In this document: positions 1-64,000 of the stretch, piece after piece | Numbering within the stretch: the first letter of the stretch is position 1 | How the letters are laid out: every line of letters starts with the position of its first letter | NCBI GenBank assembly: GCA_019358915.1 | Contig: JAHHIM010000005.1 | Location: forward strand, 64,001 to 128,000 | DNA: 64,000 nucleotides | Origin: Trichormus sp. ATA11-4-KO1 | Lineage (GTDB): Bacteria; Cyanobacteriota; Cyanobacteriia; Cyanobacteriales; Nostocaceae | Direction: 5' to 3' | Notes under the pieces: model-generated | The model's input: the letters and a program-made list of their open reading frames with translations, nothing else | The model's database searches: none | What the model was told of the DNA's origin: nothing | Made by a program: the position numbers and the translations under genes

Positions 1-226
<226 letters not shown>

Positions 227-256
227 TCTCTGCTTCCTCATGTAAATATTTTGTCA

Positions 257-289
257 GCAGTTTGCCGTCACTAGGCAAACTGTTTTTTT
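257..289 (+). terminator. Intrinsic terminator after groEL
   Basis: GCAGTTTGCC-loop-GGCAAACTGT followed by a T run. Confidence 0.85.
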
Positions 290-435
290 ATACCCTTGCT
301 GACTCAAAGAGCATGAAGTGATCTGATAACCGCTTGCATACTGATGTTATCTTTGACAAATCTAGGTCATCTATAAAATGACATCTGGATATTAAATATT
401 GTAAAATTTTTGACAATAGACCAAATAGATACAGT

Positions 436-532
436 TATAGCAGTCCTAAATGAGTCACGAACCAAAAGATCCCCGATTTCTTCAAGAAGTCGGGGATCTA
501 AGCCTCTCGTCAAATCAAATAGGATTGCTATA
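436..532. repeat. MITE-like small dispersed repeat with a nested hairpin
   Basis: Imperfect terminal inverted repeats TATAGCAGTCCTAAATGA / TCAAATAGGATTGCTATA enclosing AGATCCCCGATTTCTT..AAGAAGTCGGGGATCT (467-499). Confidence 0.7.
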
Positions 533-615
533 CTTTTCTCACATTAAGGAGCAAAAGTCTCAAATTAAAAGTTTTTGACCCTTGACTAATAACTATTAAG
601 TATTAGGAAAAAATC

Positions 616-1764
616 ATGGTAAGAAAACTTCGCCGTATACCCAAAGCAGTGAAGAAGTTCTACAAAAAGGAATTTTATCACCAACCAGGAAATTTGCCAG
701 GGACTATCATCGTTGATGAAAATGCTGAAGCTCCCATAATTTTTTTGTTTGACTATAACCCAAATAACTTCATTCGTAAACAAATAGAAACCCCTGAGGA
801 ATGTAGCACTTATCTGGATCAGGAATCTGTCTCTTGGGTAGATGTACAAGGATTAGGAAATCAAGACATATTACAACGATTGGGTAAAGTTTTTGATTTG
901 CATCCTCTAGTTTTAGAAGATGTAGTCAATATGGGAGAACGCCCCAAAGTTGAAGAATATGAAGACCAATTACTCATAATTGCTCACATGGTAGTGCCAA
1001 TGGAAAAAAACTGTGGGTTTTACAGCGAGCAAGTGAGTTTTGTTTTGGGGAAACATTATCTGCTCACAGTGCAGGAAGAACCAGAACATGATTGCTTTGA
1101 AGGCGTGAGGTTACGAATTGATAGAGGTAAAGGTATCATTCGCAAACAGGGGGCTGATTATTTAGCTTATGCTTTGTTAGATGCAATCATTGATGGTTTT
1201 TTCCCAGTTTTAGAAATGTACGGGGAGCGACTGGAAGAATTAGAAGAGGAAGTAATACTCAACCCTACCCGAAAAACACTACAACAAATCTATCAAATTA
1301 GACGAGAACTTCTGCAACTACGTCGTGCTATCTGGCCTCAGAGAAATGCCATTAATTCTTTAATTCGAGATGGCAGTGAACTAATAGGAGCGGAAGTGCA
1401 AATTTACCTGCGAGATTGTTACGACCATGCAGTGCAAGTAATGGATATGGTAGAAAATTACCGGGAACTAGTATCTGGATTAATGGATGTTTATTTATCG
1501 GCAGTGAGTAACAAAATGAATGAAATCATGAAGCTGCTAACAGTAGTTTCTTCGATTTTTATTCCCTTAACTTTTGTGGCGGGAATCTATGGGATGAATT
1601 TCAATACCGAAAAATCTCCATATAATATGCCTGAACTGAATTGGTATTGGGGTTACCCAATTTGCTTGGCAGTAATGGCAGCGATCGCCTTGGGTTTGCT
1701 ATTCTTTTTCTGGCGACGTGGCTGGCTGAAAAATTCTTCCATGATTAAGCAAGACGGGAAATAG
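616..1764 (+). CDS. corA: Magnesium/cobalt transporter CorA
   Basis: GIYGMNF signature, MPEL loop, two C-terminal TM helices, 382 aa. Confidence 0.96.
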   Translation: MVRKLRRIPKAVKKFYKKEFYHQPGNLPGTIIVDENAEAPIIFLFDYNPNNFIRKQIETPEECSTYLDQESVSWVDVQGLGNQDILQRLGKVFDLHPLVLEDVVNMGERPKVEEYEDQLLIIAHMVVPMEKNCGFYSEQVSFVLGKHYLLTVQEEPEHDCFEGVRLRIDRGKGIIRKQGADYLAYALLDAIIDGFFPVLEMYGERLEELEEEVILNPTRKTLQQIYQIRRELLQLRRAIWPQRNAINSLIRDGSELIGAEVQIYLRDCYDHAVQVMDMVENYRELVSGLMDVYLSAVSNKMNEIMKLLTVVSSIFIPLTFVAGIYGMNFNTEKSPYNMPELNWYWGYPICLAVMAAIALGLLFFFWRRGWLKNSSMIKQDGK

Positions 1765-1814
1765 CTAATGAGTCACATATACAAAATTATTCCAGGGAGT
1801 TAATATTCTGATTT

Positions 1815-2519
1815 ATGAGGAACGGCGACCAAAATTTAGTTATTTTGACCCTTTATATTATTGGCGTTGCTTACGTCTTTAACCGGATGGTTGAATCTAT
1901 TGATGATCAAGTTAAGTTTGAGTTTAAAAAAGATGTTGTTGATGAACAACTCAAAGAACAAAATCTCCAAGACAAAATTGGGATTTCTTTTAAATTCAAA
2001 TCCTCATATCCTGTAGACGACCTCAAAGATTTATCGCTGAGTATTGAAAATAAGTCTGAGAACATTGCTATATATGTTGACTGGGACAATAGCTCTTTAG
2101 TCGTCGAACATAGCAAGCAATCACGCCGAGTTATTCGTAAATCACCTGATTTAACCCGTGACTTAGCTGTACCCCAAAGTCCTAGCCTGATTGCTCCCCA
2201 GAAAACCCTTTCAGAGACAGTAACAGCAGAAGATGTTTTTGTACGTGATGCCGTAGCTGGAACTTACTCAGCCACAAAACCCATAATTGATATTACTGGG
2301 CTAGGCAAAGCTGGCCCACCACAAAAAAAGTTATATAACGACTTTATGAATGAAAAAAAGGAGTTAGCATTTTCACTACAACTAGTGCTACGTATCTCTG
2401 AAGTACGTGTAGGTCTAGCTCCAGGTGTAAATATCCCGCCAATGTGCATTATCAATTGTCCCTTCACCATCAGAAAATTACCTTGGACTTACGCCCTACC
2501 TTGGAATAAAAAGAAGTAA
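1815..2519 (+). CDS. Hypothetical protein with N-terminal membrane anchor
   Basis: 234 aa ORF with an N-terminal hydrophobic helix; fills the gap between corA and rnpB. Confidence 0.75.
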   Translation: MRNGDQNLVILTLYIIGVAYVFNRMVESIDDQVKFEFKKDVVDEQLKEQNLQDKIGISFKFKSSYPVDDLKDLSLSIENKSENIAIYVDWDNSSLVVEHSKQSRRVIRKSPDLTRDLAVPQSPSLIAPQKTLSETVTAEDVFVRDAVAGTYSATKPIIDITGLGKAGPPQKKLYNDFMNEKKELAFSLQLVLRISEVRVGLAPGVNIPPMCIINCPFTIRKLPWTYALPWNKKK

Positions 2520-2562
2520 TCCGCACCGGACACATAATGCCATCCCAGATTACACTGGAGTT

Positions 2563-3014
2563 AGGGAGAGAGTAGGCGCAGGCAGTTGCAGATCAGTCAT
2601 GCGACTGGTTTGAGGAAAGTCCGGGCTCCCGAAAGACCAAACTTGCTGGATAACGTCCAGTGCGAGCGATCGTGAGGATAGTGCCACAGAAAGATACCGC
2701 CAAAGTCAGTGCTGAGCAATGAGTGCTGAGCACTGAGTTGTCTTTACTCAGCACTCAGCACTCAGCACTCAAAACTATTTTGGTAAGGGTGCAAAGGTGC
2801 GGTAAGAGCGCACCAGCACGACCGAGAGGTCGTGGCTCGGTAAACCCCGGTTGGGAGCAAGGCGAAAGGAGACTATGGTTGGTCTTTTACCAGTTTCCTA
2901 AAGTAGAGCCGCTAGAGGCGTTTGGTAACAAACGTCCCAGATAGATAACTGCCCTCAAAGGTGCTTTTAAACACTTTTGAGAACAGAACCCGGCTTATGT
3001 CCGACTCTCTCCCC
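2563..3014 (+). ncRNA. rnpB: RNase P RNA (type A)
   Basis: GAGGAAAGTCCGGGCT, AGTGCCACAGAAA, GGTAAACCCC and AGAACCCGGCTTA motifs; P1 pairing GGGAGAGAGT/ACTCTCTCCC; lies upstream of rnc. Confidence 0.97.
2704..2772. repeat. STRR heptamer array (TGAGTGC / CTCAGCA) forming an extended P12 helix of RNase P RNA
   Basis: GTGCTGAG-type units followed by complementary (CTCAGCA)x3. Confidence 0.85.
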
Positions 3015-3104
3015 TCTTTTTAGTGCTGAGTGCGCTTCTTGCCCTGAGCGAAGTCGAAGGGGAGTGCTGAGTAGTTAATTCTCTAGTCCCCAGTCCCCAC
3101 CTCC

Positions 3105-3827
3105 TTGATGACACTTGTTTATCCCCGCCGTCAAAGGCAGCTTGAAAGTTTAGTGAGAAAGTTAGGTTTGCCAACAGGGTTACCCATTAAGTGGGAACTG
3201 TTGGATTTGGCGCTAACTCATCCGACTGTTTCGGAATCAGCAAATTATGAACAACTAGAGTTCGTCGGTGATGCAGTGGTGCGACTAGCGGCGGCGGTTG
3301 TGTTGTGGGAAACATATCCTGATTGTCCAGTGGGGGATTTTGCGGCGATTCGTTCGGTGTTAGTGAGCGATCGCATTCTCGCTCAACTGGCTAGAGAATA
3401 TGGTTTAGAGTTATATTTACTAGTTGCAGGTAGTGCTACCAGTGATAAAGTCGGTCAAGAATCACGATTGGCAGATGCTTTTGAAGCTGTTCTGGGTGCG
3501 CTTTATCTCAGCACTAACAATTTGGACTTAATTCGCCCATGGTTAGATGATCACTTCCAAAAACTAGCAACAGAAATTCGCCTCGATCCGGCTAGACTTA
3601 ATTACAAAGCTGCCCTACAAGAATGGACACAGGCACAATTTAAGGTCTTACCTGAGTATCGGGTCGTAGAGATCAGTCAAACTAACCAAAATCAAGAGCG
3701 TTTTGCGGCTGAAGTCTGGTTGCATGACAATAAATTAGGTGAAGGCAAAGGACGCTCAATCAAAGCTGCTGAACAAGCCGCAGCTAAAGTAGCTTTTTTA
3801 GCGATCGCCAATCAGGAAAATCCCTGA
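3105..3827 (+). CDS. rnc: Ribonuclease III
   Basis: YEQLEFVGDAV signature, LADAFEAVLGALYL, C-terminal dsRBD (NYKAALQEW..GKGRSIKAAEQAAA). Confidence 0.95.
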   Translation: MMTLVYPRRQRQLESLVRKLGLPTGLPIKWELLDLALTHPTVSESANYEQLEFVGDAVVRLAAAVVLWETYPDCPVGDFAAIRSVLVSDRILAQLAREYGLELYLLVAGSATSDKVGQESRLADAFEAVLGALYLSTNNLDLIRPWLDDHFQKLATEIRLDPARLNYKAALQEWTQAQFKVLPEYRVVEISQTNQNQERFAAEVWLHDNKLGEGKGRSIKAAEQAAAKVAFLAIANQENP

Positions 3828-3905
3828 ATTCAATTTTATATTGAGTAAAATATCAGTTGTTAGTTGTTGGTAATTTTTGTACTAATAACTAATGACTATT
3901 GACTA

Positions 3906-4973
3906 ATGACTAATATAATGACTAACCAAATTAAAATCGCTGTTATTGGTGTTGGGCGTTGGGGAGTGCATTTACTGCGGAACTTTTTAGCACATTCCCA
4001 AGTGAGTGTTGTAGCTGTAATAGACCCCCATGCAGAAAGATTAGCGGCAGTGAAGCAGCAGTTTAACTTAGATGAAAACATTTTATTTAGTACTCAGTGG
4101 TCAGCTTTACAGCAAGTACCAGGATTAACAGCAGTAGCGATCGCTACTCCAGCTACTACTCACTACGCCTTAATCAAGGACTCCCTCAAGCAGGGATACC
4201 ACGTTTTGGCAGAAAAACCCTTAACTCTAGATCCAGTTGAATGTCTGGAACTTTGCCAGTTGGCAGAGCAACAGCATTTAATACTGATGGTTGACCATAC
4301 TTATTTATTTCATCCAGCCGTTGCACAAGGGCAAGCTGTAGTTAAAGCTGGTAAATTAGGTGATTTACTTTATGGCTACGCCACCCGCACCCATTTAGGG
4401 CCAGTTCGCCAGGATGTAGATGCTTTGTGGGATTTAGCCATTCATGATATTGCCATTTTTAATAATTGGCTGGGTCAGATACCCGTGAAAGTACAAGCTA
4501 CGGGTACAGTTTGGTTACAAAGTCAAGGAAGTGGGGAACTTACACAATCCCTATCAGGCTTGGCTGATTTAGTTTGGGTTACACTGACGTACCCGGATGG
4601 CTTTCAAGCATATATCCATTTATGCTGGCTTAATCCCGATAAACAGCGACGACTTGGGGTTGTGGGTAGCCTGGGAAGTTTGATTTTTGATGAAATGTCA
4701 CCCTCATCGCCTTTAACTTTGTTACATGGTGAGTTTGAACGTCAGGGGAATCAATTTTTGCCTGTGAATCAAAGGCGAGAGGTGTTAGAACTAGAAACAG
4801 GCGAACCATTGCAGAGAGTATGCGATCGCTTTGTTATTTGTGTTATTAATAATACTTCACCAGCAGTTTCATCTGGCTGGGTAGGCACAGAGTTAGTACA
4901 AATTCTCTCTGGTATTACAGCATCTCTCAACCAGGGCGGACAGCCTGTTGTTTTAAAATCAACGAATATCTAA
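3906..4973 (+). CDS. Gfo/Idh/MocA family oxidoreductase
   Basis: IAVIGVGRWG Rossmann motif, AEKP motif, DLAIHD. Confidence 0.92.
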   Translation: MTNIMTNQIKIAVIGVGRWGVHLLRNFLAHSQVSVVAVIDPHAERLAAVKQQFNLDENILFSTQWSALQQVPGLTAVAIATPATTHYALIKDSLKQGYHVLAEKPLTLDPVECLELCQLAEQQHLILMVDHTYLFHPAVAQGQAVVKAGKLGDLLYGYATRTHLGPVRQDVDALWDLAIHDIAIFNNWLGQIPVKVQATGTVWLQSQGSGELTQSLSGLADLVWVTLTYPDGFQAYIHLCWLNPDKQRRLGVVGSLGSLIFDEMSPSSPLTLLHGEFERQGNQFLPVNQRREVLELETGEPLQRVCDRFVICVINNTSPAVSSGWVGTELVQILSGITASLNQGGQPVVLKSTNI

Positions 4974-5503
4974 TTACTATTTCGGATGAGAACGTTAGTA
5001 TCTGTCCACCCATAAGCAACTTCTTTGAGTTGAGAATTACCTCTCTCGATGAGCTGTTCATCAACTTTTTGCCCACCTAGAGCTTGATAAAATTTACAGG
5101 CTGGATTGTCTGCTAGTACCCATACCAGCATTGAATGAATATCTACTTGAGCAAGTCGCTTCATAACCATCCTGACGAGTTGGCGTCCAATACCTTGTTG
5201 TTGGTAGCTATCCAAAATGTAGATAGCATTGAGTTCGCCCTTGTAAAGAGAATTTCCTGTACGTTCTGGGCCGCCATGAGCAAAACCGACAACTTGTCCT
5301 GCCTGATTTTCAACTACATAGGTAAACTGTCCTTGAATTGCTGCCTGGCTCAAAATTTGTTGCCAACCCTGTTCACGTTTTTTATAGGACAGTTGAGCGA
5401 GATAATCTTCTGGGATCATACCTCGGTAGGTTGTCCGCCAAGTGTCTATGTGAATTTGAGCAATTCTGGTTACATCATTGAAGTGAGCTTCTCTCAAGAT
5501 CAT
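4970..5503 (-). CDS. GNAT family N-acetyltransferase
   Basis: QQQGIGRQL acetyl-CoA motif; NPACKFYQALGG. Confidence 0.92.
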   Translation of the reverse strand: MILREAHFNDVTRIAQIHIDTWRTTYRGMIPEDYLAQLSYKKREQGWQQILSQAAIQGQFTYVVENQAGQVVGFAHGGPERTGNSLYKGELNAIYILDSYQQQGIGRQLVRMVMKRLAQVDIHSMLVWVLADNPACKFYQALGGQKVDEQLIERGNSQLKEVAYGWTDTNVLIRNSN

Positions 5504-5571
5504 GGGATAGATTTCTATGTAAGCAAGCTGTGAATATATTTTTTAACCCCAATTTCTCAAATGAAAATTTT

Positions 5572-7716
5572 CTATCTCTCCGTGGTTCGGTTAGCATAAG
5601 CTTCTCCTGATGGTAAGCGGGGAAGGGCAGGCTGCGGCAGGAGATCAAGCTCATAATTATTCTTCACAAGTGGCAGTTCGCAATTTTTTCCATCTAACCC
5701 AGCTTTGTTAGATTCATTGATCCCGTTAGAGTCTTGAAGGGTGTCTTCCTGATGAATAGGACATGAGTTGAACTCTCTTACCGCCTCATCTCCAGAATTA
5801 ACTCCCAGATTCGGGAAACCTTTTTCCTCTGTTGGATCTGTTAATGAAGCACCATCAATTAACGGTAAAGTAATCTTCACCGTTGTACCTTGATTCAGTC
5901 CGGCACTTTCTAGAATAATGCTACCTCCCATGAGTTCAATCAAGTTCCGTGAAATCGCCAATCCTAGTCCCGTACCTTCAAACTTGCGTGTTGTGCTACC
6001 ATCAACCATCACGAAGGGACGAAATAGTTTGTGCTGTTGGGCAGGTTCTATACCTAAACCTGTATCTGTGACTTTAACAACTACCTGAGATTTATGATCA
6101 CTATTTTTCTGTATCGCTGTAGCGATCGTGATGCTGCCTTCGTCGGTGAATTTAGTGGCGTTGCCAATGATATTAATTAGTACTTGCTTCAGTTTTGCTG
6201 CGTCCGCCTTCACGGGAATGGAATCATTACCCAAGTTAATTTTTAACTTTAAGCCTTTTTGTTGAACATTCACTGACTGTAAATTGATTACTTCCAGTAG
6301 GATTTGCCTGAGATCAATCGGTGCTGTAACTACTGAAAGCTTACCTGCTTCAATTTTGGAAATATCTAGTAGCTCATTAATAATACCTAGCAAATGAATA
6401 GCTGTCTCATCTGCGCGTTTGAGGAATTCCAGTTCTTCTTCTCGGTTATCGCACAAACCATCGTGAACTAGGCGCACACAGTTAATAATGATATTTAGTG
6501 GGTTTCTCAATTCATGAGAAGTTGTTGCTAAAAACTGACTTTTAATGTGGTTGGCGGTTTTAGCCTCTTTCCAAGCAATTTCTAGTTCTTCTGCCCAAGC
6601 TTTGAGTCGCTCGACCATTTGGTCTATTGCTTGCGCCAGTTGATTGAACTCTCGGATTTTGAAGTTGTGGGGTACTGGTTGTGTGGCGTGGTGGCTGTGA
6701 AGATTTAGGGCATAGTCTCGCAATTCTTCTACAGGACTGGCTAAGTAAGGAGCCAGATACAGGGATGCCAACAAGCTTGCACCAATCAAACCAACTGTCA
6801 ATACAATAAGGATCAGTTTTATTTCCTCTAAACCAAACAAAGCATTGTCCACAGTTGTCACAGCTAGGATGATCCATTTTTGTCCTTGCTGTTGTGTAAT
6901 GGGATTGGCAATAGCTGTATAGCCAGCTACTAATTCTTCACCCTCTCGAAAAGATAAATTTATGGGACTACTTTCCCCAGTAATGCCTGCGATGGGCTGC
7001 GCCAAGGCATTTTTGACAATGCTTTGTAGTCGGGAAGCGTCTGGGTGCTGTTGGATATTATTACCCACTCGCGCTGCCAATGGGTGTGCTAAAATTGTCC
7101 CGTCTTCAGCAATTACTAAGGTAGAGCCTGCTAGTGACCCTGGCTGATTTCTGTTTTGCTTGTATAGCGCTGATTGGAGATTCAAGGCATATGCTAATTC
7201 CCCACTACGATTGTAGACTGGGGCAGAAAACACCAACTTTAGTTGGTTATGTTTATTTACTTGACCAGTTGTTCCGGCTTTGGGCGGTAATATTTTCTGG
7301 ATATCAACCCCGTAACTAGGCAAAGGTAAACTTAGTTCGGCAATTAATTTATTGCCACAGCTACTAGCAATGATTTCCCTACTTTGGAGATTAATTAATT
7401 GTAGGCACTCAATATGAGTTGGCAATTGTTGTGCCATCTGAGTGAGATACTGTTGTACTTCAGTCCGTGAACCCGATTGTACAACTGTTGTTTGACTGAT
7501 AGTTAGCAAGTGAGTTTTGAGGGTAGCGATCGCATTGGCAATCTTCTCACCTTTAGCGATGGCGCTTTCTGTTAAATTTTGGCGGGCTGTTTTCAGCAGG
7601 CTAGATCGCGCCTTATTCAAAGCCACAATTTCCCCCAGTAACAAAACTGGGACAAACAAAAGCAAAATTCTTGTTACTAAAATACGTCGAAAGGATGATT
7701 GACAGGGCTTAGCCAT
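5572..7716 (-). CDS. Membrane sensor histidine kinase (periplasmic Cache-like domain, HAMP, HisKA, HATPase)
   Basis: Two TM helices; FLATTSHELRNPL H-box, NIIGNATKFT N-box, DTGLGI and GTGLGL G-boxes; start placed at MAKPCQ. Confidence 0.93.
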   Translation of the reverse strand: MAKPCQSSFRRILVTRILLLFVPVLLLGEIVALNKARSSLLKTARQNLTESAIAKGEKIANAIATLKTHLLTISQTTVVQSGSRTEVQQYLTQMAQQLPTHIECLQLINLQSREIIASSCGNKLIAELSLPLPSYGVDIQKILPPKAGTTGQVNKHNQLKLVFSAPVYNRSGELAYALNLQSALYKQNRNQPGSLAGSTLVIAEDGTILAHPLAARVGNNIQQHPDASRLQSIVKNALAQPIAGITGESSPINLSFREGEELVAGYTAIANPITQQQGQKWIILAVTTVDNALFGLEEIKLILIVLTVGLIGASLLASLYLAPYLASPVEELRDYALNLHSHHATQPVPHNFKIREFNQLAQAIDQMVERLKAWAEELEIAWKEAKTANHIKSQFLATTSHELRNPLNIIINCVRLVHDGLCDNREEELEFLKRADETAIHLLGIINELLDISKIEAGKLSVVTAPIDLRQILLEVINLQSVNVQQKGLKLKINLGNDSIPVKADAAKLKQVLINIIGNATKFTDEGSITIATAIQKNSDHKSQVVVKVTDTGLGIEPAQQHKLFRPFVMVDGSTTRKFEGTGLGLAISRNLIELMGGSIILESAGLNQGTTVKITLPLIDGASLTDPTEEKGFPNLGVNSGDEAVREFNSCPIHQEDTLQDSNGINESNKAGLDGKNCELPLVKNNYELDLLPQPALPRLPSGEAYANRTTER

Positions 7717-7976
7717 CGAGTGTCTCACTTCGCATCTGTAAACCACAAAAGCAACGATATGCAATTAGAACGGCTAAATGAGACATTCTATTGAGTTATC
7801 AGAATTTTCTTGTCAACCCCTAAAAGTATCAAGTATTGAAGATATAACCAGAAACATGCTGTGCCAAAGCTTGTATAAGGTAGATGTGAAAGTGACTTGT
7901 GTTGCATATAGATACAGTTATGAAATTAGAATCAACACACTAGCAAGCAAAATATCAAGACTATCAAACCAACCCA

Positions 7977-8717
7977 ATGATGCAACGTCGTCCTCACACC
8001 ACAGTAGTTTTGGCAATGAGTGCAGATGGCAAGATAGCAGATTATAGGCGATCGCCCGCTCGTTTTGGCTCAGGGGCTGATAAAGCGCACCTGGAAAAAC
8101 AAATTGCTGCCTCTGATGCCGTTTTACTAGGTGCTGGCACCCTCCGTGCTTACGGTACAACACTTACCGTATCACAACCAATTCTGCTGCAACATCGCAT
8201 ACAGGGGGGCAAGCCCGCCCAGCCGGTTCATATAGTCATTACACACTCTGGTGACCTCAATCCGGAAATTAAGTTTTTTCAACAGCCAATCGAACGCTGG
8301 TTGTTTACAACAACAATGGGGGCACGTTCATGGCAAAAACGAGAACAGATACTTCATTCAACAGAGAAATCTGCTGCACAGAAGTATTCTCCAAAATTTG
8401 AGCAGATCATAGTTTTTGATACACCAACGGGAAAGGTTGATACATCCACTGCTTTGCAACACCTGGCATCTCTACATATAACACGCTTAGCAGTATTGGG
8501 AGGCGGTGAATTAGTAGCTTCTATGCTGGAATCAGATTTAATTGATGAACTCTGGCTGACAGTTTGCCCTTTAATTTTAGGCGGTGCCACTGCACCCACA
8601 CCAGTAGAAGGCGGAGGATTTTTATCTCAATTAGCTCCCAAATTAGAACTTCTAGAAGTTCATCAAGTAGAGCAGGAAGTATTTTTGCACTATCGGCTGC
8701 AACGATTAGCAGATTAG
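7977..8717 (+). CDS. RibD C-terminal (DHFR-like) reductase family protein
   Basis: AMSADGKI, LGAGTLR, VLGGGELVASML, LIDELWLTVCPLILGG. Confidence 0.9.
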   Translation: MMQRRPHTTVVLAMSADGKIADYRRSPARFGSGADKAHLEKQIAASDAVLLGAGTLRAYGTTLTVSQPILLQHRIQGGKPAQPVHIVITHSGDLNPEIKFFQQPIERWLFTTTMGARSWQKREQILHSTEKSAAQKYSPKFEQIIVFDTPTGKVDTSTALQHLASLHITRLAVLGGGELVASMLESDLIDELWLTVCPLILGGATAPTPVEGGGFLSQLAPKLELLEVHQVEQEVFLHYRLQRLAD

Positions 8718-8803
8718 ATTACGCTATTAGTCATTAGGCATTGGGCATAGAGAAAATTTTTTCCTTGTCCCCCCAGTCCCTCATTCCCTTAAACAGCCCC
8801 ACG

Positions 8804-9982
8804 ATGGTGGAACAAATCAAGCCTCGCTACTATAGCGTTTGGATCAACAAAATCGCGGAAGTACCCCAAGGTGCTTGGGATGCTTTAGCAATACCACTCA
8901 AAACGCCGTTTTTAGAATGGGAGTGGCTGAATAATCTAGAAATCTCCCAGAGTGCTACAGCTAAAACCGGCTGGTTGCCAAATCACTTACTATTGTGGCG
9001 AGACAGGACTTTGATTGCAGCCGCCCCACTTTACCTGAAAGGACATAGTTATGGTGAATTTGTCTTTGATCACCAATGGGCAGAGTTAGCTGATCGCATT
9101 GGAGTCCAATACTATCCCAAATTACTGGGAATGACACCATTTACCCCGGCTGAAGGTTATCGCTTCTTAATTGCGCCGGGGGAAGATGAGGAGGAAATCA
9201 CCGCGATGATGGTGCATGAAATTGATGCTTTCTGCATTAAACAGCGAATTTCTGGTTGTCATTTTCTCTATGTCGATCCCCAATGGCGTCCTGTGCTGGA
9301 ACGGCAAGGTTTTACAACTTGGTTACACCATAGCTACATTTGGGAAAATGTGGGTTTTAAAACTTTTGATGATTACTTAGCATTATTCAACGCCAATCAG
9401 CGCCGCAATATCAAGCGAGAACGTAAAGCCGTGGAGAAAGTGGGTTTACGACTACAACCATTGACTGGTGATGCAATTCCTCAGTCTTTATTTCCTTTGA
9501 TGTACCAGTTCTACGCTGATACTTGTGATAAGTTTGGCTGGTGGGGTAGCAAATATCTCACCAAACGATTTTTTGAACAGCTACATACCAATTATCGGCA
9601 TCGCGTGTTATTTTTCGCGGCATATACAGAACAAGATGAACGCCAACCTGTAGGTATGTCCTTTTGTTTGTATAAAGGCGATCGCTTATATGGGCGTTAC
9701 TGGGGTAGTTTTCAAGAAATAGATTGCTTACATTTTGATGCTTGTTATTATGCACCAATTGAGTGGGCGATCGCTCACGGTATTCAAACCTTTGACCCTG
9801 GTGCTGGGGGACGACACAAAAAACGCCGAGGTTTCCCGGCTATGGCTAATTACAGTTTGCACCGTTTTTATAATGGTCGTTTAGAACAAATTCTCCGCCC
9901 CTATATTCGGGAAGTCAATCAACTAGAACAGCAGGAAATGGCGGCGATTAATCAGGATTTGCCTTTCAGTAAACGTGATTAA
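8804..9982 (+). CDS. GNAT-fold / FemAB-like protein (DUF482 type)
   Basis: HSYGEFVFDHQWA, LYGRYWG, LHFDACYY, GAGGRHKKRRGF motifs. Confidence 0.88.
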   Translation: MVEQIKPRYYSVWINKIAEVPQGAWDALAIPLKTPFLEWEWLNNLEISQSATAKTGWLPNHLLLWRDRTLIAAAPLYLKGHSYGEFVFDHQWAELADRIGVQYYPKLLGMTPFTPAEGYRFLIAPGEDEEEITAMMVHEIDAFCIKQRISGCHFLYVDPQWRPVLERQGFTTWLHHSYIWENVGFKTFDDYLALFNANQRRNIKRERKAVEKVGLRLQPLTGDAIPQSLFPLMYQFYADTCDKFGWWGSKYLTKRFFEQLHTNYRHRVLFFAAYTEQDERQPVGMSFCLYKGDRLYGRYWGSFQEIDCLHFDACYYAPIEWAIAHGIQTFDPGAGGRHKKRRGFPAMANYSLHRFYNGRLEQILRPYIREVNQLEQQEMAAINQDLPFSKRD

Positions 9983-10021
9983 GAAATTACAAAATAACTA
10001 GTAAGACTTAATAAAATCAAA

Positions 10022-10302
10022 GTTCGTAGTAAGTAGCTCTAACTCTTTAAAACCTTGTAAGAAAGCGATAAATCGCTCACTACGAACAAAAATTTATCTT
10101 AAGACAGGAATGTTTGGCGTTGCTGATTGATGGGATGATTTTTTTCTCACGCAAAGACGCAAAGGCGCAAAGACGCAAAAAATCTACCTTTAGCTTTGGT
10201 CAAAAATATCAATTAATTCCGCAAATATGCAACGCCACAAACTTTTATTAAGTTGCTGTATTAGATTAGGATGGTGCGGCGCTTGGCGACAACACACCCT
10301 AC
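10022..10302. repeat. Cluster of three dispersed palindromic repeats between convergent genes
   Basis: GTTCGTAGT..ACTACGAAC (10022-10087); TGGCGTTGC..GCAACGCCA (10115-10237) with internal CGCAAAGA octamers; GTAG-type REP-like hairpin on the minus strand (about 10267-10302). Confidence 0.65.
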
Positions 10303-10305
10303 TGG

Positions 10306-11376
10306 CTATTTCATCATTGGCTGTTGATCAAAAGAAACTGGCACATCATTACCTGTAGGCGTTGGATTCTCGGCAGGAGTAGCTGTTTGAGTGGCTTGAC
10401 GCTGTTGTTCTAGCACCTGGGCAATTTGCTGCATTAGCTGTTCAATTTTTTGGGTTTCTTCTAAGTTGCCTTGCTCTTGATATATTGTGTGGGCACGTTT
10501 CAATACTCCACTGGCTTTCTTGAGTTCACCCTGTTTATATAGAATGACTCCCAAGTTATAGTAAGCTGAAGCATTCTGGGGATTTTGGCGAATAGCTTGC
10601 CGATAAACAGAAATTGCTTCTGAAGTTTGACCTTGAATTGCCCTCAAGCTTCCCATGTTGTTATAAGCTGTGGCATTTTTCGGATCTAACTCTAAGGCTT
10701 GTTGATAAGCAGCGATCGCTTCTGGTATCTGTCCTTGTCCTTGCTGGGCGATCGCTAAGTTAAAATAAGCATCAGCATTGGTTCTATCTAAATTAATTGC
10801 TTGCTCGTATGCCGCGATCGCTTCTTGAGCCTGTCCTAATTCATACAGTAATAAACCCAAATTATACTGGGCTGCGGCTCTTGTTGGATCTACCACTAAG
10901 GCTTGACGGTAAGCTGTAATCGCCGCTTCTTTTTGTCCTTGTCGATGCAAGGCTAACCCAAGGTTGTAATAAGTTTCACTCAGATTAGGATTAATTCTCA
11001 GCGCTTCTCCGTATTCTTGGACTGCTACATCCAAGCGATTTTGCATCAGTAGAATATTACCTAAGTAATTACGTGCCATACCCAGAGTAGGATCACGCTG
11101 CAACGCCCGACGAAAGGCAGATTCCGCACCCTGTAAGTCACTACGGTTATAGCGTGTGACTCCCTGCTGGTAAAAGCTAGCTGCTTCCAAATCCTGAGAA
11201 ATGGCATTTTGTGCCAGCAACTTGCTTCCTGGTAAATCCATAATTGTCGGTGCAGCCAACACCAAAAATGCAGAGGCAGCACAGAGAAGTCCCAGATGTG
11301 GCTGCCGCCAGGAGAAAACCGGAGGAAAGCAGCAAAACCACTGACCAATTTGATGCTGTTTATACATAAATGGCAA
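10306..11376 (-). CDS. Tetratricopeptide repeat protein with N-terminal signal/anchor
   Basis: Multiple AYYNLG..A..AY..AL..NP TPR units. Confidence 0.92.
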   Translation of the reverse strand: MPFMYKQHQIGQWFCCFPPVFSWRQPHLGLLCAASAFLVLAAPTIMDLPGSKLLAQNAISQDLEAASFYQQGVTRYNRSDLQGAESAFRRALQRDPTLGMARNYLGNILLMQNRLDVAVQEYGEALRINPNLSETYYNLGLALHRQGQKEAAITAYRQALVVDPTRAAAQYNLGLLLYELGQAQEAIAAYEQAINLDRTNADAYFNLAIAQQGQGQIPEAIAAYQQALELDPKNATAYNNMGSLRAIQGQTSEAISVYRQAIRQNPQNASAYYNLGVILYKQGELKKASGVLKRAHTIYQEQGNLEETQKIEQLMQQIAQVLEQQRQATQTATPAENPTPTGNDVPVSFDQQPMMK

Positions 11377-11455
11377 CTCTGTACTTTTTGTATATCCTTA
11401 TAAGTCAGAGTACCCACCATGAGATGAAAAATTAAAAGTTAAAAATTAAAAATTT

Positions 11456-12646
11456 CTAACTCAGAACTTCTATGGCTTCTGGCAAAATTAGCATAGCATC
11501 ACCAAAGGAATAAAAGCGATATTGAGAGGCGATCGCTTCTTTGTATATATTTAACAAGCGTTGTCTACCAATCAAGGCACTCACCAACATTAGCAAACTG
11601 GAACGCGGCAGGTGGAAATTAGTAATCAGACCTTCGACTACCCGCCATTGGTAACCAGGATAAATAAATAAGTCTGTTTTGCCACAAAATGGTTGTAAAT
11701 CTCCAGATTGAGCTGCTCCTTCTAAGGCGCGGACTACTGTTGTTCCCACGGCAATAATCCGACCACCAGCTGCTTGAGTGGCACGGATTTGCTCTACTGT
11801 TTCCGGGGGAACTTCAATCCATTCTTCATGCATCTGGTGACTTGTCACGTCTTCCACTTCCACGGGACGAAATGTGCCCACGCCAACGTGTAATGTCACA
11901 AAAGCTTGATTAATTCCGCGATCGCGCAACTTTTCTAGCAATTCTGGAGTAAAGTGTAATCCTGCTGTAGGCGCAGCGATCGCTCCTGGCTGTTGAGCGT
12001 AAACTGTTTGATATTGTTCATCAGCAGCCGTCGATGCCGTAATATAAGGTGGTAGGGGTATTTCACCGAATTCATCTAACAGTTGTACCAAAGATTGTCC
12101 TTCGGGCACATCAAATTGCAATAAACGCCCTCCAGTCGCTGCATCTGTTTCTAGGACTGTGGCGGTTAGCTGAGTGGGGCGTGAGGAAGAATATTTTTGA
12201 CCACTAATCACCAGTCCCCTTGGTTTAAAAATAATCTTGGTTCCTCGTTTGAAGCGTTTTCCTGGCTTGACTAAGGCTAACCAACAGTTATGTTGGCGTT
12301 CTTCCACAAGCAAAACCTCTATTTCTGCACCAGTAGATTTACGCCCATACAGACGCGCTGGAATAACTTTAGTATTATTTATAACTAACAAGTCGCCAGT
12401 GCGTAGTAACTCTGGTAAGTCTCGAAAAATGTGGTTTAGAGGTGCTGTTTCTTTACCTGTAGTGGGAGAATTGATCACCAATAAACGCGAGCTATCTCTG
12501 GGAAATACGGGATTTTGAGCAATGAGTTCAGTTGGTAGTGCGTAGTCATACCCAGCTAATGAACAGTCTAAATTCACATCTTTTGGCTCTTGTTGAGAAA
12601 GCTTATCTAAATTAGTATGTGCTATTTGTGGCTTCATTGAATTCAT
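11456..12646 (-). CDS. queA: S-adenosylmethionine:tRNA ribosyltransferase-isomerase
   Basis: [49 protein letters not shown]. Confidence 0.97.
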
Positions 12647-12868
12647 CCCGCCTTCAACAATTTAGTTGGAGATTTTCCAGAGAAATGCTCAATTTCATCT
12701 TGAGACTATTAAGATTGATCCTATTAGGTTAGGTAACACGGAAGCATCACGATAAAAATTGGGTAAACCTCCCCATACGAAAACGGGGGCTTTTACCCTA
12801 CCGGGAACAGCGATCTATTGACGAAGATAGATATGTAGGATTGGCTTTGATCCCAAGCAGCAACCAAT

Positions 12869-13258
12869 ATGGAATATTTGTATTACCTGGCAAATGCCAG
12901 TCTAACTCTGAGGGTCGTTCAACATCTGCACGCCAGACCCCAGATGCCCGTTTCTTTCGTCACCGTTATTCATCAAATTGATGGCTGGGTGGTGAGGATC
13001 AAACTCAAAAGTCAAATTTCTCCCCAAGAGGATGGTGACTTTCGGGCTTTTCTCAATGAATTAGGAATTACCTATGAGCCACCAATGCGGGTGCAAATGG
13101 CACTTTGGAGCTTAGAAGCGGGACAGTGCCCAGTGGACGTAATGCGCCGCTATCAAGTAGCGATCGTTTCTCATGGTAGCCCAGAGAGAGAAGAAATTGA
13201 AGCGTTCCGCCAACAATTCGTCCGGGGGCTGGGCTACTGTCCAGAAACACTGGCGTGA
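12869..13258 (+). CDS. Conserved cyanobacterial hypothetical protein
   Basis: 129 aa ORF with protein-like composition, divergent from queA. Confidence 0.8.
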   Translation: MEYLYYLANASLTLRVVQHLHARPQMPVSFVTVIHQIDGWVVRIKLKSQISPQEDGDFRAFLNELGITYEPPMRVQMALWSLEAGQCPVDVMRRYQVAIVSHGSPEREEIEAFRQQFVRGLGYCPETLA

Positions 13259-13371
13259 TATTGTTCGGTGGCAGCGCTGATACTAGAGAATTGGTATTGG
13301 TAATTGGTAAACAGAGATATTTGATCCATGACTAATACCAGTCAGCCAATTTGAGAATTAGGCTACAGTCA

Positions 13372-13878
13372 TCAGCTCTCACTGGAAAAGTCAAAAGCTG
13401 CTGGAATATACTCTTGCAGTTCAAATTGGTATCCGGATGTTGAGAAGCTAGCTAAAGCTGTTGGAGTCGGTGTCAGCTCAGTACTCTGTTTTAATATTCG
13501 CTGACAGTAAACAATGGCAACGTCAAAGCGACAGGGGTAGTCAGCTTTTTCAGGATACTTAACTAAAAACATTCCCGCCGTCCGCCAGATTTTTGCTTGC
13601 TTTTGTGGTGTGATAGCACTTCTACCTCCTGCATCCCAACTGCCTTGACTGCGAGTTTTCACTTCGACAAATGCCACTTGGGGCAATTGGCTGACAGAAA
13701 GATTTTTTTTACTGCTTGGTTGCTTTCCCTGTTGTTGGGCAATAATATCGATTTCTCCCCATCGGCTCGAAAAGCGACGCTGCAAAATCATCCAACCTGT
13801 AGACTGTAACCATTGTGCTACCAGGTCTTCTCCTAATTCACCAATATCGGGATAATGAGAGGGAGGAGGGTTCGCCAT
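13372..13878 (-). CDS. YraN family (UPF0102) putative nuclease
   Basis: [26 protein letters not shown]. Confidence 0.92.
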
Positions 13879-13887
13879 TGGTTCAAA

Positions 13888-14403
13888 ATGATGATAAATT
13901 TTAAATTAAGTAATCGAATTTGGACAAGCATACTCAGTGTATTGCTTTGGGCAGTAGTTGGCATGACAACAACTGTAGGGTTTGTGCCAACAGCTTTAGC
14001 CCTTGAATATAACAAAGAAATTTTGGTAGAAGCTGATTTTTCCGGACGTGATTTAACAGACTCTAGTTTTACCAAAGCTAATCTCCGCCAGAGTGACTTT
14101 AGCAATGCTAATTTGCGCGGTGTGAGTTTCTTCGCGGCAAATTTAGAGTCGGCAAATTTGGCAAATGCTGACCTCACAAATGCCACTTTAGATTCAGCTC
14201 GCTTGATTAAAGCAAATTTGACAAATGCGGTGCTAGAGGGTGCGTTTGCGGCTAACGCTAGATTTGATGGTGCAACTATCGATGGCGCAGATTTTACAGA
14301 TGTGCTGCTACGCCAAGATGAGCAAAAAAAATTGTGCCAACTGGCTAAAGGTACTAATCCAGTTACAGGAAGAGATACACGGGATACGTTGTTTTGTCCG
14401 TAG
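13888..14403 (+). CDS. Pentapeptide repeat protein, probably lumenal or periplasmic
   Basis: Signal peptide ending ALA, A(D/N)Lxx repeats, C-terminal [15 protein letters not shown]; exact start uncertain. Confidence 0.9.
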
Positions 14404-14536
14404 TGGAAATCAGGGGATGGAGGGAGATTTTTGTACTCTCCTGTAATCCTCTTCTTAAAAATTAAAAGATAGTGGTTCAGTGGTGTGAGATCATTATCAT
14501 TAAAGATTATCAATATGGTCTAAAGACGATCAATGA

Positions 14537-15514
<978 letters not shown>

Positions 15515-15554
15515 TCTTAAGCTTACTTGGTTAGTGAGCAAATCTGAAACTCTG

Positions 15555-15601
15555 CCCCGCTTTTAGCTGGCGTTAAAACCGCCCTTGATCGCAAGCGGGG
15601 C
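15555..15601. terminator. Hairpin between convergent genes, possible bidirectional terminator
   Basis: GCCCCGCTT..AAGCGGGGC. Confidence 0.5.
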
Positions 15602-15679
15602 TAAATCATGGGTAAATGGCTCTAAATTCTGGTAACTTTGGCTAACTGCATCGTCATAGCCTTGAAGATCATCTTTCCT

Positions 15680-16291
15680 TTACTTTTGAGGCCAGCGCCA
15701 ATTGTAGCGATTCCATTCATAGATACCTTGAATTTCGTACTCAGCGCCATTGTAGAAGCGGACGACGCAATTAGTAGGAAAACCATCGCCATCGTGAATT
15801 TCATCCACTTGCAGCACCATGCAGGGAAACCATTCACGCTTACAAGGGCCATCGTCTTGTACCCATTCCCACATAGCGTTGGAAACTTCAATGCGATCGC
15901 CTACTCTCAGCTTTAGTGCATCCTCATAGTAAGAATACTTATCAAAATGACATGATTCTACACGATTGAGCCACTGCAAACCGTAGCTTTGACGAATAAA
16001 TTGTACTTCTCCAGAGTCGTTATTATGCAGCCAGTCATTGAGTAATTGCACTTTCCACGTGCGATTTTGTTGTTCCTCTATTTTAACGAACTGTAAAAAC
16101 GCCTCCAATTCCTCAGGAGTCAGTTCGTCTAAGGGATTGGCAATATCTGACATCCTGGAGTGAGAATTTCCAGGAATTTGCTCAACTACTCGCAGTAATA
16201 TCTGTTTCTGCATATCAGTGAGAGGACAACTAGCTGCATCACAACTATTAAAGGCTGCTTGCAAGGCTGTTTCAATCTCATCTGGAGTCAT
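15680..16291 (-). CDS. Conserved hypothetical protein
   Basis: 203 aa ORF with a Trp-rich C-terminal domain. Confidence 0.8.
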   Translation of the reverse strand: MTPDEIETALQAAFNSCDAASCPLTDMQKQILLRVVEQIPGNSHSRMSDIANPLDELTPEELEAFLQFVKIEEQQNRTWKVQLLNDWLHNNDSGEVQFIRQSYGLQWLNRVESCHFDKYSYYEDALKLRVGDRIEVSNAMWEWVQDDGPCKREWFPCMVLQVDEIHDGDGFPTNCVVRFYNGAEYEIQGIYEWNRYNWRWPQK

Positions 16292-16389
16292 AAGTTAATC
16301 GCAATTGAAGGGATTGTTTTTCTAATTATTACAAAAGATAAATAAAAGTCTCCAACCTCCAAGTCGTAAAATTCAGGTAAGCTGATGTT

Positions 16390-16614
16390 ACGGTACAGTG
16401 AGGCACACCGAAACCTCTCTCAAAAATGGGAGAAAAGCTTGAGGAAATCAAACCCTCTAGCTTAAACTTAAACCGAACCGACTGATAGATTCGTTTTATA
16501 TACGCTCTAATTGGTTAGGAGATTGCCGCAAGGACTTTTTAAGTTAAGTTGGGTCGCTGAACCAAGAATCCCCTACTCTTAAGAGTGGGGAATGTCAAAA
16601 GTTGCATGTTTTTT
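16390..16614 (+). ncRNA. Orphan TnpB omegaRNA-like scaffold / IS200-IS605 right end (no tnpB)
   Basis: GTACAGTGAGGCACACCGAAAC..AAGCTTGAGGA..GTCGCTGAACCAAGAATCCCCTACTCTTAAGAGTGGGGAATGTCAA, matching the recalled pattern of cyanobacterial tnpB 3' ends with a terminal hairpin plus TCAA. Confidence 0.72.
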
Positions 16615-16636
16615 GGATGAAGTTACGGGGTCTTTT

Positions 16637-17068
16637 ATGCGGTTGCGCTCACTCACCGTCATTTTTATTTCCTGCTTGATTACATTTATCTCGTGGGTGT
16701 TTACGCCTCAGTCCATAGCGTTGACACAGATTAAACTATTTGATGTTTCCTATAAGGATTGTCCACCAGAACTAGCAGAAGGTGCTGTGATTAGTAGTGG
16801 TAGTGCAGCTGCCAATTGCTTTATTGTCACTGGTAAGGCAGAAAATGGTACTTACAAAACAGTTTATGACGCAGATATCTTTGGACGCATCTATGATGCC
16901 AATAATAACCCGGTGATGCAAAATCGCACCCGTCTGGGATCTATTACTGAGGTTCCGCCTGGTGTCAGTGATTTTGAATTGAGAATTTCTGTGCCGGCAA
17001 ATCAGCCAGAACCTTTAAAACTGAAGCAGTTTAAAGCTGCTGGATTTAGCGGCCAAGTGCGGAGGTAA
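16637..17068 (+). CDS. Conserved exported hypothetical protein
   Basis: Signal peptide, Cys pair, beta-rich domain; start placed at MRLRSL. Confidence 0.82.
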   Translation: MRLRSLTVIFISCLITFISWVFTPQSIALTQIKLFDVSYKDCPPELAEGAVISSGSAAANCFIVTGKAENGTYKTVYDADIFGRIYDANNNPVMQNRTRLGSITEVPPGVSDFELRISVPANQPEPLKLKQFKAAGFSGQVRR

Positions 17069-17097
17069 TTCGTAATTCGTAATTCGTAATTCGTAAT
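17066..17097. repeat. STRR heptamer tandem (TAATTCG)x4
   Basis: Direct reading; the same unit occurs inverted at 62512-62544. Confidence 0.9.
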
Positions 17098-17225
17098 CAA
17101 TTACCGTCTTCAGTCATCTATTGGGTTGACGTCAGGAAACCTAACATTATTACCAGCGTTGGTTTTTGCCACGCTACTATCCATTTATTCTTCATCTACC
17201 CAATCCCCTGTGTCCATAATAAAAA

Positions 17226-17260
17226 TTGTAGAGACGATTTTACCCTGAACGTCTCTACAA
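17226..17260. repeat. REP-like palindrome
   Basis: TTGTAGAGACG..CGTCTCTACAA. Confidence 0.7.
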
Positions 17261-17291
17261 AAGTTGGTATTGGAGTAATAACGAGTAATAA

Positions 17292-17570
17292 CTAAAATCC
17301 TTGTACAAATGACATGGTAGTGAGGGTTCTCAGTAAGCCACCAATTAAATTAAGTGCCAAAAAGGCCAGGATAGGGGATAAATCTATACCGCCCAATGGA
17401 GGAATAATTGAGCGGAAAAGATTAAGATAAGGGTCAGTTACCTGGCTCAAAGCTGCAAAGGGCTGATTGTACCAGTTGATTGTTGGGAACCAGGTTAGTA
17501 AAACTCGAATAATCAGCAAATAGCTATAGAAGGTGATGAAGGTCGCCAAAGTGGTAAACAGTAAATTCAT
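17292..17570 (-). CDS. ylmG: YggT/YlmG family membrane protein
   Basis: RVLLTWFP, TDPYLNLFRSIIPPLGGIDLSPILA. Confidence 0.93.
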   Translation of the reverse strand: MNLLFTTLATFITFYSYLLIIRVLLTWFPTINWYNQPFAALSQVTDPYLNLFRSIIPPLGGIDLSPILAFLALNLIGGLLRTLTTMSFVQGF

Positions 17571-17701
17571 GGATAAGTTAGTTTCCTGCTAAGTGTCAAA
17601 AATGGTCTTATTATTGATTTTAATTTAGTCTATGTCATGAAATGTGCGGATTGCCGCATTGAATAACCACATTTAGCATCTTCACTAAATCTCAGCCAGC
17701 C

Positions 17702-18052
17702 TCAGGAGTCTTTGGTGAGTGAGCGGTCATTAACTGACTGGGTGGAACTGCCATTAACATTTCCCAGTTGCTGCCGAACTTCATCAATTGTGGCATTCAG
17801 CTGGGCAATTTTATCTTCTAGCGATCGCCTTGCTGTTTCCATTTCCATGCCTTCACTATCTGAAGCGAACATTTGTCGTCGTTTCGCCGCTACTTTCTTA
17901 GTCGCTGTTTGGCCATTAATCAGTTCGGCTTCTTCTGCTGTTAATTCGCCATCCCGTCGGGAAGCAATCACAGCCCCAAGAATCCCACCTACTACGCTAC
18001 CAAAAACCGCTCCTGCCAAAAAACCACTGGCAAAACCATCACGTTGACTCAT
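17702..18052 (-). CDS. Conserved hypothetical protein (Gly-rich TM helix plus coiled coil)
   Basis: GFLAGAVFGSVVGGILG, ARRSLEDKIAQLN; lies between upp and ylmG. Confidence 0.85.
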   Translation of the reverse strand: MSQRDGFASGFLAGAVFGSVVGGILGAVIASRRDGELTAEEAELINGQTATKKVAAKRRQMFASDSEGMEMETARRSLEDKIAQLNATIDEVRQQLGNVNGSSTQSVNDRSLTKDS

Positions 18053-18128
18053 AACTTTACCGCCTTGAAGAAATTTTGCAACTTTTACATTTAGTTAAGC
18101 TATTTTCCTTCCCTAGCTGCATACTAGC

Positions 18129-18779
18129 TTATGTCCCAAAGGTGCGATCGCCTGCATCTCCTAATCCCGGTACAATATACCCCTTGTCATTGACTATTTC
18201 GTCAATAGTTGCAGTGTAAATTATTAAACCTGGGTATGCCGCGCTCAGTTTTTGCAAAGCTGGCGGAGCTGCCACTACACAAACAATTCGCGTCAATGCC
18301 GGATCAATACCCCGTTGTGTTAATTCTGCCATTGCCGTCATCATGGACCCACCCGTTGCTAACATCGGATCGGTAATTAACACCCTTGTTTGAGGGTCAA
18401 ATTTTTCTGGCAATTTATTTAAATAACAATTTGGTTGCAGCGTTTCTTCGTTTCGCACCAAACCCAGATGGTAAATTGCAGCCAAAGGTAGTATGGTTTG
18501 CGCTCCCTCTAGTAATCCTAGTCCTGCCCGGAGAATCGGCACAACTGCCACAGGTACTTCTGGATTAATCAAAGTTGCTGGACAGGAATCTAAAGGACTC
18601 TGCACCATTGTTTCTAAAGTCGGCAACCATTCTCGCGCCGCTTCGTAAGTCAGCCATCGCCCCAACTCAGTCATGGCACTACGGAATAATACTGTAGGTG
18701 TGGCAGCATCACGGGCAACTGCCAGCCAGTGCTTGATTAAAGGATGGGGTGGAACATAAACACGCAGTTGTACCGTCAT
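18129..18779 (-). CDS. upp: Uracil phosphoribosyltransferase
   Basis: VPILRAGLG, DPMLATGGS, YIVPGLGDAGDRTFGT. Confidence 0.98.
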   Translation of the reverse strand: MTVQLRVYVPPHPLIKHWLAVARDAATPTVLFRSAMTELGRWLTYEAAREWLPTLETMVQSPLDSCPATLINPEVPVAVVPILRAGLGLLEGAQTILPLAAIYHLGLVRNEETLQPNCYLNKLPEKFDPQTRVLITDPMLATGGSMMTAMAELTQRGIDPALTRIVCVVAAPPALQKLSAAYPGLIIYTATIDEIVNDKGYIVPGLGDAGDRTFGT

Positions 18780-18876
18780 AGCCAGAATTAGGCACTTTTA
18801 TTCTATAAGAACTGAAACATCATAATACTCTTTCCTGCGTACTGCTGACAGCTAAAATCAGCACCGCCAAAATTAT

Positions 18877-18930
18877 TGAAAATATTTTTCATTAATAGTT
18901 GACATCTATTCTCAATCAAAGTTATATTAT
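18877..18930 (+). promoter_or_regulatory. IsaR1 promoter with two Fur-box-like sites
   Basis: TGAAAATATTTTTCA (18877-18891) and TGACATCTATTCTCA (18900-18914) resemble the 7-1-7 Fur box; -35 TTGACA at 18899, -10 TATATT/TATTAT at about 18923-18930. Confidence 0.7.
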
Positions 18931-18934
18931 TAAT

Positions 18935-19004
18935 CAGTGTTCTCCTCTCTTTAAGGATCGGCAGACGGGATTAGCCAGCAGTTGCAGGCTTGTCCCTCTT
19001 TTTT
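18935..19004 (+). ncRNA. isaR1: Iron-stress activated sRNA IsaR1 homolog
   Basis: About 70 nt; anti-SD-like seed GTGTTCTCCTCTC; terminator GGGATTAGCC..GGCTTGTCCC plus U run; upp/crtH neighbourhood as recalled for IsaR1. Confidence 0.8.
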
Positions 19005-19194
19005 GTGTATGGGAAGCAATAAATTCAAAACTTTCAAATCCAATTGTGACAAGTATCTTGTTCGCTGAATTTTAGCTAATTCAATACAAAGCAATACTTC
19101 TAGGAATATAAAGAATAAATTACGTATAATTGATTTAATTCAAAGTTATATAAAATACTATTTTATTGGTTAATTTTATCTAGTATCTGGCTCT

Positions 19195-20703
19195 ATGTCT
19201 CCATCCTCGAATCCTGAATTTGATGTAATTGTCATTGGCTCTGGTATTGGTGGCTTAGTAACAGCAACCCAGCTAGTAGCCAAGCAAGCTAAGGTGCTGG
19301 TACTAGAATGTTATTTAATTCCTGGTGGCAGTTCCGGCTATTTTGAACGCCAAGGCTATCGATTTGATGTTGGCGCGTCAATGATTTTTGGATTTGGGCA
19401 AAATGGTACTACGAATTTACTCACCCGTGCCCTTAATGCTGTGCATGTTAGCCAACAAACAATTGTTGATCCTGTACAGATTCACTATCACTTGCCCAAT
19501 CAATTAAACCTGAAAGTTGAGCGGGTTTATGATAACTTTTTGCAAAATCTTATTGCTTATTTCCGCCATGAAGAAAAAGGTATTCGTCGCTTTTATGACG
19601 AATGTTGGCAGGTTTTTAATTGCCTGAACAGCATAGATTTACTGTCGTTAGAAGAACCTCGGTATCTCATGCGGACATTTTTTCAGCATCCTTTGGCGTG
19701 TCTGGGTTTAGTCAAATATCTCCCGCAAAATGTGGGAGATGTGGCACGGCGCTACATTAAAGACCCTGAATTATTGAAATTTATTGATATGGAGTGTTAT
19801 TGCTGGTCTGTGGTTTCAGCCGACATGACACCAATGATTAATGCCGGCATGGTCTTTTCTGATAGACACTATGGTGGAGTTAACTACCCCAAAGGAGGGG
19901 TAGGGCAAATAGCTCAAAAATTAGTAGAAGGTTTAGAAAAAGCAGGCGGTAAGATTCAATACCAAGCCAAAGTCACAAAAATTCTCACCGAAAGGGGACG
20001 AGCCATCGGTGTACAATTAGCTAATGGTAAAGTTTATCATGGTAAATGCATAGTTTCTAATGCTACACGTTGGGATACTTTTGAAAAATTACTACCTGTA
20101 GAGGAAAAACCTCGTAATGAGAAAAAATGGCAACAATGCTATCAAAAATCGCCAAGTTTTCTGAGTTTGTATATGGGGGTAAAAAGATCAGTATTGCCTG
20201 ATGGGACAGAGTGCCATCATATAATTCTGGAAGATTGGCAAAAAATGGCAGCACCAGCAGGGACTATTTTTGTTTCAATTCCCACATTGCTTGACCCAGA
20301 TTTAGCACCAGAGGGATATCATATCCTTCACGCCTTCACACCTCACTGGATTGATGATTGGCAAGGACTATCTGCAAGTGAGTACGAGGCGAAGAAAGAA
20401 GAGGCTGCTTGGCAAATTATCGACAGGCTCGAAAAGATTTTTCCTGGTTTAGACGCTGGCTTAGATTATCTGGAAGTAGGGACACCCCGCACTCATCGCC
20501 GCTTTTTAGGGCGGGAGGATGGGACTTATGGGCCAATTCCCCGGCGTAAGTTACTGGGGTTGTTAGCCATGCCATTTAATAGAACAGCTATTCCTGGACT
20601 TTATTGTGTGGGTGATAGTACCTTTCCAGGACAGGGGTTAAATGCGGTGGCATTTTCTGGTTTTGCTTGCGCTCATCGTATAGCCGTTGATTTGGGATTG
20701 TAG
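19195..20703 (+). CDS. crtH: Carotenoid cis-trans isomerase
   Basis: VIGSGIGG FAD motif, FDVGASMIFG, TPMINAGMVFSDRHYGG, GDSTFPGQGLNAVAFSG. Confidence 0.93.
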   Translation: MSPSSNPEFDVIVIGSGIGGLVTATQLVAKQAKVLVLECYLIPGGSSGYFERQGYRFDVGASMIFGFGQNGTTNLLTRALNAVHVSQQTIVDPVQIHYHLPNQLNLKVERVYDNFLQNLIAYFRHEEKGIRRFYDECWQVFNCLNSIDLLSLEEPRYLMRTFFQHPLACLGLVKYLPQNVGDVARRYIKDPELLKFIDMECYCWSVVSADMTPMINAGMVFSDRHYGGVNYPKGGVGQIAQKLVEGLEKAGGKIQYQAKVTKILTERGRAIGVQLANGKVYHGKCIVSNATRWDTFEKLLPVEEKPRNEKKWQQCYQKSPSFLSLYMGVKRSVLPDGTECHHIILEDWQKMAAPAGTIFVSIPTLLDPDLAPEGYHILHAFTPHWIDDWQGLSASEYEAKKEEAAWQIIDRLEKIFPGLDAGLDYLEVGTPRTHRRFLGREDGTYGPIPRRKLLGLLAMPFNRTAIPGLYCVGDSTFPGQGLNAVAFSGFACAHRIAVDLGL

Positions 20704-20787
20704 AGTATTCCCAAGAAAACATAATTCAAAAATTCAGCACAAGTAGGATACTATCGGTTTTTGGAGAATAAAAATGTGAACGTAACA

Positions 20788-21129
20788 ATGAGAGCTGAAG
20801 CAGAAAGCGATCGCAGGCTGACTTGTGAAGTTGAAACTACACTAAAACTAATTGGCGGACGCTGGAAGGTTTTGATTATTCGAGAATTAATCACAGATGT
20901 AAAACGCTTTGGGGAATTACAGCGAGCTTTGCCTGGAATTACGCAAAAAATGCTCACTCAGCAACTCAGAGAAATGGCAGAACATGGTATCATACACCGA
21001 GAAGTTTATGCACAAATTCCCCCCAAGGTAGAATACTCATTGACAAGCTTGGGGGAAAGTTTAAAACCGATTCTTTATGCAATGCATGAATGGGCTATTC
21101 AGCACTCTTCGCAAATCAACAAAAAGTAA
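20788..21129 (+). CDS. HxlR family winged-helix regulator
   Basis: IGGRWKVLII, ITQKMLTQQLRE, PPKVEYSLT. Confidence 0.93.
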   Translation: MRAEAESDRRLTCEVETTLKLIGGRWKVLIIRELITDVKRFGELQRALPGITQKMLTQQLREMAEHGIIHREVYAQIPPKVEYSLTSLGESLKPILYAMHEWAIQHSSQINKK

Positions 21130-21141
21130 ATTGATTGTGAT

Positions 21142-21537
21142 TTATCCGTTGCTTTGTAAATATTCAATCGCCGCCTCTAATTTGGAGGGGTAACTTTCAG
21201 AAAATCTTTCAAACCAAAGTCCTTCTGGCGAGAAGGGATCTAATTTTTCTAACCATTCTTGTGCCTGATGTTTTAAAGCTTCTAGTTTTTTGGCTTGGAT
21301 TTGTACTTGTCTAATTTTTTCTTGTTCTAGTTCTTGCTGTCTTCTCAAATCCTCAGCTTCATCCTGTGCGGCGAAATCAGCTTTAACTTCTGCCAACAGG
21401 TTATCTACTATAGATAAAGATTTTGGTAGCTGTGGAGTCAATGATTTGGCTGTATTTGGTTGTGGTTGTTTTGCTGCGGGTGTTGCTTCATCATATTCAG
21501 CCTTGAGTTGAGCTAGCAGCTTATCAATAGAGTCCAT
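21142..21537 (-). CDS. Slr1339-like (salt-stress) family protein
   Basis: MDSIDKLLAQLKAEY, EGLWFERFSESYPSKLEAAIEYL. Confidence 0.7.
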   Translation of the reverse strand: MDSIDKLLAQLKAEYDEATPAAKQPQPNTAKSLTPQLPKSLSIVDNLLAEVKADFAAQDEAEDLRRQQELEQEKIRQVQIQAKKLEALKHQAQEWLEKLDPFSPEGLWFERFSESYPSKLEAAIEYLQSNG

Positions 21538-21564
21538 TATGCTAAATCTTAATAACAGCGATCG

Positions 21565-22170
21565 CTAGTCAGTGATGGCATTCAGCAAGATTTCTGATAG
21601 GCTGTAATCTTCCATATCGTCCATGGTAATGGTGTCACAGATATCAAATTTAGCCCCAGCACTTTGCATTTCGTCATCCAAGACTTTGAGAAAGCGGGTA
21701 GCTTGCTGATCTGTGCCAACTTGAATAAAGGAAATGCCTAATTCTTCATCTCGATCCATCCGGCGAGACGCTTCAATAATTACCTTCATTACTGCTTTGC
21801 GATCGTCTGGTTCACCATCAGTAACAACTAAAATTGTTTCACCATTCGGTTTGGTTTGACCCGCACCTTTACGTTGAAAGTAATCATCTGTTGCGTGTTT
21901 TAACACAGCAGCTAAATCTGTAGTTCCAGCAGGATCATTTTCTTTAAATATTTGTCCTACCTTACTAGCTGTGACATTTTCATAACGTTTGAATCTACCA
22001 GAAAATAAATAAACAGTGATGCCATCAGGATCATATTGTTCGCACTTACTAGCTAAGGCTAAGGTAGATTCTTGTGCTGCTACCCATCTGCTTCTACCAC
22101 CTTTTTGATCTGGGGTGGCCATGCTACCACTTTTGTCGATAATCAAGGTGTAATCTCGATTTTCTAGCAT
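21565..22170 (-). CDS. vWA domain protein (paralog 2)
   Basis: DKSGSM MIDAS motif, VTDGEP. Confidence 0.9.
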   Translation of the reverse strand: MLENRDYTLIIDKSGSMATPDQKGGRSRWVAAQESTLALASKCEQYDPDGITVYLFSGRFKRYENVTASKVGQIFKENDPAGTTDLAAVLKHATDDYFQRKGAGQTKPNGETILVVTDGEPDDRKAVMKVIIEASRRMDRDEELGISFIQVGTDQQATRFLKVLDDEMQSAGAKFDICDTITMDDMEDYSLSEILLNAITD

Positions 22171-22226
22171 TTTCCAGGCTCCAGTTATTTAGTTAATAGC
22201 CAATATTGAATAGATTCTGGACTGAT

Positions 22227-22832
22227 TCAATCAGTAATTGCATTCATCAATACATCTGCCAGACTCATATCTTCTAAGTCATCTAAGGTGACGGTATCAC
22301 AAATATCGAATTTAGCACCAACACCTTGCAACTGCTCATCTAAAGCTTTGAGAAACTTAGTAGCCTGGGGATCTGACCCGACTTGAATTAAGGAAATTCC
22401 CAATTCTTCATCCCGTTCCATCTGGCGAGTAGCTTGAATAACTACCTCAAATACTGCTCTGCGATCGTCTGGTTCACCATCAGTAATCACTAAAATTGTC
22501 TCGCCATTGGTTTTAGTTTTACCTGCGGCTTTGCGTTGAAAGTAATTATTAAGTGCATCTTGAAGTACACCTGCTAAGTTTGTTGTGCCAGCAGGGTCAT
22601 TTTCTAAAAAAATTTGCGCGACTTTGGCGGAGGTAACATCGTCATAGCGTTTAAATCTGCCAGAAAATACATAAACAGTAATACCATCTGGGTCAAACTG
22701 TTCGCATTTTCTGGCTAAAGCAAGAGTAGACTCTTGGGCTATTTCCCATCGACTTCTACCACCCACTTGGTCAGGGGTAGACATACTACCACTTTTGTCA
22801 ATGATTAATGTGTAGTCGCGATCGCTCATCAT
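22227..22832 (-). CDS. vWA domain protein (paralog 1)
   Basis: DKSGSM MIDAS motif, ITDGEP; tandem duplicate of the neighbour. Confidence 0.9.
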   Translation of the reverse strand: MMSDRDYTLIIDKSGSMSTPDQVGGRSRWEIAQESTLALARKCEQFDPDGITVYVFSGRFKRYDDVTSAKVAQIFLENDPAGTTNLAGVLQDALNNYFQRKAAGKTKTNGETILVITDGEPDDRRAVFEVVIQATRQMERDEELGISLIQVGSDPQATKFLKALDEQLQGVGAKFDICDTVTLDDLEDMSLADVLMNAITD

Positions 22833-23371
22833 AATTTTCCTAAAATTGCTACCCTGCGGTTACTAGTCTAACTGTTGAGTTGTCACACGGCATCTGTTGC
22901 AGATGCTTTGGAATTGAGATTTTCCATATGTTTACAGGTTTGGCTGACGTTCATCCAGGTAAACCTCATACTCACCCTGCTTAAGGCGAAGTGTCAGAAA
23001 ACTTAACCAATTTTGCATTGACCCTAACACCAGAGAAAGCTGCTGGCAAATTTTGGATTGTCAATTTTTAGATTGATTCCTACATCTAGAGTCGGCACAT
23101 CTACCAGAAACCCCAATCCAAAATTCGTCTGGGAAAATTTGCCAGGTCGGGCTAACCATGCTGATAACTTGCCGTAAAATCTCAAATTTCCCAGTAAAAC
23201 CTCTTTTTTCCGACTTCCTTTACCCCTCCATCCCTTTGCTCCTCTACTCCTCTGTATGTCTTAATCTCCGAACTTTGAATCAACTTAGTATGACTTCTCT
23301 CCCCAGTGAAACTACACAGTTCAGCCACAATCAGAATTAAAGTTGCAGTTTATTTGATCAACTTTCTTAAA

Positions 23372-23593
23372 TCATGCTGATTTATTACTCTTTTTACTTG
23401 TGGGTGAGGATGAGCTTTTCTGGGAATTTGGCAGTTCTATCTCATTTTTCGCTAACCAATCTTCAATCAATTCTGCTGAAACGTCAGACATATTCAGTCC
23501 TTTAAAAAAACAAACTGTTTTAAACCTGTCTTTTGTTTCAGGGGGCAGGTAAACCCGAATCGAAGCTTCTCCTTGTGCCACACTATACTCCAA
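23372..23593 (-). CDS. Small ribbon-helix-helix (ParG/CopG-like) DNA-binding protein
   Basis: SIRVYLP beta strand followed by ETKDRFKTVC..GLNMSDVSAELIEDWL helices. Confidence 0.75.
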   Translation of the reverse strand: MEYSVAQGEASIRVYLPPETKDRFKTVCFFKGLNMSDVSAELIEDWLAKNEIELPNSQKSSSSPTSKKSNKSA

Positions 23594-23654
23594 CGAATAA
23601 ACTTATTCACTAGTTTATTGGTGTAATGGTTCATCGAGAAAAATTATACATTGG

Positions 23655-23684
23655 TTGACTAATGCACTAGTGCATTGGTATAGT
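23655..23684 (+). promoter_or_regulatory. Sigma70-type promoter with a 16-bp perfect palindrome in the spacer
   Basis: TTGACT (23655-23660), AATGCACTAGTGCATT (23661-23676), TGnTATAGT extended -10 (ends 23684). Confidence 0.7.
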
Positions 23685-24070
23685 ATCACCTATGCCCAAA
23701 GAAAGAGTCACAACTCTACCTCAAGAATGACACGCAACAAAGGCAATAGACGCCAGAAAGTGTCAGGACGGGCAGACATATAGAATAAGAGTAAAAGCGG
23801 TCAATTTTGCCTAAAATTGGCTTAATTAAGCATGAAATAAGACAAAAATAGATGATGATTTGCCAAAAGATTAGATGGAAAAAAATAAATAAAAGTTTCT
23901 AGTGAGTTACTCTAGCCTTTCAACTCTTTGAGAGTTAGAGCCACTTAACTACAAGCCAAACAAGAAACCACATTTTGCACCAGCTTCAGAAACTCAGTTT
24001 TTCCGACCTAATCGTTCAGTATAAAAAAACCCTTTAAATTCAGTCATTTAGGATATTTAGGTACTTAGGG

Positions 24071-25138
24071 ATGCTCAAAAACTTCTGGTATGCTTGTGAA
24101 TTTAGCTCAGCTGTTACCAACCAGCCCAAGCGAATTGTGATGTTAAATCAGAAATTTGTCCTCTATCGTAATTCTCAAGGGCAAGTAGTAGCACTGAAAG
24201 ACCAATGTTCCCATCGTGGTGCAGCATTATCTATGGGTTGGATAGAAGACAATTGTATCCGTTGCCCCTATCATGGATGGAAATTTCAAGCTGATGGGAA
24301 ATGCCTGGAAATCCCTTCCAATGAAATTGACATGCCCATCCCTAAAAGAGCTAATATCAACAGTTACCCAGTACAGGAAAAATATGGTTTTATCTGGCTA
24401 TTTTATGGAGAATTACCGACACAAAAGTGTCCACCAATTCCTCCCTTGCCAGAATATGAAGACCCCAACATGCATCCTATTTATGTAGAATACGAGATGA
24501 AATCTCACTACACTCGTGTCATCGAAAATGCTCTTGATCCGGCTCATCTTTATGCAGTCCATGCTAATTCCTTCGGAGCAGGATTTGCACAAGATCCAAG
24601 AGTTGAAGACTATGTAGTTGAAAATGAAGATTGGGGTATAAGTACTAAAATCATCTACAAGAATTACACTAAACCTAAAAATGGCATATTTAAATCATTT
24701 TTTCGCCCAAAAAAGACACAGTTAAATGCCAAAATTTGCTTTTACCCTCCTAACATAACTAAATTTGAAAGTGACTTTGGTCGTGGCAAAATTATTAATT
24801 ATGCCATCCACATTCCTGTTGATGATCATACGACCATTAGTAAGCGCATCCAATTACGTAATTTCTTCACCTATTCTTGGGCAGATAACTTATTTGTGAA
24901 GTTTCACCATAAAGTAGGTTTAGAAGATAAAGTAGTAACTGAGTCTCAATATCCCAAGTTGATACCTGACACTTTATCAACGGAAGTTCATGTTCCTGCT
25001 GATGCTTTAACTCTGGCTTATCGACAGCTGCGTCAAAAATATTTAGCTATGGGCTGGGGTTTGCAATCTCATAAAAATAAATCAGACAATTGTCACCAAA
25101 ATCAAGCACGACCTATTTACACCTCATTGATGAACTAA
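24071..25138 (+). CDS. Rieske non-heme iron oxygenase alpha subunit (paralog A)
   Basis: CSHRG..CPYHGW Rieske ligands; ENALDPAHLYAVH mononuclear Fe motif; C-terminal ED. Confidence 0.93.
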   Translation: MLKNFWYACEFSSAVTNQPKRIVMLNQKFVLYRNSQGQVVALKDQCSHRGAALSMGWIEDNCIRCPYHGWKFQADGKCLEIPSNEIDMPIPKRANINSYPVQEKYGFIWLFYGELPTQKCPPIPPLPEYEDPNMHPIYVEYEMKSHYTRVIENALDPAHLYAVHANSFGAGFAQDPRVEDYVVENEDWGISTKIIYKNYTKPKNGIFKSFFRPKKTQLNAKICFYPPNITKFESDFGRGKIINYAIHIPVDDHTTISKRIQLRNFFTYSWADNLFVKFHHKVGLEDKVVTESQYPKLIPDTLSTEVHVPADALTLAYRQLRQKYLAMGWGLQSHKNKSDNCHQNQARPIYTSLMN

Positions 25139-25273
25139 ATTTATAGCTTCTACAGGGTCGTTTTGACGGAAATAATTCCTGCTTCACCATCTATTGTGTT
25201 GATGGAAAGCTTTTGAGTGCAAGTTGGTATGAAATCGCCAAGACAACATATCTAAAAAGAATCGGAGACAAAT

Positions 25274-26341
25274 ATGTTGAAAAACTTTTGGTATGCTTGT
25301 GAATTTAGCTCGGCTATTACCAATAAGCCTAAGCAAGTTGTCATGTTTAATCAGAGATTTGTCCTGTATCGCGACTCTCATGGAAAAATCATCGCGTTGC
25401 AGGATCAGTGTCCCCATCGTGGTGCTGCTTTTTCTCTTGGTTGGATTGAAAAAGATTGTATTCGTTGTCCCTATCATGGATGGAAATTTCAAGCTGACGG
25501 GAAATGTGTAGAAATTCCTTCTAATGCACATGGAACTCCTATCCCCAAAAAATCTCGTGTAGATAGCTACCCAGTCAAAGAAAAGTATGGTTTCGTCTGG
25601 CTATTTTATGGGGACTTACCAGAAGCAGAACGTCCTCCCTTGCCAACTTTTCCCGAATACATGGTCGAGACCATGCGTCCTGTTTACGATGATGGGATAG
25701 ACCATGCTAACTATGCTCGTCTCATGGAAGCTAATCTTGATTTTACTCATGTCATAGCAGTCCATAGAAAATCTTTTGGTCAAAGAATCCCTATCAATAA
25801 AACTATCAATTATCAAGTTGATAAATACGATTGGGGTGCAGTTGCCAAAGTTAATTATGAGTCCTTAGGTAATTCCAAAAGTTTCTTAAACTTTTTACTT
25901 GGTGGACGCCCCGAATTAAAGACAAAATTGACCTTGTATCTGCCCAATGTTACCCTCGCAGAAATTAATGTAGGTAGAGGTGGCAGATTTGATATTAAGT
26001 TTGGAATTTTAGTTGCCCACTTGCCCATTGATGAAAATACCACTCGTGTAAAACGCGTTTTGTATCGCAATATTTTACCCGTACCTTGGTTAGATGGTTT
26101 TTTTAGGAAAATTGACCACAAACTTGCTCAAGAAGACACCGTAGTAGTAGCAACTTTAGATTCTCAACCAATGCCAAAAATATCAGATGAACTTCATGTT
26201 GCTGCTGATGCTTTGGATATTACTTTTCGTAAGTTTCTGCAAAAATCTCAGGCTTCATTTTCTGAGTCGAACCTGGATAACCAAAACCACCTTGTTCATG
26301 AATCTTCAAAACTAGTTCATGTGATAGGTGACAGGGGATAG
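25274..26341 (+). CDS. Rieske non-heme iron oxygenase alpha subunit (paralog B)
   Basis: CPHRG..CPYHGW; EANLDFTHVIAVH; QED. Confidence 0.93.
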   Translation: MLKNFWYACEFSSAITNKPKQVVMFNQRFVLYRDSHGKIIALQDQCPHRGAAFSLGWIEKDCIRCPYHGWKFQADGKCVEIPSNAHGTPIPKKSRVDSYPVKEKYGFVWLFYGDLPEAERPPLPTFPEYMVETMRPVYDDGIDHANYARLMEANLDFTHVIAVHRKSFGQRIPINKTINYQVDKYDWGAVAKVNYESLGNSKSFLNFLLGGRPELKTKLTLYLPNVTLAEINVGRGGRFDIKFGILVAHLPIDENTTRVKRVLYRNILPVPWLDGFFRKIDHKLAQEDTVVVATLDSQPMPKISDELHVAADALDITFRKFLQKSQASFSESNLDNQNHLVHESSKLVHVIGDRG

Positions 26342-26427
26342 GGAAAGAGATTTTCCTCTGATTGCGGAATTATTGGTAAAGCAACAGACATACATAGACG
26401 TACTTCATCAATAGTGGGGAGATAAAT

Positions 26428-27432
26428 ATGACTGATGTCCTAGAAAGAACAGTGACACAACAACCAACAATGCGTGGGGTAATAGACAAGATTTTCAGAC
26501 AGATGTTTGAAAATACTTGCCAAGCACTGGTAGCTATGGATGGTAAAGAGCTTCGTGAACAGTCCTGGAATCGAGATCAAAAGGGCATCTGGACAGTTGG
26601 TAAAAGTAGTGAAGATGCTATCTATATTGATCGTGCGTTGCACAATGGCAATGTCTTTGAAAAGATGGGAGCCAACTATGTAGCGATAGAGGGTGAGTTA
26701 CCTCCGGGAATGTCTTTTCAGCAATCAGGTGCGCTGGCTACAGGTGCAGCAGATCAAATGATTACGACTAGAGGTAATCGCTTCTTCGCCACAGGTTCTA
26801 GCTTTGTGATTCATCCCCACAACCCGATGGCACCGACGGCGCATGTCAACTACCGTTATTTTCAAATTAGTAACGGCAATCAACCTGTTTATTGGTGGCT
26901 TGGCGGCGGCGCAGACCTGACACCGGCATACCTATTTGAGGAAGATGCAGTGCATTTTCATCAGGTGCATAAAGAGGTTTGTGACAAGTACGATCCTGCT
27001 TATTACCCACGTTTTAAAAAGTGGTGTGACGAGTACTTCCACATCCCACATCGAGCTGAAAGCCGGGGTATAGGGGGAATTTTCTTCGACCATCTCAATA
27101 ACGGCAATCCTCAAAAACTGCTGTCATTTGTGACAAATTGTGCTGATGCTTTTATTCCTGCCTATCTGCCGATTGTCGAAAGACGTAAAGATATGTCCTT
27201 TACAGAAGCAAATAAGAATTGGCAACATCTGGTGCGGGGGCGCTATGTGGAATTTATCTTGTCCTGCGATCGCGGCATCCGTTTTGGTTTAGCCAGTGGT
27301 ATGGTGAAGCAGCAAAGTGTGTTTAATTGTATGCCTCCTGCTGCTAGCTGGGAATATGACGATCAACCTGTCCCTGGTAGCAAAGAAGCGATGCTCAAAG
27401 AAGTTTTGCAAAATCCTCGAGATTGGCTATAA
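26428..27432 (+). CDS. hemF: Divergent oxygen-dependent coproporphyrinogen III oxidase paralog (HemF2-like)
   Basis: IHPHNPMAPTAHVNYRYF, GGGADLTP, FKKWCDEYF, RGIGGIFFD, RGRYVEF..DRG..FGL; several non-canonical substitutions. Confidence 0.88.
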   Translation: MTDVLERTVTQQPTMRGVIDKIFRQMFENTCQALVAMDGKELREQSWNRDQKGIWTVGKSSEDAIYIDRALHNGNVFEKMGANYVAIEGELPPGMSFQQSGALATGAADQMITTRGNRFFATGSSFVIHPHNPMAPTAHVNYRYFQISNGNQPVYWWLGGGADLTPAYLFEEDAVHFHQVHKEVCDKYDPAYYPRFKKWCDEYFHIPHRAESRGIGGIFFDHLNNGNPQKLLSFVTNCADAFIPAYLPIVERRKDMSFTEANKNWQHLVRGRYVEFILSCDRGIRFGLASGMVKQQSVFNCMPPAASWEYDDQPVPGSKEAMLKEVLQNPRDWL

Positions 27433-27498
27433 ATTTGCCGAGCCTGATCATTTGAATTAAGACAATTGAACATAGCAAATAAGATAGTCATACTTGAG

Positions 27499-27717
27499 AT
27501 GAGAAAAACAAAATCGCTGAACACAAGGCAATCTAAAGCCAAAAGTACGTTTCAACAGCCACTACCAATAATGGCAAATAGTTTTACTTCTTACAAAACA
27601 AGAAGGTACAGACACACTACAAGTGAACTGGAAATAGATATTGCCTTATCTTGTCTTAATGCTTGTAAGTATGTGCTGATTTGGATAATTGGCCTTTGCT
27701 TGTATTCGAGCATGTAA
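27499..27717 (+). CDS. Possible small membrane protein
   Basis: Short ORF within the cluster with a hydrophobic C-terminus; no recognisable motif. Confidence 0.3.
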   Translation: MRKTKSLNTRQSKAKSTFQQPLPIMANSFTSYKTRRYRHTTSELEIDIALSCLNACKYVLIWIIGLCLYSSM

Positions 27718-27802
27718 ATACTACTCCTCTTTTGTTTCAAGAATACTTATTTCAAGTAACCACAAATACACAAAGGAAAATTAGGTGTAGGAAAAGATAA
27801 CA

Positions 27803-28429
27803 ATGAGCATGGAAACTGAACTGGTTACAGGCAATCTTCGCATGGAAGATATCATCAATCTAGATGAATCAAAAGCCATGAATTTGTTTAGGAAGAGATT
27901 TCAAAGATACAAAAAGCTGGCAGAGGAAATAGGAGATGCAGCCGCTTTTGAAAAGATGATGGAAAAATATCCTGAACAACAAAAGGCGTTGATGGGTACT
28001 TTCATTGATCACAATACTCTAGCGCAAGGTTTCCAGGAAGCTGCTCCTTTGTTAGGATTGATGGGTTTTGTCATGGATATAGTAGATGTCTCGCAAAACG
28101 GGACAGATGCAGCATTAGAAATTCAAAGGGTTTGCCCAGTTTTATCTATCGCTAAAGAATACGGTTTTGATCAGCCGTGTCGTGTTTTTTGTGAGATGGA
28201 ACAAGAAGCGACTAGAAGAGCTTTTCCTGGGATAAAAGCTGCGATTTTGAGTAAACAAGCAGAAGGAGACTGTGTTTGTGTATTTAAGTATGAAAGATTG
28301 ACTAATCAGTCGTTAATCTCAAATACACAAACATCAAGTTTAATACATGGTTTTTTGACTTTAATTGGACTAATTCCCAACTTGCTTAAGATTGGTGTCA
28401 AGATGGTCAAATTGCGGTTATTTAATTAA
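27803..28429 (+). CDS. L-2-amino-thiazoline-4-carboxylate (ATC) hydrolase-family protein, TolI-like
   Basis: CP..C..FCEME..GDCVCVF Cys pattern typical of the ATC-hydrolase/V4R-like fold; amphipathic C-terminal tail. Confidence 0.65.
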   Translation: MSMETELVTGNLRMEDIINLDESKAMNLFRKRFQRYKKLAEEIGDAAAFEKMMEKYPEQQKALMGTFIDHNTLAQGFQEAAPLLGLMGFVMDIVDVSQNGTDAALEIQRVCPVLSIAKEYGFDQPCRVFCEMEQEATRRAFPGIKAAILSKQAEGDCVCVFKYERLTNQSLISNTQTSSLIHGFLTLIGLIPNLLKIGVKMVKLRLFN

Positions 28430-28589
28430 TTGCAATTAGCAATTTTGGCAAGTATTTAGTTTGTAGCCGTTGCCAAAATAATTCACTAATAAACATAAGC
28501 AACGGCTTGATAAATCATTTTCAAAAACATTTATTTCTCATCTCTCCGTGTACTCTGTGTCTCTGTGGTTTTATTAAAACTTTAAACTT

Positions 28590-30005
28590 ATGAACAGCAT
28601 TATTTCAGATTTAAAACAAATTATTGCAGGTGAAGTTAGTAACTTAGAAGCAGAATTAGCAGCAGTTTCTCAAGATTTTGGTGGCATTATTCAAAAACGA
28701 CCTCAAATTGTAGTTCGTCCGCAAAATTCTACTGATGTTGCTCAAGTAATTCAGTATGCTGCTAAACAAGGATTAACTGTTTCGTCACGAGCTGCGGGAC
28801 ATTCACTAGGTGGTCAATCTTTGAATCAAGATGGAATTCTTTTAGATATGCGGAATCTCAATCAAATTCACGAATTCCGTCCCGATGAACTTTGGTTTAA
28901 AGCTGATCCTGGTGTGACGTGGAAGCAGGTAGTTGATATTTCTATACCTCATGGTGTAATTCCGCCTGTACTCACAAATAACTTTGAGGTTACTTTGGGA
29001 GGAACTCTATCTGCGGCTGGTTTAGGCTTGAGTTCTTTTCGTTATGGTTCTCAAGCTGATAATTGTTTGGGTTTGGAAGTTGTTACTGGTACAGGAGATA
29101 TTGTCTGGTGTACACCAGAAGCAAATAGTGAACTTTTTTATCATGTGCTTTGTGGTTATGGGCAGTTTGGCATTATCACGAAAGTTCAAAATCGCCTGAG
29201 AAAATATCGTTCTTACACTCGCAGTTATTTTCTTTGCTATGACGATTTAGATACTCTTTTAAATGATGAGCGTCGCCTTGTTTCTGAAGGTTGTATTGAT
29301 GGTTTAGTATCTTTGTTCTCTCCTTGCCTACTAGGAATGTCTAGGCTAGAAACGAAGATTAAACCCCTAATTCAGTGGTTTTACAGAATGCAAATTACTT
29401 TAGAAGTGGATTCTGTTAATGATATAAATGAAGAAAAATTGCTTTCTGGTTTAAATTTTTATCGTCACATCCACACCGAAGACCTAACTTTTGATAAATT
29501 CATTCAACCAATGGGGCAAGTATCTCATCCTGTAGGTACTGCTAACACCTGGATAGATATTCTTTTACCAGGAGCAAAGGCAAAAGAATTTATCGATATT
29601 GCGCTTCAGTACATACCTTCCTTTATTGACTTCCGAACTATACCTGTAGGTTCCTTTTGTCTTAATTCTCGCAATCATCAAACGCCCATGTTTCCTTTAC
29701 CAGAAGATGATTTAATTATCGGGTTAGGTATGTATCCAACTATCCCTAAATCTCAGCTTAAACCTGTGCTAGAGCAATTAAATCTACTCACTGATCTGGG
29801 CTTCCAAATGGGTGGCAAAAGATATATGGCTACCTGGGTAGAATTTGACCTACCAAGATGGCGACTGCAATTCGGTGATTACTGGCCTAAAGTCAATGAA
29901 ATGAAAAGGAAATATGACCCTCATGGGATACTCAATCCTGGTTTCTTCAAGTATGAACAGGTTGAACAGGCGAATCTCAAAAGTATTTATGTCCCGTCCC
30001 ATTAA
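28590..30005 (+). CDS. FAD-linked oxidoreductase (VAO/PCMH family, cytokinin-dehydrogenase-like)
   Basis: RAAGHSLGGQS (covalent FAD His), TLGGTLS.AG.G, GQFGIIT, C-terminal KYDPHGILNPG. Confidence 0.9.
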   Translation: MNSIISDLKQIIAGEVSNLEAELAAVSQDFGGIIQKRPQIVVRPQNSTDVAQVIQYAAKQGLTVSSRAAGHSLGGQSLNQDGILLDMRNLNQIHEFRPDELWFKADPGVTWKQVVDISIPHGVIPPVLTNNFEVTLGGTLSAAGLGLSSFRYGSQADNCLGLEVVTGTGDIVWCTPEANSELFYHVLCGYGQFGIITKVQNRLRKYRSYTRSYFLCYDDLDTLLNDERRLVSEGCIDGLVSLFSPCLLGMSRLETKIKPLIQWFYRMQITLEVDSVNDINEEKLLSGLNFYRHIHTEDLTFDKFIQPMGQVSHPVGTANTWIDILLPGAKAKEFIDIALQYIPSFIDFRTIPVGSFCLNSRNHQTPMFPLPEDDLIIGLGMYPTIPKSQLKPVLEQLNLLTDLGFQMGGKRYMATWVEFDLPRWRLQFGDYWPKVNEMKRKYDPHGILNPGFFKYEQVEQANLKSIYVPSH

Positions 30006-30020
30006 TCAGGCGTAAAAACG

Positions 30021-31241
30021 ATGTTGCGAAATTCTGAGGAAATGAAGAAATCATCTCTATTTCCTACTAATTTGCGTTGGTTAGCTGCTGTGGGTATTAC
30101 CTGTATGATGGCGATGGGAGCGGGAGTAGTATATGTCACTCGTCCACCAGCTACTACGAAAAATCCAGTCGTCACTGCACAAGTGAGCCAACCAGTTATT
30201 CCCAAGGTGAATGCATTAGGAAGATTAGAGCCAGCAGGTGAAGTAATTAAGATTTCGGCTCCAACTAATCCCAGTGCTGGTAGTGGTAGCCGTGTTACTC
30301 AATTGTTAGTTGAGGAAGGTACGCAGGTACGAGCAGGACAGACGATCGCCATTTTGGATAATCGCGATCGCCTACAAGCTAATTTAAAAGAAGCACAGCA
30401 GCAAGTCCGAGTGGCTCAATCCCGACTGACTCAAGTCAAAGCCGGGGCCAAACAAGGTGAAATAACCGCTAGACAAGCAACTGTGAGCAATCTGCAAGCA
30501 CAGTTAGATGGTGAAATCCAAACCCAACAAGCTACTATTGCTCGCTTAGAAGCAGGGTTACAGAACGCAGAGATAGAATTTCGCCGCTATGAAAGTCTTT
30601 ATCAAGAAGGCGCGATCGCGGCTGCGGATCTCGATGGTCGGAGATTAACTTTAAGAACCGCTCAAGCAGAATTGAATGGTGCTAAAGCCAGCTTACAAAG
30701 AACACAACGCACCATCACAGCCCAAATTCAAGAAGCCAAAGCCACCTTGGAGCAAACAGCAGAAGTGCGTCCTACAGATATAGCCACAGCACAGGCAGAA
30801 GTAGATAGTGCGATCGCCTCAGTTGAGAAAATGCGAGTTGAACTCGACTCAGCATATATTCGCGCCCCAAAAGCAGGTCAAATTCTGCGAATTCAAGCTC
30901 GTCCCGGCGAAACTATCGATGAAGCAGGAATTGTCGAACTTGGTCAAACAGAGCAAATGTATGCTGTAGCTGAAATCTACGAAAGTGATATCGCTAAAAT
31001 TCGCCCTGGTCAAACTGCCAGTATTACTAGTCCTAGCAATGCCTTTGAGGGTAAGTTAAGCGGCACAGTTGATCGTATTGGTTTAAAAGTGGCGAAAAAA
31101 GATGTCTTAGACAGCGACCCCACGGCGGCCACAGATGCCAGGGTAATTGAAGCCAAAATTCGTTTAGATCAAACAGCAAGCCAGCAAGTGGCTAACTTTA
31201 CTAACCTTCAAGTCAATGTCGAAATAGTCATTGGTCAATAG
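30021..31241 (+). CDS. DevB-family ABC exporter membrane fusion protein
   Basis: VNALGRLEPAGEVI, coiled coil, IRAP..GQIL, AVAEIYESDI, DARVIE, NLQVNVEI. Confidence 0.92.
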   Translation: MLRNSEEMKKSSLFPTNLRWLAAVGITCMMAMGAGVVYVTRPPATTKNPVVTAQVSQPVIPKVNALGRLEPAGEVIKISAPTNPSAGSGSRVTQLLVEEGTQVRAGQTIAILDNRDRLQANLKEAQQQVRVAQSRLTQVKAGAKQGEITARQATVSNLQAQLDGEIQTQQATIARLEAGLQNAEIEFRRYESLYQEGAIAAADLDGRRLTLRTAQAELNGAKASLQRTQRTITAQIQEAKATLEQTAEVRPTDIATAQAEVDSAIASVEKMRVELDSAYIRAPKAGQILRIQARPGETIDEAGIVELGQTEQMYAVAEIYESDIAKIRPGQTASITSPSNAFEGKLSGTVDRIGLKVAKKDVLDSDPTAATDARVIEAKIRLDQTASQQVANFTNLQVNVEIVIGQ

Positions 31242-31322
31242 TCATTGGTCATTGGGTATTGGTTATTTCCCCCACTCCCCTGCTCCCCTGCTCCCCCACT
31301 CCCCCACTCCCCCATCCCCCAT
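31228..31322. repeat. STRR arrays (GTCATTG and CCCCACT/CCCCTGCT) in the devB-devC spacer
   Basis: Direct reading; explains the spurious Pro-rich N-terminal extension of the 31245 ORF. Confidence 0.85.
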
Positions 31323-31328
31323 CCTCTC

Positions 31329-32486
31329 ATGTTCAAACCCAAAATCCCCTTGGCTTGGCGGCAACTAATGAAACAAAAAGGGCGGTTTCTCGTTGCCCTT
31401 TGTGGAATTACATTTGCCGATTTTCTCATGTTAATGCAGTTGGGCTTTCAGTCGGCTTTATATGATAGTAATACCCGCTTTCATGAACTTTTACAAGCAG
31501 ATTTAGTATTAATGAGCCGCCAAGGGCAAAATCTAGGATTACTCAGTAGTTTTCCTCGTCGGCGGTTGTTTCAAGCTGCTAATCTATCTGAGGTTGAGTC
31601 AGTTAATCCTTTGTATATTCGTATAGGAGTTTGGAAAAGTCCCCAAACTAAGTTAGATGAATCAATTTTAGTAATCGGCTTTAATCCAGAAAAACCTGCG
31701 TTTAATTTACCAGCAGTCAATCAAAAATTAGATCAGATTAAATATCCCAACACACTGTTATTTGACCGTAACGCCAACGGGAAATATGAACAGGCGATCG
31801 CTCAAATATCTGAAGGTAAACCTGTCACGACAGAACTGCAAGGACGTAAAGTTAAAATTGGCGGTTTGTATGAGGTTGGTGCATCTTTTGTAGCTAATGG
31901 CAGTGTAATTACTAGTGACCAGAACTACTTGCGAATTTTTTCGGCACAGCAACCAGGTAACGTCAACCTGGGTTTAATTAATCTTAAATCGGGTAGTGAT
32001 GCTGATGTCGTTGCTCAAGCATTACGGTCTTATCTTACGGATGATGTAAAAGTTTTTACCCGTCAAGAATTTATTGATTTTGAAAAAAAGTATTGGCAAG
32101 AAAATGGCGCGATTGGTTTTATCTTTTCCTTGGGTGTCACCATCGGATTTTTGGTTGGCGTGATTATTGTTTATCAAATTATTTATAGTGATGTGATGGA
32201 TCACTTGCCTGAATACGCCACACTCAAGGCAATGGGTTATCGTAATACTTATTTATTATTTGTGGTGTTGCAAGAGGCATTAATTTTAGCGATATGCGGT
32301 TTTATTCCTGGTGGTTTCGTTTCTTTTTTCATGTATGGCTTCACCAGAAACGTCACTAAATTACCACTATTTATGACTTATGCACGGATAATACAAGTTT
32401 TGATATTAACAATTATTATGTGTTTGATTTCTGGCGCGATCGCTATGCGGAAGTTAAACTCGGCAGACCCAGCAGATATTTTTTAA
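31329..32486 (+). CDS. DevC-family ABC exporter permease
   Basis: PLAWRQL, GITFADFLMLMQLGF, HLPEYATLKAMGY, ADPADIF; start placed at MFKPKIP. Confidence 0.93.
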   Translation: MFKPKIPLAWRQLMKQKGRFLVALCGITFADFLMLMQLGFQSALYDSNTRFHELLQADLVLMSRQGQNLGLLSSFPRRRLFQAANLSEVESVNPLYIRIGVWKSPQTKLDESILVIGFNPEKPAFNLPAVNQKLDQIKYPNTLLFDRNANGKYEQAIAQISEGKPVTTELQGRKVKIGGLYEVGASFVANGSVITSDQNYLRIFSAQQPGNVNLGLINLKSGSDADVVAQALRSYLTDDVKVFTRQEFIDFEKKYWQENGAIGFIFSLGVTIGFLVGVIIVYQIIYSDVMDHLPEYATLKAMGYRNTYLLFVVLQEALILAICGFIPGGFVSFFMYGFTRNVTKLPLFMTYARIIQVLILTIIMCLISGAIAMRKLNSADPADIF

Positions 32487-32502
32487 TCTAGCCGTCTTCA
32501 AC

Positions 32503-32545
32503 GAAGTCAGAGGGAAGAGGGAAGATTCCTTCTGACTTCTTGTTC
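32503..32545 (+). terminator. Hairpin after devC, probable end of the cluster transcript
   Basis: GAAGTCAGAGGGA..TCCTTCTGACTTC followed by TTGTT. Confidence 0.55.
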
Positions 32546-32673
32546 AACGTATAAGCATAATTACTATAATGCTTATTCATAATTGAACCAGCAAGTACTA
32601 AGCAATTTCAGTATAATCTCTATAGGTTACCAAGTATCAATTTGGTGATTGTGTAAAGTAATGCAGGTCATTT

Positions 32674-33252
32674 ATGAAGCTTTTGTTAACTGGTACGTTT
32701 CTAGGTACAGCGATCGCACTGTCACCTTTAGCGGCTAATGCGGCAACTTTTTCTTTCACCAGTGTATTAAATGGTGATCAAGAAGTTCCCTCTATCAGTA
32801 CATCTGGTGTAGGTACGGCGACGGGTACACTTAGTGGTGGCCCCGGTAGCTGGGTTTTTGACTATGTGGTCAATTACTCTGGTTTGCAGGGTACCATAGC
32901 AGCTCCATTTGCACATATCCATAACGCCCCAGCTGGTCAAAATGGCCCTGTTGTTCACGATCTGGATAATGCCACTCTTCCTCCGATTGCAGGTAGCAAT
33001 TCGGGGACAATTACGGGAGATTGGCGTTTTGATGATGTTACCAATCCCTTGACAGATGTATTAGCGCAGGAACTGTTGAGAGGTAATGCCTACTTTAATC
33101 TGCACACAACCACCTTCCCTAGTGGTGAGATTCGTGGGCAAATTGTCCCCGTCCCTGAACCTACATCAACGTTAAGCTTATTGACACTTGGTGCTTTAGG
33201 TGCAGCCTGGCAATGGAAAAATCGCAAAAATCAGCAGAAATTAATCGGCTAA
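32674..33252 (+). CDS. CHRD domain protein with PEP-CTERM sorting signal
   Basis: Signal peptide (ANA), AHIH.AP.GQNGPV, YFNLHT..FPSGEIRGQI, VPEP + TM + basic tail. Confidence 0.92.
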   Translation: MKLLLTGTFLGTAIALSPLAANAATFSFTSVLNGDQEVPSISTSGVGTATGTLSGGPGSWVFDYVVNYSGLQGTIAAPFAHIHNAPAGQNGPVVHDLDNATLPPIAGSNSGTITGDWRFDDVTNPLTDVLAQELLRGNAYFNLHTTTFPSGEIRGQIVPVPEPTSTLSLLTLGALGAAWQWKNRKNQQKLIG

Positions 33253-33374
33253 ATTGCTAAAGTTTAGAGTACTGGAAATTTACAATAATGAACACTACCC
33301 CTAGATGCTTATTTGCTAGGGGTTTTATAAATAATTGGCATTAGCGATCGCCGCAAAAACTCGTTTTTTCTTAC

Positions 33375-33878
33375 CTAAATCTGTAACGCCTTAAACCATT
33401 TATTGACAACTGTATTGATAGTTTTTTTAATTTGATGTTTGCGATACCATTTTTGAAAAGCCATTTCGTACTCTTCGCCTTTAGTTTGAAAGGTATTCCA
33501 AATATCAAGCCCTAGTGTCAGTCCACAAAATAGCAAGAAATACAACGACCAAGTAAGACCACCACCACCGACGAAATCCACCAGCAGGAAAAAACTGTTG
33601 ACAATTGCATAATTCCCCACACGTTTTTTAAATCTTCCGATTCGGTAGGAATTAAAAGCTTGCCGTTGTTGGATTTCACTTTGTTGCGATCGCCAGTCAA
33701 TTTCTGCGAGGTTGAGAGATTCTGGTGAAATTTCTAACTCAGTAGCAATTTCCAGCAGTTGCTCATAGGAAAATTCTTTGTCTTGGTCATTGGCTTGACG
33801 AGCGATCGCTAACTGAAGAATTTTCTGCACATCTTCTTGGCTATAAGAACAAAGACTCTGAGGTTCAAATGCCGTCAT
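33375..33878 (-). CDS. 2TM domain-containing protein
   Basis: YSQEDVQKILQLAIARQ..LLEIA.EL.IS followed by two TM helices. Confidence 0.82.
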   Translation of the reverse strand: MTAFEPQSLCSYSQEDVQKILQLAIARQANDQDKEFSYEQLLEIATELEISPESLNLAEIDWRSQQSEIQQRQAFNSYRIGRFKKRVGNYAIVNSFFLLVDFVGGGGLTWSLYFLLFCGLTLGLDIWNTFQTKGEEYEMAFQKWYRKHQIKKTINTVVNKWFKALQI

Positions 33879-34095
33879 AGTTATTATCTCTTAATGTGAC
33901 CTTTACTAACAATTTGTCACCCAGTAGCTGTTAAGCAGCTACAACACCACTGTTATTATTATTTGTACTATACCTACACTAGCAAATCTTAATAGAGCTG
34001 TAGATACATATTTTTCACATTACCGCTCTTTCATCGCTTTCATGAGAGTGACAGAAGAGCGCTAGATCAATTATGGACAATAAATAATTTTATCC

Positions 34096-34992
34096 TCAAT
34101 CTGATCCAATGGTCACTTCACGAACAATTCCTAAAAAAGTGGACAAAATTGGATTGGTAGTATTGGGATACCAAGCAACAGCAAGCTCCAATTCTGGAGA
34201 TGGCTCTAATAAATTTCTGAAGACAACACCAGTAGGTGTTACAGCTTGTGCTGAGGCATGGAGCAGTGAAATCCCAATATCTGCTGAAACTAAACCGAGA
34301 ATGGTTTGCTGAGGAATAACCTCTTGTACAATATTCGGACTAAACCCTGCCTGCTGACACAAATTAATAATGCGATCATAAAGAACTGGACCAACATGAC
34401 GTGGAAAGAGAATAAACGATTCATCAGAAAGTGCCTTGATTGAAATTGACTCAGTTGCAGCCTGAGCCAATGGATGGGTATCTGATAAAACTGCAACTAA
34501 CCTTTCTCGATGAATGGTTTCTAAGACTAAAAACTCATTTTCTAAAGGTGGATGCAGTAACCCTACTTGAAGTTGACCCGATATCAGCGCTTCAACTTGC
34601 TCATTAGTATGGAGTTTTTCTAATGCAAGTTCTACCTGCGGATGTCGCTCTTTGAACAAGCGGACAATTTTAGGCAGAATGCTATTTAAAGCAGGACTTG
34701 TAAAGCCAACAGCAAACCTTCCAATCTCGCCTCGACTCGTGCGTTGTGCCAGTAGAACAGTATATTCAGCTTGTTGGAGTGTTTTTCTGGCCTCCGTTAA
34801 GAAGACTTGCCCTGCTTCTGTCAAGCGCACGGTGCGTTTCGTGCGATAGAACAGCTGCACGCCGATTTCATCTTCTAAATTACGAATTTGACGACTAAGC
34901 GGTTGTTGAGCAATATGCAATCGTTGTGCTGCTCGACCGAAATGTAGTTCTTCAGCCACAGCTACAAAGTAACGGAGATGTCGCAATTCCAT
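34096..34992 (-). CDS. LysR family transcriptional regulator
   Basis: MELRHLRYFVAVAEELHFGRAAQRLHIAQQPLSRQI. Confidence 0.96.
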   Translation of the reverse strand: MELRHLRYFVAVAEELHFGRAAQRLHIAQQPLSRQIRNLEDEIGVQLFYRTKRTVRLTEAGQVFLTEARKTLQQAEYTVLLAQRTSRGEIGRFAVGFTSPALNSILPKIVRLFKERHPQVELALEKLHTNEQVEALISGQLQVGLLHPPLENEFLVLETIHRERLVAVLSDTHPLAQAATESISIKALSDESFILFPRHVGPVLYDRIINLCQQAGFSPNIVQEVIPQQTILGLVSADIGISLLHASAQAVTPTGVVFRNLLEPSPELELAVAWYPNTTNPILSTFLGIVREVTIGSD

Positions 34993-35206
34993 TTGAACTT
35001 TTCAAGTGTTATTCAGTAATCAAATATATGTTGGACATTGATAAAACTTCTTTCTAGCATAATAAGTATGTTGATTACCTGAAAAAAGCTAGATGCCGTA
35101 ACAGCGAGATAATAGCTATGAATTAGCTGTAATTGAACTTTAATAACCAATTTAATTTGACTGATAGAACTAGGCACAAATCCTGGGTTTATGGTGTTTT
35201 TAGTGC

Positions 35207-36955
35207 TTGAAAGGTGTTACTCCAGTGAAATGTTTAATGATTGCTAGTGTTCTACTTTTAGCTTCAGGTTGCGTTAAAGCCGACATGTGGAATTCCAAAG
35301 CAGTTCAACCTGCTGCGTCTCCAGCTACGGAGTCTCCTCAACTTCACACTAGCCAACTCGTTAATACACTCCGACAGGGCGGCTATGTAATTTACATTCG
35401 TCATACTGCAACAGATTGGTCTCAAGCCGATATCAGAGAAGGAGGAGAATGGTGGAAGAATTGTGAGGCTCATCGCAATCTATCTCCAGAGGGTCGAGTC
35501 CAAGCTCAAGTAATCGGTGATGCTCTACGTACTCTTGGCATTCCTATTGGTCAAGTAATTGCTAGTGAATATTGCCGAACTGTAGAAACAGCGCAATTAA
35601 TGAAGGTTGGTTCTGTTCAAACAACAAAACGTCTGAATGGGCGGCGTTCTTGGCAAAACTTAAACGGCAAATCAGGACAAGAACAGCTGGTTGCAGAAAC
35701 TCGAATATTGTTGGGTACTCCCCCTGCACCTGGTGTTAACAAGGTTTTGGTGTCTCATATACACAACTTTAAAGAACCAGCACATCCTGTATTGAGTGAA
35801 ATTGCAGAAGGAGAAGCAGCAATTTTTAAACCATCTGATGATGGAAGCTTTACGCTCATCGCTCGTGTCACTTCCACGAAGTGGGTTGAACTAACTCAAA
35901 ACTCAGTATCAACTGCGATCGCACAATCTCTTTTAAAACAGCAGTTTTCTCTAAATTCATCTCAAGTGACGCGAAAGGATTTTTATGTGACGAGTGATCC
36001 TGGTATTCAAATTTTTGTCCGGGAGGTTTTGTTGGGCGATCGCACCAAAAGTTCAAATCCCCCAATCTTGTTAATTCATGGGGGTGGCCCCGGCGGTATT
36101 GCTTCTTTTGACTTAAATGTGCCTGGATACTCACTTGCCGCAGATTTTGCTGCTGCTGGACATTCAGTTTACATCATAAATGTGCGGGGTTGGGAACGTT
36201 CTACGCGTCCTACAGCTTTAGATCAACCACCAGAAAAAAATCCGCCATCTGTCCCCTCAGACGCAGCAGTGCGAGATATTGAAGCCGTAGTCGATGCCAT
36301 TCGCGACCTTCATCAAGGACAACCTGTGGCACTTGTCGGTTGGGCAACTGGCGGACATTGGGCAGGGATGTATACGAGTCAAAACAATGAAAAAGTTAGC
36401 CACTTGGTAATGCTCAATAGCCTCTATGGTGTTGATGCGCCTTGGAAACTTCGTCATGCCTTTGAAGACCCAAATAAGCCAGGAACATTTGACTCTGATG
36501 CAGGAGCATACCGAATAACAGATGCTGAAGGGTTAATTGCTCAATGGAACCGAACAATTCCAGTTGAAGATAAGAGTCAGTGGCGTGACCCTGCTGTTGT
36601 TGATGCATATCAACATACAGCGCTTGCAAGAGGCGCCAACGGTAATACTAGTACTCCTTCTAGTCTGAGAATTCCATCTGCTTATCGATTGGAGAGTTAC
36701 AATCTCTCACTCGGTCAAAAGTATTGGGAGGCATCAGATATTACTGTTCCAACACTGGTTATTCGAGGTGAACTTGATTTTTGGTCTAGACAGGAAGATT
36801 TGCAAGCTCTCAAAGCAGAGTTAGTGAATGCATCCAGGGTTAAAACAGTGACTATTCCCAGTGGAACACATTATTTGTTCAATGACCGACCAGAGCGGGG
36901 GCGAGATTTTTTCATTCGACAGGTGTTATTGTTTCTGAGAAATAATGCTGGTTGA
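35207..36955 (+). CDS. Lipoprotein: histidine-phosphatase-like domain fused to an alpha/beta hydrolase
   Basis: Lipobox LASGC; YIRH..T, RNLS..GR, ASEYCRTVETA, LVSH; then LLIHGGG, VGWATGG, VIRGELD, GTH; exact start uncertain. Confidence 0.8.
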   Translation: MKGVTPVKCLMIASVLLLASGCVKADMWNSKAVQPAASPATESPQLHTSQLVNTLRQGGYVIYIRHTATDWSQADIREGGEWWKNCEAHRNLSPEGRVQAQVIGDALRTLGIPIGQVIASEYCRTVETAQLMKVGSVQTTKRLNGRRSWQNLNGKSGQEQLVAETRILLGTPPAPGVNKVLVSHIHNFKEPAHPVLSEIAEGEAAIFKPSDDGSFTLIARVTSTKWVELTQNSVSTAIAQSLLKQQFSLNSSQVTRKDFYVTSDPGIQIFVREVLLGDRTKSSNPPILLIHGGGPGGIASFDLNVPGYSLAADFAAAGHSVYIINVRGWERSTRPTALDQPPEKNPPSVPSDAAVRDIEAVVDAIRDLHQGQPVALVGWATGGHWAGMYTSQNNEKVSHLVMLNSLYGVDAPWKLRHAFEDPNKPGTFDSDAGAYRITDAEGLIAQWNRTIPVEDKSQWRDPAVVDAYQHTALARGANGNTSTPSSLRIPSAYRLESYNLSLGQKYWEASDITVPTLVIRGELDFWSRQEDLQALKAELVNASRVKTVTIPSGTHYLFNDRPERGRDFFIRQVLLFLRNNAG

Positions 36956-37136
36956 ACAGCTGGCAATACTGCTCAGTTAAGGAAATAGGGGTAAAAGGAA
37001 CTCACCCTTCTCAAATTTGGCGAATTCCTGCCAGTCTGGCATCCTCCAAAAGAATATATCTGCTATTGCACCCAAATTTAATTCTTTTTCCCCACCTCCC
37101 ACTCTGCGGGAAGCTACTATCGCGTCTACATCACTC

Positions 37137-37871
37137 TCATCTCCCTACTCCCCCCTGATGCTCACACTTAAAACCTTGACTTTGCCAAGCTTGCATATCT
37201 ACATCGGCAAGTCTTGTAATATCTGAGCATTTTGGCTGCATAATTTGACTTAAAATTGCCCAAAAAAAGCTGCGTGTTACATCTAATCCAGTTTTCACCC
37301 AAGACTCATAATTACCTGGAATGCCCTGCTCTTGAACAATATCTGGTTCTACCCAAATACCATGAGCACCCAAGAGAATCTGTGCCATCCATTTAGCTCT
37401 GGGTAGATGAGTTGGTGAGGTAATCAATTTTATCTTATGTACTCCCCATTGCTGCAAAATAGGAATTCCATAGTAAAAATTCTCAAAAGTGGAATTCGCA
37501 CAATTTTCTAACCACACGTTTTGCCACTCTGCTGCTTCTCGCTGAAAAATTAGCCATATACAGGGTTGTGGGGAACCATGAGAAATTAAAACTGGAATTT
37601 GCGGATCTGCTTTCGCTGCTTGGGCAACATAAATTTCTCTGCTAATACTACCACCAAGCACAAAGAAGGCATCTACTGGCCCAGAGGATGCCCAAACTAG
37701 GGTTACAGTGGTAAAAATTAGCCAACTACCAAATGTCAGGCATAAACCACAAGCTATTTTTTGTAGCAATTGCCACTGTTTACGGAATTTTCTCATGGGA
37801 GAAATTGATGAAGTTTTGGTAAATTTATGTCTCATGACATAGGTAATAAAAGCTTGGTTAAATAATCTCAA
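37137..37871 (-). CDS. YdcF/DUF218 family protein
   Basis: FVLGG, ANSTFENF, LITSPTHLPRA; start uncertain. Confidence 0.85.
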   Translation of the reverse strand: MRLFNQAFITYVMRHKFTKTSSISPMRKFRKQWQLLQKIACGLCLTFGSWLIFTTVTLVWASSGPVDAFFVLGGSISREIYVAQAAKADPQIPVLISHGSPQPCIWLIFQREAAEWQNVWLENCANSTFENFYYGIPILQQWGVHKIKLITSPTHLPRAKWMAQILLGAHGIWVEPDIVQEQGIPGNYESWVKTGLDVTRSFFWAILSQIMQPKCSDITRLADVDMQAWQSQGFKCEHQGGVGR

Positions 37872-38179
37872 AAAGACCTACAATTAAGCCAGCGAAGTGC
37901 TATCTTATAAAAATAATATAGGGTGTAAAGCTGACACTAGTAAAAGTGTCACAACAACGTCATAGTAATGACACAGTAGCTTCATAGTGTCATATTAGAC
38001 TACTAAAGAAGCTCGCAGGTGCAGAAATTATCATTATAAAGTAGCGCAAAATTTTCAGGATAATTATAAGGAGAAAATAATGAATGTAACATAACTGAAA
38101 ATCGAGTATAAAAACTTAAAAATTTTCCAAAAGCCTGATTGCTAAACTGTCAACAATACAACTATTTCAACTGATATAC

Positions 38180-39517
38180 ATGAACCAATCTGCGAAATCT
38201 TACTCGCCGCTCCAAGTAGCCTTGATTGGTGGAGCGATCGCCACGACCGCCACTGTGTCCGTATTTGGCTCTGCTTGGACTCGCTGCGTTCGTGCTGCCC
38301 TACAAGATAGCCCGAAAACGTTAGTTGACCAAGCATGGCAATTGGTAAATCGTGAGTATGTTGATGGCAGTTTTAATCAACAAGATTGGCTAGCCACGAG
38401 GCAGAGCTTGTTAAGCAAAGAATATTCTTCTAATGAACAAGCTTATGTGGCAATTCGCGAAGCTTTACAAACGTTGGGAGATCCTTACACGCGGTTCATG
38501 GACCCCAAACAGTATCAAGCTCTGACCAGCCAAACATCAGGGGAAGTCTCAGGGATTGGCATTCGCATGGAAGTGAATGACAAAACCAAGCGCCTCACTG
38601 TTTTAGAAGCCATAGAAAATTCTCCAGCGCGCAAAGCTGGGGTCAAAGCAGGCGACGAGATTTTAGCTATTGACGGCAAATCCACTGCTCAAATGAAAGT
38701 GGAAGATGCTTCTCAACTGATTCGCGGCAAAGCCGGTACTCCCATTACACTACAATTGGGGAGAACAGGGCGCACTGCATTTGATTTGAAGCTGACACGG
38801 GCGACTATTGAAATCCCCACAGTGAATTATACCCTCAAGCAAGAAGGTAATCGCCGCGTTGGCTATATCCGTTTGCGGGAGTTTAGTAGTCATGCGTCCG
38901 ATCAAATGCGCCGAGCCATTCGCAATTTGAACGGTCAGAACGTCGATGCTTTTGTCTTAGATTTGCGCGGTAACCCTGGGGGGTTGTTAAATTCCAGCAT
39001 TGAAATTGCCCGGATGTGGCTGGATCATGGCGGCATTGTGCGCACAGTTAACCGCGCCGGAGGCAGTGAAGTAACTAGAGCTAATCGCACAGCTCTGACA
39101 CAACTACCCTTGGCAATTCTCGTGGATGGGAATTCAGCTAGTGCTAGCGAAATCCTGACAGGTGCGCTCAAGGATAATAACCGAGCGGTAGTTATTGGTA
39201 GTCAAACCTTTGGTAAAGCACTGGTGCAGTCTGTGCATGAACTCTCAGACGGTTCAGGTTTGGCAGTCACCATCGCCCACTACTATACTCCCGATGGCAC
39301 GGATATTAATAAAAAAGGGATTGTGCCAGATATCAAGCTAGACTTGACAGCAGCACAAGAGCGTCAGCTAGCATCCAACCCCAATTTAGTGGGAACTCAA
39401 AGTGATCCCCAATATACCCGTGCGATCGCGGCACTATCTAGTAACACCTTCGCCCAGCCTCCAGCAAACCAACCCAACCAACCTGTGAGCGCTGGCGCTA
39501 GGGACTTGAAATTTTAG
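38180..39517 (+). CDS. ctpB: C-terminal processing protease (S41)
   Basis: DPYTRF, GIGI PDZ, DLRGNPGG, SASASEI, TFGKALVQ. Confidence 0.9.
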   Translation: MNQSAKSYSPLQVALIGGAIATTATVSVFGSAWTRCVRAALQDSPKTLVDQAWQLVNREYVDGSFNQQDWLATRQSLLSKEYSSNEQAYVAIREALQTLGDPYTRFMDPKQYQALTSQTSGEVSGIGIRMEVNDKTKRLTVLEAIENSPARKAGVKAGDEILAIDGKSTAQMKVEDASQLIRGKAGTPITLQLGRTGRTAFDLKLTRATIEIPTVNYTLKQEGNRRVGYIRLREFSSHASDQMRRAIRNLNGQNVDAFVLDLRGNPGGLLNSSIEIARMWLDHGGIVRTVNRAGGSEVTRANRTALTQLPLAILVDGNSASASEILTGALKDNNRAVVIGSQTFGKALVQSVHELSDGSGLAVTIAHYYTPDGTDINKKGIVPDIKLDLTAAQERQLASNPNLVGTQSDPQYTRAIAALSSNTFAQPPANQPNQPVSAGARDLKF

Positions 39518-39648
39518 TTTGCACATATATACTAGTATTCCCACATCCAGCATTCTGGAGTCATGAAAACTATCTGAGTATTACCGTTACCGGATTTTGG
39601 ATTGGGAATACTTAAGTTAGTAATCCCATCCCCAAAATCTCACATTTT

Positions 39649-40611
39649 ATGAATCAGCCAGTTGATGCAACCACTGCCAAAAGCTTCTTGCCCATGGTAT
39701 CAGTGGTTGTTCCTATTTATAACGGTGAACCAGATTTACCAAAATTAATCAATTGTCTGTTATCTCAAACTTACCCACAAGACCGGGTAGAGTACTTACT
39801 AGTGGACAATAACAGCAGCGATCGCACTCTCACTGTGCTAAAAACATCTGCTGAGAATTCCCCTATAATTCATGCCTTAAGCGAAAACCAAATTCAAAGC
39901 TCTTATGCTGCCCGCAATACGGGAATTCGCGCCGCCGTGGGCGAAATTGTGGCTTTTACGGATGCTGATTGTCACCCACAACCGCAATGGCTATCCTCAT
40001 TAATCCAGCCTTTTATTGATCCAGATGTGGTAATTGTGGCTGGGGAAATTGCCGCACTACCAGGCAATACTCTTCTAGAACAACACGCAGAGCATCAAGA
40101 AACCTTATCCCAAAAACACACTCTTGCCCATCCTTTTTGTCCCTACGGTCAAACTGCTAATTTGGCAATTCGTCGTATAGCTTTAGAAAAAGCTGGTTTA
40201 TTTCGTCCCCATCTCACTACTGGCGGCGATGCAGATATTTGCTGGCGGATACTACGGCAAAATATCGGGCGTTTAGAATTTTCCCCAGAGGCGATCGTTC
40301 AGCATCGTCATCGGACTACATTCCAGGAACTGCAAAGTCAATGGCGACGTTATGGCTGCTCAAATCGCTACCTACACGAACTGCACGGTGTAGAGTTAAT
40401 GCCAGAGATGACAGCTAAAAAATACAGCTATAGTTTGCTACGTTGGTTACTTAAGGAACTGCCCAAAGAAAGTTTCAAGGCGATCGCAGGTCAAGCCACA
40501 CTTGTAGATTTATTAAATACTCCCATTGGTTTGTTCACTGCGAGGGCGCGTGCTGCTGGACAAAAAAGCGCCAAGCTGCCAGAGAATGCCAAAATCATCG
40601 AGTGGCTATAG
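39649..40611 (+). CDS. Glycosyltransferase family 2
   Basis: VSVVVPIYN, VDNNSSD, ARNTG, FTDAD, GGDAD, QWRRY. Confidence 0.92.
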   Translation: MNQPVDATTAKSFLPMVSVVVPIYNGEPDLPKLINCLLSQTYPQDRVEYLLVDNNSSDRTLTVLKTSAENSPIIHALSENQIQSSYAARNTGIRAAVGEIVAFTDADCHPQPQWLSSLIQPFIDPDVVIVAGEIAALPGNTLLEQHAEHQETLSQKHTLAHPFCPYGQTANLAIRRIALEKAGLFRPHLTTGGDADICWRILRQNIGRLEFSPEAIVQHRHRTTFQELQSQWRRYGCSNRYLHELHGVELMPEMTAKKYSYSLLRWLLKELPKESFKAIAGQATLVDLLNTPIGLFTARARAAGQKSAKLPENAKIIEWL

Positions 40612-40708
40612 GGTGTATTGAAATATTCATACTTTCGCTATTATTCTTCTTGCTCAATACCTAACAACTTTCGCTAAATTGGAAAAAGGTAAATACAGGG
40701 AAACTTCA

Positions 40709-41404
40709 ATGTCAGCACAATTGTTACTGGTAGATGATGAACCAGGATTGCGGGAAGCCGTAAGAGATTATTTGCAAGAAAGCGGTTTCAGCGTTCAAGT
40801 TGCCAGTAACGCCCGTGAGGGATGGGATTTGATGCAGCAGCATACACCTGACTTAGTGATTTCTGATATCATGATGCCCCAGGTTGATGGCTATCAGTTC
40901 CTCAGACAACTGCGAGAAGATCCCCGCTTTCAAGCACTCCCAGTAGTATTTTTAACTGCTAAAGGCATGACAGGCGATCGCATTCAAGGCTATCAAGCTG
41001 GTGTTGATGCGTACTTACCCAAGCCTTTCGATCCCGATGAGTTAGTGGCAATAGTGGAAAACTTACTCTCCCGCCGCACCGCCAAACTTCCAGCCATCGG
41101 TGAAGACAGCGAAACCCCTGACATTGCTGAATTAGCTAATCAGATTGCCCAAATTAAGGCATTGTTAACCCAAAGAAGTGCCATATCTCAATCTCCAGCC
41201 CCGTTTAAAATTGATTTGACTCCCAGAGAACAAAGTGTTTTAAATCTGGTAGCTGAAGGGTTGATGAACAAAGAAATCGCCCGACGCTTAGAAACCAGCG
41301 TCCGTAATGTAGAAAAATATGTTAGCCGTTTATTTAGTAAAACAGGCACCAATAGCCGTACCGAGTTAGTGCGTTTTGCATTAGAACACGGTCTTGCTAA
41401 TTGA
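40709..41404 (+). CDS. NarL/LuxR family response regulator (Ycf29/Rre1-like)
   Basis: LLVDDE, SDIMMP, KPF receiver; LTPREQSVLNLVAEGLMNKEIA HTH. Confidence 0.92.
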   Translation: MSAQLLLVDDEPGLREAVRDYLQESGFSVQVASNAREGWDLMQQHTPDLVISDIMMPQVDGYQFLRQLREDPRFQALPVVFLTAKGMTGDRIQGYQAGVDAYLPKPFDPDELVAIVENLLSRRTAKLPAIGEDSETPDIAELANQIAQIKALLTQRSAISQSPAPFKIDLTPREQSVLNLVAEGLMNKEIARRLETSVRNVEKYVSRLFSKTGTNSRTELVRFALEHGLAN

Positions 41405-41781
41405 TACTCTCCCAGTAACGCTGTGGTGGGAAAGTTTTCTTGAGAGGACTTTAGCTATTAGCCATAGGTTTATCACCTATGGCGATTTATGAATCTACAT
41501 CTTACGCCAATTTATCCAACCTGAGAGCCAAATTTAGCTACAAACTAACTAAACTTGCTGAAAACTTAAGCTATCACTTGTTTCCCAGATGTTGGAAGAA
41601 TCAAAAGATTTAACAAAAACCGTTAAGCTAGTCTATCAGTAGACACCCCATTATCTCCGTAGTGTCAAAGGTGAGGGCTACTGTAGATGCTTTTTTGGCT
41701 TTTCAAAGGGTAGCAAAAAACTTAGCTTGTCGCCTTGGGATAAGGTTATACAAGCCCACCTTGGAAAAAGTTCTTCCTTCG

Positions 41782-41835
41782 TGTAAAGCCCTACGGGTAT
41801 AGCTGCGCTTAGAGCGGTAGCGGGGCGTAAAGCCC
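41782..41835. repeat. Small dispersed repeat, same family as 48455-48484
   Basis: GTAAAGCCCTACGGGTATAGCTGCGCTTA is close to the reverse complement of TAAGCGCAGCCATGCCCGCCAGGGCTTTAC. Confidence 0.7.
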
Positions 41836-41927
41836 GTGCTGAGTAAAAAATACTAGACCCTAGACCCTAAACCCTTTTTCATTTTTTCTAGTATATGCAG
41901 TTTTAAATTACAGCTTTAGTTTTTTCT

Positions 41928-42209
41928 CTATTGACTATTATCAACAGCATTGCGTAAGCGCATCAGTTGACGTCGCATTTGGGGTGAGGCTTTGAATTCA
42001 GACACTTCTTGCGCCTTGACAGATGCTTGCAGCGTCTCCAGAAACTCATCAGATCCTTCGGTCAAAGCGTCTAGCAGCACCTGTAAAAGTTGCTCGCGAT
42101 CGCCCAATAGACTTTTTTCCTCAATCAACCGGAATTTGAGATGTATTTCGCATTCATAAACACCTACTTCAATATTATTTATCTGGCGTGGTAATGCTTT
42201 CGAGTTCAT
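41928..42209 (-). CDS. Npun_R1517/Asr1734-family heterocyst differentiation regulator
   Basis: 93 aa MNSKALPRQINNIEVGVYECEIHLKFRLIEEK; position next to ndhM/prpJ as recalled for Anabaena PCC 7120. Confidence 0.85.
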   Translation of the reverse strand: MNSKALPRQINNIEVGVYECEIHLKFRLIEEKSLLGDREQLLQVLLDALTEGSDEFLETLQASVKAQEVSEFKASPQMRRQLMRLRNAVDNSQ

Positions 42210-43155
42210 AGTTTTGAGGATTGCTTTACTTAGTGGTCATCAAGGCGAGGAACTATATCCCCAGCCAAAATCCTTTATATTTTTTTGAATTTACAGTGCG
42301 GGAATTAACAATCTTTCTTCAATCCATAACAGTTGTATTCCATATTCACTCTCCTGTGTTTTTTTCCTTGCTAGACTTCACAAGCTAAAGTTGTGACTTC
42401 TAGTGCTAGATGCGTTTTAGGCAAACCATCACTATTATTCAGTTTTTAAGATTCTATACAATAAAGTTTCTGTAAGAACTTGTTCAAGCTTTTTAAAGGT
42501 TTTTACATTAACTTTATCTTCAAGTCAAGAATAGTTTAAGTTTTTACTGAAATTTTAGTGTTTGTACGTAAGTGGAATTGCTGATTTTTTTAGCTTTTAT
42601 TAAAGCTAGAGGTAGTTGTAACATAATTACGTAAAATTACTTGATGTACGTTTTTTTTATGCTGAAAATTCAGGAGATGTTGATGAATAAATTGCTGAAA
42701 AGTCAAATTTTGGTTTTGAAATATCATCAAAACTTCGACTAATAGATTTGTCTCAACATGACGGTAAGTTAGGTTATATCTTGCACCAGCAGGAAAAACC
42801 GCCATAGGTGAGAAATATAGGGTTGTATAGCAAAAATCATCTTAAGATGACTAAGCCACTGGTATAATCAAGAGCGCTGAGTTAAAAGACCGCCCACAAT
42901 TCGCGTGGCATTTACCGAGTGCGAACCACTAAAGTGGACTTGAGCTATGCAGTCTAGAAATAAATTTCTGGGTGAGATATGGGGTAGGTGCAAGATATCG
43001 GTTAGTAATTCACGCCTAATGTGACCACTACCCAGTGATTGTGGCAGCATAAAAGTATGGTTACGCTCAAAGCTCTAGTAATTAATGGGCATTCAAGCCC
43101 AGGCATAGCGTTTACAATGATTTCAGCGTAATTAACCCAAACTTTACACCCTGCT

Positions 43156-43515
43156 ATGGACAATCCCATTCTCCTCAAGTCCACAACCCGGCATGTTCGC
43201 ATTTTCGCGGCAGAAATTGATCGGGATGGCGAACTGGTTCCTAGTAATCAGGTTTTAACGTTGGATATTGACCCAGACAACGAATTCAATTGGAACGAAG
43301 ATGCCTTGCAAAAAGTTTATCGCCAGTTTGATGAACTAGTAGAAGCATCTAGTGGCCAAGATCTCACAGATTACAACTTACGCCGCATTGGGTCAGACTT
43401 AGAGCATTATCTGCGATCGCTCCTGCAAAAAGGCGAAATTAGCTACAATCTATCGGGTCGCGTCACTAACTACAGCATGGGACTCCCCCAAGTTGCAGTT
43501 GACGAAAATCAGTAG
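43156..43515 (+). CDS. ndhM: NAD(P)H-quinone oxidoreductase subunit M
   Basis: [40 protein letters not shown]. Confidence 0.95.
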
Positions 43516-43552
43516 TCGTCGTGAACTGCGTACACCAGAACATATAAAAACT

Positions 43553-43614
43553 CTTTGTGTCTTGGTGTCTTAGTAGTTGAAGATTTTTTACCACCAAGGC
43601 ACAAAGACACCAAG
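43553..43614. repeat. Inverted octamer repeats (CTTGGTGT / CACCAAG) forming a hairpin downstream of ndhM
   Basis: CTTTGTGTCTTGGTG..CACCAAGGCACAAAG. Confidence 0.65.
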
Positions 43615-44293
43615 TTTTTTCCAGTCATTTGGCAAAAAGGGACTGGGAACTAGAGACTAGCTAGAAGGACAGAGGGGCAGAAGAATTTTAGATTGAGGAT
43701 TGAACAATCTAAAAAATTGACAATATATTAAATTCCTGAGAACTTGCTCCTTGGCAAATTCTTAAATTTGGTGAATAATTTCTATTCCACCGTCAAAAAT
43801 CAAAATATGTCATGGTTATCAACTGGGAAAATGCTGAATCAAATCAAATATTTATTACCCAGAATTAACATAGTGTAAAGGCTAGAGTTGCTTAACTATC
43901 GGCCATCTTAATTCTTAATTAAGGTTAATGGATGCTAGACAACTTATAAACTCAAGAAATACCAGCATCATCTGCCTCTTGGTGATGAGGTAATCACTAA
44001 AATCCCACAGCATAGATTTACCTGGGTTATGCTTTGGTGACAGGGTGAGAGTTAGCCGCTCTGGCAAGGGAAAGTCACAGAGGAATAGAGGCTATCATGA
44101 GGCTGTAGGGTTCTTCTTAAGGAGTATGTTCTTTGCATCATTAAATCAAATTGATGATTAACAGGCACTGGTATCTGCCAGTTAGAATCATGATCCAAAA
44201 TTGGATACGTCGAGTTCCAGAAACAAGAGCGGTTTAGATTGCCGCTACCAATGCTGTTGAAAAAATTGCCAATCGCTGATTACTGCGAACACT

Positions 44294-46516
44294 ATGGAAA
44301 ATGATGCGGCAACGCTCTACTGCCCAAATGAAGCTTGTCTGGCTGCCAATCCTCTAACTCACAAGTTTTGCCAGCGATGCTCTACACCTCTGCCCAAACG
44401 TTACCTCTGGGCTGTGGGAGATAATCTGAATGTGGGTAGCCCTGGAGAAAGATTAGCCGATCGCTATTTAGTCATCAATAAATCAGTTGTTTTAGATACT
44501 AAGCCGGGGTTACTACCCCAAGCGCCTGAATCAGATAATTTACCGGGTATCAAAGCTTATTTGAGACTAATTCCCTATAGCTTAAACGTACCACAGGTAT
44601 ATGGAGTACTGCCCATCGCTGAGGGGCAATCTCACAAAGAAATTTTACTTTTAGAACGGCCGCCCTTGTACACAGATAGTTCAGTCCCACAAGTGCAGCT
44701 ATGTAGTCAGTTAACCACTGCTTGGCGCCATGCCACCTCAATGCGTCAACTTAATTGGCTATGGCAGATAGCTCATCTGTGGCAACCTCTAAAGAGTGAG
44801 GGCGTAGTTTCTAGCTTAATTGCTCCTCATTTATTACGAGTAGAAGGGTCATTAGTTCGCTTGTTGGAATTGCGTTTTGACTCCTCAACAGCCCCAGAAT
44901 TACCCCAATTAGGTGAATTTTGGCGACAATTACAGCCAGATTCCCAACCAGCGATCGCTGAATTTATGCACCAAGTTAGCAACCTGCTGATTCAGGGAGA
45001 AATTAATTCACCAGAAGTACTTATAGCAGTTTTAGATCAAGGACTGGCAGAATTAGGGCGATCGCAAACTCCCACAATTAAAATAGTTACGAAAACAGAC
45101 ACTGGGCCAAGTCGTCAACGCAACGAAGATGCCTGTTACCCTGCTAGTGGTACAGTTGTGAGCAAACCGCCACAGTCCTCAGCCTTAGCCATTGTCTGTG
45201 ACGGCATTGGCGGACATCAAGGAGGCAATGTTGCATCGAATTTGGCGATTGAAACAATTCAGCAGCAAGTACAGCAAATCACCAAAGTTCCCTATGACCA
45301 CATAGAACCCTCTCTGCTGCTAGCTGACTTAGACTCGGCAGTAGCACTTGCCAATGACAAAATTAGCCAGCGCAATGACAACGAAAATCGGCAAGGACGG
45401 CAACGGATGGGCACAACCTTGGTGATGGCGTTGCCTATGGCCCATGAAATGTATATTACTCACGTCGGTGATAGTCGTGCCTACTGGATTACCCGCCACG
45501 GTTGTTATCAAGTTACCCTTGATGATGATGTCGCTTCGCGAGAGGTCAGACTAGGCTATGCTATCTACCGGGAAGCTGTGCAACAAAGTGGTGCCGGCTC
45601 TCTTGTGCAAGCCTTAGGCATGAGTTCCAGCAACTCATTACATCCTACCTCCCAACGGTTTGTCCTTGATGAAGATGGAATTTTCCTGCTCACATCCGAT
45701 GGCTTGAGTGATTTTGACCGTGTGGAAGATTATTGGGAAACAGAAATTTTACCAATTCTTCATGGTGAAGATGATATAGTCAGCGTTGCTGGCAAACTAG
45801 TGGAAATCGCCAACACTAAAAACGGACATGATAATGTCACACTGGCATTAATACATTATCAAGTCAAATATTTTGAACCAGAATCCAGCCTCAAAGCAGT
45901 TATTCCCGATATTTCTGCCATCAAAGCGGCAAGTGCTGTAACTAAAGGCTTACAACCAACACTACTAGATAGTAGCCCCAACCAAAACACGCAAGTAATT
46001 CCCGAAAACCAGCCTACCAAAATAGTTAAACTGCCCTTAAATCTAATAGTGCCATTGCTATTAGCGATCGCAGCTGGTTCCCTCGGATATTTAATGATGC
46101 GACTGCGATCGCCATCAGATTTGCTGCCCACGACAAATGTACCACCAACTGTAACAAACCCAGTTATCGAGCGATCGCTAGCTAACCTCGATGCTGGATG
46201 GGTGATGCAAACCAACCAAGAAATTGCCTTAAACAATCAGGAAACTTTCCCCCCAGGCAGTTTTTGGCAAGTTATTGAGACAAAACCCAATCCCCAACCT
46301 GCTGCTGGGGATTTATTGGTGCATCTGCGGCTGTGTCCACAAGATCTACCCAACCCAACACTCAACCCTGCTCAAAAAGCAGTATGGATTCAACTCTCTC
46401 AACTGCAAAATCAAGTAAAGGTTCTACAAGCCAGCGATACCAGTCCATGTGATCGTGTCCCACAAGCACCAAATGCACAAAGTAACATCAGTGCAACCGA
46501 GTCAAAGACTCAATAA
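44294..46516 (+). CDS. prpJ: PP2C-type Ser/Thr phosphatase with N-terminal zinc ribbon and a TM helix (PrpJ1-like)
   Basis: CPNEAC..CQRC; RQRNEDA, VCDGIGGH, MGTT, HVGDSRAY, TSDGL, GHDNVT; synteny with ndhM. Confidence 0.85.
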   Translation: MENDAATLYCPNEACLAANPLTHKFCQRCSTPLPKRYLWAVGDNLNVGSPGERLADRYLVINKSVVLDTKPGLLPQAPESDNLPGIKAYLRLIPYSLNVPQVYGVLPIAEGQSHKEILLLERPPLYTDSSVPQVQLCSQLTTAWRHATSMRQLNWLWQIAHLWQPLKSEGVVSSLIAPHLLRVEGSLVRLLELRFDSSTAPELPQLGEFWRQLQPDSQPAIAEFMHQVSNLLIQGEINSPEVLIAVLDQGLAELGRSQTPTIKIVTKTDTGPSRQRNEDACYPASGTVVSKPPQSSALAIVCDGIGGHQGGNVASNLAIETIQQQVQQITKVPYDHIEPSLLLADLDSAVALANDKISQRNDNENRQGRQRMGTTLVMALPMAHEMYITHVGDSRAYWITRHGCYQVTLDDDVASREVRLGYAIYREAVQQSGAGSLVQALGMSSSNSLHPTSQRFVLDEDGIFLLTSDGLSDFDRVEDYWETEILPILHGEDDIVSVAGKLVEIANTKNGHDNVTLALIHYQVKYFEPESSLKAVIPDISAIKAASAVTKGLQPTLLDSSPNQNTQVIPENQPTKIVKLPLNLIVPLLLAIAAGSLGYLMMRLRSPSDLLPTTNVPPTVTNPVIERSLANLDAGWVMQTNQEIALNNQETFPPGSFWQVIETKPNPQPAAGDLLVHLRLCPQDLPNPTLNPAQKAVWIQLSQLQNQVKVLQASDTSPCDRVPQAPNAQSNISATESKTQ

Positions 46517-46739
46517 ACTCAATACACAGTCCTGAGTAAGAAATTATATTTTATCCTCTGCTCCCCTGCTCCCCTGCCCCTCTGCTCCCCATTGGCGGCA
46601 GCCTGCTTGCGGAAACTGATAAAAACCTGAAATAATACAGGTAACTAATACCCAAATGAAACACTCGCCAGCCAAACCTTTTACCCGAGGAAAATTGTTA
46701 TTGGCAATTAATTATTACACCTTTTAGTTTAGTGAATCC

Positions 46740-48320
46740 ATGCCATCCCTGAACTTGGCGATCGCCCGTCTCATCAATACTGGCACAAACAACTTCGCCA
46801 TTTGGGTGGTCAAGGCTCCCTATCCCAGTGGTTATGTTTTGCATGACTGTATATGGCCTGTCGAACTCACTCAAGTTTGGCAAGAATGGCAGCAGATGTT
46901 TGCTGGTCATAGTGGCTTAGATATTTCTCTGGGCTTCCAGCAAGGGCAAGTAAACCCACCCGCCATCAACTTGGTTTCACCCCTTTCAGGACAGACAACC
47001 GGTTACACTAGTCGCCTGATGCAATACTTGGGGATGAATCTGTGGCATTGGGTTTTTGATGGGCCGATTCTCGGTAGTCTCGAACGCAGTCGCGGTATGG
47101 CTATGGGACAGGATACACGTTTGCGCTTTCGACTGGAAATCCGTGATCCGGATTTGATCGCCCTACCTTGGGAAATCATGCAACGCGAGCCTGGACAACC
47201 GGCAATGTCCCTCTCGCCTGATTTGCTATTTAGTCGTACTACTAGCGAAGTTGAACCCCTGCCGTATTTGCGATCTGACCAAGCTTTAAATATTCTGCTA
47301 GTTTTAGGACATGATGAGAACCTACAATTAGAACGAGAAGCTGCTATCCTTGAACGAACTCTTGCCAGTGTTAGCCAGGTGGGTAGCAATTCTCAGGCAT
47401 ATGCACGCTGTACAGTGAATACACTCCTGCAACCTACTCCACAGAAGTTAATTCAAGAATTAGAAACCAAGGCATATAATGTCTTTTTTTATGCTGGTCA
47501 CGGATTGCCAGGCCCAGACGGAGGATTATTCTTTTTGCATCCTGGCATGACCCTCAACGGTATAGAATTAGCACAAGTATTAACCCGTAGTGGTTTAAAA
47601 TTGGCAGTTTTTAATGCTTGTTGGGGCGCACAACCAGCTGCTATTAATCATCAGGCTATCCCTGCTAGTAGTTTGGCAGAAGTATTAATTCGTCATGGTG
47701 TACCTGCTGTTTTAGCTATGCGTGACCAGATTGCTGATCATGAAAGCCATAGTTTTATTCAAGCCTTGACCAAAGCTTTGCGATCGCGTAAACCAATTGA
47801 TCAAGCCGTAGCCGAAGCTAGACAAGAACTGTTAACACTATATAAGTTCAATCAACCAGCTTGGACTTTGCCTGTTCTTTATCTGCATCCCGATTTCGAT
47901 GGCGAACTCATTAAGAGTTTTGATGAAGGAATTACAGAACTACCAGAGACTGGTATCCCTAATCTAAATTCCCCAATTCCCGTAGCCTGTTTGCGATCGC
48001 TTTCACCAGCAGGGCAAACCTGGTTTTTACGCTCTGGTGTCACCCGCATCGGCCGCACGAAAGAGAATGATATTGTCATCCCAGAACCTTCAGTTTCCAA
48101 GCGTCACGCCGAAATTTTATGCCGAAATACTCTCACTGGCACTACTTCAGTGAGAACTTATTACCTACAAGATTTCTCAACCTACGGTACAACCTGGTGT
48201 TTAGGCCCCAATGGTTGGCAACAAATCCTCCGTGAGGAAGTTCCCTTACAATCGGGAATGCAGTTAAAGTTTGGAAGTTCTAGAGGTGAAATTTGGCAAT
48301 TTGTGATTGAAGATACCTAA
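46740..48320 (+). CDS. CHAT (caspase-HetF) protease domain plus C-terminal FHA domain
   Basis: LPWE, FYAGHG (His), FNACWG (Cys), AWTLPVLY; RIGR..NDIVI..VSKRHA..STYGT FHA. Confidence 0.9.
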   Translation: MPSLNLAIARLINTGTNNFAIWVVKAPYPSGYVLHDCIWPVELTQVWQEWQQMFAGHSGLDISLGFQQGQVNPPAINLVSPLSGQTTGYTSRLMQYLGMNLWHWVFDGPILGSLERSRGMAMGQDTRLRFRLEIRDPDLIALPWEIMQREPGQPAMSLSPDLLFSRTTSEVEPLPYLRSDQALNILLVLGHDENLQLEREAAILERTLASVSQVGSNSQAYARCTVNTLLQPTPQKLIQELETKAYNVFFYAGHGLPGPDGGLFFLHPGMTLNGIELAQVLTRSGLKLAVFNACWGAQPAAINHQAIPASSLAEVLIRHGVPAVLAMRDQIADHESHSFIQALTKALRSRKPIDQAVAEARQELLTLYKFNQPAWTLPVLYLHPDFDGELIKSFDEGITELPETGIPNLNSPIPVACLRSLSPAGQTWFLRSGVTRIGRTKENDIVIPEPSVSKRHAEILCRNTLTGTTSVRTYYLQDFSTYGTTWCLGPNGWQQILREEVPLQSGMQLKFGSSRGEIWQFVIEDT

Positions 48321-48433
48321 GGAGTGAGGAGACAAGGAACAAAAGATTTTTTTCCCATGGCCAATACCCTAATCACTAGTAAAAAATCAAATTTTAAGTA
48401 CCTACGTATGAATCAATTCAAAATTCAAAATAG

Positions 48434-48600
48434 AGCCTCCGGCACGCTGCGCGGTAAGCGCAGCCATGCCCGCCAGGGCTTTACAAAATTCAAAATGAAA
48501 TCGCTGTATTCTCATACTGTCACCTGTTACCGTTCGGACTTCGGCGTGAGCGCTCAGTCGAACGCTGACGCTCACGGTGAAGCCTGTCACCTGTCCCCTT
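48434..48600. repeat. Stack of GC-rich small dispersed repeats and heptamer STRRs
   Basis: GCCTCCGGCACGCTGCGC..GGGCTTTAC flanked by AATTCAA units; CTTCGGCGTGAGCG..CGCTCACGGTGAAG flanked by CTGTCAC units. Confidence 0.65.
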
Positions 48601-48756
48601 TCCTGGCTAGATAATTTATTTTGCACGACTACTTATTAGCTAGTTCCATCATCAAAAAACCATATTTATCGTTAGACAAAATTAATTTTTTACGGAAATC
48701 TAAATCAGACAGTTGTAGCTGTCAATACTGCTAAATAATTCATCAGGAGGCAACAA

Positions 48757-49395
48757 ATGACTAACAAAAACAACCGTTCAGAAACTTTCCTATCTCAGGT
48801 CGAATTAGAGTTATTAGAGGTGTTACTAGCACCAGATGACGCCCCTTATCCTTGGAATCCGGCTGATGAGGATTCAGAAGCGTATTTTGACGAACTAGAA
48901 CGGCAGTTTGCCACACAGGATTTGCTAGATGAGGAACTGACTACCAAATCACAAACTTTTTATGAACAACTAGACAGCCTGTGGTCTAAGGTTTCTACTT
49001 GTTCGCGTGACATTTGTGAAGCAAATCAGTCAGTTGTAGACAATCTTCAGTTAACTTTACATACAGCTTTTGCTCATGGTGTACCCCAAGGCTGGCTCAG
49101 CGCGATCGCTCATAAAGCTGCGGAAATTTTTACTTCTCAACAATCCGTGGGCGAACAACTGGTGCAATGTGTACAAGCTGTATTACCTACTTGGGGTGCA
49201 GACGATTTGTTTGTTTTAGCCCGTCCCTTTGCTTATGCTATGCGTAGCAGCGAATCGCCAGACGTGAAATCAATAATTAATAACATTGAAAACCGAGACT
49301 GGAAAACTCTATCGGAAATTGAGCAAGCAAAGGTTAGTGTAGCGATCGCTTACTATGCTTTCAAGCAATTAAACCGTTCTCAGTCTGAAGACTAA
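48757..49395 (+). CDS. Conserved cyanobacterial hypothetical protein
   Basis: AGGAGG RBS; YPWNP and ARPFAYAMR motifs. Confidence 0.85.
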   Translation: MTNKNNRSETFLSQVELELLEVLLAPDDAPYPWNPADEDSEAYFDELERQFATQDLLDEELTTKSQTFYEQLDSLWSKVSTCSRDICEANQSVVDNLQLTLHTAFAHGVPQGWLSAIAHKAAEIFTSQQSVGEQLVQCVQAVLPTWGADDLFVLARPFAYAMRSSESPDVKSIINNIENRDWKTLSEIEQAKVSVAIAYYAFKQLNRSQSED

Positions 49396-49839
49396 TTTTA
49401 ATCTTTGATTTTTGTCGCTCTCTAAACTTTATTTCAATTCAGGTTGTAAGTATTGTTGCTTGCAGACTTGCAAATAATGTTTATGTTGTAAATTTGAGAA
49501 TTGTTGTTATTTTTGAGACACAAACATTCCATAATAATCTAACCATAGAGTGATGGCGATAATATCGCTATCTATCTGAAAATATAAAACAAAATTGCCA
49601 TTTGCTACAGCTAGCCTAGCACCCCATAATAAAAATCCAGTAAAAAAGTAAAAGGCAAAATATTGTATAATTCCAAGCCGGATTTAATTGGATTTTTTTG
49701 CTCAAAAGCCAGTCCAGCACAGACTTTGATTCTAAATAAGACTAACTTTTGCAACTTGGTACAAACAAGAGATCAGGAAATTTTGGCAATCAATTCTGAT
49801 CTTTTGACTTTTGCCTTTTGACTGATTAACTGCCATTAC

Positions 49840-51207
49840 TTATTTAGGCCCAATAAAGCGAGTGGCAAAATTTTGCGATCGCGTCGGTGACAACACCCGT
49901 GCCTTGAGAATTGCTGCCATCAAAAAGGCGTAAGATAATACCCCAACAACCACTAACAGTAAAGCATTGATAGATCCTGTAGCGTTCCACAAAGCGTGGA
50001 GTGCAGAGGCACTAAGATAACCAATAGAGAGAATCTGCCAACTCATCCGGGGTTTGAGTACAGCCAACCCGATAAAATACCCCAGATAACCACTGTAAGC
50101 CATATGTCCAGCTACAGAGCCTAAAATTCGCGGAATTAGCAGTTGAAACCCTGCCAATTGACCAGCCGCCCCAATGCCCACCTGTTGCGTAATATTTGGC
50201 ACATACTGTCCCAGAGTTTCCAGCAAGGTGAAGCCCACAGCAGAAGCTGTTCCCAGGAGAATACCATCTAGAGGTTCCCAAATACCTATGCGTTCCCGCC
50301 AAGGTGAAGGTAATCCTCGGCCAATGTAATATGCTCCAATTAAAGGTAACGCTTTGAGTAGTTCTTCCATTAATCCAGCACCGAAAAACATCCGCACCAG
50401 CAATTCGGTAAAGGTGGTAGGTTCTTGAGGTGAAGGCAAGTTACCAGGTAGGATGACACGAAACACAAAGATAAATAAATCCAACAGGGGACTGAGTAAA
50501 ATCAGTGTTGTACTCAAGGCCGCACCCATTAATACCCACCAAGGCTTCTGTTTACCGCAAAGTTGGTAAACAAAATAGTAAGCAGCAGATGCTATGTAAG
50601 TCGCTACTATTACCTGATTAGTTTGGGGCTGACCGACTGTAGCAAACATCAGCACCACAAATATTACTGTGAGTATTCCCGGTACGAGATAAGCTTTGCG
50701 AGTTAAATCTTTACCTGTGGAAATAATGGGAAAAAGTTGCGTGAAGCTAACCGAATCTGGCTGTTTTAAATGGGTGTGTCCGTGGTGATTTTTCGCTGAT
50801 GGTAGTGGTTTGACTTGGTTTGTCATCACGGTGGGTTGCGAGATCAAGTCATACTCGAAAATAAATTGCGGCCCATCAGCACCTAGAGCAATGCGATCGC
50901 CTGCGTGTAATTCTTGACATGCAGATAATCGTTTTCCATTTAAAAAAGTGCCATTAGCACTATTCAAATCACAAAGTACCCAACTAAATTTGCTATCTAG
51001 AGATGAGGAGAGGGGACGAACCACAGCATGACGGCGAGATACCATCCGATACATCATGGCATCCAAGACAACTTGGCAGGTGGGGTCGCGTCCAATTACT
51101 ACCTCTTTACTGGTAAGCAGCGAGTAGCGAGATTCTGACCCAGAAGCTGCCCCATTACTAGACACTAGCCGTAGAAATGCATTATGTCTTGCGTTTTTGC
51201 CTGTCAT
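49840..51207 (-). CDS. FHA domain plus PrsW-family intramembrane glutamic protease
   Basis: VVIGR..VSRRHA..NSANGT FHA; GLMEELLK, GFTLLE, GH, HALWN PrsW motifs. Confidence 0.9.
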   Translation of the reverse strand: MTGKNARHNAFLRLVSSNGAASGSESRYSLLTSKEVVIGRDPTCQVVLDAMMYRMVSRRHAVVRPLSSSLDSKFSWVLCDLNSANGTFLNGKRLSACQELHAGDRIALGADGPQFIFEYDLISQPTVMTNQVKPLPSAKNHHGHTHLKQPDSVSFTQLFPIISTGKDLTRKAYLVPGILTVIFVVLMFATVGQPQTNQVIVATYIASAAYYFVYQLCGKQKPWWVLMGAALSTTLILLSPLLDLFIFVFRVILPGNLPSPQEPTTFTELLVRMFFGAGLMEELLKALPLIGAYYIGRGLPSPWRERIGIWEPLDGILLGTASAVGFTLLETLGQYVPNITQQVGIGAAGQLAGFQLLIPRILGSVAGHMAYSGYLGYFIGLAVLKPRMSWQILSIGYLSASALHALWNATGSINALLLVVVGVLSYAFLMAAILKARVLSPTRSQNFATRFIGPK

Positions 51208-51762
51208 CGAGTTAGAGTGTCTTTCCAAACAAATTCATAAAAAATACTTTGGCAGTAGGACTTAACTTTAGCCACGCCAACAGCAGCATTGCTAACTACA
51301 CTATAGCTTTACTTACTGCGAAGAAATTTAAAATTTGCTCATTCAAAATTTAAAATTGCCTAACTCAATATTGATAAGCATTCTAGCTGGAAAAAAATTT
51401 TTCTGTGCTTGATTTATCAGTTGCATTAATTAGAGTCTATGGACATTCTAAAGGATGAGTGAAAATCTTCAGTAATCTAGAGCGGGCGTAGTCGATCAAA
51501 ATACAGATGTGGTAGGCAACACCCGCCTTAAGTGGATTTCAAAAATCAAATAGGAACTCTAATATTAGGTGAGACAGTCTTGACAATCCACTGTAAATTT
51601 CCTGCACAGAAATTGTTCAAATATTAGTAGTATTTGCCACATTTAGTTCCGTTTAAAAATATAAAGTTGGCAATGGTATGCTATGAGTTATATTTTTCTA
51701 CTAAAATATTTCTCAATTGTCTGCAAAGTTTTGTCAGGGCACAGCACTAAAGATATTTCAGT

Positions 51763-52365
51763 TTATTTGACTGTAGCTCTCTCTAGATGCTCAATCTTAG
51801 TGCCCAGTACTTGCAAAAACTCTGCTAACCAACGGGAATGAGCTGGCCAAGCAGGTGCTGTGACTAAATTGCCATCAACTATAGCTTCATCAACTGGAAT
51901 ACTTAAGTAAATCCCTCCAGCACTCGTAACATCTGGACTACAGGCAGGATAGGCAGTACATCTCTTTCCTTGCAGAACATCAGCTGCCGCTAACAACTGT
52001 AAACCATGGCAAATAGCAGCAATAGGCTTATTAAATTGGACAAAGTGACGGGTGATTTCTAGCACCTGCTGATTTAAGCGGATGTATTCTGGTGCTCGTC
52101 CTCCAGGGATAACTAAGGCATCGTAGGCTTCTGCTTTTACTTCTGCAAAGGTGGCATTTAAAGAGAAGTTATGACCAGGTTTTTCACTGTAAGTTTGGTC
52201 TCCTTCAAAGTCGTGAATTGCAGTTCGCACCTTGTCACCAGCCTTCTTGTCTGGGCAAACGACATCAACGGTGTGTCCCACCATTTGCAAAGCCTGGAAG
52301 GGAACCATGACTTCATAGTCTTCTACATAGTCCCCAACGAGCATCAAAATTTTTTTGGCAGCCAT
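51763..52365 (-). CDS. DJ-1/PfpI family protein
   Basis: [19 protein letters not shown]. Confidence 0.93.
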
Positions 52366-52490
52366 ATTTTGGTATCCTTACATGCTTAGTCATAAATTTA
52401 GAGTAAAGCACCACATGAAAGTGATGAGTTAACAAAGCGTAACGCAGGCTACAGACTCTATTTTTATTTGATCAAATAATAATGACTAAT

Positions 52491-52943
52491 TTAAAGCAGA
52501 TGAAATTCTGCTATTGCTCGGGGAAAGTTTTTGTTTTCATGTCCCGGACGGCTGAGTTTTATCAGGGCAAAACGCTGTAAGGAAGTTAATTCTGCCCACT
52601 GTTGCAGCGAGAGAGTAATACCTATTTCTTGCGCTTTTTCCTGAAGGCTAGCTGGCATAGTGCTAGAGTCCATCCATGCAGGATAAGAATCAATGGGTAA
52701 TTTTGCGACTGGTGTACCTGTGCGTTCTAAAATTAGCTGCTCGATATATTCTTGGTAAGCTTGAATTTCTGTTGTTGTAGTACAAGGTAATTCGACTAAG
52801 GCTTGGCGTTCAGCTTGAGTCATTTGGTGCCAATCAGATAATTTTAGCTTGATACCACAGCTATCTAGTTTGTAGCGTACCTGCATGGGTATGCAACGTA
52901 AGGCATCAACAAAATCTGCTTCAAATTCAAAGAAATTTGCCAT
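52491..52943 (-). CDS. narM: Nitrate reductase-associated protein
   Basis: FEFEADFV..LRCIPMQVRYKLD, QRFALIKLSRPGHENKNF. Confidence 0.9.
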   Translation of the reverse strand: MANFFEFEADFVDALRCIPMQVRYKLDSCGIKLKLSDWHQMTQAERQALVELPCTTTTEIQAYQEYIEQLILERTGTPVAKLPIDSYPAWMDSSTMPASLQEKAQEIGITLSLQQWAELTSLQRFALIKLSRPGHENKNFPRAIAEFHLL

Positions 52944-53139
52944 AATACCATTTTAGATTTTAAATTGTCTTCTGCGTCTGGATTTTACAAATCAATCTAT
53001 CGCCATGATTTTTCATCATGATGAAAATACAAACATGCATAATTTATTTAATTAACTATTATCATGTTTCAGTTTTAAGATGAAAAATAACTTTCAGGGT
53101 TAATTCTCATGATTTTGCTAAAAAAGAACTATATTAAAC

Positions 53140-53598
53140 TTAACGTGTAGACCTGGAGTTACTTAACCGAATTATTAAATAACTAATTGATAGAGCAAGA
53201 ACAGCAAATCCTAAACCAATGATATCAAAACCTGTAACTTTCTCTAAATCAAGTATAATTATTTTACGCGCAATAGCAATTAAAGAAGTAACAATAACTA
53301 ATTCAACTTGAAATACATGTTTTCGCAAATAGGCTGTGATGTTTTCTAAAATTTCCAAAGCAATTAATATATTCAAAAATAACCCAAAAATTGTAAATAA
53401 TGTTGTATTGAATTGTCCATATGGTACAGTAAATAGCTCTTTTACCAGGAAAATACCCAGTTCTCCAATTGCTACCAAAATTACCAACACCATCAAAATA
53501 GATAGAGTTTTGGAAACTAGCACTTCGATGTTTTCGATAATGTGCATAAAGTTTTGATCATTAGTAGCTTCGACCATGCGCCTCAATAGTCGCCTCAT
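53140..53598 (-). CDS. PsiE family membrane protein
   Basis: LIALEILENI..YL, VIVTSLIAIARKII.LD. Confidence 0.85.
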   Translation of the reverse strand: MRRLLRRMVEATNDQNFMHIIENIEVLVSKTLSILMVLVILVAIGELGIFLVKELFTVPYGQFNTTLFTIFGLFLNILIALEILENITAYLRKHVFQVELVIVTSLIAIARKIIILDLEKVTGFDIIGLGFAVLALSISYLIIRLSNSRSTR

Positions 53599-53768
53599 CT
53601 ACTGCACCCCATTTTCCCGCAAAAAGATAAAAGAAAAACCTCATAGATATATCTAGAGGATGCCAAAATAATACCTTGCAGATTCTTTGTAGGTTTTTGA
53701 TTAGTCTTTATTTTTGCTTGACTATTAATTAAATTACCAATTTACTGTTTAGGTATGTACTTAGTAGC

Positions 53769-54024
53769 TTACCATTGTGAGGACTGAAGTTGATAATTTT
53801 TGACTGTCATCTCTACAGAAATTGGTAGCAGTTGCACTGCACAGGCTTTTAATTCAGGTTGCAGAGAATCGGGGCAAGATTCCGGATGAGTCAGGGCGTT
53901 AGCTTCGGCATGATCTGCCCATAAAGTCCCCCAGTGCATAGGGACAAACACCGTACCAGGAGCGATCGCGCAGCGTGCGTTTTACGCGTTCGCCTTTGTA
54001 ACTTTAGCAGGAAACTTGCCTTGA
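53769..54024 (-). pseudogene. narB: Detached duplicate of the narB 3' end
   Basis: KFPAKVTKA[24-nt insert][33 protein letters not shown], homologous to 60313-60496. Confidence 0.9.
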
Positions 54025-54054
54025 TTTCAACGCAGACTGTTTTCTCACAGCACC

Positions 54055-55395
54055 TTACGCTGGGAAACACCTGCCAAACGCCTGAAGTAATTTAAGAGAA
54101 CCACTGATCCGAACTTTGCGCCTTAACAGTGCCCAAATCAGACTTTGTTCTTTGGCAAGAAAACCGAGCCACGTTTTGCTGTCTGCTGTGACAGAAAGAT
54201 TAGCGTTTCCAAGGTGACCGTCCTGAACCTGTACAGTTTTATTATGAATCGTCACCGTCGCACAACGAGACTCAGCACCTGTGAACGTGAAGTGGTAAAT
54301 TGCGCTTAACCCCTCCGACTGATTTCGTTGAAATAGCAATGGTAATCCGAAGAGAAAGCCTTGAATCGATTGGGGACGAATTCCACTGCTCACACGTCTC
54401 ACTGTTTTATGGGGAAAGCGTCGCGCAACATAGCTTTCTGCATCCGATCCTGGCACCACATAGATCGTTTCGGTTTTGTCTTGCAACGGTTTAACCACTT
54501 CTTGAACAAACGCTTTACGATCGCTCAAAAACGGCGCAATCACATCCTCTCCCGCAGGACAGACCGCCATGCAATAAGCCGCTTTATATTGGGCATTAAA
54601 GGACAAACTTTGCCACATGGAGGCGGATTCAGAATCGTTGACTTTTTGCCGATAAGCATGAGCGCTCTTACTGTCAGCGATTGTCCCTGCCCAATCGGTA
54701 AACCCGCTCATAAATTCACGGTAATTATGGGTATAGCAGGCAGAGAAACTAAAGTGACCGTCGGCACCGATCGCACCGACTGGACAAGCGGCTACACACA
54801 ACTTGCATTCGACACAGGGATTGTAGTCGATGGGATGAGTGTATTTTGTTACGGCTGCATCAATCAGAATCGTGCCCAGGGCAATGAAATTGCCAAACTT
54901 CGGATGAATCACCAACCGATGAATGCCCATATGACCTAACCCAGCTGCCACCGCGACAGGCTTGTGGGAAATAACCCAGACTTTGCCAGGAAATTGATCC
55001 ATTTCCATCGGGAAACTTGCCCCTGGCACCATGCCGCGTACCCCAGTCTGCTCCAAGGTTCTGACAATCCTGCGAGCGACTTCATTGGCATGATCATAGT
55101 TAGCATGAAATTCAAGGTTGGCAGCAGAACGCACAGGCGTGCGAATATTTTCCCGATTCATTCTGGTGACAAAACTAATCAGCGTTTTAGTGGGTGGAAA
55201 TGCCCGCAGAATATCGGCGTGCTGATCGGCGATCGCGGGTCGGTCAACTTCCACAAATCCCACATCATCAGCACCCGCCTCTAAGCAGAGCGATTGAAGA
55301 GCGTCTGAGTTCAATAGAACAGTAGTTGCTGATTGGTTACTTGTAGCCTGTTCCCGCCACCATTTCACAGTAGGGTGATCATCAAATTTAGCCAT
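54055..55395 (-). CDS. Epoxyqueuosine-reductase-like 4Fe-4S protein fused to an SCP2 sterol-carrier domain
   Basis: GADDVG, SHK.VA..AGLG, CVECKLCVAACP, YCMAVCP; C-terminal SCP2-like domain. Confidence 0.82.
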   Translation of the reverse strand: MAKFDDHPTVKWWREQATSNQSATTVLLNSDALQSLCLEAGADDVGFVEVDRPAIADQHADILRAFPPTKTLISFVTRMNRENIRTPVRSAANLEFHANYDHANEVARRIVRTLEQTGVRGMVPGASFPMEMDQFPGKVWVISHKPVAVAAGLGHMGIHRLVIHPKFGNFIALGTILIDAAVTKYTHPIDYNPCVECKLCVAACPVGAIGADGHFSFSACYTHNYREFMSGFTDWAGTIADSKSAHAYRQKVNDSESASMWQSLSFNAQYKAAYCMAVCPAGEDVIAPFLSDRKAFVQEVVKPLQDKTETIYVVPGSDAESYVARRFPHKTVRRVSSGIRPQSIQGFLFGLPLLFQRNQSEGLSAIYHFTFTGAESRCATVTIHNKTVQVQDGHLGNANLSVTADSKTWLGFLAKEQSLIWALLRRKVRISGSLKLLQAFGRCFPA

Positions 55396-55492
55396 TGCGG
55401 ACTCCTGAATGGATGTTTACCCGTACTTACAAGGTTTTGAGCCATGCAAGTTCTTCCGATCCAATGCGTTATGTGACTGATTGCAGGGAGTA

Positions 55493-56554
55493 TTATGATC
55501 CGTGCTTGACCTGCCAGTGGTCACTACTCATCACGAACTGCGGCGCAGGTGGCATAGGGTGGAAGTGCTCACGCTCAAACCGATCCAGATTGTACCCCGG
55601 CGTAAAAGGGACGAGATTGAATTGCAAGAAGGCGCGTAACCGATTGGCAAAGGTCTTGCGGGCAAACGGCATTGCAGCATAGCGCCGGACTGTTGTTTCA
55701 AAATCTTCCGCTGGATGTCCGGTCAGATCCTCGACAACATCGTTCGGCGCACCAAATTCAAACGCGCCTTGCTTGTGGTCTTCAATGTAATAACGGAAGT
55801 TGCTCAGTTCAAAGGCGGAGACCCCCTGTAAGCGCGCCGCCCTTTCAAACATCCACCACGGTAAGTTAACAGCAAAGACAGGGCTTTTAAGCACTTTCCG
55901 AACAGTTTTGGCTATATCATAGGCAGACACCAGTTTTGGTCCCGTCGGGCGATAGATTTTGCCAGCATAGCGATCAGGGTTCATCAGTAGGGCAACGACA
56001 ACGCGGGCAATATCTTCATTAGAAGGTGGAGCATTGCGGCTGTCGCCAGTCAAAACGGGAAATATCCCCAGCAAAGAGGCGAAGTCGATCAACCGCAGAT
56101 AGTTATCGGCAAAGTACCCAGGATTGAGATTCACATAGGCAACGCCGGGAATGGTAGACAACATCTGCTCGACCAACCACAGTTGGCGCGTTTGCAGAGA
56201 CGGATGGTTCGGACTGGCGAGCCACTGGCTGAGTCCCACGACCGCTTCGAGCTTTGACTCCCGGGCGGCGGCAACAAACACAGCCGCGCTCTGAATCATG
56301 TACGGGTGGAACGGCGGGCAATAATAGGCGCGCACAGTTCCCCGCATCGCCTCCAGCATCTGATCGGGATCGAACAGATCGGCGACAACGGTTTCCACGC
56401 CAAGACGGTCGAGTCGTTTGCTCCGCCCATCACGTGAACGGACGATCGCCCGCACGGGCCAGCCTCTCTCAAGCAGTTGGGCAACTACAGCGCCTCCCGT
56501 CTTACCCGTTGCACCTGTCACTAAGATCTTGGGGGGATGATCAAATTTAGCCAT
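55493..56554 (-). CDS. NmrA-like NAD(P)-binding atypical SDR
   Basis: ILVTGATGKTG; GGAGG RBS before MAKFDHPP. Confidence 0.88.
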   Translation of the reverse strand: MAKFDHPPKILVTGATGKTGGAVVAQLLERGWPVRAIVRSRDGRSKRLDRLGVETVVADLFDPDQMLEAMRGTVRAYYCPPFHPYMIQSAAVFVAAARESKLEAVVGLSQWLASPNHPSLQTRQLWLVEQMLSTIPGVAYVNLNPGYFADNYLRLIDFASLLGIFPVLTGDSRNAPPSNEDIARVVVALLMNPDRYAGKIYRPTGPKLVSAYDIAKTVRKVLKSPVFAVNLPWWMFERAARLQGVSAFELSNFRYYIEDHKQGAFEFGAPNDVVEDLTGHPAEDFETTVRRYAAMPFARKTFANRLRAFLQFNLVPFTPGYNLDRFEREHFHPMPPAPQFVMSSDHWQVKHGS

Positions 56555-56578
56555 TGAAGCCTCCAGATTCGTTTTTGT

Positions 56579-56590
56579 ATGTATATACAT
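56579..56590. promoter_or_regulatory. Putative MarR operator copy 2 (ATGTATATACAT)
   Basis: Perfect 12-bp palindrome upstream of the nmrA-like gene, identical to 57074-57085. Confidence 0.7.
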
Positions 56591-56612
56591 GTTTTTTGCA
56601 AAGCCTCTTAGG

Positions 56613-57068
56613 TTAACTCAAGGTTGTTACCTCCGATAACAGCGACAGCAGAGTTTGCCATTTCTGTTCTCCAAAGTGTTGTCTGAGTTCCGCTTGCACC
56701 TGCTCCCACAAAGGCATGGACTCCGCTAGAACCGCCTGTCCCTCAACCGTCAAAGATACCAACTTAACCCGCCGATCTTCCCCTGGGGCGATCGCAACTA
56801 ATTTCTGTTTTTCAAGCAACTTAATATTTCGAGTTACCGTGGTTTGGTCAGCAAATAATTCTTGAGCCAAACGAGTGATAGCGACAGGCTCAAACAGATG
56901 AATTGCTACGAGGAATGTAAACTGGTTTACCACCAAACCCGCCGGGCGCAATGCAGCATCATATACTTGCGTCAAGATTCGCGAAGCCCGACGAATATGC
57001 AGTCCCATACAGGTCGCCGGGACTTGATTGGCGATCACAAGTTTTGCTTTGAGAGGGGAATCATTCAT
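56613..57068 (-). CDS. MarR family transcriptional regulator
   Basis: C.GLHIRRASR..TQVYD..L, DQTTVTRNIKLLEK, DRRVKLVSLT..G. Confidence 0.93.
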   Translation of the reverse strand: MNDSPLKAKLVIANQVPATCMGLHIRRASRILTQVYDAALRPAGLVVNQFTFLVAIHLFEPVAITRLAQELFADQTTVTRNIKLLEKQKLVAIAPGEDRRVKLVSLTVEGQAVLAESMPLWEQVQAELRQHFGEQKWQTLLSLLSEVTTLS

Positions 57069-57073
57069 ATAAC

Positions 57074-57085
57074 ATGTATATACAT
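57074..57085. promoter_or_regulatory. Putative MarR operator copy 1 (ATGTATATACAT)
   Basis: Perfect palindrome 5 bp upstream of the marR start codon. Confidence 0.72.
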
Positions 57086-57198
57086 ATAATTTGATATTGT
57101 CAAGTAGAATTTGTCTTGTTTAGTCAATCTCATTTGATACTGAGCTTTAGCAAAGAAGCTTGGTACGCTACCAGTAATTTCAGTCACATCTGCGGAAT

Positions 57199-57846
57199 GT
57201 GGGATCAAATAGCGCAGGAATTAAAACAGAAATTTATTCCCGTTTATTTTCAGAAATATTTTTATACATCCGCCAATATAAACCCCTCAACCCTTGGCAA
57301 GCGGTAGTCATTTATCCCACTCGCAACGTAGATACAGCAGATAGAGGTCATCACGCAGAATTATTACATAGCCATCGTGTGCAGCTGATTCATTTAGATG
57401 AATTGGGCGAAACAGCATCATTACCAATTGGGATTGCTACCATCAGATTAGTTATAGAAAATGAAGAGACAGCAATTACCACAGCCAGAGAGTTAATCAA
57501 TAGAACAAGGCAAGAAATTGATACAGAAACCAAACAACAGCAATTATTAGAATTGATAGAGACGATCTTGGTTTACAAATTCCCATCTATGAATCGAGAG
57601 GAGATTGAAAGTATGTTTAGTTTAAGTGATTTGAAGCAGACAAAGGTTTATCAAGAAGCTAAACAGGAAGGCATACAGGAAGGTAGACAAGAAGGTATAC
57701 AGGAAGGTGCGCGTCAAGAAAAGTTGAAGTTGATACCTTTACTGTTGAAATTAGGATTGAGTGTAGATCAAATAGCACAGGAATTAAATTTGCAATTAGA
57801 GGACGTACAGCAAGAATTACACAGACAATCCCCGAATCAAGATTAA
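57199..57846 (+). pseudogene. Rpn/DUF2887-family protein, apparently N-terminally truncated
   Basis: YSRLFSEIFLY, ETILVYKFP, LKQTKVYQEA plus QEG repeats; the usual N-terminal PD-(D/E)XK-like part is not visible. Confidence 0.7.
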
Positions 57847-57852
57847 TAAATT

Positions 57853-58357
<505 letters not shown>

Positions 58358-58387
58358 TTAGGATAATTTTTGCCTTTTTTCATATTT

Positions 58388-58479
58388 AGGACTTACGCAC
58401 TCGCTACAAAAATCAAGGCTTTGAGATTGCTTCCCTACGGTCGCAATGACGAAAATACGTGGTTGGTTACGTAAGTCCT
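58388..58479. mobile_element. MITE-like element with AGGACTTACG terminal inverted repeats
   Basis: AGGACTTACGCA..TACGTAAGTCCT enclosing a GATTGCTTC..TCGCAATGAC REP-like unit. Confidence 0.7.
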
Positions 58480-58492
58480 GATATTCTAAAGT

Positions 58493-58660
58493 TTACTTTC
58501 TTGGATACCTTTTATAATGCCCTCTTACAGGAGTTCCATCTTTCCGACGATATGGTGTTGAACAATGCCAAAGGACGTAGGCTTTATTGGCTTGCTCCTG
58601 AACTGATGCAGGAAGATCGTCTAGCTGTTTGCGAAATGACTTTGTGACACTTGATTTCAT
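58493..58660 (-). pseudogene. Truncated RelE/ParE-superfamily toxin fused to an unrelated tail (55 aa, below ORF-track cutoff)
   Basis: Manual translation MKSSVTKSFRKQLDDLPASVQEQANKAYVLW-HCSTPYRRKDGTPVRGHYKRYPRK; ATGA overlap with the antitoxin stop. Confidence 0.7.
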
Positions 58661-58887
58661 TTTTTTGTTGGAAAAACTTGATCAAGCGGAACGGTTTCAC
58701 CTTTCGCAATTTCCTGACGTACCATTGCAGCCATCTGATCCCATTGATCATCGCTTGTAGCAGCAAAATGAGCTTCCCATTTTTGTTCGTCTTGTAATTC
58801 TGCTAAAAATCGAGTAGCGATCGCATCTTGTTGATCAGGTGGGAGTTTTTGGATTTGGGCGATCGCCTGTTGAAGGAGTTCAGTCAT
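58657..58887 (-). CDS. Putative type II antitoxin
   Basis: MTELLQQAIAQIQKLPPDQQDAIA..L.DEQKW...F; translationally coupled to the toxin remnant. Confidence 0.75.
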   Translation of the reverse strand: MTELLQQAIAQIQKLPPDQQDAIATRFLAELQDEQKWEAHFAATSDDQWDQMAAMVRQEIAKGETVPLDQVFPTKK

Positions 58888-59098
58888 GATTTTGTTATGG
58901 TAAAAACCACAATCGCACATAGTTTCTCAATCTTAGCTGAGGCTCAGGGAAATGCTCTGTGGCGGAGTATAAACAGCAGTGGCAACTCAATCCGATTATT
59001 CCATGACTTCGTGTGAAAGGTTGATCCACTTCATTATATTCCATGTATATAACCCAAGTTGCGGGTTATAAAATTCTGAATGCTTCGTAAGGGTTAAT

Positions 59099-59278
59099 TT
59101 AGGTAAATGCACATGAAAAGTTGACGGTTGCATTCTGTTGAAACTTACCGCCTATGCATCCATCGGAATCTACGGAAGAGATAGGGAAGTAGGCTGGAAT
59201 TATTGCAGGGTTGGTAAGCGCATCAAAAATGCTACTGACAGGAGCATTAATGACGACGGACTTGTCGATTGAGAGCAC
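59099..59278 (-). pseudogene. SRPBCC/AHSA1-domain cassette gene, 5' fragment
   Basis: GTG start with AAGGA RBS 18 bp after attC; MLSIDKSVVINAPVSSIFDALTNPAIIPAYF, stop at 59 aa. Confidence 0.65.
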
Positions 59279-59296
59279 AGTTTCTTTTCCTTTGGA

Positions 59297-59384
59297 GGCT
59301 AACGTTGATGTTCAGCGGTTGCAAATCAAATCTTGCTGCATCACGAGCAAAAACCGACAATCCGCTGCAACAGCGTTGTTGTGC
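59297..59384 (-). other. Integron attC recombination site (88 bp)
   Basis: Minus strand: R'' GCACAAC, L'' GTTGCAGCGG (one extrahelical G), L' CCGCTGAAC, R' GTTAGCC. Confidence 0.82.
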
Positions 59385-59395
59385 TGCTGCCAACA

Positions 59396-59506
59396 TCATA
59401 GATATTCAAGTTTTACATACACCTCTGTTGGGTGAAAAATGACATAGGAGATATTCCATTGGCGAAACCCTAAACTCTGATACAACCTTGCAGCTATTTC
59501 ATTATA
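59396..59506 (-). pseudogene. GNAT acetyltransferase cassette, 3' fragment
   Basis: Manual translation [20 protein letters not shown]; stop 11 bp before attC. Confidence 0.62.
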
Positions 59507-60158
59507 TTTACCAACCGTTTTGACAAAAGATGAAGTTTTAGCAATTATTCAAAAATTATCTGGCGTGTATCAACTTTTAATTAAGTTACTTTATGGCACA
59601 GGATTACGCTTAACTGAAGGACTGAGTTTAAGAATTAAAGATGTTGATTTTGCCCAAAATCAAATTATTGTGCGCGATACAAAGGGAAATGAGAGTCGGG
59701 TGACTATGTTACCTGAAAGTATTGCTGAAGAACTAAAGATTCATTTACAAAGTGTTAAAATTCTACATCAACAAGATTTACAAACAGGCTATGGTTCGGT
59801 TTATCTGCCTTTTTCATTAGAAAGAAAATATCCGAGAGCAAAGTATGATTGGATTTGGCAGTTTGTTTTCCCTTCTGCTAGCATTTCTAAAGATCCACGC
59901 AGTGGGGAACTACGTCGCCATCATTTACACGAGAGTAGTTTACAAAAATCATTAAAACAAGCGGTTCGTCAAGCTGGTATTCAAAAAAAGGTGGGTTGTC
60001 ATACATTTCGCCACAGTTTTGCTACCCATTTACTGCAAAATGGTTATGACATCCGCACGGTACAGGAATTATTGGGACACAAGGATGTGAAAACAACGAT
60101 GATTTATACTCATGTTCTTAACCGTGGTGGTAAAGCTGTTCGCAGTCCCCTTGATTAA
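59505..60158 (+). pseudogene. intI: Integron integrase lacking its N-terminal domain
   Basis: [15 protein letters not shown], integron-specific insert [51 protein letters not shown]; in-frame stop at 59478. Confidence 0.92.
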
Positions 60159-60255
60159 TCAAAATTTGTCATTAATGGGCAATCTTGAAAGACTAATCAC
60201 TACTTATCTAAATGGGTTATAGCACGCGAAAATATCCGGTCTTTAGCTTGGTAAT

Positions 60256-62445
60256 TTACTCGACAACAGAATAATGAGAGACTTGTGTTTCCTGTTTTTC
60301 CACTGATAATGTACTTATGGGAACTAGCTGCACTGCACAAGCTTTTAATTCTGGTTGCAGAGAATCAGGACAAGATTCGGGATGAGTCAGGGCGTTAGCT
60401 TCGGCATTATCCGCCCAAAGTGACCCCCAGTGCATAGGGACAAATACTGTACCAGGAGCGATCGCTCTGGTAATTCTAGCCGGAAACTTGGCTTGACCCC
60501 GCCGCGATCGCACGTCCACTAACTGATTATCAGTAATACCTAACTTAGCCGCATCACGGGGATGAATTTCGATAAAAGGTTCCGGGTGCATTTTACGAAT
60601 TTTCTCAATGCGACCAGTACGTGTCTGCGTATGCCAATGTCCGTAAAGTCTGCCATTAGTCATGACAAAAGGAAAATTGGGGTCAGGTGGTTCAGCCAAG
60701 CCTTTAGAATAATACGCCCCAAATCGCGCCCGACCGTCAGGAGTATGGAACCGTAAATCTGTATATAGGCGTTTAGATTCTCCACTCCCCACCCTGGAAT
60801 GAGGCCATTGTGTGGGGCCTTGAATCTGCAATTGTTCATGACTCATACCAGACATATCGCAGGGGCGATCGCCTGTCAATTGGACGAATTCTGCGAAAAC
60901 TTGAGATGAGTTGGTAAAGGCAAATTCTTTGGCAAAACCCAATCTGCGCCCTACTTCAGCAAAAATTTCCCAATCGGCTTTTGCTTCTCTTGGTGGTTGG
61001 CGGAATGCTTGACACAAGGTGATCGTTCTTTCAGAATTAGTCATTACGCCTGTTTTTTCACCCCATTGGGCAGCAGGTAAAACAACATGGGCGTAAGCAG
61101 AGGTTTCTGTAGGGTAATATGCGTCTTGATAAATTGTCAAAGGCGATCGCAATAAGGCTTTTTTGGTTCTTTCCAAATCTGGCATACTCACAGCCGGGTT
61201 TGTGGCTGCAATCCAGAGTAAACCTACAGCGTCATTTTCCAAACCAGTAATCATATCCCATGCCGTTAAACCGGGATACGGAGAAATTTGTCCTCGTGGT
61301 AATCCCCAAAAATCTTCCACTTCGGCGCGGTGTTGGGGATTTTTCACCGAACGATATCCAGGTAATAAATGTGATAACCCTCCGGCTTCTCTACCTCCCA
61401 TGGCATTGGGTTGACCTGTGAGAGAAAAAGGCCCCGCACCCGGTTTGCCAATTTGTGCAGTCATCAAATGCAGATTAATAATACTTCTGACCTTGGCTGT
61501 CCCTTCACTGGACTGATTGACACCCATCGACCATAGAGACAGCACCCGTTGAGATTCACCCCAGTACTTAGCTGCTGTTTCTAAATCTGCAATACTAATC
61601 CCACATTGATTAGCGACAACTTCCGGGGAATAATGGCGAATTACTTCCGCATATTCGGAAAAATTACTGGTGCAATCATCAATGAAGCCCACATCAATGA
61701 GTTGCCAACGCATTAATAAATGAGCAATACCATTTAATAAATCGATATCTGTACCGGGACGAATCGCTAAATGTAAATCAGCCGCTTCTGCGGTGGCTGT
61801 CCTTCGAGGGTCAACCACAACCATTTTGACTTTACGATTTTTTTTATGATATTTCGCCAATCTATTAAAAACAATTGGGTGACATTCTGCCGTATTCGTC
61901 CCAATTAAAAAAGCACAATCTGTGATTTCTAAATCTTCATAACAACAAGGAGGGCCATCAGCACCAAAGCTTTGAATGTACCCAGCCACAGCACTAGACA
62001 TACATAACCGGGAATTGGCATCAAAATTATTAGTACCCAGACATCCTTTAAGTAGTTTTTGGGCTGTGTAGTAATCTTCTGTTTGGAACTGACCAGAACC
62101 ATACATACAAATAGCTTCTGGCCCTTGGGTATGGCAGACTGTTTGGATGCGCTGTGTAATTAAATCAAAAGCTTCATCCCAACTCACCCGGCGAAACTCT
62201 TGATCTAGAGAGTCTCGCACCATTGGGTAATGTAATCTATTTTTATCTAAAGATTCTGCGATCGTTGCACCCTTAACACACACCATCCCCTGACTTGACG
62301 GGTGGTCTTTATCACCCCGCACCCGCCAAATCGGATTTCCTTGGCTATCTCTATTAGTTGGTTTAGCAGGTTGCGCTGGCGGTGAAACTTCCAATCCACA
62401 GCCAACACCACAGTAGGGACATAAGGTTTTGGTAAATTCACTCAT
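60256..62445 (-). CDS. narB: Ferredoxin-dependent assimilatory nitrate reductase
   Basis: [11 protein letters not shown] Fe-S motif, [27 protein letters not shown]; start placed at MSEFTK. Confidence 0.97.
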
Positions 62446-62473
62446 GGCAATTAATGGGGAGTAGGGACAAATT

Positions 62474-62544
62474 AATTCAAAATTCAAAATTCAAAATTTT
62501 TCAGTACAGGAAATTACGAATTACGAATTACGAATTACGAATTA
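62474..62544. repeat. STRR arrays (AATTCAA)x3 and (AATTACG)x4 in the nrtP-narB spacer
   Basis: Direct reading. Confidence 0.9.
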
Positions 62545-62549
62545 TTCCC

Positions 62550-64000
62550 TCATCTCTCCCTAACTGGGAACTGTTCCGGTGCTAATTCTGGTGCTTCGCC
62601 TTCGTGGTGTTCGGCAAATGAGCCTTTGGGTTCTTTGAGAAGAAAAGCGCACAAGAAGGTGACTATTAGTGCGGTAACACCGAGGGTCTGGAAGAAGATG
62701 CGGTTACCAATATCACCTGCTGGTAACAAACTATATAGGGTGAGATAGGCTACGGCTCCAACGTTACCGTAAGCACCAACGTTACCGGCAATCTGTCCGG
62801 TAATGCGCCGCTTGACTAAAGGCACGATCGCATAAGTGGAACCTTCGCCGGCTTGGACGAAAAATGAACAAGCCATTGTCAGTATAATTGCTAGAGGCAA
62901 CCACCAATTACTACTTACACCACTCATGAATAAATAAGCAATACCCATGCCACCTGTAAGTACGGTCATTGTCCATTTGCGACTGCCGACTGTATCCGAA
63001 ACCCAACCACCACCGGGACGGGCAAATAAGTTCATGAAGGCGAAACTAGCGGCAATCATGCCGGCTAAGACTTTGCTGAGGCTGAAGGTTGACTCGAAAA
63101 ATGCCGGTAGCATGGAAACTACTGCTAGTTCTGAACCAAAGTTGACGAAGTAAGTTAGTTCTAAGATTGCTACTTGGGAAAACTCATAGCGGTCTTGGGG
63201 AGCATAATGTTTTTTGCCGCTCATCAAATCTTGGTTGACATGCCAGCATTTATATGCTTGGAATGCGTACAAACCAACTAATAGTAGGTAGACGATGAAT
63301 AGTTGAGTTTGACTAAGTAAGCCAATTTGAGCAATCCGCCAAGCTAGTACGCCTAAGATACCAACTAAGGGAATATTACTCAACATCAACAGCCAAAAGC
63401 TTCTTTTACTGGTGACTTCTATACCACCGTGGCGGGAAGGTCGCTGATAAACTTTACCGGAGGGTGTATCTTGGACATTGAAGAAATAAATCGCTCCATA
63501 GATGGCGGCGATGATCCCAGTTAAGGCGATCGCTAGTCGCCAGTTAATTTGACCTGCTGTAAAAACTGCGGCTGCTGTGGCTAATGTGGGTAGAGTAAAG
63601 GCCGCAGCTGCTGAACCAAAATTTCCCCAACCACCATAAATTCCTTCGGCGATACCAATTTCTTTGGGGGGAAACCATTCAGCAACCATCCGGATACCAA
63701 TGACAAAACCAGCACCGACGATACTTAATGCTAGGCGGCTGATGACTAACTGGCTGAAGTTTTGTGCGAATGCAAAGGCGAGACAAGGAATCGCCGCATA
63801 CATGAGTAGCAGGGAATAGGTAATGCGTGGCCCGTATTTATCTAAAACCATGCCAATGATGATCCGGGCTGGTACCGTGAGGGCGACGTTACAAATAGCG
63901 ATGGTTCTAACTTGGGCTACACTCAAGCCTAGTGCTTCTTGAATAGCAGTTTGAAATGGGGCAAAGTTAAACCACACTACAAATGAAAGGAAGAATGCAA
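62550..64000 (-). CDS. nrtP: MFS nitrate/nitrite permease NrtP (NarK/NasA family), 5' end outside the window
   Basis: WFNFAP, GIYGGWGNFG and GNVGAYGNVG nitrate-transporter signatures; adjacent to narB. Confidence 0.92.
   Translation of the reverse strand, partial: AFFLSFVVWFNFAPFQTAIQEALGLSVAQVRTIAICNVALTVPARIIIGMVLDKYGPRITYSLLLMYAAIPCLAFAFAQNFSQLVISRLALSIVGAGFVIGIRMVAEWFPPKEIGIAEGIYGGWGNFGSAAAAFTLPTLATAAAVFTAGQINWRLAIALTGIIAAIYGAIYFFNVQDTPSGKVYQRPSRHGGIEVTSKRSFWLLMLSNIPLVGILGVLAWRIAQIGLLSQTQLFIVYLLLVGLYAFQAYKCWHVNQDLMSGKKHYAPQDRYEFSQVAILELTYFVNFGSELAVVSMLPAFFESTFSLSKVLAGMIAASFAFMNLFARPGGGWVSDTVGSRKWTMTVLTGGMGIAYLFMSGVSSNWWLPLAIILTMACSFFVQAGEGSTYAIVPLVKRRITGQIAGNVGAYGNVGAVAYLTLYSLLPAGDIGNRIFFQTLGVTALIVTFLCAFLLKEPKGSFAEHHEGEAPELAPEQFPVRER

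Follow-up and report, generated by a model that had tools for sequence, protein, structure and literature searches.

A compact nine-gene cassette in the window, the 64,000-nucleotide stretch of Trichormus sp. ATA11-4-KO1 analysed here, would in our preferred reading, held with moderate confidence, constitute a minimal tolyporphin pathway: stripping of a porphyrinogen, oxygenation by Rieske proteins in the place of TolH, oxidation by TolJ and DevBC-mediated export of P-, Q- or J-type tolyporphin aglycones. The reading is based on orthology and purifying selection, on the integrity of the catalytic residues and on the absence of tolD, tolC and tolH orthologues, with the HemF2 and TolI steps taken from the literature on orthologues. 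We envision a scenario whereby HemF2 and TolI likely take protoporphyrinogen IX from the housekeeping pathway to the bare tetramethyl tolyporphyrinogen P, the Rieske pair probably oxygenates pyrrole beta-carbons and so replaces the P450 TolH, TolJ probably oxidises the oxygenated product, and DevBC likely exports the resulting pigments, possibly powered by the ATPase of a different DevBCA operon. A divergently encoded ribbon-helix-helix (RHH) protein would control the cassette, and a small protein, TolX, might act as a membrane accessory. Because core genes for tolyporphins, uncommon pigments akin to porphyrins, are present and the sugar-attaching genes are not, a sugar-free pigment is the likely product.

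Seven large co-oriented open reading frames, each an orthologue of a tolyporphin-cluster gene in HT-58-2 and Oculatella, are joined in the cassette by the divergent RHH gene and the small TolX frame. A sequence-only reading of this DNA had placed the seven correctly and had called their domains as we find them (Rieske plus VanA_C twice, Coprogen_oxidas, ATC_hydrolase, FAD_binding_4, DevB and DevC), but it overlooked the RHH gene (23372-23581, minus strand) and the small frame (27499-27717, plus strand). It also took the locus as singular, whereas the cassette is widespread and conserved, being common to many relatives such as Nodularia. Gene order is identical in 24 of 78 fetched loci, and tolI occurs in 71 of 389 genomes of the family (an order-wide sample, with TolI in 6/401 genomes, was too dilute for use). 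The compact-cassette set comprises 25 loci, the window included; related loci share ancestry, so counts over loci are non-independent observations. All nine genes are under purifying selection, with median dN/dS values of 0.095-0.17 for the seven large ones. The flanks vary from genus to genus, and the cassette thus lies 'between core loci', as had been claimed, only in a loose sense. Only nine of the 71 tolI loci have a glycosyltransferase gene within 10 kb, and hemA, often accompanied by hemE, hemC and hemB, is present in most loci other than the compact ones.

How might the macrocycle be stripped? The gene at 26428..27432 (plus strand) encodes a predicted HemF2, a non-canonical porphyrinogen oxidative decarboxylase. 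In a quick IQ-TREE search it groups with the HemF2 proteins (support 100) and not with HemF1 or housekeeping HemF, and it shares 58%, 72% and 63% identity with HemF2 of BGC-1, BGC-2 and Oculatella, and 39% with the housekeeping HemF of its own genome. This agrees with the features by which we recognise HemF2, namely about 38-41% identity to the canonical enzyme, a clade of its own and a canonical copy in the same genome, and we rejected the possibility that it is itself the housekeeping copy. The protein keeps R143, D281 and R282 and has Val269 where BGC-1 HemF2 has Arg; position 269 is Val, Met, Ile or Thr instead of Arg in 49/68 HemF2 proteins. HemF2 and TolI alone are reported to yield tolyporphin P in E. 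coli (PMC10459692); the reaction expected of a HemF2 is loss of the carboxyl groups from the ring C and D propionates of protoporphyrinogen IX.

The putative TolI, an Fe-S vinyl-cleaving enzyme predicted to release the vinyl groups as acetaldehyde (27803..28429, plus strand), is 59-60% identical to TolI of BGC-1, 66% to that of BGC-2 and 61-62% to that of Oculatella, an enzyme that has been assayed; its ATC_hydrolase score of 26 bits lies slightly under the cut-off of 28.1. C111, C126, C130 and C159 are invariant in 25/25 loci and have counterparts at matching positions in Oculatella TolI; these are the candidate ligands of the Fe-S cluster. A C-terminal helix is predicted for residues 169-207, consistent with the amphipathic C-terminal tail of about 41 residues taken as a mark of TolI. 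The fold is V4R/H-NOX-like with weak scores (MopR/V4R, BcsD and H-NOX; Foldseek E 7e-3; Z 9.3, rmsd 3.5, 135 residues aligned), and alignment against PDB sequences gave no match at E up to 1. Both the HemF2-like and the TolI-like calls of the sequence-only reading are thus borne out, and the sequence-level outcomes that it had named as counterevidence, a lone HemF grouping with housekeeping enzymes and a protein at 27803 unrelated to TolI, did not arise.

The FAD oxidase seen earlier at 28590..30005 (plus strand) is TolJ, a flavoprotein of the cytokinin dehydrogenase (VAO/PCMH) type with FAD_binding_4 and cytokinin-dehydrogenase domains, 58% identical to its counterpart in BGC-1, 75% in BGC-2 and 70% in Oculatella. 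Its best PDB matches are cytokinin dehydrogenases, which it resembles over its full length (E 2e-42) and in the GHS motif at H71; this motif is present in 51/67 homologues, and in some TolJ proteins, unlike the dehydrogenases, its His is substituted. TolJ is a likely macrocycle or carbinol oxidase. Its co-expression with HemF2 only is reported to have given no product (PMC10459692), and the non-subscription literature searched returned no report of TolJ activity. The tolI and tolJ coordinates of our reference locus L043 agree with Table 10 of the same paper.

Both Rieske non-heme iron oxygenases are one-to-one orthologues, by identity and tree, of the HcaE pair of BGC-2. HcaE1 (24071..25138, plus strand; median dN/dS 0.13) conserves the Rieske ligands C46/H48/C65/H68 and the iron ligands H159/H164/D286 and is 62% identical to the first BGC-2 copy and to the first Oculatella copy. 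HcaE2 (25274..26341, plus strand; dN/dS 0.10) has the same ligands, with D288 as the Asp, forms a separate clade (support 99) and is 73% identical to the second BGC-2 copy and 66% to that of Oculatella. The proposal that the pair belongs to the PaO/CAO group did not survive in its PaO part: neither copy matches the PaO domain PF08417 at E up to 1, both are orthologues of hcaE, and in the tree they are distant from two further Rieske proteins encoded in this genome that do carry PF08417 (110 and 86 bits). No CAO was among their PDB matches. The nearest folds of HcaE2 are DdmC, SxtT, GxtA and NdmA (TM about 0.7), and with such VanA_C-type oxygenases, phthalate 4,5-dioxygenase included, the pair shares the 2-His-1-Asp and Rieske ligands; identity, however, is merely about 22%, so that substrate and chemistry cannot be transferred.

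Rieske proteins of this type were found in 66/71 tolI genomes of the family. Among 68 tolJ loci, 67 have an oxygenase gene within 10 kb, either Rieske (62) or P450s only (5), and in the sole exception the contig is cut 1.4 kb upstream. The two oxygenase types are not simply interchangeable, because nine loci hold a TolH-clade P450 as well as two Rieske genes. Nor is the Rieske family tetrapyrrole-specific, since a sister pair, at 46-51% identity, is found in the absence of tol genes. In two genomes that carry tolD, those of FACHB-892 and Stigonema ocellatum, Rieske genes occur and a TolH-type P450 does not (the latter genome is a metagenome bin, whose P450 may simply have been lost in assembly), which suggests that Rieske proteins could make an intermediate ready for glycosylation. 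Neither a report of HcaE activity nor a paper pairing Rieske proteins with tolyporphin was found in the non-subscription literature searched.

Between hemF2 and tolI lies TolX (27499..27717, plus strand), a basic protein of 72 residues identified by profile, pN/pS and stop counts; it contains the motif E-I-D-I-A-L...K/R-Y and ends in a hydrophobic helix, and a membrane-bound accessory is the likely role that these features suggest. Its frame contains stops in 0/58 sequences, compared with 58/58 and 54/58 in the other plus-strand frames, and its pN/pS is 0.20; we therefore rejected a non-coding gap. The profile matches in 68/71 cyanobacterial tolI loci, and in the other three TolX is located elsewhere in the same genomes. 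At 50% identity the proteins form 39 clusters, all of 36-106 residues. TolX has no Pfam match and no usable match in an Atlas search, and a predicted complex with HemF2 and TolI scored 0.00, the partner fold itself being uncertain, so that this score speaks neither for nor against contact. TolX accompanies every cyanobacterial tolI examined, yet the published list of tol genes lacks it, as does the gene set described for the reconstitution in the literature, where it may matter.

The divergent gene (23372..23581, minus strand) encodes a ParG-like RHH protein of 69 residues with a GTG start (Pfam ParG, 22.4 bits against a cut-off of 21.4). It is 79-100% identical across 24/24 loci of the RRFIJ order, with pN/pS of 0.145 and no stops in 25 loci, and it likely regulates the cassette. 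In Oculatella, as in several loci from Nostoc, hemF2 has a divergent tandem-RHH gene upstream of it. The region between the divergent genes (23582..23700) is a putative shared promoter region and candidate RHH operator: an intergenic block of about 140 nt, within which GTTGACTAAT is invariant, aligns without gaps in 25/25 compact loci, window included. This conservation sustains the earlier claim of an own promoter and operator as a candidate, but the motif and palindrome counts do not. TTGACT-18-TATAGT (23655-23684) is the top match among 12 consensus matches, but shuffles give 27, so that the promoter scan by itself is no evidence; promoter and terminator scans alike gave counts at or under chance. 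The 16-bp palindrome AATGCACTAGTGCATT (23661-23676) sits among short ACTAGT-like repeats, is one of 190 perfect 16-mers genome-wide, and is exact in just 6/78 loci and degenerate in most. A genome scan with the repeated operator unit gave six further scattered sites besides that of the cassette.

The cassette ends with a DevB-family membrane fusion protein (30021..31241, plus strand; TIGR02971, 361 bits; dN/dS 0.15) and a DevC-family ABC permease (31329..32486, plus strand; TIGR01185, 491 bits). The most likely devC start is ATG 31329, giving 385 residues as in most orthologues; we rejected TTG 31245, previously proposed, because the extension is a C-rich repeat. The permease is 46% identical to HT-58-2 DevC and belongs to a different lineage, with 64-67% identity to the cluster DevC of Mastigocoleus, Richelia and Scytonematopsis. 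The studied cassette has no devA; an ABC ATPase follows devC in 11/25 compact loci.

What, then, is the product? TolH is reported to add a hydroxy-ketone (PMC10459692; PMC10548856). All 18 known tolyporphins retain methyl groups and have no propionate, and tolyporphins Q and J carry only hydroxyl groups (PMC10459692). The absence of glycosyltransferase, acyltransferase, P450 and early hem genes from the cassette, as noted before, is borne out; it does not imply, as was then concluded, a product distinct from the tolyporphins already known, since P, Q and J need neither a sugar nor an acyl group. A new tetrapyrrole from the same stripped core nevertheless strikes us as possible, if doubtful: the Rieske pair might oxidise methyls to hydroxymethyl, formyl or carboxyl groups, or a Val269-type HemF2 might leave a propionate. 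CAO and SdmA oxidise methyl groups on their own substrates, and the best NCBIfam model for the pair is SdmA, although its 121 bits are far under the cut-off of 600; the nearest solved folds named above are C-H monooxygenases, and the coexistence with TolH-clade P450s, the frequent loss of Arg269 and the other DevC lineage point the same way. Against this, HT-58-2 BGC-2 has the same pair and a Val-type HemF2, yet the 18 tolyporphins keep their methyls, unless BGC-2 is silent, and the P450-free tolD genomes suggest that Rieske products enter the usual route. Equally tentative is the wider idea of a sizeable, unnoticed branch of tetrapyrrole natural products, in which heterocyst-forming cyanobacteria (Nodularia, Anabaenopsis and Umezakia included) would use the Rieske pair and TolX, as a small membrane subunit, to convert the bare tolyporphyrinogen scaffold to a sugar-free pigment for export whose oxidation pattern lies outside the 18 known tolyporphins, with the glycosylated ones a minority variant.

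The remaining alternatives carry far less weight. PaO-type Rieske enzymes open tetrapyrrole rings, and the cassette, which has an exporter and no early hem genes for raising flux, might clear excess photosensitising porphyrinogen by stripping it, cleaving the macrocycle and pumping out a linear tetrapyrrole; this is unlikely, given the absent PaO domain, the distance of the pair from the PaO-type proteins of the genome, and the hemA (often with hemE, hemC and hemB) of most other tolI loci, which indicates synthesis, not disposal. That enzymes encoded elsewhere finish glycosylated products is improbable as well. The genome holds one family-1 glycosyltransferase and six P450s (five share 35-50% identity with Tol P450s), but none of the six enters the clade formed by all 16 cluster P450s (support 100), and orthologues of tolD, tolC and tolH are absent from cassette and genome (tolB from the cassette) at a completeness of 99.89%. 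The best TolD match is 24%, no TolD was found in the 25 compact-cassette genomes at E 1e-20, and 24/25 lack a P450 at E 1e-150, the one in the remaining genome being 50% identical; completion in trans by a Tol-type P450 or TolD was rejected on these grounds. It is very improbable, finally, that the substrate is something other than a tetrapyrrole, or that the genes are no more than a silent relic. No pigment report was found for cassette-bearing genera, nor any relevant paper on Nodularia with a porphyrin/coproporphyrinogen cluster or tolyporphin, in the literature searched outside subscription journals, and related clusters looked silent in culture (PMC8401325); but nine genes under purifying selection, a conserved promoter block, intact catalytic residues and orthology to enzymes assayed on porphyrinogens speak against it.

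A 2023 review gives HT-58-2 as the sole known tolyporphin producer and counts eight cluster-bearing strains, to be set against a hemF2-tolI core in 71/389 genomes of one family. Three assays detected no tolyporphin in three further strains with a cluster, Rieske-bearing Oculatella among them (PMC8401325), but these assays target oxo species, so that tolyporphin P would escape them. The RHH gene is a possible handle for turning on clusters that looked silent, and a 9-kb cassette in ordinary cultured genera opens the roles of HcaE and TolJ, P450-free oxo installation and the purpose of the pigment to testing.

Work by Ushimaru et al. in 2023 is said to have made the HemF2, TolI and TolH assignments in HT-58-2 BGC-1. 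The cassette resembles that cluster in HemF2 (58%), TolI (59-60%), TolJ (58%) and TolX, which in BGC-1 lies downstream of devC, but in BGC-1 there is no Rieske gene, and alongside two P450s that cluster carries hem genes as well as sugar, acyl and glycosyl genes. A tolyporphin cluster as defined in PMC8401325 has clustered hemABCEF, tolD and tolB, at least one P450 (TolG or TolH), tolI and tolJ, and DevB and DevC near its end; of these the cassette holds tolI, tolJ and the terminal DevB and DevC and none of the others as defined, its only hem gene being hemF2, while hemA, B, C, E, L and F are scattered one by one over other contigs. Closest to it are HT-58-2 BGC-2, Oculatella sp. LEGE 06141 and Nostoc sp. 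FACHB-892, for which duplicate hcaE genes have been reported and which have DevBC-type export close by (PMC8401325). They share the order hemF2-(tolX)-tolI-tolJ; identities to BGC-2 proteins are 62-75%, and the Oculatella cluster likewise has a divergent RHH gene. Unlike these clusters of 23-30 kb, the cassette, at about 9 kb, lacks tolD, tolC, tolH, sugar-pathway genes and hemA/B/C/E, puts its Rieske pair first, and has a single-domain RHH protein and a DevC of another lineage (46%).

The seven large genes of the cassette are all present on the plus strand where the sequence-only reading had placed them, and they carry the domains it had assigned; their median dN/dS against 21-23 compact loci, which share the short gene order of the window, is 0.095-0.17 across all seven. 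The genome (5.97 Mb, 99.89% complete; window on contig C5) and the named Nostocales loci fall within one family. A TolI alignment of 25 sequences, run against species-representative genomes, gave 78 loci and recovered both tolyporphin clusters of HT-58-2 (BGC-1, L043; BGC-2, L039), Oculatella LEGE 06141 (L068), Nostoc FACHB-892 (L024) and 106C (L063); the tolI and tolJ coordinates of L043 match those printed in Table 10 of PMC10459692. Relative to BGC-1, BGC-2 and Oculatella, respectively, identity is 58%, 72% and 63% for HemF, and 58%, 75% and 70% for TolJ, a cytokinin-dehydrogenase-like flavoprotein. The protein at 27803-28429 had rightly been called TolI-like, being 59-66% identical to the HT-58-2 and Oculatella enzymes (59-60%, 66% and 61-62% in the same order). 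The HemF placement likewise held: in a quick-search tree of 83 proteins, the window protein falls in the HemF2 clade (n=68) and the second genomic copy, on contig C1, in the HemF1 clade (n=15), the split having a support of 100. Four TolI cysteines are invariant in 25 of 25 sequences, and the TolI model (27803-28300) resembles, with weak scores (Z 6.5-9.3), the V4R/H-NOX/TRAPP fold, a group that includes heme-binding H-NOX domains. Short TolI-like proteins that lack the C-terminal tail occur in deltaproteobacteria and other cyanobacteria (L071-L078 and further matches; 43-52% over residues 26-165), that of L077 near hemF on the opposite strand.

Two small genes complete the cassette. A divergent gene at 23372-23581 encodes a ParG-type ribbon-helix-helix (RHH) protein of 69 residues, 79-100% identical in all 24 loci of the same gene order (pN/pS 0.145). 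The intergenic region between it and the cassette is gap-free across all 25 compact loci, where GTTGACTAAT never varies, and is likely to hold a shared divergent promoter, a putative target of the RHH protein; an exact copy of its palindrome is present in just 6 of 78 loci, and a promoter consensus scan gave 12 matches against 27 expected, below chance. The other gene, which we call tolX, is a plus-strand ORF of 72 residues between hemF2 and tolI (27499-27717). Of 71 cyanobacterial loci, 68 gave a match in a profile search, the window included; in the remaining three genomes it sits at other positions (behind devC in BGC-1, behind hemF2 in 106C, ahead of tolI in the L069 genome), and two tolI-free genomes gave no match. 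Among the 58 of 68 matches that can be anchored on its motif, its frame contains no stop, whereas the other plus frames are interrupted in 58 and 54. The family forms 39 clusters of 36-106 residues, with pN/pS of 0.20 over 25 compact loci, and is absent from the tol gene lists in the available text of PMC10459692 and PMC8401325. Its hydrophobic helix and gene neighbours suggest a membrane anchor or export accessory.

The start of devC is probably 31329, because the TTG extension consists of C-rich repeat and most orthologues have 385 residues. These short tandem repeats fill the devB/devC gap (31240-31328) and resemble cyanobacterial STRR elements. Directly downstream, on the same strand, lies a CHRD-domain PEP-CTERM gene (32674-33252), probably not a cassette member since it is seen at no other tolI locus. 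The upstream stretch at 21142-22832 holds a tandem pair of vWA genes, shared with locus L001 alone, together with a small coiled-coil gene.

Of the 78 loci, 24 have the order Rieske-Rieske-hemF2-tolI-tolJ(-devB-devC), and a truncated one (L020) can be added to them. The flanks vary; among the carriers are Nodularia, Anabaenopsis, Umezakia, Chrysosporum, Halotia, Komarekiella and Dendronalium. Within the family, 71 of 389 genomes have tolI, 34 of them at an identity of at least 71%, the band in which inspected loci (25) are compact. In Nodularia, Anabaenopsis, Umezakia and kin, genes for a PRK-family kinase and an ATP-grasp protein adjoin the cassette (L002, L004-L006, L008, L009, L011, L013, L015, L016, L053, L064), and this fixed position suggests vertical inheritance there. 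A second sugar-free architecture is found in Nostoc (L046-L048, L050-L052, L054-L060 and L067, the last on a plasmid): a divergent tandem-RHH gene with a co-oriented heme-oxygenase-like gene, then hemF2, tolX, tolI, tolJ, hemA, a single Rieske gene, hemE, hemC, hemB, hemF1 and devB. Other loci have divergent hemF2 and tolX with no tolJ or oxygenase gene nearby (L066:6086-8800, with two tandem tolI, and L089), or only hem genes, hemF2, tolX, tolI and hemA (L031); these may stop at tolyporphin P.

The Rieske proteins have no BGC-1 counterpart; the first is 62% identical to its homologue in both BGC-2 and Oculatella, the second 73% and 66%, and they fall into two old clades, the first protein with the first BGC-2 hcaE and the second protein with the second. 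Cluster and iron ligands are intact in both. Their proposed PaO-group membership did not hold up: a PaO domain is absent from both but present in two further Rieske proteins of the genome. The pair has been published in tol clusters, its role there stated as unknown (PMC8401325, in the text available). This Rieske type occurs in 74 of 389 family genomes, 66 of them with tolI (tolI only, 5; Rieske only, 8). Because tolI-free loci exist, the family is not specific to tetrapyrroles; of eight fetched, six have the pair flanking a membrane protein of about 215 residues, and the other two carry just the pair and a lone Rieske gene, respectively. These sister genes (L079:8023-10883, L080-L083, L085, L086) are 46-51% identical to the tol type, and the membrane protein belongs to no Pfam family, sometimes with an MFS transporter alongside.

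What might the cassette make? As described in the available text of PMC10459692 and PMC10548856, HemF2 acts on protoporphyrinogen IX and decarboxylates both propionates that are still left, four vinyl groups are taken off by TolI, and TolH leads to a hydroxy-oxo product. Given the orthology of HemF2 and TolI, the cassette should reach tolyporphyrinogen P. We envision that the Rieske enzymes then add beta-oxo and hydroxyl groups just as the TolH route does and that TolJ finishes the oxidation, which would yield tolyporphins P, Q or J. Within 10 kb of tolJ, 67 of 68 loci have an oxygenase, Rieske in 62 and P450 only in 5; in two of the genomes with tolD, Rieske genes are present and a TolH-type P450 is not. 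The window genome itself offers best matches of 24% to TolD and 27% to TolC, and none of its six P450s joins the clade of 16 cluster P450s. TolD is found in 0 of 25 compact and, at 60% identity or more, in 7 of 25 other genomes, a survey of 50 genomes of unstated completeness that covers 50 of 70 cyanobacterial loci; a BGC-2 P450 query at E 1e-150 found nothing in 24 of 25 compact genomes, likewise of unstated completeness, and one 50% match. The sequence-only reading had held that the product should differ from known tolyporphins, a claim left unsupported, as the known P, Q and J need neither a sugar nor an acyl gene (PMC10459692, available text). A new oxidised product is less likely but plausible: the nearest folds of the Rieske proteins are C-H monooxygenases and HemF2 has Val269 where that of BGC-1 has Arg, both of which weaken the case for P, Q or J, as do the nine loci with both oxygenase types and three cluster-bearing strains in which no tolyporphins were seen (PMC8401325, available text).

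The literature searched, with subscription journals and preprint supplements outside its scope, contained no report of the compact form. The cassette widens a pathway supposed to be rare and makes its open steps testable. It works like the published tolyporphin clusters and is not a new kind of system; since three of their defining features, clustered hem genes, tolD and a P450, have no counterpart in it, it is a variant of these clusters rather than a member.
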